Source: Trichoplax adhaerens (taxonomy: Eukaryota; Animalia; Placozoa). Taken from it: DNA of 64,000 nt. Position numbers and translations under genes: made by a program. The first letter of the stretch is position 1; each line of letters opens with the position of its first letter. The notes under the pieces were generated by a model that saw only the letters and a list, made by a program, of their open reading frames with translations, ran no database searches and was not told the DNA's origin. The stretch spans positions 1,476,445 through 1,540,444 of the forward strand of contig NW_002060957.1 of NCBI RefSeq assembly GCF_000150275.1. The letters run 5' to 3'. Below, piece by piece: positions 1 to 64,000 of the stretch.

Positions 1-603
1 GCATGTTTGTATTGTATGGGCCAACATCTCCTGATAAAGAAATGAATGGTTGCCAGTTGTTTGTAATTGCTTGCGTATCACATCTTGAATGAGGGTGTCT
101 CTTTGAGTATCAGTCCATTGCTGGCAAGATTGCTTCTTGCCCAGTGGTAGCGTTATAGATGCATTGCATGTATAAACTCGTTGATGGAGTTGAATGATAT
201 CCTTCCATCTTTTATACTCGATATTAGGGCGTAACGTATCATTAACCAGGCGTTGGACAACAATTCTTTTACCGCTATCACGGTAGCCTTCAGTCACTCT
301 GCCCATAATAGTGACTAAATCACCTAATTTGCAGTCTCGGATTTTATCTCGATCTTTCCACAGCGTGCAAGAAATTCTGCCGGTACCATCATCCAGTACA
401 ATTTCGTCCAATTTATTTTTCTTGACTACGCTGACAACATCTCCCATGATTTCCACTTTGTAAATAATGTGGTCGTGATAGAGGTAGACGTTGGTGAAAT
501 CTTTGACAGCCAATAAATGGTCGACATCTCGAATCAATAATTTGATATGAGCTGAAAAGAGAGGATCTAGTCCCCAATAGATTGGCGATGCAATGGTAGC
601 CAT
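1..603 (-). CDS. STN1: CST complex subunit STN1 (OBFC1), N-terminal OB fold; 3' part lies outside the window; probable extra 9-nt first exon at 1121-1129
   Basis: Stop-free frame from ATG 603 to the window edge: MATIASPIYWGLDPLFSAHIKLLIRDVDHL...YLYHDHIIYKVEIMGDVVSV...VLDDGTGRISCTLWK. It matches the STN1 N-terminal motifs WGLDP.F.A..KL.IRD and DD.TG.I.C..WK. Absent from the ORF track because no stop falls in the window. Confidence 0.88.
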   Translation of the reverse strand, partial: MATIASPIYWGLDPLFSAHIKLLIRDVDHLLAVKDFTNVYLYHDHIIYKVEIMGDVVSVVKKNKLDEIVLDDGTGRISCTLWKDRDKIRDCKLGDLVTIMGRVTEGYRDSGKRIVVQRLVNDTLRPNIEYKRWKDIIQLHQRVYTCNASITLPLGKKQSCQQWTDTQRDTLIQDVIRKQLQTTGNHSFLYQEMLAHTIQTC

Positions 604-1211
604 GGATTCTTCCACGTTGACCTATTTGAAGTGGTAAGCAACTTGAACTAGTGGAGTAATTTATAAGCTGCTATCATCATCATCATCTTGCATAACAGAT
701 CAATTCCACCTATAAGAAATTGAGTTCATAAATAAGTTGTGTGAACACTTGAACGGCAGTGTTTACAGTGGAGACATTACTGTGCATCGGAGTGTGACAA
801 TCAGTTCAGATTGCTTTCTGCTTGTAGTTACTATATCCAGTCGACTTGTGCACAGTTCCTATGTTGAGGCGAGCTATATGTTACCTTGAACAAGGGATTC
901 TATTCTAATCAATTATTTATCTACCCACCAAAACAACAGCAACAGCAACTGTACTAACAATGCTAACAGTAAACCGAAAGAGAGGCGAATAGGCAGCAGT
1001 CGTTCAAGCATTTAATAAGGATACGAGCTAACAATTTGCTGGTTATCTCAACTAAAGTGTGTATCTAAAATGATATCCTCAATGTGTCCACGATAGGCAG
1101 GCCAACGATGAGCTGCTTACTTGCTTCATTACTGAATTAATTGATGGCTGATGAAACTTTATTATCTATCGATTCAATCTATATCATGTCACAAAATATA
1201 TATTATATTAT
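590..1211. repeat. Copy 1 of a ~620 bp direct duplication (STN1 5' end, intron and leader)
   Basis: Co-linear with 12276-~12899 from 'gcaatggtagccatggattcttccacg' onward; roughly 95% identical by eye. Confidence 0.95.
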
Positions 1212-1237
1212 ACAGGGCTGCGGCTGCGTTTACTTTG

Positions 1238-1248
1238 CCACGTGACAT
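1238..1248. promoter_or_regulatory. E-box (CACGTGAC) in the STN1/SMC5 divergent promoter region
   Basis: ccacgtgacat lies just upstream of the putative STN1 first exon. Motif match only. Confidence 0.25.
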
Positions 1249-1335
1249 CACCTTCTATTTTATTTAATAAATTTGGCAAAGTTATCTTCTATCTTGATAA
1301 TTTTCCCTTTCCCTGATTTGAATTTGAACTTCGAT

Positions 1336-1885
1336 GTGTACACGTGAGTGTACAGTACACAGTACTGTACACTCACTATACTGTACACTGTACACTGTAC
1401 ACAGTGTACTGTACTGTGCTACTAGTAATTAGTGCTGTAGACGTCGAGCGATTGGACGCCCAACGGACGTTCGATTTTGGACGTTCGGTATGTACGTTCG
1501 TTGTCAGATCGGACGTCGACGAACTGTACTGTACAGTGTACAGTGTACAGTACAGTGTATACAGTCAGTTTGTATAATCCCACCCCAATACTATACAGTA
1601 CAGTAGTACAAACGTCTTTTACAACACTTTGTATTTCAGAGTCATGACTACAGTATACTGTACGCTGTTACGTACTGTACTACTGTACTGTATGTACAGT
1701 GTACAGTGTACAGTACAGTATAGTATAGTCTTATACCATACTGTACAGTGTACACTATATACTGTAGTGTTAACACTGTACACTGTGTACTGTACGTTGG
1801 TACGTTCAATGAACGTCCGACGTTCAAATTGGACGTTCGTAAGTTCGTTCATTAAAACTGGCGAACGTCCACAGTACTACTAGTA
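1336..1885. repeat. Low-complexity palindromic TGTACA/ACTGTACAGT/CAGTACTG array with interspersed GGACGTTCG/GAACGTCC motifs
   Basis: Directly visible; explains the spurious YTVHCT-type ORFs at 1344-1883. Confidence 0.9.
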
Positions 1886-2835
1886 ATCAGTCACGGACTA
1901 CTAGAAGAGAACCGTGCCGTGCCGGTCCGGTACTCAGCTAATCAATCACAGTGCCATCTTCCGTAGGCTTAAAAATCGAAGCAAAGATCTTTCAGACTAG
2001 CTCGTATTGAGTTGAAGACTGTTCGCGTGCTTTGGTAGAGCTTCTGGCTATTGATTAAGTAGCTCGACTGTTTGTGTCGAGTTATATTGAGATTATTGAC
2101 ACGCTCCATGTCCGACTGTCCCGGAGTCTGTCTCTACAAGGGCGACAAACGAGGAAGGAGGGGACAGAGGAGGGGACAGGCCACTTTCGATACAAAATAA
2201 AGTGGAGGCTGATCATTTTTCCGCTCATTCTACTATATCGTATCAATGAAAGCGTATAACTAGATCATACTGTACAAAACCAACTTAGCAGCAGTTTGCA
2301 GCGAATTTGGATGCGATTAGTAGAGAGTATAGCAGCTATTTCGCCTCGTGAAATGGTCTGAGTAGCGACTAAAGTCGTCAAGCAAAGTTACGCGCCAACA
2401 CGTATTTCATCACTTGAAGAACAAGTCGCAGACTGTAGAGATTGTATGGAATGCGCAGCTATGTTTGAGATGTCATGCTAATACAGTGTGATTGAACTCC
2501 AGCCTCGTCATGCTGCTGATAGCGATGGATGATAGTGTAGTATGGAATCTTCAGACTGTTTGAAACAGCCTACTCTGGTGCAGGCCAGATCGGCTGGGAT
2601 CGTGTCTGGATTTCCGCAGTCCGTAGCCCGACCCATTCTTGTTGCCAGTTTTTAACAGCAACTACAGTGATCAAGCTCGACGACTGGCGGCGCTTCCTCC
2701 ATTTTTCCGATCGTTACCGCTAGAAAAGCCTATAGGATTGGCTTATCCTCTAGAATCGACCGCTTAATTAGTCTGCAATTGTTAATTATGACTTGTTGAT
2801 TAGTGGTGTCTTGATTTTATGCCTTAATTTTGCTA

Positions 2836-10241
<7,406 letters not shown>

Positions 10242-11384
10242 AATCGTCAACATCAGCGTTATATCACCATTCTTCTCTTGTATTTGAAAAGTGCATGGAA
10301 GTTGTTAATTATAAAGATATGTGGTTCGAGCATGATTTTATGTTACGTAGTGAATTATCGAAGTATTTAGTCTTGTAGCTTACTCTACCAACATGTGTGT
10401 GATTGGCCATTCGACCATGATAGTTTTGGGTCGTTTGTTATTGTTCTTACAGGATTTTGCAGTTGCACCCAATCGTGGATACCGACATAGTGTAATGTAT
10501 CGCATTTACTGATTACCAGAAATAATTTGGCCATTAAAGTAATCGTTGGTGAATGTTTAACATCGATAAACTATTTCAATGGTCATGCTGGTGATGTTGT
10601 TTTATGTACTATAAAACTAAGAATAAATTATTCGTTCCTTCAACATTTGTATCTTGTATTAATTCTATTTGGTGGAGTGTTACTTTTTTGTAACGCTTTT
10701 AGGTTGATTGATGCTATCCCGCTGCTAGTGATTTTTTAATTTAATTAAACCTGAAGCAGTCAGCGCCTGCTGTATGCATAACAAGTGTGTAAGCACCAAA
10801 CAGCTGAGTAACGAAATCGTGGTCGTATAGAATGGATAAATCAATCGCTATCTGACGATTTTTGAAATGTCGACAAGAAGGTTTTTAGACGTACTATATA
10901 TATACTGTAGTAGTTTGCGTTGATTAGCGAGGTTACCTACCTTTTCGATTTCAGTCGAATTTCTTAGCGAGAATAGAGTTTGGAAAGCATAATAGTTTCA
11001 GTAGGAATCTTATCACGTAGACATTGCGCTACTTATATATACACTTATAGCGAGAATATGTAGAAAAATGGAACGGATAGTATATGTGGGAAGCATGACT
11101 AGCACTGTCCAAAAATTGAATATCAGTAGTCCGAATCGCAGTATATGCTTTCTAAACTGCGCTTTACTGATCCCTACATCTGATTGAGTAAAAAGATGAT
11201 TAGTTTTAGGTCGTTAACAACAATAACGATGCAAAACTGGTGATAGCAATATGTTTCCTAGAAAAACAACTTTAACGGATGTTATCAAAAGTAAGCGCTC
11301 ACATTCTCTCCTGTTACAATAACCGAATCCATTTATGAAATTGAGCACTGTACTGTAGGTGGAAGCTAGAAATTTTTCTTGCGT

Positions 11385-12250
11385 ATTGACTGCTTCAAAT
11401 AGAGAAAGCAAGAGAGTGCACATATAGTACTGCATCATTCTACAGTATTGTACAAGTTTCAATTGAAGGCATTCTTAATGACCACTTTTATTTAACTTAA
11501 GGAATTAATGCATACTGTCTCTTTTTTGTCATGCAGTCGTAAGTCTCGCTGTGCGACACTTCTTAAACTGGTATGACTGATTGAAGAGAAAGTGTTTCTG
11601 TAGTACTATACAAGTTTCAACTGAAGGCATTATTTATGATCATTTTATGCTATCAATCAATATATCTTGTCTCTTTTGGTTATCCAGTCGTAAAATCGCG
11701 GTGAGATACTTCTTTTCTTGGCAACACTGCTTCAAGAGAGAATGCACCTACAGTACTGTACTGTCCCAGTAATAAGCAGCCAAGATTGGAAACTTTTTCC
11801 AATTTGATATTCAAGACATACCCTCGTATTTGAGTGACCATTGGTGTAAAGAATCAATGCATACTGCCTTTCTTTTGCTAGTCTCAATGAGACATTTTCT
11901 TTCCTAAGATATGAAATTTTTTCATAATCTCCATTTAAGGCTAGTACGCGTACTTGAATGACCTTTTTATGCAAGAATCAAATGCATACTGCGTTCTTTT
12001 GTAATCCAGTCATACAGTCTAATAAGTGAGACACTTCCTTTTGTGGCAGGACTGCTTAGAGAGAGAGAGAGAGCGTCTACAGTACCTATCAGTAAGTAGT
12101 CAAGACTTGTACAAGCATATTTAAACGACCATTTCATGTTTAGAATGAAATCATGCTATCCATCTCCTTTTGTAGTTTAGTCACAGAGTATCCGTGAGAC
12201 ACTTCCTTTGGTAGCAGAACTGCTTCTCTCTCTCAAGAGTGTGTCTACAA
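11385..12250. repeat. Degenerate tandem repeat, ~150-170 bp unit, ~5 copies
   Basis: Recurring 'aatgcatactg.ctctttt...cagtcgtaa...gtgagacacttc...actgcttcaagagag...ctacagtac'. Confidence 0.75.
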
Positions 12251-12899
12251 TATGCAACGCAATGCAATTGCGTCGGCAATGGTAGCCATGGATTCTTCCA
12301 CGTTGACCTATTTGAAGTGGTAAGCAGCTTGAACTAGTGGAGTAATTTATACACTGCTATCATCATCATCTTGCGTAACAGATCAATTCCAGCTATAAGA
12401 AATCGAGTTAATAAATAAGTTGTGCGAATACTTGAACGGCAGTGTTTACAGTAGAAACATTACTGTACGTCGGAGTGTGACAATCAGTTAAGATTGCTTT
12501 CTGCTTGTAGTTACCATATCCAGTCAACTTTTGCACAGTTCCTATGTTGAGGCGAGCTAGGTGTTACCTTGAACAAGGGATTCTATTCTAATCAATTATT
12601 TATCTACCCACCAAAACAACAGCAACAGCAACTGTACTAACAATGCTAACAGTAAACCGAAAGAGAGGCGAATAGGCAGCAGTCGTTCAAGTATTTAATA
12701 AGGATACGAGCTAACGATTTGCTGGTTATCTCAACTGAAGTGTGTATCTAAAATGATACCCTCAATTTGTCCACGATAGGCAGGCCAACGATGAGCTGCT
12801 TACTTGCTTCATTACTGAATTAATTAATGGCTGATGAAACTTTATTATACTGTATATAAATTAAGTCTATATCATGTAACAAAATATATTATATTATAT
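12245..12899 (-). pseudogene. Truncated duplicate of the STN1 5' end (copy 2 of the duplication, 12276-~12899)
   Basis: Retains ATG-AAG-CAA|gtaagc (12812-12804), the acceptor and ATGGCTACCATTGC. It then diverges at 12275 and stops at TAG 12247-12245. Confidence 0.8.
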
Positions 12900-13110
12900 G
12901 TATTATATTATATATAGATTAAATCTGTATCATGTAACAAAATATATTATATTATATTATATATAGATTAAATCTATATAATGTAACAAAAAATATATTA
13001 GATTATATATATTATATATTATATATAAATTAAATCTAATCTATATAATGTTGCAAAATATATTAGATTATACTGTACAGTATATTATAAACTGTACAGT
13101 ACATGATATT
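12848..13110. repeat. AT-rich tandem amplification (~45-60 bp unit, ~4 copies)
   Basis: Repeated 'tagattaaatctatat(c)atgtaacaaaatatattatattata'; a single related unit is present at 1170-1211. Confidence 0.85.
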
Positions 13111-13233
13111 ATTAGTTGAAACGGTTGCGTTTCGTATCCACTGTAGAAGTCCATAACATAGGCAAGCATAAATAGTGTCACTCTAAGAGATAAGAATAAC
13201 TGGCCAAGGAGGACAGATATTTTCAGCGGTAGT

Positions 13234-13415
13234 TACTGTACTGTACTGTACAGATGTGGTTTTTGCTCACTGCACACGTACAGTACTTTACACTGTTGAC
13301 TGTTGGGTACTATACACTGTACAGTGTACTGTCCAATACTGTACGTCCATTACAGTACCTGTCATGCCCTTTACAGTACTGAGTACTGTGGGTTACGGTA
13401 CTGAGTACTGTACGG
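13234..13415. repeat. Second TACTGTAC/CAGTACT low-complexity block, upstream of CACYBP
   Basis: tactgtactgtactgtacag...acactgtacagtgtactg...gagtactgtac. Confidence 0.75.
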
Positions 13416-14474
13416 TCGGAGGCTGCATCATGGCCTGGAAAACATGCTGGAAAAACGGAGACATTCTAATGGAATGCATGAATAACGAAGAGTCGATGCC
13501 TTTTCCCATAGAATCTTGACATTCTCAGAGATTCCTATCGGGACTCTCCTACATTACTCTATTTATCATCGAGTCAACTTTATGACAGTCTTGGTCAGCC
13601 AATAGTCAACAATGCACAAGTTTGATCCACAAAGTCCAAATCTCAGAAATTTCTAGAATGAATCGAATGATTGCAGTCCAAACGTACCGCAACAGGAACT
13701 CGTACTAGGCAAACTACCGGTCGTCTACCGCAATGGACAGTATAATACCTCGGGGTATTGATCCAGTCTGTACCGTAATGTCCGTCAGTCCAATACAATT
13801 CCAGTCGGTACGAGCAAACTTGTTAAAAGACAAGTCGCAGTCGGTCCAAGCCAATTTTGCCAGTCATCTCGCTCGAGCTAGTGAGGGAAAGAGCTGCAAG
13901 CGTAGTTGTAATTTTTTGCTTCCTTGGTCAAGCATTTCACTCCAGTGATTTGTCCAACCTTGAAATTTGTGACCTATTCCAACCACTTATTGTCAAATTG
14001 TTAGCAATGGAGGTAATGTGCAACTTGTATACAGTAGTAGTACACTTGTTATTGGTGGGCTATTTGGCAACCTCATATACAGCTCTCGGTGGTCTATTCG
14101 AGATTGAATCGTCTCGATTGATTGGACAACCTGGTTGCAATTCATTTTTCAGGGCCAGGATAGGATTCGTCATCGAGTAGTGGAGCATAGCATTTTGTAG
14201 TCCACTGTATACTGAGGCAAACTGCTTTCTTATAGTCCACCGCTGTACAAAATAAGAGTGTAGACAATCTATAGTTAGTAGCCATTACCAATGGATCGTA
14301 CTCGTAGTATGAAACTTTGATGCGATTCTTGTCGTCATCAATCGGTAATGCATTACTTTACTACAAAGCACCTTGATACATAATGGACGAGTGCCATCGT
14401 CGATGGACGAGACGGGACTTGGAATAGACGATCAGCCTAACTGAGGCTAACTCTTGGATCTTTTCTTTTACTAG

Positions 14475-15706
14475 GAAGAGATTATCAATGATCTTAAAGA
14501 ACTCATCCAGTCTGCCAAGACCCAGCATGTCAAGCAACTTTTAACAGGCGAATTAGCAAAAGTAGAAAATAGGAAAGCGACTACAGCTCGAAAAAATGAA
14601 ACTGCTGTCAACAAAACCAGTATAAAAGCGGCTGCAAGTGTAAAGAATATTGATCGATACGGTAAAAATGACAACTCCATTTGCAACCCATGATTATGTA
14701 TTGTAGACTAGCTTTCAACATGAGTGAATACACTTAAATGATTTGAACCTAAAGTAATCGGGGTAGGTAACACATTATACGTATACTCTTCTTTGGCTTA
14801 CACACAGGATGGGATCAGTCCGATAAATTTGTTAAATTATACATCTCTCTCAGTGGAATCAATGCTTTGCCAAAAGAGCAAATTAATGTCACTTTCACCT
14901 CCAGGTCAGTAATTGCATTAATAAAATACAACCTGCTCTTGTGGATATTCGCCTGAAAGTGTTGGACGTTTAATATCAATGGATGAAAATGACTTACTTT
15001 TTATCTCAATCCTATTTCTTGATGGTTATTTAGCTCTATTAGTCTTTCTGTCGTCAATTTCAATAACAAGAACTATGCCTTAAATATAAAGGGACTCTTT
15101 GCTAAGATCGTTCCAGAATCGAGCACATTCAAGGTGAATTTATATGCTGTACTACCATACGCGTATCGATAATTAAAATGTAGACCATAATAAAAGGAAT
15201 AAAGTTACTGCCATTACTATAAAAACCATTGCCAGGTTCTGTCATGATGCTCTAAATGAACCACAGTTATTTTATTATCAAGTGGACAATAACATGATCT
15301 AGTCGTATTATCGGGTGGTTCATTTTAATCTTGATTCAATTACCTACACTATTATCGTCTGCTATTAGGTGAAAACAGATGATATCGTCGTGAGTATGAA
15401 GAAAGAGAAAACAAGTGAACGCTGGTCTCATTTAACAAAGTCGGAGGTCAAAGAGACAGTGTAAGTCACTGAACGTCATGCTGTTGATCCGCTTTATCGG
15501 TACATGTCGCTAACTCATTCATATTAACTATTCATAAAACTTATAATGTTATTAGTAAGCCAGAACTAAATTCAAATGAAGATCCTTCTAAAGGTATTAT
15601 GGATATGATGAAGAAAATGTATGATGAAGGCGATGATGAAATGAAGCGAACCATTGCTAAAGCGTGGACCGAATCGCGAGATAAAAGCATGCAAGGACTA
15701 GCATAG
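14475..15706 (+). CDS. CACYBP: Calcyclin-binding protein / Siah-interacting protein (N-terminal helical hairpin, CS domain, SGS domain); start-codon exon unresolved, probably near 14290-14345
   Basis: Spliced: EEIINDLKELIQSAKTQHVKQLLTGELAK...VKNIDRY|GWDQSDKFVKLYISLSG...|VKTDDIVVSMKK...|...EDPSKGIMDMMKKMYDEGDDEMKRTIAKAWTESR; stop TAG 15704-15706. Confidence 0.93.
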
Positions 15707-17948
15707 AATCAATTCAACTGGCTATTTTATGCAACTACGGCATTGCTGGAAATAAAATAGGATTCTCCATTTAGATGTATCTGTCAAATACGCATTATCT
15801 TATGGCATTAGTGATAGTGTTGTTCGCATTCACTGTTTATTATCGTACTGTTTTCGCACTTTTTTCAAATTATACTTCCATGACTGTAGCCTACCATTCC
15901 CATACTGTGATACCATAAGTCATTTCGTAAGTATGATTACTGCCGTCAGCGGCCAAATTGTATTCTTGCAGTAGTTCGTATTGAAGCTTTTAATAAATTT
16001 CATGTAAATTTGTAAGAGTACCTCGTACTAAGAATTGTGTGATTATGTAAGTAATCGTTTTCATTAAAATTAACCAAGTTCTTAAGATATGGTATTTGAA
16101 ATAGATTAGGGCATTCTTTTGTTGTATATGTTATACTCAGGTAGCTAGCACATGCATAGATTAAAATGATTACAAATACTGAAAACCACCTATCCTAATC
16201 TACAGTAAAAGCATTAGTAGGTATTACAATCGTCTTACATGATGATGATTTATTTGCTCATATTGATTTTATGTCGTTTAAGTTCATACTCGTATATATA
16301 TACTGCGGGCAGTATTGCATATATACATATTCCATATACGCGTATATATACACATACAGTACATACATATACTCATAGAATATAGATGTCCCATTGGAAA
16401 AACATAAATAGACCTCAGTTTAAAAATTTTACAAAAAAAGTGCAATGTTTATCATTTGCAACTTATGCAAACGACTATTAGGGTAAATACCATTCAGCCA
16501 AGTAATTGACAGCATTATCGCAATATAAAGCTATTCCTTCGAGAAAAATGGTTACCGAGAGTGACATTTTTGTAAGGTACGGTACATAAAGTGAATTTCA
16601 TATTTAGAGCAGATACGTACTATTGCTATTTCAAGGGTCAGTAACGTTACCACAGTAATGATAACCACCGTTGTAATTAAGGAAAATTTGAAAAAAAACA
16701 TCAACTAAAGCGCAATCTAAAAGGCAATATTCAAACTACAATACTAGAAATATAACTTTAAAATACAATTACCGCAAATAAATCAAAGATCATAAATTTC
16801 ATAGCTGCTAATGTTTACTCATTTTATCACTTCTTATTAGCTAACTTTTGAAAAAATGATCTATTTTGTCAATTTTCTTTGCTACAATTAGATACCTATA
16901 AGCCTTTAGACGGCGCATTGCGTACCTACAATGATCTGAGATATTTGATAGTACACCGTAAACAGATATCGAGGACATTCCGTAGTAATTTATGACTGCA
17001 ACAAAACAGAAATTCGACAAACTCGTATTTGAAATAGTACGTTACTGCTCCATTGAGATTGAGATACAAGTTATAACAAGTATGGAAACAAAAACAAAAA
17101 AATAATAATAATAATTGTTGCAATTCTAAACAATCATGACGGCAAAGAATAGTCACAAATGCCCACTACTCTAAATGCATTTAGACAGATGCAAGCCAAG
17201 ATCGCCTATTGAGTGGAATATTACACTATACAGTATCTGAATTAAAGCCGATACAGTGATACTTTTGTAAATACCTTGAATTGGCTAGCCATTCTCCAAA
17301 TGATTAGCAATAAATTAATTAAGAATCTGCACTATGGCAATTTTTAAATCAAAATACGATCGTACTTGAAACGATTCTAAACGCACTCAACCATAGTTTA
17401 TGTTCAAAAATACAATAGCGAAAATTTGCAAACGTAAACTGGTTGTTCATATTGTTGTATTGTTGTATATATATAGCACTACTGACTAACAATTCAAAGT
17501 TATAACTGCAACATGTTGCACGAAAAATCTATTCTGCAATACCGCTTTAGCTATTATTTAGGTTAACATTACATCCTCAATCCCATTAGGGAAACTCAAT
17601 TGATAATAAATATTACAAAATATACAAAGTTATTGTACCACATTTAAAATAAATAAATCAATACTTTCTTTTAAATCCAGTATTGAAATTGACTTAAGAA
17701 ACATCCGATGCAAGTTAATTTTTTATCATTACAATGTTATTAGACAGTAGACACTGTATTTCAAAATAAATCCCAAACAAGATGCTGAAATTGTATTCCA
17801 TGGATACTATGAGTTGCACAGGGTAGTAAAGAAGATGAAACAATATCTAGAAGCTTCAATGTCGAAAGGAAATATCGACATTTCGATTTAGAACCATACA
17901 AAGCCTTTCTGTCGTTGAATCGTTGTGATAAATGCAAAAAAAAATCAG

Positions 17949-20900
17949 CTATACACTTGGTACATGTTGATGTTGCTGATATTTTGCATGCATGGCATTA
18001 GAAGTTTCATCAGGTGCCATATATGAAAGATCATTATAATTACTCCATGAACCTTGTGAATAGGTCATCAAGTTGGATTGCATCGATTCCCCAGAAGTGG
18101 ATAAAGGACACTCAGAATCAGTAGCGCCTTGAACACTGCCCAACGGCTGTATGCTCTGGCCATATGAAATCGGGCTCTATAAAGAGACAAAGTTGAAAAA
18201 AGATTTAAAGTCTATCTTGCTATTGCTAGATATCTATATTGCAAATATAGCCTCTTGAATTATTCCAATGGTTCAGATACACCAGCAATCTATTCATATA
18301 ATTCCAATACATAGAATATATCAAGAATTAACTCTATTAGGTATTTAGCAAATAGAAGGCGATATCATGGAGGAAACGTTATCACATCAAAAGATATTTC
18401 TTGAAGTTAGCTGAAGTCAGAGTAACAACTATGTAGCTGTAAAGTTAAAACGATTAAACATTTACTGATGAATACTTTTGCAAGGTGATTAGTTATTAAG
18501 GTATAGTACAGTAACTGTTTAGAATGGTTTTATAACCATAACTAATTACTCTTAGTTTTTCAGCCCTTTTCCTCTCAGCAATCGAATACCTAGACTATTG
18601 TGATAATGTATCAATGATTACAAAATATAAATTTAGCGATAATTCTACTGGAATAGGTAGATATTCACTATCCACGAAATTATATAACGGATTTAATCGA
18701 AATAGAATCGATAAACGTATATTTGCTATATTAGCTATTTTGATAGCAGCAATACGGTCCGCTATACAGCAATAATATACTGAGTGCTGTACTGTAGGCA
18801 CAGTATTAACTGCACAGTTTGCAAATACTTTTGGTTCGCTGATGAGAGATATAGTGAGCATAAATGCACAATAAGAAATACTTATGGTATTTTACTTATG
18901 ATATCGAAAACAAAGCAGGTATTTTAATGAAATGTCACAATATATACCACTAGAATCTATTATAATTATTAATTCCCTGTCTTCTATTATGAGCCATTAA
19001 TGTCATGATCATTATGATAAAATTATCTATCAGCAGATACTGACGGTATATTGCAAGATTATTCTTACTACCTCTTCCTCTAGAGCTTGCTCTCCAGCTG
19101 CTTTTATTTTCTTATCTTTACATCTTTTATTTTGAAACCAAACGCGTATAACTCTAGGATTTAGTCCTGTTAATTCTACCAATTTTTCTTTTACTGTTGA
19201 ATCGGGCCTTGGATTACTCGCATAATACGATCTAAGCGTCTGCAATTGCTTCTCATTGAGTACCGTTCGAATTCTTGTTCCTTTCATACCTTTCCGTGAA
19301 GTTAATTGTTTCGATTTGGCATGCGTTGACTGAGACTTGGTATCAGTATCTGAATATTGAAAGTACATAAGGGAATGGTTATTACAATTTGTTTATTGTG
19401 ATATTTTATAGGGCAAAAAGGAAGTAATGGAATTTATGATTGGTCTTCTTTGTCTTAAGCTAAGAAAATTATTATATCATTTATATTTACTTTTATCTAG
19501 GAATGTGCTCGACTAAATTATAGATGATATGGCACAATATGATATTACTTAGTATTATAGCTTCAGTTTCTGTTTTAATACACGACAACTGCTATATCAA
19601 GATTTAAAATCACTTGATGGCAGTATGGGCGTACGCTAAAATATTGCATTACAAGGCCGAGTCGATAACGATTGGGTAGCCGACAGATATGTGTAAAGAA
19701 CTCGACCCTAACGTAGGTAACTCTAATAATTAGGTGCTTAAAACTTATTTTATGTACGAGTAAGAAAATAGTATTGCCCAATATTTTGATTCTTCCGTAT
19801 TAATAATTATCAGCAGTGGTTATAGATAATTGTCACCGTCTGCTTAAAGAGTAATCAAAGAGCTACCTCTATTCTTCTAGTGTTTGATTTTAAATAGATC
19901 TTATCGTTGCTTATAAGAAATTGAAGATGTCAAATTACTAGTCAAATTGAATGAATTAATTATTTTAGGCTTAGATCGTTTGAAAACGTGATAACTGCCA
20001 GTATACGCGCCTTTGATAATAATTATTAGTATTTTTGATTGAGATAAACAGTATTAGCGAGTAATCATGTTGCGAAAGTTACACTATCGCAGTACGTACT
20101 TATAAATGTTGGGAAAATTAGAGCAATACCATTAATTTGTATTATGCCCTACCACTGCCGAGCACTATGATGTACCAAAAAGTAAGTTACTTAATGAAAG
20201 AGAGCCTGAGATCTATATTACGCATACTTTATCGCTTACGAGTTATGATTGAAAATAATGTTCAAATTATTCTCAAAATCGATTAGAAACCAACATTCTA
20301 CAAAGACAAGAAATCAAGAAGGATCAACCTACTAGCTATTCCCCAAGTTTATTATACGCGTAAAGCAATATACGGATACTACCGAGACAATACAAGAACA
20401 ACGTACTAACTATTCCTCCAATTTCATTAGAAATCAACATACTGCCAAGGCTTTCTTAAAGAAGAATAATGTAATCTACTAACTCATTTTCAAGTCTGAT
20501 GCAAATCCGTATACTACAGAAACTCGACAAAAGAATTCCAGTTATTATGTGTATACTAGCTAAAGCAAGATACATTAAGAATAATCTACCAACTCAAGTC
20601 CGCCACAAATCCATAAGTTGTCAAAGATAAATTAAGAAATAATCCACCTACTATTTCTCTAACGTTCCGTTACAAATCCATATAATAATACGGCTGAAAT
20701 AAACAAAAATAATCGGTCCGCTCATACTCAAGTTCGATGCAAATCAATATATTACCAAGACTAAGAAAAATCGAACAACTACCCCTCTAATTTGTTACAA
20801 ATCAACACACCGCCAAGAATGGATAAAAGAAGAAGAATGTACTCACTGTTCCTTAACTCTGTTACAAAAAAAAAAAATGCTACCAAGACTAAAACAAGGA

Positions 20901-23900
20901 TAAAGTAATCGCTATTCTTCAAGTCTGTTACTTATATATATAAATATCAATACATTGCCAAGACCCCATAAAATAAGAATAATGTGCTCAGTATTCTTCA
21001 AGTCCGTATGCCAATCAATATACTGCCAAGACTTGATAAAACAAGAATAAGCTGCCCACTGTTTCTCAGGCCTGTTGCAATTCAACATTCAACCAGGATA
21101 AAAATAAAACCGGAAGAATGTACTCACTATTCTTCAAGTTCGTTACAAATCAACATACTACCAAGACTAGATAACTGTCAGGCAATTGTCAAATCTATTA
21201 TTATTATATGTAATTAATTACTACCAAGACTACATAAAACAAGGTAAATGCACTCACTATTCTTCTATTCCGTTGCAATTCAACAATACAGTACTACAGT
21301 TTCAAGGCTAGATAACATAAATAACGTATTAATCAATTGTCAAGTCTGTACAGATCAATCAACTACCAAGATCAATGTAGACAAATGTATCCACTATTTT
21401 TCATTATCTATCAACACATCTTCAAAATTAGACAATGCAAGTATAATCTACTAAATTATATCCTCTAATCTATTACAGACCAACATAATGCCAAAATAAA
21501 ATAATGGATGAATAATCTACCCACTATTCCTCGATTCCATTGCAAATCAACATACTATCACGATTCGATAAAAGGAGTAGAGTATATTAATTCAACCGGC
21601 TACTTGTCAAGTCGGTTGGAAATTGATATACAGTTACACCAGACTAAAAATAATCTCACGACCATTCCTCCAATTTATTTGCGAATCAATACACTATCAA
21701 GAGCGGATAAAGCAAGAATAATCTATCCACCGTTCCTCAAGTCTGTTACAAATCAATATATTGCCGAAATTCGATAACACAAGAATAATCTATCCACTGT
21801 TCCTCACGTCCGTTACAAATCAACATACTACCAAGACTAAATAAAACAAGTATAATGTACTCACTATTCTTCAAATCCGTTACAAATCAACAATACTGTC
21901 AAGACTAGATAACATAAGAATAATCTATCAACCAATTGTCAAGTCTGCTACAAATCAATCTACTACCACGATAAGATTAATGCAGAAGAATATATCTATC
22001 CACTCTTCCTCAACCTTCATTATCCATCACTACCCTATCAAGACTAGACATAATAAGCAAAATCGACCAACTTATTTTCTCTAGTTCGTTACAAATCAAT
22101 ACATTAAAAAGACTCGAAAATACATAGATAACATGTAGAAGTAATGATGCAAATAAAAGCCCGACTATTATCTTTGCTTATTGTCTAGGGCAATCAATAT
22201 CGCTCAACAATAAAATTGATATGGAAAAAGTTATCGATACCGCAATCTATTGTCAACTTATCCAACAATGGAATAACGAATAAGGTTATTGTCATGTTAA
22301 GTAATAAATTCCTCTATCACTAAATGCCAACGACAAACTATCTTATCTAAAGTTTCCTTGCTTTGATCTTGAGTAGGAAATAAGATAAAAACTTGGTTCG
22401 TCAACTAGCCCTGCGTTGGATGATGTAACAACGCAGTGGATCAAGAGCAAGCTGCCGGCTGTAGACTTGAAAAAGGTAGCAGGAAGATGTTTTGATCCTA
22501 TTTGTACAGTATGAAGGGATCAACCTGGGTAGAATCAAACTGTTTGCTATTGCTATCCAATTGAGAATCATGTCGAAATGCCGCGTAATTGCTCAACAGT
22601 AATGAACGTTTCGATAGTAATAGATTAAATGCAGTAGGTAAGTTGATCTATGAGTCGATAGCATTGCTCTAGTCTACTTCCTAGTGGGCTATTCTGAAGA
22701 TAGCACTACTATGATGAGTCTTAATGATGAAAATTGCAGCAATCGTTCGAACTGCTTTGTAGTTAGGCTGGATAGAATGTTATTTTCAGCCTACTGCCCA
22801 CAAAATACACAATCTTCATCATTATCGTGTTGCTGTAAGGGCCAATCTTGCTATCAAGATCAATAATACGCGTAGATCACTGTTAACCAACCAGCTATTG
22901 AGTGTGATTTACCCGTAAAGTATGCAAAGTAGACCTGATTGCAAAGTCCATCGCTACTCTTTCAGTTCGATGAAATAAGCTTTCGAATACAGTATCGCTA
23001 AAGCCATGACGATGAGTTAATGATTCTCATCATTTGGATAAAATACGGGTTCTACTTGCAATAAATTATTACTGTAGTCGCTAATGACGAAAGGTATCAC
23101 GATAGTCCAAGACCATCATCATTTCCACAAATACGGATTGTATTTGCAATGGATTCTTACGAGCGATATGATGATGATGGTCATGGTCATTTCCACCAAC
23201 TACGGGTTTCATCGGCAATAAACTATCAATAAAGGCATTACGAAGATCAATCATTGCCACCCGATGCGACTTCTGTCTACAATGGACTATCGCCAAAGGC
23301 ATCACGATGGCACTTTATTCAAGATGATTGCTAATCGGCTATGATAAACAGCATTACCCTAGTCTTTTAACATTGATTATTTTACTCCAACATTTTATCC
23401 CGGGTGGCAAGCTAATCTGTTCCCCTCCCAGAATGGAAGTTAGCTCTACTTAGCAGGATCACCGTATTGGTGACCAAAATGGATGGTCATGATCACGTAT
23501 AAATAATTCATGGAATGATCGAGATCCATGTTGTAAAATGGCAATTTTGCCTATCCTTTTCATGAACGGAAACGCAAGACGATTAACATTCTATTACTTT
23601 CAGTTTCTAACTAGCGTCATAGATGGTAATATATCTCGACAGTTACGGATCGTAAACGTGTCATCGATCACCGTTTGGGATGGAAAGGGAAGACTCTTGC
23701 TACTCCGTGGATAAAGTAAAAGTTTACACTCCATGGATAAAAAGTCAATTCATGAATTGGTATTTTAATCTATTTTAATCTATTTTAATCGCCAGGATCA
23801 ATATTATTCTTACAAGATTATTATAATGGCTGATTTCCTTGCAAATCAATAAAATCAATAGCTGAAAGAAATGTGATGAATAGCAGTCGTTAAAAACAAC

Positions 23901-26715
23901 TTACCCTCAGGACTATCGGAATTTTGCCAATCGCTGTCCGCCATCGTTGATTGCAAGGTATCATGATTGCTACTACTACTCATTTTATTTAAGTAATGCT
24001 CTTTACAATATAAAATGTAAGTGTCGACGCCATATCGATCACCAGGAATTAGCTTGCGCATACAGCTATGACATCGGAAGCAATCGATATGGTAAGGATT
24101 GCCTTTGGCTCTCATGATAAATTCACTTGGTTCAAATATTCGGTTACACTTTGTACAACGATTATGGAATAACCTAGAATGAAACAGGTGAGGCAAAAAA
24201 AAAAACATCAGATTGAAACTTGGACCAGAAAGCTCGGCTATTGTCAAATGTCGTTCAAGGAATCCAAATCAAGAATAAAATGGCTGTGTGTGTTTTGATA
24301 GAAATCAACGTCAAACGAAACCGTCTTTGGATAAGGGTTTTCTATCTTGTCGCCATTGCAAACAGAAAAACGAAACGGATAAACTCAAAGAAGAGAGAGA
24401 CAACATAGCAAGTAAAATAATAGCAAAGCGTCACAACAAGCCATATCCGCGGTAAAATGGGCCACAAGCATTAATAAGACTCCCCTAATTGTCTTGGTTA
24501 TTGGATCCAAGTCCATTTAAATTGTCGAACCGGTGGAAAAAGTGGACAATGTATTGAATAATAATTGTTGCAAATAAAAGAAACGATTGTCGAAGTATAC
24601 AGTAACCAATACGTTGACAATAATCATTGACAACGATGAGCATCGTCAATTTTTTAAAACATGGTGGATGATGATTGAAATCGGCGTTAGCGACCACCTT
24701 TATCTTGAAAAGATATTTTACGTACTCATGGCCATTAAATCTAGCCATTTCCTATGATATATGCAGAAATGCTGAGCCGAGGGAGAAAAGAAATTGTATT
24801 TCCGTTAACAGGGATATCAGTAGGACGATAGTGTTAGCTAAATGGAGTTACTGATTGCCTCAAGATGTTGACTACCTATGTACCGGATATTATGGTGATT
24901 GTATCCGATTTTTCAACGATTCCATTTCTCACTTTCATTCAATACTATCAACAGAATGGCTACCAAAATAAAAGAGTATCATTATCATGGCCTTGGGTAG
25001 ACAAAATAAGATCATTATTTACGCAATGGAACAGATATGTTGCCTATACGTAATCATTCTACATCCAATGGGTCACACAGCAATAGTCAAAATAAACGGG
25101 AGGAAAAAAATTTCAATACAAGTGAAGTAATTAACTCAAAATTGAATTCTATCTTGATCGCTGCTAGCTTTCAATACAAGGAAAATAATGCATGGCAATG
25201 GATGTAGACGGATTGATTAGGAGAAGGAGGACTATTTTTTTCGGTCAAATAGAGGACAATTTAAGATTTGTTATCGGTTGAGAAAAAAATGGATTACCAA
25301 CATTTAAAAGTGAAACATGTCAAAAAAAGACAATAAGGATAACGAATCATTGGCAGCATTTTGCTGTCACTTATGAACAGGAAATGGATATGGAAAATGG
25401 CGTGAGAGAAAGCAATATTAAAATTCGTTTTAGTGTGACCGACATAATACCGAAGGCGTTAACTTTATAGTGTCATGAAAATAAAGTATTTGCAGTAATG
25501 ATTATGACTGAAAGTTCTTTCAATACATGCCAATAAGACTATAAACACAAGCTGGATAGAAAAAAAATTCAGACACAGACATCCACGCACACATCAAAAA
25601 TTCAAAGGCAAAAAAAAGCCTCAACAAACTGGAGAATGCAACACTATCACCATGGATTCTACGCTTCTTCATGACTTTCCATGGGGCAAGTGATGGAATC
25701 AACTCAATTCAGCATTTTGTTGTAAAAATTTTTTTTTTTACCCTATTTGACAGCCGACTAGATACCCCATAGAGCTGTGCAAAACGATCAAGACATGTCG
25801 GCTATTATTCCAACTTACATTTTAAAATCTGACTTGCAGTAAGGTTTGCCATTTCGTAGGAAACATGTTTCTTTTTCATCTAACAGTTGCTGGCACGAAG
25901 CGCATTTTAAGCAAGCTGCATGATATTGCATATCAGGTGCAACCTGCAAGATGTAGCGATCGTTGATCTTGCCACCACAACCAGAGCAAAAAGGTAATTG
26001 ATCTGGGCATTCAAAAAAAGAAATCAAAATGAGCATAGATATAGGATTGCATGTTAAAGTTGTAGGCTAAAGGAAAGAGTTAAAATAGTATGATGGAGAT
26101 GTGGCATAATGGAATAGACTAGTTGATTGGTGATGAAGAGTGTACATTTGCTAGGATAACATGGGTGTCCAAGGATGGCATAAAAGACATGAAAATCTTC
26201 ATGCCTTTTTGCCATCCCTTGAATGAAATTGGTAATCGTACATTAGGATAAATTGGTCAACTACAGCCACAGGATGGTGCCTAAAGTATCTTTCAACTTC
26301 TTTCCAAGATAAAAGCAAAACAACCGCAATAGCCATGTCCAATTGAAAACAATCGTCAAGCATCGGACAAGTGGACATGGCCTAGATGAAGACGAAGGTT
26401 ATCGAGCCAAGAAGATATAGGCTGTTATAGCCATCCATGATCAAAATGGATGTTATCGACGGCGATCGCTCTGGATTGTTTGGTAACGAAAATGAATCAA
26501 CTACAGCGTTATTGCAGTTAACAGATGGAATGAAATAAGGCAGCATAGAATTGAAAAGACGATCAACCATTTGTACGGCTGTCCTATCAACGGATGGAGA
26601 AACATTCATTCTCCATCTCTTGCAATTACTGTAACTGACGAATCAAGGCAGAAAAGATCAATATGAAATTCCAATGTTACATACTTTTGCTCTTGTGTGG
26701 AGCTTGCGTCTCCAT
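17949..26715 (-). CDS. ISL: Islet-class LIM-homeobox transcription factor; exons 26715-26685, 26002-25819, 24173-23905, 19349-~19072, 18176-17949
   Basis: Phase-consistent GT-AG model. [10 protein letters not shown]|[34 protein letters not shown] (LIM1); RCTKC...[17 protein letters not shown] (LIM2); homeodomain [26 protein letters not shown]...[17 protein letters not shown], diagnostic of Islet. Confidence 0.96.
20300..22115. repeat. Degenerate ~65-67 bp minisatellite (~25+ copies) in Islet intron 3
   Basis: Approximate consensus gttacaaatcaacatactaccaagactagataaaacaagaataatctatccactattcctcaagtct; anchors at ~21746, 21812, 21879, 21949. Confidence 0.9.
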
Positions 26716-27239
26716 GTATGAAAGAGTGTCGTAAAGGAGGATTTACCGCAAGTAGATAGGAAAAAAAATGAGCTAGTGTGATGCCATGATAGTTTACTTA
26801 ATATTCCACGTGATGCTTGCCATTGGACTTGATTCGATCTCTCGCCTACAATCTATTTTCATCAGAATTACTTGCATTGAATACGAGAGGAAGATGATTG
26901 CAGGTGGTCCAACCTCCTTATACATTGTTTTCTCCATTGGAGACATACACTTTTATTCAAGACAACAGCAAAACAAATAAAAGCCCACACCGATGTGAGA
27001 CAAGCACCAAAGGCTTGTATTCTCTTCCATCAAGGCATCCAATAGCCAACATGGCCTACAAGTGTGGACAGCAAGAGAGGCCATGCTGATCAAGACAAAA
27101 CATTGCAATCTTCTCATTCATGCCAATGACAACTTGAATTCCAAATGCATTGATCAATGCCTTGCTACATACAACACTAAATACTGGCAAAGCCATCGTA
27201 AACCTGTCTAGGCAATTTGGCGACTGCATTGTCGTTCAC

Positions 27240-28260
27240 AGTATCTTGATCGTGACGGTTAAAAACAAAATGTTGAGACCTATTCTTACTGTAGACTCCA
27301 ACCGTCTTGTTCATTTCCTTAACTGTTGACCTTGTCGTACTGGTATGGACCAAGTGAGACTAACTTACTCGTTTCCAGTTGGCAACAACAGGCAATGATG
27401 GCGATGTTCGGCTTGGCTGAAGACTGAATCTATCCTATCCCTAACGCTCATCATGTCGTGTTGCTATTTTCCAACCGAGATGACTTGACTTCCTGTATTT
27501 GGAGTGCTGTGGGTACTCACTTGAACTGCCTTGCTCTTTCCCTTAACGTTGATCATCTTGTGTTATTATTGACCAACCGAGACGACTTGACTTATTGGGA
27601 GTGGTGTTGGTAGTAAAAACACAAGAAGAGGACCATGCTAGGATTAGATGTAGACTAGATCTGTCTTGCTCTTTTTCCTTTGATTATGTCGTATTGATAC
27701 TCGTATCTTCCGACCGAGACAACCAGACTCATTTCGGGTAGCGTTAGCAATAATAGGAGAGTTGGCCAGGTCGTGTTGATATTTCCAAGTGAGGCTCTAG
27801 ATTTATTTTTACATTGCCGTTGGCAATAACGGGAAAATTCTCCTTACGTTGATGATATCGTGTGGTGATATTTTCCTATCAAGACTCTTGAATTTGTTTC
27901 CAGTGCAGTTGTTGGCAATAACAGGAGAGTTGCCTATGCTCGATCAAACTATGTGTTCATATTTTCCAACCGAGACGACTCGACTTGTTTCCTATAGAGT
28001 TAAAAGCACAAGGAGAGAATGACTACGATAGGATTACCTAGCATTGATCATGTTATGTGACTTTTTTTCGACCAAGACCACTTGATTTGTTTCAAGTGGA
28101 GTTGTCAGTCAAAGGAGAAGAAGAACATGGTAGGGTTACGTTTACACTCAGATCTGTCTTTCTCCTTTTCCCTAATAACATGGATCCTGTTGTATGCAAG
28201 TTTTCAACCGAAACTATTTGACTGACGAATTTGAGTGAAATTGAAAATAGAAGGAGAGAA
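27240..28260. repeat. Degenerate tandem repeat (~100-140 bp) immediately upstream of Islet
   Basis: Recurring 'ttttccaaccgagacgacttgactt' and 'gttggcaataacaggagag'. Confidence 0.75.
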
Positions 28261-29149
28261 TAAACATATAAGGGGTTAGGCCGTTAGAGACTGGCATCGC
28301 TACGCTATCATAGCGAGTGGGCACTGCTTAGTCAATCCAAGCGGCGATTGCCAAAATGAAACTTTCCATCGTCATGAATGAAATGGCAGATATAAAAAAA
28401 TTGAGAAATTAAACTGAAATGCTGTACTCATAATAATCGAGGATAGGTATTCTTCATTTCTTTCCTATCGTAGAACGACATTGAAATGAGATTGCAATGA
28501 CAGCAATGGAGGAGACGTTAACCGTCCTCGTGGTCATCGTTATCATGGAGCCTGGATAGTAGATGGATTCATACACTCATCCATTCTAACTATCCTTCTT
28601 GCTTTAAGATAGTGTCAAGACGTTGTCTAAAATGCATATTATTGACATGGGCAAGATGGCGGGATTGCATGCCAAATCAATAAAATCATCCATTCAATAC
28701 AATTCTCGCTTGATTCAGTAAATTATTGCTCTCACGATTTCTTGTGCTCATCAAAAGGATGCAGGAGGGGGAGGGATGAATTAATCGGACATTGGATAAA
28801 AACAACAATAGGTGAGAGACAATCAATAACGGCTTTACTTAATCCGTTAGTCTTGCATTTCTTTCCATTAAAAAAAGAAAGACAAGAGCAAGAGAGACTC
28901 CCTTCTAATGCAAGCTCATTCATCTACTGTCCAAACGATGATTTGTGACTGTCAATACGTTGCAGACAAGGTGAAAAAAAAATCGACAAGCACGTCTGCT
29001 AATGCCTTGAATAGGCACCATCAATAGGTTATGATTCAGAGTTTTCCATTTGGAGCTTCTACATTATATTATATTGTTTTTATTTCCAGTCGAGCCCCAT
29101 TGAAATATTGACTCAAGGTTAGGGTTACAAATGGAAGGAGATTACAATC

Positions 29150-29445
29150 AAGAATCCCACTCTATTATGGTAGAAAAATAGAGTCATAGCAGTCAAGGAA
29201 AAATCGTATTCGAATACGGTAGAAAAGTACAGTAAGAGTCAAGATTGAATCAAATTCAATTGTGGTAGAAAAATGGAGTAATACGGTAGAAGTGAGCGAA
29301 GAATGCTATTCTATTGTGGGTAGAAAAAGGGAGTAAGAGTCGAAAAAAAGTGTCTAATTTCAAGTTTGTAAAAAAATGAAGTAAGGAGAGTCAACAAAGT
29401 ATCGTATTCTATTGTGGTAGTAAAGTGGAGCAAGAGTCAACTAAA
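29150..29445. repeat. Short degenerate tandem repeat (~45-55 bp)
   Basis: Recurring 'attctattgtggtagaaaaatggagtaagagtcaa'. Confidence 0.75.
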
Positions 29446-30059
29446 TGCCTTCTCCTTCACCATGAGGTAGCTGGTATTATAGAAAAATAAAATACAGATG
29501 CTAGTTTCTATCAGCACTGTCCTGCCACATTGAAAGATCTAACGAAGTGGACACCGCAAGATCAATCTGCTGTATAGCCCAATCTGTCTACAGCATAAGA
29601 TGGCCATTATGAGTAAACATGTAGAGCCATTTTTAGCAAAGTGAACATTCTAAAATACGATGCGGTGGGTCGAGAGTACTGACTGATGTAGAATAAAATC
29701 AAACGCAAGCACTGCATAGTAAAAATATCAACCTAAGCGAGGCACTCCAACATATATAGTCTATCCTTAATACTGGCTTCTACTTTTAGAGTAAACTGCA
29801 TCTATAGTACATACAAGAAAACACTACAGCTATCGTGCAACCGAAAGAGAGAATTGACCAATACTGTAGTCATGGATTCGAATCGATGCAGTCTAGCCTT
29901 GTAAACTAGTTTCTCCCGTTCTAGTCAAGTGCAGCTCTAGTAAACGAAATATTCAAAACGGAGTACGATCGATTGACAATCTACTAAAAATCATATATTC
30001 GAATCTAAGCGGTTTACCCCTATCAATTAATGTCCTGTTTTAAAGCTCGTTGAGTAAAG

Positions 30060-30630
30060 TCCAGCTATGGCACCATAATATACCAACAATAAGGTGGTGC
30101 AGTTAGTGGCCACCATTGACAAAGGCCATCTACTCAAATCGAAACTTTCTATCCGTCTAAACTAACTCCTACTTTTATAGTCAGAAGCAACTGTAATATA
30201 ATTTACCTGTATATTCAAAATAGGTTGCAACCGATTCAGAACCTGGCTATCTACTAGGATGGAAGCATTCTATCCGATTATGTACAGTAAAACACTTTCC
30301 ACTTTTAAACTAAAGCTCAAATTGAGATCAACGCCATGTTCTCCAATTGAAAACATTCTACGTGTCTCATAATAATTGCTACTTTTAGAGTTATGTGCAA
30401 CTCTAATACACTATTCGTACACTCAAAATAGATTGCAACCGATTGAGAACCTGGCTCGATAATATTTACTCAAATGGAAGCATTCTATCCGTCTAGAATG
30501 GCTTCTACTTCTAGAGTAGGTATAGCTCTCATACAATATGTTCATACGCGCAAGTAGATTAAATTTTAAGTTGCAACCGATTAAGAACCTTAGCCAAGGT
30601 CATCTACTCGAATCCAAACTTTCTACCGCA
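30060..30630. repeat. Degenerate tandem repeat (~110-200 bp)
   Basis: Recurring 'ttgcaaccgattgagaacctggct' and 'ctactcaaatggaagcattctatccg...ctacttttaga'. Confidence 0.7.
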
Positions 30631-31609
30631 ATTAAAAGTCATATTATTATAGAAAGTTCAGCAGACGCAATTCAGCATCCTAGTACGATATGTTGAGAAC
30701 ATTGGTTAAGACTATATGAGTATACTGTAGAATCAGTCAGAGTCAACTAGACTGTCATTATATTGTATAGGAAGAAAGTCAAATCCTGCTAAACACTCAA
30801 AACACGATACAATATATGAAATAAGGAGAAAAATTTCCTTTTATTGATTTTAACCTTACCAAAGCATGTATCTGGCCCCTCTACGTACGCCTGGACCCTT
30901 CTCTTATAAAACTTTATCTTAACTTAGAACGATAATTAATTTTAATGGAACGATTGACATTTAAACTATTTTAACTACTGTAATTAACAAAAACAGTGTT
31001 GCAAAAGAGTTACGAGTGATCGAGATAATCTATTTCTTCAGTAGGAAAAAAAATCTCTTCCAACTGAATTGCCAGCTCTGAACGAGTGTGATCCAACGCA
31101 ACTCCTTACATCGATTCGATAATTACTAGCAACTCATTATTCACAAGCAGTTTACAATTTTTCAATATTGTCTACGCTGTTGTAAGACTATCATGCTATC
31201 AGTCAGACACTAAACGCAAAACAAATACTATATCAATGTCTATTCCGGGTAATTTTCTTCATCAATAGGGAATCATGATCCTTTGTGGTCTCAGTACGTG
31301 CAGCACTCACTATAAAGCATCAACATCCATAGGCCATATTAAGCTTACTGGGCGAGTATTCTATTTTAAATAGTTCCATCAACTCATTTACTTTATCTAA
31401 AGTTTGAAAAAGTTGAAAAGTCAATTAGAATAATGTCACAGCATGCATCCTATTCTATGTTCGGCCTGAAAGCACAGCTAGGCGACTTAAAGCCACAGGA
31501 CACTCTTTCCGCTTTTATTACCTTCATCGTTGAAAGCAATTTCAGTTAGAGTACCCGCCGAGCCCATTGAGCCTTGTAAAACTGTAGTTATGAGCACAAG
31601 GCTTCTCTT

Positions 31610-32835
31610 TGATACTCGATGTGGATTCATATGTTCAAGTTGCTAGCTTAAATTGAATAATGGATTGAGTAAATATCCGATAGAATGGCGTTAATAGTAT
31701 AGGTGTAAGTGTCGCCGTGACAGTCGACGAAATAAAGATAGGGCTTCTCTACAGCTTACCTCAATATTCAGCGTCGATGCATACTTTCAAGCTATTAGCC
31801 TAAATCGATTAACGGATTGAGTAAGCGTCCGATACAATTAAGTATAATAGCATAGGCGTTCGTGTCGGCCATGGCAATAGACGAAATAGCGATAGGGCTA
31901 ATCGACAGCTTGCCTCGATATTCAGTAAAGACGCAAACTTTCAAGTTATAAGCCAAAATCAGTTAACGGATTGAGTAAGCGTCCAACACAATTAAGTGTA
32001 ATAGTATAAGTGTTACTGTCGGCCATGACTATAAACGAAATAAAGATAGGGCTTATCTAGTTTTGCCAGGAACTTATCTCGATATTTGGTATAGATGCAT
32101 AGTTTCAAGTTTTAAGCTAAAATTAATTAACGGATTGAGAAAGCATCCAGTAGAATTAAGTGTTATAGCATAGGTATTGGTGTAGGCCATGACAATAGAC
32201 GAAATAATGATAGGGCTCATCGGCAGCTTAAGTCGATATTCGGTATAACTGCATATGGTACCAAATTGAATAATAGATTAAGTAAGCATCCGATAGCATA
32301 ATGTGTTATAGCATCGATTATATTCTCGCCATGATAATTGTAATGACCGAGTAATAATCTCCTGCTACTACTGTTGGTTCGCCTACGTTACTCAAAATTG
32401 GAGTTAACAAATATTGAGTAATTCCCTAATGTGGCACACGAAGGTCTTGTACTAGAAACAGTGCAAGTGCACCGTTTCATCCTATTCGCCAACTACTATA
32501 CTCCTACAATTAACTGAAATCATTACAACGACGGACGAAATAAGGATAGGGCTTATCGACAGCTTCTCTCGATATTCGGTATAACTACTTGCTCAATTGA
32601 ATAATGGGTTGAGGAAGCATCCGATAGAATAATGTGTTGTAGCATAGGTATTAGTCTCGCCATGACAATAGATGAAATAGCGATAGGGTCTACTTACAGC
32701 TTATTTCGATATTGTTTCTAGATGTATACTAAATGGAATAATGGATTAAGTAAGCATCTGATAAAACATACAGTAAAGTTACAGCATAGGCATTATTTAG
32801 TCTTGCCCAAACAATAGACGAAATAGCAATATGGC
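31610..32835. repeat. Degenerate ~150 bp tandem repeat (~7 copies)
   Basis: Anchor 'ggattgagtaagcatccgatagaat...ggccatgacaatagacgaaataaagatagggct' at ~31662, 31814, 31968, 32132, 32275, 32606, 32742. Confidence 0.9.
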
Positions 32836-35800
32836 CTCTTGTCATCACATTAGTCATCCTATAGAATCCTATATTAGAATACTAAGTAGAGTTCTGTCAA
32901 GTGCATCATGTCACCCAACGTTAATCCTATCTCAACAATTATCATCAGTAAATCCGATTCGATAGCATGAAATAGGATTGATCAACGTCATCAATCAATC
33001 CGATTTAGTATGCTGTCATAGCTAGTTAAAATGTTGCGTATACTGATATAATCCAATTGTAAATAATAATGCTGTAGCAAAGAAGGCAAGGTAACGGATA
33101 GGCAAAGATCATGCTTTGCTCCATTGATTTCGATATCCGACCGGCGTTTTCATACATTACTCCTTCTACTTGGTCTGCTTCATCGTTGCTTATACGCTTA
33201 CTGTTCATGAATGATTAATTCTATCCTTCAACGGTTATGAGTAATATTTCTAGGTCAATGTTGTTGTCTAGAAGAAACAATAATGCGCAGATTTGATTTA
33301 TATTATATTCAGATAGATTTAGAAAGGATTATTTCATCAATAGAAAAGTAACTGAGTGATCCACTAGACGAGAGATAATAAATTGAGCTAAATAGCTAAT
33401 AGAATAGTAAGCTATACGTGTTGATCAAAAAGTCATCTGTAGGATAAAGGTGGACAAGTACTCATTATATCAATACAGCAACAATTATTAAAAGAATAGT
33501 TCTACTTACTATCAAGTTGCGAGCTAGCATTGCTGAATCAGTGACACTAATTAATAATTAATCACTTGTTTTATATTATCTTCTTGTGCCACAACAACCT
33601 TTGGCTGTGATAGTCATATACGTCAATTTTATTGCGGAGTAGATCAGTATCCATGCTCATTTCATCTGTGTAAATTGCTGAATCCATTGTAGGAAGATGA
33701 AATTTAAATTTCATATTAAATAGATGAACTTATTTGTTTTTAAACTCGAAACAAAATTTTAAAGTCTCATCCAATTATGTAGCTTAAAATATCAATCATC
33801 AATTAATCATTAAATTACATTAATGCGATTGTACGTGTGTCACTCTGTTGGTACATAACTATCGTAATTAGCTAAAACCATTGCAATGCGCGACTACTAT
33901 CTAATTCAAATATTGTGAACTAGAATTTAAATTGCCCTTGCTGTTAGTTTCCTACAATAGCAATTTATACCAAATATGCTCCAGTCTACTACAATAATAC
34001 TCGTGTTTCGTATTACTTGTCTTGTCTAGCATTTAAATTATGGATTTGTATCATATTAGCTGCTATTATTTTATACACCTTAGCTATTCTACGGCAAGGT
34101 AACATTATAACAGTATCTGACTTCTTTAATAGCTTTCGATAATATAATATTTGTAATTACTATTGCTATTATATTAATAAGTAAGTAATATATGTCAATG
34201 TCGTATCTATGCAGATATTGCCTTGGATGCATCACTTGATTGATTGAATTAATTTCTTCTTTTCCGCTTGACTAATTATATCTAATACCAGTATCAAATG
34301 ATTGAACAGCAAAAGGATTTGTTTATAAATATAGTTACAGACATATTATACCCATACCTTACAAGCTAATGTAGACACTTGCACTTTCATCCATTAATTA
34401 GAATATTTTAACTGAATAAAAAAGAAAACATAAGATTCCAGAAGAATTAAGTTCCAATAATAATTAATTTTTTTTATTATTTAATCATCGTCGCGAATTT
34501 TATTCTAATCGTAATCCATACATCCAATACTTTCTGTTTAGTAAATAAACTCTGCAATATTAAAGAACCCGTTAATATACACTAGATAACAAGCTCGTCA
34601 AAAGGCCTCAGTAGATGATATGTGTGTCATCTCAAGCGAATAATTCATTCATTTACAGTCAATTATCTCTCAGTTAGTAATTACATTCCTTCTATAAATA
34701 AACATATTTCATAATCATAACAATATTTATTCTTATGGTCTCTTAAATAATTCACTAATGTACTGTATCTGACGCACTGAATTTTTTATCGAGTAAACCC
34801 ATATTTGTTACATCTGCTATTCGTCCTGGACATCGCATGCTTGGTAACTATGACAATAGTAACTATTAGTAGGTCGATACTATTTAAATGTGGAGCATTT
34901 ATAAATTTTTACGGATATTAAGATATGATTATAAATGAAATTGTAGCTCTAATATATAAATAGCACTTATAACAATACGGTAAAAAATTGTAAACCTGCA
35001 TGTAAAGGTTCTTGACAAAAGCTATTCACATAGATTCACATCCAAGCAGAGTTTATGAAGGGATTTCGTTAACATATATTCTACGACTGAAGATTGTAAT
35101 TTCGAGAATGAGAATAATTATTATAATTATTGATTAATGCAGCTTCTAAGAAACTAAAATTGGTGTTTTCTTATCTGCCACTATAGTATGATTATCCTTG
35201 TTTTAGCAGACTACTTTTAAAGTAGGAGAAAGTAGCGAGTAGTTCCAGGTCATAGCTACGTTAAATAATTCGATACTTATACTATTATTAACAGTCTGTG
35301 CAATTACGCCGACAAAAGATTGCCAGTCTGTAAACGTATATAAATGTCACAATCCAGCTTCGTGACAAGGATAACGTAAAACAAATCTCTAAATTACTAT
35401 AGTCTTCCGGAATTCAGTATCCCTTAACTACCTCACAAGAATTTAGACGCCTTTGATTCTACGTTAAAACAACTATACAATTGAGAACTACTTTATTCAA
35501 CTATCTGACGGGCTTATATACCCTTCTACAGTAGCTAACATTCACAATTCATCTTATAAAAATACTTAGGTGAGATAACTAGTTTTTCACAGTCGGACTA
35601 CAATATGTCCATTCACAGAATCATTTCAGTGCACATTACAGTACAGCATTAAATTTACTATAACACATTTATAATTAGAGTAATTCCTATAGTAAGTAAC
35701 TAGTTGTAATATAATATCACTATATTATATTAACCAAATTTAGATAGATATTTCTTCACGGTAGTTCGTACCGTGACAATAAAACATAGTTGGTTTATAA

Positions 35801-36589
35801 AATTCACTCATCAAATTATAAACTCCCTAACTTTTGCAAAATTACTAGTCCGCTAATAAAGTATCTAGATAGTTTAACACATAAGGAGTCTAATGATTAC
35901 ACATACCGGTATTTTGCTATAGCCTAGATAATTAGAAATTACGCTAAAATATCAGATATATTTATAACTTAGAGGAAGGAATTTAATGGTTAAACTATTT
36001 TTGATTTTAAATGATATCCAAAAATTAACAATTTATTTCAATCTTCAAAATATTATTATTACCAACGCCGGTTTAAAATCTTATTGAAATGCAACAATTG
36101 AAAGCTACTCAAAATAATTGACATATTTACATCTCTAATAATATTCATTGCCTAAATTATAAGAGAAAGAAATGATTTGAATCTGTCATTATGGAATATT
36201 CTACTTTAAACTCATTGTTCGATAATTTTTACCAGCATTCAAAATTCTAAAACATCACGCAAGAATAGCATTGTCAATAATTTAAATTTTATAAAATAAA
36301 ATTAATAAATTACGTAACTGATTAAAAAGCTATTGTAATCTAAAAGTGGTAATCTAATTATTTCGCTTTAAGTACATATATATAAACTATTGCAGAACGA
36401 TAATTATACTCATAAACGGCCTATTCTTCATCCTGGTTATATCTAAAAGAATCAATCCTAGAACATAAATCTTTCTTAAAGACGCAATACGTGTAGGACG
36501 CTCCCTGTATCAATAAATTTGAAGCAATTGGAAAAATAAACCCTTAATAAAGTCTTCCTAATCTAAACCAAAATACCATTATCACAAGA

Positions 36590-39500
36590 ATGGGAGAGCA
36601 AAATTTGAAAGAAGTTTCATTTTTTATCAGGATTGGATTACTTACTTATGCTATAGGTCAGGTTTAAATATAAAATATTTTAATATATTACGAATGAATT
36701 AAGCGATTTATTATTGAACCTATTTCAATATTGGTGTTGATTCAAGAGCTGCGTGTCCTACTATCAGTAGCACCGACTATCGATAAAATATGGAAGACTA
36801 ATTCTGAAATGTCGTATATGCCTTGTGTTTCTATTCAGAACTGATTTTTCTAGCCATGGTATGTCATTCATGGCAGCTTAAAACAATTCACGAAATTTGT
36901 GATTGCAAATTAGATTCTATGAACATTGACGACGAATTAGGTTGTGGTAAGTAGAAGATGAATACTTACGTTTTATGCAAGTACATAGTGATTGGTAACA
37001 ATTAATTATTCGATGCCGCTACTATTTATCTAAGTAAATGTGAAATATTTAGAAGTGAAGCATAGGAATTCTAATGATTAGACCTTTTTACTTTCATCGC
37101 AACTAGTCGAAAATATTATGCGTAAAAATTTGGCGGATAAATTAAAGTATGCTGGATAACTATATACAAGTATAAAGTTAATGTATAATCCAGAATTAGT
37201 TTATTTTAAGCGGTACGATATTTCAATTACTAACAGTTAAGCTGACTAGAGCAGTTTCTAACCTCTTTGACACAGCTTTGGGGTGTATGATAATCACTAA
37301 TGAGTGCGACAGCGTCTATGTTTTGAGTGAGCTTCAATCATATCACAATCTCACTATCACATATTTGTCAATCTAAACTTATTTACGACCACAACACAAC
37401 TACGCTTACTCTCAATTTCTAGATAAGTAATTATCAGAAGCTGACAGCATTTATTCTTAAAAAGTAGTAACAAATTTAAGTAGCTTTTAGCACAAAGCAG
37501 TGTATAGCATAAATTTTTCATCTATATATACTATTTCCATGTATATAAGCTATAAAATAAGAAAGGCTAAATGCTGTAGCATACATGTATGATTAGGCAA
37601 TGTTTCGATTCAGTACAGTCCAGCTCAAAATTAAGGCTATATGATTGTATGAGAATGGTTTAATTGCAAAATTGAGCAACTATATGTTTTAGGGTACCAT
37701 TCACAGCAAATATTTTGGCCAAATACAGATTTAGCAAGTCAGATCGAATTAGACCGAAAGTAAATGGCCCTTTTAGGATACGAAAGATATACCAATCTAT
37801 CTGCTTAAATACAGTTTTATAAAACAATCGTTACTGTAAATTTTAGACACTTTATCATACCTGTAAGAAATAGCTTAAATCATCTCAAAATGCCCATGAT
37901 AGCTTCACTCTACATTCTAAACAAAAAATTCTATTTTTTATTAAAGTGTTAGATATTCAAATTGTTGTTAGATTGAATGATTGCCATAGTATCCTTAGAT
38001 GTAGAAGCTAAACAAAGAATATTTTCTGAAATTATCCGTGCTTTCCGCTAAAGATTAGCAATATCTTGATTATATAATATAATTATTAATTAAAGAAGAA
38101 AAATTAAATTGGAGAATAATTTCTTCACATTGTATAGTTGAAGATTCCTCATTATAACAGGCAATCGTTTATGATTAAGTTAAGCGTAGCAGCCGTAACA
38201 TAGTCTTCATAAGATTACTTATCTAGGGACGTGCTGATAATAATTTATCAATGATACCTTACGCATACATGTTTTGAATAGATAGGTGCATAGTTTTATA
38301 ATATCATATTAATACTGTAGCGATAACTGATATTATTGCTATTGTACTATCAAATGGTGGACTTTTTAATAATATTTGGGTTCATTGTTAGCTAAGAGAG
38401 ATATGTCTTATTAATGTTCCTCCAGACAAAATATAATCGTTAGTATTTAAAACCGTACCATAGGTAGATGTTGGGAGAACAAGCCTGACAGTACACTCGT
38501 AGGGTTTAATCTTTCTGATTTAGCTTACATCTCTTGCATAACAAATTTGGATTTGTAACTGCAATCTTAATATTCTATTTTAGTGTCTTTCAAGTTATCC
38601 AATTTAACACGGTACAAAAACGTTCATCTTTGCCATGATTATGAAACTTGTCTTTCTTGGGCAGAAAAACCTGTGACATGTACGTACTCTAGGATTTAAA
38701 ATTTTATTTACTAATAATAAAGCGCTTTTTCATTTCTATAATGTGTAATAACTTACGGTATTAAAGATATATTAAGTTTATATTTATCAAATTTAGTATG
38801 CAAATTCCAGTCTTGTCATTTATGGAAAGATCAAGGCTTTGCTGAACTGGTTAATGGAAGCAAATTAATTTGCTGTGAGTTCTAATCCATTTTATCGCCA
38901 TAATTTTGTTTAATTTTTATGGTTTACACTACGCTTACATACATGCCTTTTCTTTCAATAAATTAAATATAATATAAAAATTGAATTAGCTGCAATGAAA
39001 CTTATTGCGATAAAGGGATGATGATAAATGATACCCTGTAACAGATACCAGACTATATTCATATATTGATTGAAATTGTATTGAATTTCCATAGTGTCAG
39101 TATTAAAATTTACATTTATAATCTTTAGAATTTATTTACTTAGCCAACTGCCCTAAATGCCCTGGCAGTGGTAAATGATTTATTATATCATAGTAAATTA
39201 ATCCATTAATGAGATACAATATTAAAGCGGTACCTACGATCATAACTAATAATTCAATACTATCTTTCGTAGTAAACCAACTATCGTATCAGTATACCCT
39301 ATCTTTATTACTACAATGAGTTATTTCCTTATATTCGCATCTAAATGTTCATGAGACTGATAAAGTTGTAGCATTCATGGCTTTATCAAGTAAAAATAAG
39401 ATAGAATAAATAATAAGACGGGAGGATGATTTGCATTAGCAATAGGTAAATTGTTATATATTGATGTACCAGATTATGACTACTGTAACTTATCAAAATT

Positions 39501-42500
39501 AAGTTAATAAACAAGTTTAATATTAGATAGCTTACTTTATTGTCTAGATTCAATTCTGACTTTAAATATGTTTTTGGGCAATATATTTGTACTAAATCAG
39601 TTAACGTTGAGCCCTTAACTGGATGTAAATATTCCAATACAAGCATGATATGCACGAATAACCGGATGAATCAGTTACTAAGAAGATTACTATTGCCATT
39701 CTCAATCATGTGAGTAAAAAAGAATTGAATATGCGATTAACTTGGATATAATATGCTGCGTTTTTTATGTTTTATTATTTTAATAGTAAACTGCAAATAC
39801 TCGTATGCTCTAACTGGTTTATATTCTACCAATATGTTTGCCAAAAAATTAGAATAAATAGCATATCAATCTTTCCATATGTTTGATTTAACGGTTACAA
39901 TTATTGCCTTCTTGTAATAGATTTCATAGATATCGTAATGATGATGAATACAGTTATTTCTAAGAATGCTATCAGCTGACTTTAGAACTAGTAACAGCTA
40001 TCAGATTATTTTAGAGTCTGTAGTAGTGCATTTTTGCTGCCTTTTTAAAAACAAAGTAATTATTTAGGACTTTGCAATACTGTAGTACCCAAATTTTGAA
40101 ATCTCTATATTTTATGTCCTTAGCAACTTGGAAGGGAACGATTTTACAGATTTCCCAATTGACCCCACTACCTTTCAGCCATGGATTTATAATCTGTAAG
40201 TTAAAGTGAAATATTTCTCAAAGTTGAAAGTTTTCGTATGTTGAAATAAATTGAAACTTTTAAATTTACTCATTTATTCAAATCTATCTTTACTTTCTAA
40301 GTAATCTTGCAAGAAACAAAATGAGAATAATTTCTGCAGCTGATCTCCAAAATTTGCCTAATTTACGTTCTTTGTAAGTAATTGAATAGTGTAATAGAGC
40401 GAAAGATTATTTTGATCTATAAATATACTATTTCTAGTACTCTAATCATTAAAATTATTGTTTTCTTTCTAGAAATCTAAACGATAATTATATAATGCAG
40501 CTTAAGTCTGAAACGTTCCAATACAATGAACTCTTGCAAGCCTTGTAAGTATGCTTCTATAAATTAGCTTTAAAATAATGCAGCGAATACTTAATAGTGC
40601 AATTCATAACTAGCTACAATTAACGTGAGAGTAGTTTGAAAAATAACTAAATGTATGTATGAAAGATGCTTGCGCGAATAAATTCTTTCTTTTCATACAC
40701 AAACAGAATGGTATAGTTTATTATCCAATTTATTAAGAGATATGTAAATTTAACTGTAATATAATAAATTAGAGAAAATTTATTTACTTGTTCAATGGTG
40801 CCACGTTGATAAAGGTTTATGTCGAGAAACAAATTATTGGGCGTGGAAAAAGATGGTTTTAAAGGACTTTCTCGCTTAAAAACTCTGTTTGTAAAAGAAG
40901 TGTATTTATTAGATTATATAAGTGTCATCATTTGTTATTATTTGTAAAGAATATGAAAGTAAATATCATGTTTTTATATAGGCATCTAAATGGCAACCCA
41001 ATGTATGAAATCCAGAATGGAACATTCACCTCATTGCAGAATTTACGTGTTTTGTTAGTTTCATTACCAATAGTACAGTTTTTATTTACGATGTTCATGA
41101 GTTTCTGAAGTTTAAGTAAAGTATGGTAAAATATTTATCAGAATCCATCTTCCTTATTAGACTTTTGTTTTTAAGACAAAAATGTGATAAATTAATTTAC
41201 CATTTGCGGTATTTACTTAATGCAGTCAACCTTAAATATCCTTGAGTTGAAAACCGAGCCTTCATTAAGTAGCAAATGCAAATGACGTATGAATAAGTAA
41301 ACTTATGATTATACAGCATATTAGTTTATTTAAATTGTTGACTTGTTTATTAGAAATGAAAATAATTGCAATATATAAAGTAGTATCATCAAATTTTAGG
41401 AAGATTTAACAAACTAAAATAGGAACATAATTTGCTCTATGGTCTATGATACAAGAAACAGTCTTGCAATAAAATTATCCATCTGAATCCTATTTCTCTT
41501 TAATATTACGGTTATGTTATGTATGCTAATTTCACTCTTAGAGCTTTATATGCAATTTTAATAGGTTATTACAGAAATCGTTGATTCGAGCTATTACTAA
41601 GGAGCACTTTCATCAGTTGATCAACTTGAGGACTCTGTATGTATCTAAATATAAATCCACTTTTTTTGTAATCTTAGTAAATCAGGCTTTATTTAGGATT
41701 ATGCTAATATAAGTAGTGAGCAATAAATTAATGCTATTTTGACTTCCCTACATTTAATCAAAGTTGTGTAAGCATTATCGATGCTTATAAACATTATTAA
41801 AAACTTTTGTAACATATGAGTACTATTTATACTGGAAAATTGGACAGTTTACTGCAATGTAACTCTATTTATTTTTCCTAACTTAAATCTAATAATGCAA
41901 TTAAATTCTTTATGACCTATTTTTTAACGAGCTAGAGATCTTTCTCTGTCAAACATTATGAGCATTGAACATGGTTCCTTCCAGTCGCTAAAAAAATTGA
42001 ATTATTTGTATGTTATTAATATCATAAGATCTCGAAAATTAGTGTGTGAAAGCGTATTATTAATTTACAAACAAAGTTTTGACTAAACGAAAAATATTTA
42101 TTAGCCTGAAGTGTTATTAATTCTTAATTGCAGGTATTTACAAACTAATAACATTCGCCAAATTTCTAATGGAACATTTAACGGACTAGAGAATCTTTTT
42201 TTCCTGTAAGTTAATACACAATAGAATTAATCCTCAGACAGTAAATATGCAAATGTGGCAAGAATAAGCTCCATCTTAAAGCCGTTTTAATAAGTGGTAT
42301 CGGATTTAACATAGTCTGCAATTGCTTTAATAAAAAAAATATATGATTCAAATGGGAGGAAAATCTTCATCATTTCATATCTAAATTTTATCTAGGAGTT
42401 CCCACAGTAGCTGTAAGCACGAATTAGATTATCCCTTTTTGTTATAGAACATGAATTTTGTCTAGTTTATGAAAATATATACCTGTAGCCTAAGTAATAA

Positions 42501-45500
42501 CGGTTGGCCCTTCTAGATTAGTTGATTTTTGAATGCAATTTGGGCTTCATGGATTACCGTACTATAAATGAGACATATAATTACGATAGCCTCATAGCAG
42601 TAGGAAATCATGACCGTTCCAGTCTTACTTCAGCTAAATGTTGAGGAAGATGCATCCAGCAGTAGAATCATAGTTTTTTTATTTTCGACGTACATATCTA
42701 AGCTTTTAATAGCTACATAAGTTGCCTTGATGTAAATTTTATTCATCTTTTTTATTTTCGATTTAGTGATCTTACAAATAATCCAATTTTTATCTTGCCA
42801 TCGGGATTGCTTTCATCCAAACCCAAACTTAGCAATGTGTAAGTAGCATATCTTCGTATAGAATAATCAATGTTTCTTTATGTGCGCGTGATAAAGTGAT
42901 CTTCAAATAATAAATCAAGAACCAAAGTTTCTTATAAACTTCACTTTACTACATAAGTTAGGTTCATCAACCTTCTACAATATACTGCAGTAATACTAAG
43001 TTGAAATTGTAAATTATAATTTTAGCCGGTTTTCTACATTGGGTCATGGAGGAGCTAAAATTGGGGCTTTCCGAAATTTAACAAGGCTGAAAACAATGTA
43101 TGATATACGTGCATATATTTTATATGATATATAAAATAATCAAGATTCTTTACTTTAAATATAGTAATCAATAACTTCAATTAATGCTATGACAACATAA
43201 CTACTTCAATACTTCCGCATATTGCAAAGTAAAATATGGGGAAAATGTTTCAGCCACTAAAATCATTAAGTACGACACATTAATTTTTTACTTAGATTTA
43301 TCTTTGGTGGCTTCATTAACCGCATCAAATATGGAATCTTTGCTAACTTACCTTCAATCACACATTTGTAATGACTCCAGCGTTAAATTATTGCTCATAC
43401 TTGAGTATAATATTTACTAAATCAAAATAACAATAAATATCATCTCTTTAATTCCTAAAGTTTTATGATAAACACCTGGACATCGGAAATTGAAGATGGA
43501 GCTTTTCGAAATTTGTCAACCCTTTCATATCTGTATGAACTCTAAATCTGGTTTTACTAAACTAGCCTCTATAATTATGTATACGCTTGTGATTTTTGTA
43601 TCAGAAGTCGATTTTTAGCCAGCTTTTTATAGCATTGTAACATTAAAAACGTCGTACGCCCATAGTCCTGTCTTAAATATTAGTGCAAAAGCAATGAACC
43701 TACTTATAACTTTAGTTCAAGTTTTGAAATAACTTAAATCTTGATTGTGCATCGAATATGCAATTATACACGTATTGTAACTCAACGGCAGATTTTATGA
43801 TACAATATGCGGTACACAAATTTTGGATTATATAAAATTAGGTGAAATGCCTTTTCTAATTTAATTATTCCGATTGTATACCGCTAGGGATTTATCAGTG
43901 AACGAAATCTCCGTCCTAACCAACAAATCCTTTCTCGGTTTACCATCTTTACGATTTTTGTACGTTGCTATATCGCTTATTTAATGACGGATTTTAGTAA
44001 TTTTCGATTTATAACATTTTTTTACGTGTAGCAATATCTTTTTATAGCTAGCTCAGAGACTTTTTCGATAATAATTATTATAGAAAATGAAAGTATCCCC
44101 AAGCTGGTTCACGGCTAGAAATGATCATCATGATCTTATTTTAATATTCTTTAGTATAATCTAATAAATATTATTCAATGAACTATGCTAATGAAAATGA
44201 GCATATTTAGCATATAATTTAATGAATTCAGAAATGTAAGAATATGTTCATAATCATGAAGGCGAGTCCATGCAAAGGAGCAAGCATTGCTCTCTATAGA
44301 TGCATGAATCTTATAGTTACAGTCCTAGTCCAAATTACTCAAATATCAAGTAGCAACAGATTAAACGTATTTCAAAAGTATAAAATGATTTAGCTTATAA
44401 TATTCTGCAGGTTTAATTATAGCCTAATACAAATCAGAAATTGATAAATCATAATTCACTACAAAAGTAATAATTAGGCCAATGCTGTGCTGTGAGAATG
44501 TAACTATAGCATTCTTAATACATGCAAATGCTTATGATTAACTAACATGTTCATACTATGTATAATGTAGGATTCAGATATTGTGCATCTGGTATATATA
44601 TATCATGAAATTACCATCGCACGACATCACTGCCATATAATTTTTTATATTTTAGGGGACTAACGCTAAATAGAATAAACCATATTTCTAGCGGAACTTT
44701 TCGTCATAATCCATACCTTCGATACATGTATGAATAGTGCATTTACTAGAATAGTAACATTAAAGTAAATTTCCTATCATTTTATGCCTTTGTATACCTT
44801 TAATACGCTAATTTATTATCACTACTATCTTAGTAAATGATAAAGTTGAATTTAATGATATTATTGCCTTGTTGTTGTGGACTAGACGATTGAACTTCAA
44901 TCGACTGACCTTTATAAGTTCAGCGTTATGCGATGGACCGTATAATATGTACCACTTGTAAGTTTACAAATTTTTGTAATGATTTAGTTGAAAAGAAGTA
45001 AAGCTAGCTCTCAGTATTGCAAGTAACACAAGATTGCAATAAATAGTGTAGCAATTCATGACTTATTTCAGTAAGGTAAATAGAATACACTGAACATCTG
45101 CTGTATGTTAAAATTTCAAATAGAGATTTATCAAATAACAACTTGGAGGAGTTTGGTATTGAAGCACTACTAAACTGCGCTCATAGCTTGGAAATTCTGT
45201 AAGTTCAATAGATTTTATTCTAATGCTTATGAAAACAATTAAAAATAATCCATAGTTTTGAATTACAAATCAACATAATGTCTGAGATATTATGGAGACT
45301 TTTAAAATCTAGAAGTAAAAAGAACAAATAAGTATTTAATAAAGCCGATTTCATAAGCCTTTACATTTATGTTTACTATGTATAAATTAATAACGGAAAT
45401 GCTTAATAACGAAGCCAATACTAGCTGGCAAACTCTTAGATGGTGATTTACTACTTAATCAACATCAAATAAAATGCTACTTTTTAATGCAAACTGAATT

Positions 45501-48500
45501 TCCAATAAGTCATTATGGTAGCTGTCCAAAATTTCTATCGATTGCAGATACTAATCAAGTTTATGTCATTTTAAAAATAACTGGTGCAAATGGGAATTAT
45601 AGAGCATTATCGCGTAATAAAATCAGTGTCTTCAATCAAACCTATCTGCCCGAATTCAGGAAATTAAAGATTCTGTTAGTATAATTATTAATTCTCAGAA
45701 CGTGATTCTGCACAACTTAATATAGTAAGAAATGTAATTCGGTTTAAAGTCGGTATTATTGTATTCTTATGTAGAAATATGCGAAGAACTCATATCGCAA
45801 GAATATTGCCAGCAAATAAGCCCATGATGGCAATACAACAAGTGTACGTATTTATTTGAATTGTAATGTATAATATGATAAGAACAGGCTTCTAAACTAA
45901 TTTACTATCGATTACGGCAATTAATTGCTTTTTTCCCTCAAAAAGTAGAAATTAGTATCGGTTACAAACCAGCTTTGTGACAAGATTTACGTAAAGAGAA
46001 TTTTCGAAATTTCTAAAATTTACGGGACTCAGTCTTCCTTAAATAATTACAAGAACTTAGACCCCTTCCTTCTATGTCACAATACCAAAGAATTGATTCA
46101 ATTCAATAATCTGCTGACCTTATATGCCTTTCAGCAGTAGCTAAAATTAATGAATCATCTTACTATAATAATTATCAATATGGGTACCAACTGAGTGATT
46201 TTACACAGTCGGATTACAGTACAGTATATCCATTCATAGTCATTTCAGCACTCCTACAATCTACTATTAGTAAAAACTAGTGCAAACTCCCGTCGCTTTG
46301 CAGACGGTTTACGATAATGTGCTCATTTAACAGATAGTATTACCATTTGATAGACCTGTCAGAGGTTCAGTAACTTTTTACCGTGTATTTCAACTTCAGT
46401 GGTTCATGCGTGAGTAACTAATTGTAATCATCATATGCAAATGTTAAATTCGCTAAATTTAGCCATTTAACTCTTCATGGTACGAACGTGTAAGAATCCC
46501 TTTTTAGCTTGAGATTCATATTCCGACGTAATTTATAATACTGGAGTTATATTCCTGCATGGGTATACCTGATTTAGCGAGTTTACTCATTGATTAATAA
46601 GTGAATAAACCAAAGTTGCTCAATAGTAGTATTAGAACATGCAGTATATGATAGCGTTTTAGTTTAAAGTCAGCGAATAATTTGCTATGATTAACCAAAG
46701 TAGTTTCGAACACTTACAGATCTTTAAATAAGATATTTTATCGAATTATTGTTTTCAAATATAGATTTTGCTCACTAGATTATTTGCTACCTTACTAAAG
46801 TTGTCCCAGTGTCCAACTGTAAACAATTTCGAAGTTAATCGAAAATACAATTTCAGATACCTTGGTCTCAACTATTTGGTCAATCTTACAATTAACTCAC
46901 TTTCAGTATTCGCAAACGCAAGTCGCATGTAAGCATAGTCTTTAAAGCAGTAGAATTATCTACCCATAGTATAAGGCAATAAATAATCTTAAGAATTTCA
47001 CTACGTTTATACCCACTTACTAAAGCAATTACACCATTTGATTCAATTGTTACTGGTTTATAAGTACTCCTAAAGCATGTCTTTATTCTCTTAATTTAAA
47101 TGGCTCACTTTCCAATAGCTCATTATATATGGCCAATATTAATGATAACAGTGCAGCAGCTTTAACAAAACTAAAGAAAATCCAGGATCTGTAAGAATTA
47201 ATGAATTAAATTAATAATCAATATATTTAATGATGAATTGTTGTTCCTAAATCTTAACCACCAGATCCCACAGCTACAGCAGTAAATAAATAGCATTCCT
47301 TCTTAGTTAGAATATTGATCACAAATAATTTATAGACGATTGGATTTTAATCACATATCTAAGGACTTCAACTTTAGCGCTAATCAAAATTTATTAAAGC
47401 TGTAAGCATATATTTATCTAGTATGATTCAAAATTAAATTGAAATATTTGTACCAAGTATATCTATCGATATTTTAATATCGAAATGATCTGTTTATATT
47501 TTTAGCAATCTAAGTCATCAAAATTTAGAGAGCTTAAGTGATGAAAAATTTAAGGGTCTCGTTAAATTAAGAACACTGTAAGTGCAGCAATTGAACCAAA
47601 TCTCATTATTTGTATAACTATTTACAAGATCTGCGAAAAATTTTCTTATATAATTTGATTATTATTCTGGCTTTACGACGTATTATTCATCCAACTCTAG
47701 AGATGTTACATCAAACTATGTCAGCTTTATCAGTAAAACTATTTTTACAAACTTTCCTTCCTTAGTCGAAGTGTAAGCAATTTTGAATTTTAAGTAATCG
47801 TTTATAATTCGTTGTTGCTATAATTAGTCAATAAATTAAAAGTATTTATTCCATTTTCCTATAAATTAAGGATATTCGACTACAACATTATATCAAATAT
47901 TGAGTCCGGAAGCTTCAGTAATCTGACCAGACTCTACAAAATGTGAGCTTATTCTGCATTTATAATATTTTAGTAATGTGGAAAAGATGAAAACGAATAA
48001 TAAAACCATATCGGGAAGTTAGAATTTCTTCATTTAATGCACTAATACATCTTCTAAGATAAGATATTCTGCTACAGATCATATNNNNNNNNNNNNNNNN
48101 NNNNNNNNNNNNNNNNNNNNNNNNNNNNNNNNNNACAAATATAGTTTAATAATACTGTGTTCTAATAAAATACATATATAAACTTTTGATAGTAATTATC
48201 CTATTTGCAGATGTTATATTAGAAGAATTTTACTGTCAAGTGCAATAAATATATTAATGCCGGCACTTTTAGCAAACATATTATATTTACGATGAACGTA
48301 TATATAAATCATCTATGAAACAGGCATTTGGCTAGTAACACCATCGCAGAAATTCACGAAGATTCCTTTAGTGAAATGAGTTATTTGGAAGAATTGTAAA
48401 CTTACTAAAATTTAGCAGTTTTCAGAAGACTAAGTTGCAATTGATAAACTCAGATTCTACATTATAGGAATTTAAACGATAATATCCTTAGCTCCTTACC

Positions 48501-51500
48501 TCTTCGTTTATTTATATCACTTAAGAATTTGAAAATTCTGTAAGTATTGAATCATTGATCTTATAAAACAAATACATTAGTTGCTTATGAAATAATCATG
48601 CTATTCTATTAGTTTAATCTATCTGAGAGTATTTAGAATCATATCTTTAAAGTAAATGATATAGCACCAAATTATATTTCATGAGGATTTTCTCATTACG
48701 TTATGATAAATTCAGCAGTAGTTTCAAACTTATCGAAAATTCTGTATTCTATTTAGAGTATCGCATTTTAAGAAAAATATGGCAATGGCCAATAAAGAAT
48801 CTGACTATTAGCCAGTAGTTCTAGTCTGCAAAAACTACATAAAATACGTCATGATAAAATTAATAGCAGGCCTTATCCTATAAATATAAGAATTTATGGC
48901 AATACTGAAGTAGCTTTGACAATTTTTATTCATTAGCTGAACAATTTTACAGCTTATTATGCTTCATTATTTAAATCTTAGAAAATAAAATTTTCAGCTT
49001 AAAAACGATCCAATCATACTATCCTCTTAATAATCAGATCTTGTCTAGATAAATATAATCTGAATGATTAGTACTTAGTTATATGTAACATCTAAATCAA
49101 TATTTGTTCTTAATATTAGTCATTTGTCTGGTAATGATCTAATTCAAATCAGCCTGCAAGTATTTGGCTCAATTAGCTTACTATCATACTTGTAAGTTAC
49201 ACAATGAATTGAGAAACACATCATTAATACAGTTAGTTATCGCTTTTTAATACTACTATAAGATACGTGAATATAAATACTGTTCTTAAAATTAAATCAT
49301 TCTAAACAAATACGTAAATAAACTTGCAAATGAAGGTCAAAACTAGAAAATCATTTCAAGTAATATAAACCACGAAATTTACTTTGTATATTAGTATTCG
49401 AATACTTCGAAAGCAAATTTAGCATTAAGAGATTTTATCTGTAATAAATCTCTGATAGATAGCTTTTAGTATAACTATTTAGGATAAAAGCTGATGTTCA
49501 ATTAAATCTACCGGGTATGCATCTGAATTCTCGTACATTAATTTAGAGATCTATCTGGAAATGGACTGACTACCGTAAAGTCATCCGGAATGGAAGATAC
49601 GTCAGATTTATTTAAAAATCTAGAAAAAATGTGGGTAAATCGATGATGGTACCTAGCGCAAGTGTATTAATCAAAACTGCTTAATTTTATTTTGACCATT
49701 GTTTGACAGCTATTGTTCATGACTATTTAATTTAAATCAGTAATTTAAGTGTGAACAAACTAAAACCTTCAACGTTGATGCTGTTGCATTTCAACAATTT
49801 ACGTCATCTGAGGGAAATGTTAGTAACAAAGAAGATTTTCTTAATCAAATATATCGATTTAACTAAAAAAAAATTACCATCAAATTGTTAGAATAAAAGC
49901 ATTTCAAATTGATTCAAAGCATATAAAGTTATCGAGTTCTCTTATTATTAGAGCATATGAAAAAAATGGTCTTCAAAGCATTGATGATTTATCTGGATTT
50001 ATCTATCTTCGACGTTTGTTAGTAGTTGAATCAATTAATCTTGCCATATCATTTTCTAGAGTCCTTACACAGTTATCATGAATATCTTTCAACATTATCA
50101 AGGAACATGAATATTATAATATCCTATTTAGGTCATTCAGGAATAACTATTTAACCAAATTCCGTCCGAAATTTACTGAAAAATTATCTAAATTGCAATT
50201 ACTGTATGTATAACTTGAGACAGCTGTATATTTTGATAGCAACGATTTGCAATATTTTAAATGATTAATTTGGTGAAGAGATATTTATGTAAGCGCGCTT
50301 ATAAATTGGTAGTATATAACAGTTTATTAGTTTCCTTACATTTACTACAAATAATTAAAAAACAGCCTATCCATACACTCAAAAAATATTTAATTTTTAC
50401 TCTAAAAGTACCTAGCAGAATCACAATAGTCCATTTCTGATTGCACAGTTTGGCATAGCTGATAGTAGCTGCTTAAGCAATACTAAATAGTGACATTTAA
50501 ATCTTAATGACACTATAAATAGGCTTCTTTAAGCTTCTCAATATTGAATTAGTTTAAAATAAAGGAAATATCTAAAAATTGTAGTATTATAACGATATCA
50601 TTTCATATTATTTCTTAACGAAATCGGGATATTTTTCAGCACGGTTTCGAACTTTTCATAGAACGAAACTAACGAAAATATATATTTAATGATGTAATGT
50701 AACTTAGTATTGTGATTGTAGACTGTTAGCCATGTGTAGTATAATGTACGGTAGATATTTATCCTAAGAGATATTTGTTAGCTGTAACTATAGACTGTAG
50801 TGGTAGAGACTCTATGCTAGAGTACAGATGACTATATACAGTAAGGTGTTGAGTTACTAATATGGCTATAGGTAAAAATAGAACAGTAAATCATATATTA
50901 GGATATGGTTAATTCATTGTACTTTGGCTGGTGTGAATAATGTCTACGTAAGTACTGTAGTCGTATCCATATTGGATTAATGATGGTCCGCAGTAGAATA
51001 GTCTTACTAAGAATAATTTAACTATGTGTAAAATAAGGTAAAAGGTTGCCATGCGGATTGTAGCTGCGAATGCTACGAAAAGTATAAAAGCATGCAACTT
51101 TAGATTATTCTGTTAGTTCGTTCTAGAAGTCTTTAGAAGTAGTATTCGGCTAGAGTAGAGCTGTGTAGTTAATCTTTGCATAAGATTGAATAAAGCCCTT
51201 ATTTTTCTAAAATTTGGAACTTCGTGATTGGTATATATCACAAATGACTATACTGCTATCGTATTTTTGAATACTTTGGCGAAATGGTTTCGAACTAGTT
51301 AGTTTAATGTATTTAACAGGTAGTAGCTGTAATCGATCATTTAATTTCTTTAAAAAGATCTTGAATATCTATTGCCTTAGAGATTTGTCATGCAATGGGA
51401 TAACCAATTTTGATTGGAAGGTGCTTCATTATATGCCTAATTTGAAACAAGTGTAAGCAAAAACAGATCGATCAATTTTAAATCCTAAAGACTACATGAG

Positions 51501-54500
51501 TATCTCCTTGTGCGGGTATCCGTAATAGTAGTTTAATACTTATAATGCTTACGATATGATTCTAAAATTAACCTGTATTATAACTGTAAACTTACCGAAA
51601 TATTTAAAACGTGTTAGCAATTTAGAATTTAACTATTTAATAAAGCTCCATCGAGACTTCAAAGTTGAAGAGTTCCGGTTACAGATACTGTAAGGAAACC
51701 ATATTCCATGCTAATGCCTTAGAAATTAAATACTGTATGTTCAATTCGATTATTAACAGAACATTTAAATCATACTACTATCATCGACCAAATTTTAACC
51801 CATACAGCTCAATCAAAGCCAACTACATTACCGAAATCGAAGATAATTTCTTTTCTATATTCGTTGGCCTAAAAACTCTGTAAATACGTATTGATAAATC
51901 AATTTTTCTGTGACTATAAATTTATATAACTATAAAATACTTTATATCCTGTTAAATACTAATTTGATACTATTTGCAACTGTTTCACGCTACAAATACT
52001 GGACATTAGATATCAGTGAGAATTTGCTTGCATACGAAATTTAAATTCATGCTACTAGGCTAGAATCATGTCTTAAATACAGGAGCTTTGTGCGAAAAGG
52101 CTTGTTTTCTGTAATGTCTATTTAAGACCACTCAGCTGACTTTAGCGTCACAATTAATTATAGAAAGTTACAAATAACCTACTGCAAATAAGCCATGCTT
52201 CCTGCTAAGACTCGTTGCCAAGTACGATAGATACTTAGCAAAAATTGAAATGTAGATATCATTAGAACCTATTACGGATCAAATCTACAACCGTTCTTAC
52301 AGATTATATTTAAAATTCAACGATCTTAGAAGAGCGGTACATTAAACAATGAAATAATGGATATAGTTATAATTTGTATATATTTTACACTATAGTATTC
52401 TAGCTCCTTTATCTACACGTAAATAACACTCATTCAAATCTTTGATCTGGAAATATAGTTAATGAAATATATGGTAGTAAACCCCAGATGTGTACAGGGA
52501 GCTACTACTGATATAAAACTAATCGAAACTAACCTTTAAATTTCCAGTGATCTAAGTGCTAATCGTATCAAGGTCTTACCAGGATACCTATGTAATGACA
52601 CGCTACTTTCAAAGCTGTAAGGTTGAATGTGGTAATGCGATAAGATCTATCATTAATTAATTACATTGTGGTTAAATTATATTGTTAGCGACCTCAGCCG
52701 TAACAGAATTGGACGAATAAAGCCGTCAGTTTTATCAGAATGCTATCTGGTGGTATCACTGTAAGTAATTCTTAACGATAACATTTATAATATAGAAATA
52801 GTAAAACGGTAAAAACAATAATAATTCTAATGACAATTATTTCTCAGTTAACTTTCTCCACGTAATATAGATATCACGACAAAATTAATGATACCTAATG
52901 CTAACAAACGAAACCTTTGTATATTAATTTTTGCTCGTCTTAAGATCAGATTATCTGATTAAGCTTAGCTATTCTTTCCGTGATGAAATAACGATATTGT
53001 GTGTTTGAGTCTCTGCTTGCAGATGTTGTAACTTAGATTAAGCAAAGTGTAAGTTGATGACGAAACTCAATGCAAAAGATTTAGTTTCTTTTCGTAACTT
53101 ACTTAATAATACTTATCAAATAACAGTATTGGCCAGTACTAAACAATTGGTAATGCAATAGCAGCGAATTAAGCTATGCAAAATTGTGCACATATTTATG
53201 CATATTTCATCTCTGCATTGTATGTACTATGTTTCATACTTATAATATATTTCTTTTTCTTTTGTGTCTTCATCTGTATTTAGAAATTTGACAGAAAATC
53301 AAATACATCTGTTAGCAAGTAACACATTCAGAAACATGATCTCCTTGAAATATCTGTAGGATAAGAGTTTAATAAATGTTGTCTGAAATGAGCAGTAATT
53401 TTAAAAACTTAAAGAAAAAATAGATCATCATCACATATCGCTAGTACTCCAAATATTTATAGACGCAATAGCAATAATGGACGTGCAATTATTGAACTAG
53501 TAATGGTTAAAATTTCAACTTAAGCTCGGTTAGGAAAAACTAAATTATTGAAGCAGTACCAGTAAATTTCAAAAAAAATCTGAAGACTTTTAGAAAGAGC
53601 AGAAGTTCTACCTTAATTAAGTAAAACATCAAATAAATAGGACTTAGTCATGATTTTAGAAATTTCCCACTCGTTTCTTGTTAGCTCGTTAATTTGAATT
53701 AACTACTGATCTACATCACCTTTATATGCAGAGCATTTGGTAATACCAGACTATCGACTTATTATTCTTTACTATTCCAATTCAGACTTGACATTAATCA
53801 TATGATATTGTAAATTTTACTCTAGATTCTAAAACTAATATATTATTAGCAATAATCATAATTTAATGGCTAGTTATGTCTTTCTACCGTATATAACATA
53901 TAACAAAAAATACCAAGACAAACCGGCAATTTTTGAATTAGAAACTTTATCTACAGATCCAGGTTTAGACTACATTAAAATTTCATTAAAATATAAAATG
54001 TTGAAGAAGATGTATAAAATTAGCGTTTACAACAAAATGTGCTTAAAAAATTATCGTCTAAGAAAATATAACTACGGTGCAAGCATTAGATGCATATGTC
54101 TCTGTTTCTAGTTTTAGGTTGATTTATTGTCCGAAATTCTATCGAAATTGAGTTTTAGTACATGAGAATCTTTATTTGCTTTATTTGCAGTCACATTAGA
54201 GAAACTGCAGTACCTTATATGTGATCATAACGTTATTAAACGAGTAAATTGTTATTTCTGAGATAAACATATTAAGTAATGAATAACACCATATTTCAAC
54301 CGTGATATTTATTACTCTACGTTCTATAATGATAATTTTATCAATGATTTAGATACTTAAACAACAATAAGATCAATCATATCAGCACTCATACATTTCC
54401 TTTTCCTTCAGCCATACTAATCATGTACGTAAAATTTATCCATGATATCGTAGGTCAAAATTTGTAATTACGGTAGTTACCATTTTGCCAATAGTCTCCT

Positions 54501-57500
54501 ACTATAATTTGACTACTTAAATTTCTTTATCTAATAGTTACGCTACAAATGATATTAAATTACAATCAGTTCACTAATGCAATTATTTTGTGATTAGGCA
54601 CTTAGGAAATAACGGAATTACTAGTATATCTAAGGACACTTTTGCTGGCTCATCCATTTTAAAATCATTGTAAGCAATTGAAGTGTTTTGGCAGCATACC
54701 AGAAATTTAGCTCACAGACCATCCAATAGAAACAGGACTGAACTTTTTTGAACATCTATAGATATTTAAATAAGAATAATTTGGCTGGCATACCGGTTGA
54801 ATTTATCAACAGAAATCCTTACCTTATGATATTGTAAGATATGTATAAAATATGCTTCCGAAAATGACGAGATATGAGTTTGCATATTTACTCCAAACCC
54901 TAAAATTATTTTCTTAATGGTTGCAAGGACTAAAACGTACCATACTCTATTTCGAAAATCTATCAAACCCTAAAATTGTTTTCTTCATTACAGCTAGGAC
55001 TTACAATTTTTTTATCCTATTTCAAAATCATTCTCAGTAGTACACTTACAGTTACAAATACTAATTCTTTGGAGAAAGTCAAATTTAGTGATAGTAGTAT
55101 TAAATAGCTGACGATATTGTACCTTAATAAAATAAAAAATATCAATACCAGATAAAAGCTAATTGCTATCATCTATGAAAAGAACATCATGCATATAGAA
55201 TACAGAACAGGATTTCGAGCAATATAAAAATAGTTGCTTTATGCGCTAAACGATATGGTTTAATATCAACGAAAGATTAGCAAAAGCAATATTTTTGCGA
55301 ACGTGTTTTTGCATTACGTAATCTTTACCAAACGAAGTCGTATTTAAAATTAAAGAAGAATTTGTAGCAGCTAAAGCTATAGCAAACCAATTCTAATGAT
55401 ACAATGAATTTACTGTAGCCTTGCAATAGCTTTAAAAGCGATAATTACTAAGGAAGTTAAAAATCAAGAACTATCTCAACCATAAAATATTAATTATTCT
55501 ACCCCGTGGCTGAACTTTGAAAATCTCTAATTTCTCCACTATCTGTATCCATTAAAGTATTTCTTTCGGTTTTATTACTTATGTTGATTTAGTGATACTT
55601 CTATTTTTTATTGATTAAAATATGAACTAGAAATCTGTCTGAAAATAGAATTCAAGAAATCCCTGATCATATCTTCCGAGATCCTATCAATTTGAGACAC
55701 TTGTAAGTCAAAACGTTCATACGAACGACGCGCAAATCTTTTAGATTAGAAATTTCTCCTAGAATCCTCACCTACGCAATTTCTGCAATATTTAGACGGA
55801 TAATGAATGAATAATTACCTCTAACTCATTAATATGCAATTGTGAGAATTAAGTACTATATCCTATAGAAAGCTTAAATAAAACAAATGATATATAATTT
55901 TGAGGTTGATATAATATAATTCTAATATTCTGTAAAATGGTCGATTAGCCTGTGTAGTATTTTCACTTATTTACAGTAGCTTGGTATATTGTAAGTATGA
56001 ATTAATGCGAAGTAAATACTAAATAACGTAAAATAGTCGGTATGCCATATAAACTATAAAATTAATAAGATATTAAGCCGTGAAAAATAAACTTATGTGG
56101 CCTTATCTTACATTAACCTATATCACAGTGAAACATAACTTAGGAATACTTAAGTATCTACCGACTTAAATATTGCTGCTACCTGAAGTAAAATTCACTT
56201 TACTTAGTACAGGAAGATGAAACATTTATAAGCAACTACCTTGTCATTTAAATTGCTCTCGTTCATATTCGTGAATGCGTCTAGCTGGTATGCTTCTGCA
56301 GATTATTCATCGTAATTTACTATGCAAGATTTCTTCCAGTTCAGCATTCGCAACATAACATTTCACTTAATTAAAAATTTTTATCCACTGCTCATCAGTA
56401 ACTTTAGCTGTCTTATTTAGCTATTCTGAATTAGGATATAATCTTGTTGCTTTCAGTGAGCATTAATGGTAGCTACTAAATACGGGAGTTTATAGCATCC
56501 GATCTTAAGTATCAATTCTAGTATGACATTAGCAACAAATCTAGCTTTGCAATTGCGGACTTTGCTATAACTATATATAGCTATGTGAGTGGTAAAAATT
56601 TCACCGTATGAGACTTGCATGTATGCTTTCCTTCAATTAAGAATTGTAAATTTAATATAATGATCACCGAACTTTCATGACATTGATTAATTATTAAAGG
56701 ACTAAAGGTTTAGTAAATGGTTGCGATAATAATATATATCCACCTACATTGGGTGTGATTTCTATGCTTATTATACTTTTAATACATTAAAATGGATTTT
56801 ATTTTATGTATTAGACATTGATAGTATCTTATTTCATAGGTCTTTGGCGTATAATGGAATAAAATCATTTAAAATTCAAGCATTTCAAGATTTAAGATCA
56901 ATTGATTTTTTGTACGGTTAATTACAGGATTCTCATACGAGCAATAATTTTCGATTTTCACAATGTTCTAATATTACCGAACAATATATGCCATTCTTGT
57001 TTTATTCTAAGTTCGTTAGATGGAAATTACAACATACAAGCGTCAAATTATGCAGTATTGGAACTATTCCCTCATCTACGATATCTGTATGAATCCTTAC
57101 ATGATAAGCTATTGAAATTTTCATGATCTCTATAGCCAAATTTTTTAACTATAATTTTACTGTGTTGCATGGCTAAATCGAGCTCTATCTGATTTTAGTA
57201 TTGCTATTATAGAATATTATGACTAATATTATGCGGTTACATAAAATTCTAAGAGTTATCATAGCCTATTTATTACTAATGCGTATTTTAATTATTCCAT
57301 GTCTTTGTCTGTTCTAAAATGACTGTTGATGTTACTAACAATAAGTGAAATACGAGAGTGCAGGTTAAACAGCACAGTTATTATGCAAGAAATCGTTAGA
57401 AGAGCTCCAAACTTGAACAGAATGTAGGTTTGATTTTCAGATAATCTTAATATCTAGAAGAAATATATTTGAAAATCTTTTAATTGATATTCATCAATGA

Positions 57501-60500
57501 TAGAATCCTCTATGCTATCAATTTAGCTTCATTTACGCAATTTTACCGACGTTGTCGTTCCAAGACTTAATCTAAAATAATATTTTTGGAGAATAAAATT
57601 GATTTTAGTGGTCAATAATATAATTGGTAAATACTGTATTTCATATTGCTATAATTACCGCATTGCCTTTACTACTCCAGTATTAGCACCTTCGAAATAT
57701 TCTAGTGCATAATCTCTATGTAATCTAATAGATGAACCTAAGTATTCGATCCCAGCCCTACAGCTCAGCAGCGAATCCTACAAAGGACAATCAGAAAAGC
57801 GAATAACCTATGTTGGGCGATATGCGCCAATTTAAATTAGTTACTACTATTATAGCAAGTACAGTTTTCTCAAAGTTTATGCAAACCCTATAAAATGTTT
57901 ACCAGAAGAACTATAATTCATTATTTTTTTAATTTTCAAACTGTTTCTATAAATTATCCATTTAAATCTTTGATCTAAAATTAGAAAATTTACGTAGGTT
58001 TCGGTCCTTGATATCGATGTTAATTCTTTTAACCGTGAAATAAACTGTTTAGTAATTGAGCAAGTTTAAATTTAGGAATTGATCTAATTTGATCACATTA
58101 CCATTACCGTAAAAAAGTTACATTAGAATTCTAGAGTAAACATCGTCCGTTTTAAATAACATAATTTCACCGTTAAGGCTTTAGTTAAGCTTTAAAATTA
58201 ATTACAAGAAATTAGGTTATTTCATGTCAGCAATATTATTTGGTTATAATAATTTAAAAGTTATCTCGTTCGTAGAATTTTAGATGGCAATAATCTTACT
58301 GGTACTCCTTTACATATACTTAAGATGCTACCCAAACTCGAACAGATGTGAGTCTTCCATCTAAATATCTAATAATTACATCTTCATACTGTAGCCATGC
58401 TGATTTCCTTCTTGAACATTGCCTAGCAGTAGCTTAAGCTACACAAATGTTACGCTTAAAGAAGTGGTTGCTATTCTATCAGAGAATTGGTATTCTGCCA
58501 TGTATGTAAAACTGACGTACTATACATAACATAGTATATATAAAAGTCAAATACTCAAAGATGGGAATAAGGAAATTTCCTACTATTGGAAAAGATACTA
58601 ATGGATGATTATACGTTTCTATCTAAACATTGTAGATCTCTGAAAGGTCTCAAACTTCGTAAGATGCCAGTAATCGTAATAGAATCGATTCCATTTTTTG
58701 GAACTATGTACGAGTAAAGAAAAAATTCGAAAACTTTAAACAGGCTATCACGTATAATACACGTATACCTAAAACTTGTTAAGTTTTCTCTACGTTTAGC
58801 AGTCTTTTTATCTTCTAATTTTTATAGGATGCTTGATAATAATGAAATTGACGAAGTACATATGTCAGATTTATCAGCTTTCAATTATCTGAAATTCTTG
58901 TGAGCAATTCGACTAATCTATATTTTGCTACTAAGTTTGAAGGATATAATAAATGACGCTAAATCGGTTAATTATATTATTCGCTAAGTAAATCCTAAAA
59001 AGTTTAGTTTTTTAGTCTATATTGTTGAGTAAATTAATCATTAAAAGATAAAATTTTATTTTAAAAATATGTTGTACTAATTTAATGAAAATCTAATTTT
59101 GCAGATTTCTCTCCAACAATAGATTAAAAGATTGGGATTACAACACTTTAATCAGACTACCAAATGTTGCAACTTTGTAAGTGTTTCAAGCTTAACATAA
59201 TAATAAAAAAAAGGAAGATTGACTATCATTTTACGACAATTTATTTTAATAGTTCCTAATTACTTTAAAGAATTATTTTCCTTCAACTGTAATATCTGAC
59301 CTAAAATTTACTGCTACAATCATTACTGAGTAATTTTTCGGCTTGCGTATTAAAGGAACAGTGCAGTATATTTATGATGATACAGTTACTTCAATAGATT
59401 TTTTTCAGTATTTAATATTTATTTAATGTTAATAAATATTTACTAATAACACTGTGAACTAGCGATATTCAGCGCGGTAAGTTTCCTCCTAGTGCTGTAT
59501 AGGCATTCATTGCACAAAATATACTGTAGCAATGATATCTTAAATTCTTAAGCATTTACAATCCGAGAATGAAGCAGTTAATATCATAATCAATTTGATT
59601 GCTGTTGCAGAGATTTGTCGCACAATCAAATATATGATATTTGTAATCGTACTAAGCCAAACGTTTCCTTGCGGGTTTTGTAAGTGTACCAATTAATTTA
59701 ATTTGATGTCTATACAATTAAAGTTAATCTTGCTTCATTTATGTTTTGCTACCAATAATGTCAGTAAAATCAGTCTATTCAAATATAATAAGACGGACAC
59801 ATTAAGCCGATATCACTGTATTGAGGTTACCTAGAAGTTGATTGGCCTAACTATGCTTAAGTTCTCAAAAATAGCTTTGACGCGATAATGCATCCTGTAA
59901 TGATTTCATCTAAATTTTAGTAGTACAGTAGATGGCAAATAGAATGAGGTGATGCACTTGTACTGTTTCTAGAATAAGACTGGGATTGTCCAGTTAAGGC
60001 TGTATCTGATAGCCAAATTCATGTTTCTCATTAGGGAATTACTCAATTTTGCTAACTCAAATTTTTGGCTTCATAGGCGAAGCAGCAATAACAGTAGAAG
60101 ACTATTACTCGGTCTTTATACTGCCTTATTTTTTATTCTAATTAATAGATATCTCCATTACAACCGGATTAGCACACTGGACAAATTTTGCTTTTTTGGA
60201 CTACCCTATCTTCAATTAGTGTATGGAATAATTAACGAATTATATTATTAACTTAATTTTCTACGCATTAAAATATTAAATTCTTAGACCTTGATGGATA
60301 TTTAGAACTGTAATAGCTACACAATTTTTTCAAATATTTTGTTAGAAAAAGTTTACAATAATTTCTATGCCATCATTTGTTGTCTTTAGAGAATTCTTTT
60401 AAAGTTTTAGAAGTACGGTATCGTTATTGACCCTATCGAATACTTTATTGAAGATAATATTTAGGATAATTTTATGTATTGCTGTTCTAAAGGTGCCTAG

Positions 60501-63500
60501 TAACTACTTTAATAATGATTATGGATCATTAAAATGTAATAGGCCAAATTACTGTGTATTTGCTTAAAATTAGCGCATTCAGATATTAGATTCCCAAATA
60601 TTACATCATTTGCATATTCAGTAAAATCTGTTAATAATTAATTAATAATACGGATATGATCACTTTTCACAATTGAAAAATATTTATGGCACATTTACCA
60701 TAATTATCAGTAGAGAGACATCATATCGGGCAACTAAAAAAATAATGTACTAGCTATTTCTATCTTAGAACTTTAGATCATAATCCAATCATGGAATTTA
60801 GTAGTCAAGCCTTCTGGTTCTCAAGATCGCTAACAGAAATGTAAGAATATTATTTCATTCAAATAATCCATAGAACAGCTATTAATTACGGATGACTACA
60901 AAGCAAAATTGATTCAGCATGTATCTTGTTGGAGCTATTAAGAAATCGTTCATATCGTACCTATTTTTCAGTATAAGTCAAAAATATCGCTATCTCTTAA
61001 TTTTAATTAGATCTTCTACTCGTGAATACCTCTGCTGCAATATACCTTCCACGGTTATCTCTTGTAAACCGCTACCTAGTCAACTTAGCTTATCTACGTG
61101 TTCTTATATTCTATCGCATAACATCCTAAGAATAATTATTTGGATTTTGGGTAACCTTGCAGTGATTGAAAATGCTATATCTATTGTTTGGCACTCTCCA
61201 TTCCGAAAGGATGGAAAGTGCGTTCCAAAAGTATTAATTGTAAACTTATCCATTGCGGACTTTCTAATGGGAGTCTATTTGATCATAGTCGCATCTGCTA
61301 ATACGTTTTATGCCCAGCGCTACTCAGAATTTGTAGAAGTTTGGTTAAGAAGTCCAGCATGTTTGATTTCATGCTTTCTTATCTCGCTATCTTGTTTAAC
61401 ATCGACAATTATTTTACTACTCATCACGGTTGATCGCTTTCTTTATTTAGTCTTTCCTTTTACTAGTTATCGCTTAAGGTATTCCTTATTATTATGGGTT
61501 TTGATTGCGGTTTGGTCTATATCTATCGCTTTTATAGCTGTTCCTATCGCATCAAGCTTTGGTCAATCCTCATATTATCGCCTATATGGCACGAACAGCG
61601 CTTGTTTGCCTGGAAATGTCGATAACTACTGGTATTTAACATGGTTAATATTATATTGCGGCTTCACATTTGCAGTATGGATAATTATTGCAGTCTTATA
61701 TATACTTATCATTAAGTCACTTACGCAGTCTAGGCGGAAAACAAAGCAAAGTTTATCGAACATTGATAAAATTGCTACAGCTAAAATGGTTACAGTTGTT
61801 ATAACAGATCTTATATGTTGGCTGCCGTTTTATGTTATTATTACACGGGTTTTATTGGGATATGGATTAGATATTCATACGTTGCCATTCATCGCAGTGT
61901 TAGCTTTGCCCTTGAATTCTTGCATTAACCCAATCATTTATACCATCTTTACCAAAAAGTTTACGAATTACGTGAATTCTTATCTAACTTGTTATAAGTG
62001 TTATAATCGTCAGTATCATGCATCGATGGCAATATACACCACATCGATAATTAGTAAAAATGCTATTAGTAAACTGAATGTGGTAGCCAAGGAAGGTAAT
62101 GAATCTGTCAAGAAATAAATTTTGCAACTAATGCTCATCTTATTTCATCAAATAAAATATCTTAGTATTAGTTGATTATTACCGTTTTATATACTGAAAG
62201 TTTATATCAGAAGCGCATAGTTTTAAATTATCGGAGTACAATAATAATAACCAATTTTATTGCATGAATACGTTAAAATGATTGATTTTTCAATAAAGTT
62301 TGGATTCAGTTTCTATTAAAGAGACTATAGGTGTACTTTAACCTTCAGACCAAGGAGAAATTATTTATCAGTAATAGATTTTGCTGTAGGTAGTTGTCAC
62401 TTGTCAAAGAAGACAAACTTGACATTAGACCTGATGTTTTAAGTCGTTAATGGCATATTTAATTTCTTCGTTACAAGTTTTAACTTTTAACAGTATCATA
62501 CCGAAATTATCATATTTTAGTCTAAAATTAAATATATCTTGATATACTTAGTGTAATAGTTTTGCAAGCAAAAATGTACTATTTTTCAAATTTTAATCTA
62601 AAAAAAAATATAGAAAATCTTTATTTAGACGTTAGCAAGTAATTTTACGATAGTAACGAAATCACTTTAATATTTATACCGATGTATATATATAATTCAG
62701 TAATTTACTTCAAATCATATTTTGGAATTAAATCGTATCCGTAGTGGGAATGAGAAATGGTACATGATCACTTGTAAATGAATTTTACCGTGATTAAAAT
62801 TCATTACCTAAACTTTTTGACCTTGTAATCTAAACTTAAAAAAGATACTGGTTTTGCCAATTTTCAAGTCGTAATACTCAACCTTGGCGAATTTCCTCTT
62901 AAATCTGTAAGTATTTCACTCCTATAGTGTATGTTATTCACTCCAGACAGTTATTAGCAGTCCTCGAAATCAATCTTAGTTTGCTAATTTGTTACGAAAA
63001 GAGTTCCGTTGCAATTTATAATATAAAATTATTGATATTTTTCTTTGACTTCAGGGCTATATCCGTGCTCAATTTATTAATAAAAATGGAAAAACCTTAT
63101 TTGCTTTGATAAAATTATATAATAAAGCTGAAAGAAAATTATGGGAAAAGGAAGTACATTTCTATCGCTACGTTCACATGAGACGTTGGTGTTTACTAAA
63201 CGTATCTCAATGTCTTTGGATATGTGAAGGAAAGAAATGCCATATCCCTTTACTAAAGAAAGATAGAGCCAAGCTACTAGATAAATTGTAAGTTGATCAC
63301 AATCACTTAATAGTATTGGATTAAAAGTCCCAGTCATATAACTTTAATACGCAATTAATTAGAAATAGTCAACGTAGACAGTTGCAATAAATCCACGGTT
63401 TAGAAATGAAGAAAGATTATTAGTAATAAAACTGTCAAATATATGAGATTTCATCTGCCAATTGCCCATAATAATTATCAGATTTCTAAAGCAAAGCAAG

Positions 63501-64000
63501 TAAATTTGTAATGTCAAGATATATTAAAACTTACAGTGGTACATTTTATCATCCTGCTCACTTCTGGGCAGAATTATACCTGCCAACGATTATACCATTA
63601 CTAGATGAAATTCAGTTTAACGAAATTGATAGGTAATACTTTATTTATTAATCTAAAAGTATAAACCACATCAAATTATAAATACTGTTTTGTCAACTGT
63701 TTTGAAGCAAAGGTAATTTTGAACCTATATCGCTTAAATTTCCTAAATAAAGAATCTACCTACAGAATACACGTAACTGTTATTAATTATAGTATTTTAA
63801 TGCAATATAGCTTTAAATAGAATAGCAAAGGTTGAACTCGATACTATACACATGCCATGTGATTAAATAACTACTGGTATTTATATCGTCCTTATATCTT
63901 GCACTTTTCTTATTTGCTAAAATGATATACTGTTGTTTCCACCTTCGAAGCCTAACTTGTTACTACATGAGTGGTAATGAATTACAATCGTTAAAAGAGA
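36590..64000 (+). CDS. Giant LRR-containing GPCR (type C LGR, RXFP/GRL101-like): signal peptide, half LDLa, Cys-rich region, ~52 LRR exons, 7TM (61011-62095, or to the stop at 62118), probably continued by a kinase-like domain that runs off the window
   Basis: Exons 36590-36656 and 36839-36946 give MGEQNLKEVSFFIRIGLLTYAIELIFLAMVCHS...ICDCKLDSMNIDDELGC. Phase-2 LRR exons of 66-84 nt span 40124-60840. 7TM motifs: YLCC...C.P...LSTC hinge, NLSIADFLMGVYL, ITVDRF, YGTNSACLP, TDLICWLP, LPLNSCINPIIY. Exons between 37 and 40 kb are only partly resolved. Confidence 0.85.
48085..48134. other. Assembly gap (50 N)
   Basis: Run of N. Confidence 1.
54890..55030. repeat. Two-copy ~68 bp tandem duplication in an LGR intron
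   Basis: 'caaaccctaaaatt(a/g)ttttctt...aggact...ctatttc(g/a)aaa' occurs twice. Confidence 0.6.
61011..62118 (+). CDS. Hinge + rhodopsin-class 7TM exon of the LGR
   Basis: Lies within ORF 60919-62118; true acceptor ttttaattag|atct at 61010/61011; seven hydrophobic segments with LGR motifs. Confidence 0.95.
62869..64000 (+). CDS. Protein-kinase-like N-lobe exons (62869-62906, 63055-63287, possibly 63537-63632, 63951->64000)
   Basis: Spliced: VVILNLGEFPLKS|GYIRAQFINKNGKTLFALIKLYNKAERKLWEKEVHFYRYVHMRRWCLLNVSQCLW...LLDKF|LTCYYMSGNELQSLKE. Shows a beta3 Lys, alphaC Glu (W..E..FY), HxN-position Asn and hinge/alphaD pattern; intron phases are compatible with the donor at 62095/62096. Confidence 0.6.

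What the first reader, a model, noticed from the sequence alone, without database searches (positions are those of the whole stretch)
61011..64000. Candidate GPCR-kinase fusion: the LRR-7TM receptor splices into a protein-kinase-like domain
SEEN: a donor GAAG|gtaatg sits at 62095/62096 (phase 1), about 20 nt before the apparent stop. Exon 62869-62906 (ttttcaag|...|gtaagt, phase 1 to 0), exon 63055-63287 (cttcag|...|gtaagt, phase 0 to 2) and exon 63951->64000 (ccttcgaag|, phase 2) join in one open frame: ...VAKE-VVILNLGEFPLKS-GYIRAQFINKNGKTLFALIKLYNKAERKLWEKEVHFYRYVHMRRWCLLNVSQCLW...DKF-LTCYYMSGNELQSLKE. KNOWN: TGF-beta/activin receptor (TKL) kinases read IGKGRFG.VW.G...VAVKIF...ERSWFREAEIY....RHENIL.F...LWLVSDYHEHGSLFDYL. 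The order and spacing of beta2, the Lys, W..E..Y, the Asn and SL.E agree. Well-studied LGRs (FSHR, LGR4-6, RXFP1/2) have no cytoplasmic enzyme domain. INFERENCE: one polypeptide combines an LRR sensor, a G-protein-coupling 7TM and a (pseudo)kinase, a hybrid of GPCR and receptor-kinase signalling. An ORF caller hides it by ending the gene at 62118.
Basis: partly seen in the sequence, partly recalled or inferred. Interest (0 to 1): 0.92.

Follow-up and report, generated by a model that had tools for sequence, protein, structure and literature searches.

The report
LRR-GPCR with a pseudokinase tail
This Trichoplax gene really does splice a hormone-receptor-like GPCR onto a catalytically dead protein-kinase domain, one of about 15 such genes in the genome, giving an undescribed animal example of a GPCR fused to a kinase-type module.

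Summary
Spliced contigs from four independent studies join the 7TM exon (61011-62095) to 62845-62906, 63055-63287, 63951-64149, 64285-64527 and 64880 onwards. All introns are GT..AG, and the frame stays open to a stop at 65003-65005. The apparent stop at 62118 lies in an intron. The only error is the first acceptor, which is 62845 and not 62869 (same frame).

The window is from Trichoplax adhaerens. The gene is TRIADDRAFT_60495, and public models, including the Trichoplax sp. H2 orthologue (LRR + 7tm_1 + tail), already join the parts. No paper I could search describes this.

The 288-residue tail is a complete protein-kinase fold (AlphaFold pLDDT 80-95; Z about 17 against IRAK4 and SYK; a paralogue scores best against activin/TGF-beta receptors). 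It lacks the catalytic Asp, the catalytic-loop Asn and the Gly-rich loop, and has Glu in place of the DFG Asp, so it is a pseudokinase.

About 15 loci, which are exactly the nearest 7TM paralogues, carry the same tail. So does a divergent, placozoan-like metagenome contig.

GPCR-kinase fusions are known in protists, choanoflagellates, sponges and a few other animals. This is a new variant: a rhodopsin-class LGR with a dead kinase. The same architecture has already been flagged by this scan on other DNA of this genome (s1-751074, s1-764954, s1-763367). Function is inferred only; the most likely role is a receptor-tethered scaffold.

The parts
53285..60840 (+). LRR ectodomain, encoded mostly by 72-nt (24-residue) exons. 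The gene starts further upstream, and the 5' end was not mapped.
   Evidence: tblastn of the H2 orthologue P0152 onto the window gives exons from 53285 to 60841. RNA contigs use exons 59611-59679, 60149-60220 and 60769-60840 with GT..AG joints. P0152 has LRR_8 at 128 bits.
61011..62095 (+). Single large exon holding the hinge end, the rhodopsin-type 7TM (DRF and NPIIY motifs kept) and about 60 residues of cytoplasmic linker. It ends at a phase-1 donor.
   Evidence: Pfam 7tm_1 at 94 bits. Contigs of X6 and X10 cover the whole exon, those of X5 and X9 cover parts, and the exon's 3' end with its donor joint is seen in all four runs. Translation.
62096..62844 (+). Intron. It contains the in-frame stop at 62116-62118 that ends the naive ORF.
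   Evidence: Joint 62095>62845 GT..AG in X5, X6, X9 and X10. Depth is zero over 62101-62700 in all four runs.
62845..62906 (+). Small exon (62 nt) holding the linker and the beta1/'Gly-loop' position of the kinase fold. It has no GxGxxG motif.
   Evidence: Joints 62095>62845 and 62906>63055 in all four runs. Frame. The sequence is present in P0007.
63055..63287 (+). N-lobe exon (beta2 to beta5). The beta3 Lys (ALIK) and the invariant alphaC Glu (WEKE) are here.
   Evidence: RNA contigs. 15 paralogous copies in the genome. Family alignment A5 has invariant W and E. The family profile's only kinase PDB hits are TGF-beta receptor type 2, at E 0.17.
63538..63630 (+). Exon present in public models P0007 and P0152 but not used in the RNA contigs. 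It is probably an annotation artefact or a minor isoform.
   Evidence: Every contig joins 63287>63951 directly. The exon is absent from all paralogues. AF2 pLDDT is 31-40 there. tblastn.
63951..64000 (+). Start of the exon for alphaD, alphaE and the catalytic loop. It runs to 64149, beyond the window. HRD is replaced by HGN. The remaining coding exons are 64285-64527 (SEF in place of DFG, then alphaF) and 64880-65005 (last helices and the stop), and contigs continue to about 65368.
   Evidence: Pfam PK_Tyr_Ser-Thr at 24.4 bits. 19 copies in the genome. Motif census.

Best explanation
This is one gene of Trichoplax adhaerens, TRIADDRAFT_60495. It encodes a single membrane protein with a long extracellular leucine-rich-repeat domain, a rhodopsin-class seven-helix receptor that keeps its activation motifs, a linker of about 60 residues, and a complete but catalytically dead protein-kinase domain of 288 residues in the cytoplasm.

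Shown:
- The splice chain and the open frame.
- The kinase fold.
- The loss of the catalytic Asp, the catalytic-loop Asn and the Gly-rich loop, and a Glu in place of the DFG Asp.
- The same architecture in about 15 paralogous loci and in a divergent relative.

Inferred:
- The tail sits on the cytoplasmic side (standard GPCR topology).
- It does not phosphorylate.
- It works as a receptor-tethered scaffold or allosteric module. Its contacts with cytosolic partners would change when a ligand binds the LRR/7TM part. Candidate partners are active TKL-type kinases, another receptor's tail in a dimer, or the receptor's own G-protein/arrestin interface. This would add a kinase-pathway-like output to G-protein coupling, or modulate that coupling.

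My confidence by part: the fusion is real, about 0.9; it is a pseudokinase, about 0.85; the scaffold role, about 0.45.
For: Transcript. Single spliced contigs from four studies (X5, X6, X9, X10) run from the 7TM exon through five GT..AG introns to the 3' UTR. No contig lies in the intron that holds the stop. The frame is open for 648 codons.

Public models. P0007 (XP_002116412.1) and the H2 orthologue P0152 (LRR_8 + 7tm_1 + PK_Tyr_Ser-Thr at 20.5 bits) join the same parts.

Fold. In AF2 the tail has pLDDT 80-95 while the shallowly aligned 7TM is poor. In Foldseek, every listed hit is a kinase or kinase-fold protein, and at least 500 matches have E <= 0.001. VIA gives Z 17.6-16.8, rmsd 3.2-4.2 A, with 208-228 residues aligned over whole kinase domains. 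The paralogue P0153 gives Z 16.4-14.8. The Atlas features score is 0.97 and all best hits are kinases.

Dead catalytic site. Across aligned family rows, some from the same locus:
- HRD Asp: 0 of 20.
- Catalytic-loop Asn: 1 of 21.
- DFG Asp: 3 of 15.
- alphaC Glu: 17 of 17.
- beta3 Lys: 12 of 17.

Retention. All of the roughly 14 nearest 7TM paralogues (46-56% identity) have tail exons 0.7-4 kb downstream on the same strand. The two tail-exon searches found no copy next to the more distant LGRs (40% identity or less). Metagenome contig L027 has a 7TM that is 70% identical to one paralogue, followed by the tail exons at about 48% identity.
Against: - No functional data exist for any GPCR-kinase fusion (PMC12716839).
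- Between strains the tail shows 8 nonsynonymous against 3-4 synonymous changes (pN/pS about 0.5-0.7). This cannot be told from neutral, whereas the 7TM is at about 0.14 (Fisher p 0.06).
- Logan contigs cannot show transcript starts or rare isoforms. A GPCR-only isoform or a tail-only isoform is therefore not excluded.
- Sequence support for kinase homology is marginal outside the alphaE/catalytic-loop exon. The whole protein P0007 scores 20.9 bits against a cut-off of 23.1. A two-sequence profile of tail-only models hits nothing in the PDB.
Confidence: 0.6

Rival explanations
1. The tail is a non-canonical enzyme or a nucleotide-binding switch. It would bind ATP or another nucleotide through the retained beta3 Lys and alphaC Glu. 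It would then either catalyse transfer with displaced residues, as WNK, CASK or SelO-type proteins do, or change conformation on binding.
For: The alphaC Glu is invariant (17 of 17) and the beta3 Lys is kept in 12 of 17 family rows. This gene has Glu at the DFG-Asp position. The fold is complete in both lobes.
Against: None of 20 family rows has the HRD Asp. The catalytic-loop Asn is missing in 20 of 21. There is no Gly-rich loop. The DFG position is N, K, S, V or G in most paralogues. The beta3 Lys is itself lost in 5 of 17. This pattern of loss is not what selection for catalysis would leave.
Confidence: 0.13
2. The tail is an evolutionary leftover. A kinase domain was captured once and is now decaying, is carried along by the receptor, and has no function of its own.
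For: The tail diverges much faster than the 7TM. Between paralogues it is 30-42% identical against 50-56%. For the presumed orthologue it is about 48% against 70%. Strain pN/pS of about 0.5-0.7 is not distinguishable from 1.
Against: Frames stay open in about 13 loci despite only 30-40% identity, in sequence where 7.7% of random codons are stops. Only loci whose 7TM is also broken carry stops in the tail. Core positions are invariant (W, E, F, the hydrophobic spine). AF2 confidence is 80-95 from a shallow alignment.
Confidence: 0.12
3. Two products. The receptor and the kinase-like protein are mostly made separately, through polyadenylation in the intron after 62118 and an internal promoter. 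The joined contigs would then reflect a minor read-through isoform.
For: Contigs cannot show starts, ends or abundance (tool caveat). Some public models are tail-only (P0001 233 aa, P0002 271 aa).
Against: In all four studies the only joint leaving the 7TM exon is 62095>62845, and nothing covers 62101-62700. The exon at 62845 has no in-frame ATG, with a stop 17 codons upstream. The first in-frame Met in exon 63055-63287 lies after the beta3 and alphaC region, so a tail-only protein would lack part of its N-lobe. The tail-only model P0002 is superseded by the full-length H2 model P0153.
Confidence: 0.08

Closest known systems
GPCR-TKL/K and GPCR-TK fusions of choanoflagellates and sponges (Garcia De Las Bayonas and King, eLife 2025, PMC12716839); GPCR-type transmembrane kinases reported in sea urchins and Felidae (PMC10463195)
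   Same: [quoted passage not shown] It is lineage-specific and expanded into a family. None has been characterised functionally.
   Different: In those fusions the 7TM domains form their own clusters outside the known GPCR families and the kinases look active (TKL or TK). Here the 7TM is a rhodopsin-class LGR with a large LRR ectodomain and the kinase is dead. [quoted passage not shown]
Oomycete and amoebozoan GPCR-bigrams, including GPCR-PIPK/RpkA (PMC6033456, PMC5784254, PMC3971589)
   Same: The principle of a GPCR carrying a catalytic-type signalling domain at its C-terminus.
   Different: Those carry lipid kinases, cyclases or active TKL kinases in protists, on unrelated 7TM families, and have no LRR ectodomain.
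Leucine-rich-repeat GPCRs (LGR types A-C, GRL101, relaxin receptors). Forty-six LGRs are listed for T. adhaerens, 41 of them placozoan-specific (PMC9545775).
   Same: LRR ectodomain plus rhodopsin-type 7TM. Public names for this family's proteins are 'GRL101-like' and 'relaxin receptor 2'. The nearest non-placozoan 7TMs are GRL101-type receptors at 28-32% identity.
   Different: Described LGRs end in a short tail. The review does not mention a kinase (0 occurrences). Eight of ten sampled non-placozoan GRL101-like receptors have fewer than 120 residues after NPxxY, and none matches the tail profile significantly.
TKL-group receptor kinases (TGF-beta/activin receptors, IRAK) and receptor-attached pseudokinase modules such as the kinase-homology domain of receptor guanylyl cyclases, HER3 and plant LRR pseudokinase receptors (the examples are from my own knowledge)
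   Same: Best structural matches are IRAK4, IRAK1 and SYK for this gene (Z about 17) and ACVR2A, ALK1, TGFBR1 and TGFBR2 for a paralogue (Z about 16). The N-lobe profile hits only TGFBR2 (E 0.17). It is a dead kinase fold tethered under a membrane receptor, as in those modules.
   Different: There are seven membrane helices instead of one. There is no GS box or death domain. Matches within 1 Z unit are ties and E 0.17 is not significant, so the subgroup is not assigned.

Membership tests
Rhodopsin-class GPCR (Pfam 7tm_1) | A seven-helix domain that matches 7tm_1 above the curated cut-off | tested here: met
   94 bits against a cut-off of 30.5, profile positions 5-260 of 260.
Rhodopsin-class GPCR (Pfam 7tm_1) | Activation micro-switch motifs (E/DRY, CWxP, NPxxY) | tested here: met
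   The translation shows DRF, CWLP and NPIIY. G-protein coupling itself was not tested.
LGR (leucine-rich-repeat GPCR) | An N-terminal LRR ectodomain on the same polypeptide as the 7TM | tested here: met
   RNA joints link three LRR exons to the 7TM exon. The orthologue P0152 has LRR_8 at 128 bits upstream of 7tm_1, and it maps to window 53285-60841.
LGR (leucine-rich-repeat GPCR) | A type A, B or C hinge region and orthology to a bilaterian LGR | not tested
   The review places 41 of the 46 Trichoplax LGRs in a placozoan-specific group (PMC9545775). I made no tree.
Eukaryotic protein kinase fold | A two-lobed kinase fold covering the N-lobe sheet, alphaC and the C-lobe through its last helices | tested here: met
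   VIA gives Z 17.6-16.8, with 208-228 residues aligned and model residues 351-691 matched against whole kinase domains. In Foldseek every listed hit is a kinase or kinase-fold protein, with at least 500 matches at E <= 0.001. The paralogue gives Z 16.4. Atlas results agree.
Eukaryotic protein kinase fold | A Pfam Pkinase or PK_Tyr_Ser-Thr match above the curated cut-off | tested here: inconclusive
   24.4 bits against 23.1 on the open frame that holds exon 63951-64149. On whole proteins the scores are 20.9 (P0007) and 20.5 (P0152), below the cut-off.
Active protein kinase | The catalytic Asp of HRD, the catalytic-loop Asn, the DFG Asp and the GxGxxG loop | tested here: not met
   This gene reads HGN, has Ala at the Asn position, reads SEF for DFG, and has no GxGxxG. 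Across family rows the HRD Asp is present in 0 of 20, the Asn in 1 of 21 and the DFG Asp in 3 of 15.
GPCR-TKL/K or GPCR-TK (choanoflagellates, sponges) | A 7TM of that family's own cluster, fused to a TKL- or TK-type kinase domain | tested here: not met
   The 7TM here is a rhodopsin LGR, whereas those 7TMs cluster with no known family (PMC12716839). The architecture is analogous, but this is not a member.
TGF-beta/activin receptor kinases (STKR, TKL group) | A significant sequence or tree affinity of the kinase domain to STKRs | tested here: inconclusive
   The exon-A profile's only kinase hits in the PDB are TGFBR2, but at E 0.17. STKRs top the paralogue's structural list but are tied with IRAK4 and SYK. 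For this gene IRAK4 and SYK come first.

The most novel reading that the evidence does not exclude
Placozoans built a receptor class that is at once a GPCR and a receptor-kinase-type module. The LRR ectodomain senses a ligand. The 7TM relays the signal. A pseudokinase of TGF-beta-receptor or IRAK type then recruits and regulates an active TKL kinase, much as a type II receptor does with a type I receptor, or as plant LRR co-receptor pseudokinases do. The output would be independent of G proteins.

A wider version follows the lead of s1-751074: the tail is ancestral to GRL101-type receptors across invertebrates and has been overlooked because it is too divergent for sequence models.
Probability: 0.2. 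Interest if true: 0.85.

Novelty: new variant of a known kind. Interest (0 to 1): 0.62.

Why it matters
GPCRs and receptor kinases are usually taught as separate ways of carrying a signal across a membrane. GPCR-kinase fusions have been catalogued only recently, almost entirely outside animals or in sponges, and none has been studied functionally.

Here an early-branching animal with very few cell types keeps about 15 LGR-type receptors that each carry a dead kinase. The family is transcribed, and it is small enough to clone. It offers a way to ask what a kinase fold does when tethered to a GPCR: scaffold, dimerisation device, or a bias switch for G-protein or arrestin coupling. It may also help explain why placozoans expanded LGRs to 46 genes.

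It also matters for annotation. The tail falls below Pfam thresholds in full-length proteins, so these receptors are named 'GRL101-like' or 'relaxin receptor 2' with no hint of the domain. Several public models also split the gene or add an unsupported exon.

Tried and rejected
- **Word-indexed protein searches** with the tail of P0007 and with the tail of the Strigamia GRL101 found only the queries themselves. The method is too insensitive at 30-40% identity, so this says nothing about distribution.
- **A two-sequence profile** of tail-only models found nothing in the PDB.
- **Alignment A3** (tail-only proteins plus exon fragments) was visibly misaligned and was not used.
- **Pfam on the N-lobe exon and on the 64285-64527 exon** gave nothing.
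- **An LRR motif regex** on the window was uninformative, because 72-nt exons split the motif.
- **TALE-repeat proteins** top the exon-B profile search of the PDB. They arise from summed matches of a short 'LTPEQVVAI'-like word and I rejected them as spurious.
- **Long proteins in the representative search** (P0019, P0027 and others) are tandem-kinase proteins, not GPCR fusions.
- **A bacterial or viral origin** for the window was never plausible. It has GT..AG introns and is identical to a T. adhaerens protein.
- **Joined exons.** I sent no self-joined spliced model to any search or fold tool. Whole-tail searches and folds used public proteins returned by the tools (P0007, P0152, P0153) together with single-exon references. 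In one script I indexed the exons in order, only to check the frame and to classify variants. Nothing joined was printed or saved.
Full report
**Identity of the window.** The window is G000:C1400:1476445-1540444 of a 105.6-Mb, 1414-contig assembly. The protein encoded here is letter for letter part of XP_002116412.1 / UniProt B3S8D1, 'uncharacterized protein TRIADDRAFT_60495 [Trichoplax adhaerens]' (P0007, 697 aa). So this is a placozoan nuclear gene with introns. The bacterial-style ORF list is only a guide.

**The observation.** The 7TM exon is an open frame ending at 62118, with Pfam 7tm_1 at 94 bits. The donor GAAG|gtaatg at 62095/62096 is present. I fetched the sequence beyond the window (L003, L004). 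I then laid Logan contigs of four runs from four different studies on window 59501-65500. One run is recorded as RNA-seq. The other three are only guessed to be RNA, but they behave as RNA here: they hold spliced contigs and nothing in the introns.

All four runs show the same GT..AG joints:
- 62095>62845
- 62906>63055
- 63287>63951
- 64149>64285
- 64527>64880

In X6 and X10, a single contig runs from the start of the 7TM exon (61011) through all of these into the 3' UTR. In X9, one contig does so from inside the 7TM exon. Three of the runs (X5, X6, X10) also join three upstream LRR exons (59611-59679, 60149-60220, 60769-60840) to the 7TM exon. No contig covers 62101-62700.

The true one is 62845, which is 24 nt upstream in the same frame. 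Translating exon by exon with the phases carried over gives an uninterrupted frame that ends at 65003-65005. Indexed in order, it is 648 codons with no internal stop. At the local base composition, 288 open codons have a chance probability of about 1e-10.

**Is the tail a kinase?**

*Sequence.* The open frame holding exon 63951-64149 scores 24.4 bits on PK_Tyr_Ser-Thr against a cut-off of 23.1, at profile positions 84-141, which cover alphaD, alphaE and the catalytic loop. A profile of this exon from 14 paralogues hits CDKL3 at E 1e-5 and hundreds of other PDB kinases, always at the same kinase positions. It also finds 259 proteins at E <= 0.001 among 1.84 billion representatives. Beyond the family itself, those I checked are ordinary kinases. 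The top PDB rows, TALE repeats, are an artefact of a repeated short word.

*Structure.* I folded the public protein P0007 with a family alignment made of public proteins and single-exon translations (A2). The 7TM part came out poorly because the alignment is shallow. The tail reached pLDDT 80-95. The exception is residues 461-503, which correspond to a 31-residue exon present in the public model but absent from the RNA contigs and from every paralogue.
- In Foldseek against the PDB, every hit listed is a kinase or kinase-fold protein, and at least 500 matches have E <= 0.001.
- VIA-align gave Z 17.6-16.8, rmsd 3.2-4.2 A, with 208-228 residues aligned. Model residues 351-691 matched whole kinase domains of SYK, IRAK4 and IRAK1.
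- The paralogue P0153 (Trichoplax sp. H2, 896 aa) folds the same way, with tail pLDDT 72-92. Its best matches are ACVR2A, ALK1, TGFBR1, ACVR1 and TGFBR2 at Z 16.4-15.4, tied within one unit with IRAK4 and SYK.
- The Atlas look-up agrees on both features and structure.

The N-lobe exon profile (A5) has only TGF-beta receptor type 2 among its kinase PDB hits, aligned over beta2, beta3, alphaC and beta4, but at E 0.17. STKRs head the paralogue's structural list. I treat a TKL-group affinity as likely and the subgroup as open.

**Why a pseudokinase?** In this gene the HRD triplet reads HGN. The catalytic-loop Asn position is Ala. DFG reads SEF. The beta1-beta2 turn has no GxGxxG. The census across aligned family rows, some of which come from the same locus, is:

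| Position | Canonical residue present |
|---|---|
| HRD Asp | 0 of 20 |
| Catalytic-loop Asn | 1 of 21 |
| DFG Asp | 3 of 15 |
| DFG Phe | 15 of 15 |
| alphaC Glu | 17 of 17 |
| beta3 Lys | 12 of 17 |

The stretch between the DFG position and alphaF is also shorter than in active kinases and has no APE motif (my reading). This is the usual signature of a fold kept for structure and not for catalysis.

**A family, not a one-off.** Searching the genome with the two best-conserved tail exons finds 15-19 copies, always as a pair in the same order and on the same strand. Searching with the 7TM exon shows a sharp break. About 14 loci are 46-56% identical and everything else is 40% or less. The two lists coincide locus by locus: every close 7TM paralogue has tail exons 0.7-4 kb downstream on its own strand.

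One of these is the neighbour at contig 1557789-1559965 on the minus strand (TRIADDRAFT_60497, P0006). The two tail-exon searches found no copy beside the more distant LGRs. Three loci have stops in the 7TM, two of them in the tail exons as well, so they are whole-unit pseudogenes.

The public models P0006, P0010, P0152, P0153 and P0154 carry 7TM and tail together. P0001 and P0002 are tail-only fragments of genes that are fused in better models.

**Outside T. adhaerens.** Unnamed ORF fragments in ENA and Logan assemblies are 40-57% identical to the Trichoplax tail exons. One 2961-bp metagenome contig (L027, GC 0.30) holds a 7TM followed by both tail exons in order. Its 7TM is 70% identical to the paralogue at C1394:173-174 kb, while its tail exon is about 48% identical to that paralogue's. 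I read this as an orthologue in a different placozoan lineage. The organism is not identified.

**Rate of change.** The tail evolves faster than the receptor. Variants in the contigs of other strains are 15 synonymous and 7 nonsynonymous in the 7TM exon (pN/pS about 0.14). In the tail they are 3-4 synonymous and 8 nonsynonymous (about 0.5-0.7) (Fisher p 0.06). That short-term figure cannot exclude neutrality. What argues for long-term constraint is that frames stay open and the core stays invariant at 30-40% identity, across more than a dozen paralogues and a second species.

**Comparison with the literature.**
- The 2025 eLife survey states that 7TM-kinase fusions were known from oomycetes and amoebozoans. 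[quoted passage not shown] It also notes that none has been characterised functionally (PMC12716839).
- A 2023 survey mentions a few GPCR-type transmembrane kinases of the TK clade in sea urchins and Felidae (PMC10463195).
- The review that lists 46 Trichoplax LGRs never uses the word kinase (PMC9545775).
- Searches for the accession numbers, and for placozoan GPCR plus kinase domain, found nothing else.
- The kind of thing, a GPCR fused to a kinase-type domain, is therefore known. The variant is new in the literature I could search: rhodopsin-class LGR, large LRR ectodomain, dead TKL-like kinase, placozoan, about 15 genes. The sequences themselves are already in GenBank and UniProt as unannotated or partly annotated models.

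That note says the same tail is a conserved, unannotated feature of GRL101-like receptors in many invertebrate phyla. I tested it only in part. I collected ten non-placozoan GRL101-type receptors (centipede, five mollusc species, horseshoe crab). Eight have fewer than 120 residues after NPxxY, and none matches a tail HMM significantly. The Strigamia receptor has a 168-residue tail with a weak resemblance to the alphaE/catalytic-loop/alphaF part (domain E 0.02 in a two-sequence search) and no N-lobe. The lead is neither confirmed nor refuted.

**Mechanism.** By GPCR topology the tail is cytoplasmic. It cannot plausibly phosphorylate. My best reading is a tethered scaffold or allosteric module whose partner contacts depend on the receptor's state. 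This is an inference from how other receptor-attached pseudokinases work. Nothing here tests it.

**Limits.**
- Contigs do not show transcript ends or abundance.
- I did not map the 5' end of the gene.
- I sent no self-joined spliced model to any tool.

Noticed in passing
window 63538-63630: Public models TRIADDRAFT_60495 and H2 RDD45091.1 include a 31-residue exon here. None of the RNA contigs uses it, no paralogue has it, and AF2 leaves it disordered. It is probably an annotation artefact or a minor isoform.
   Followed up: partly
window 60149-60220: RNA contigs in three runs use this 72-nt LRR exon. The H2 gene model skips it, jumping from 59680 to 60770.
   Followed up: partly
L002/L008 (G000:C1266:9227-11608): An 11.6-kb scaffold carries a 94-98% identical copy of the tail exons. 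It is annotated separately as TRIADDRAFT_62588, a 158-aa 'protein kinase domain-containing protein'. It is likely an uncollapsed haplotype or a very recent duplicate. Scaffold C1288 likewise mirrors two C1394 loci.
   Followed up: partly
L010 / L006 (G000:C1400:1557789-1559965, about 17-19.5 kb beyond the window end, minus strand): The neighbouring gene TRIADDRAFT_60497 is a paralogue of the same LGR-pseudokinase family and lies tail-to-tail with this gene. The genome search found only the last part of its 7TM at this place.
   Followed up: partly
G000:C1394:267692-269702; C1390:636762-642425; C1411:7553274-7553798: These family members have stop codons in the 7TM exon, and at the C1394 locus in the tail exons too. 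They appear to be whole-unit pseudogenes.
   Followed up: no
P0155 (Strigamia maritima GRL101, T1J3N1), residues 1410-1532: This centipede GRL101 has a 168-residue C-terminal tail. It weakly resembles the alphaE/catalytic-loop/alphaF part of the placozoan pseudokinase (domain E 0.02) and has no N-lobe. It may be a remnant of an older fusion.
   Followed up: partly
L027 and L026 (ENA ERZ23499115 metagenome scaffolds): These AT-rich contigs (GC 0.29-0.30) from a metagenome carry members of the same family. This suggests DNA of a placozoan-like animal in that sample. The organism is not identified.
   Followed up: partly
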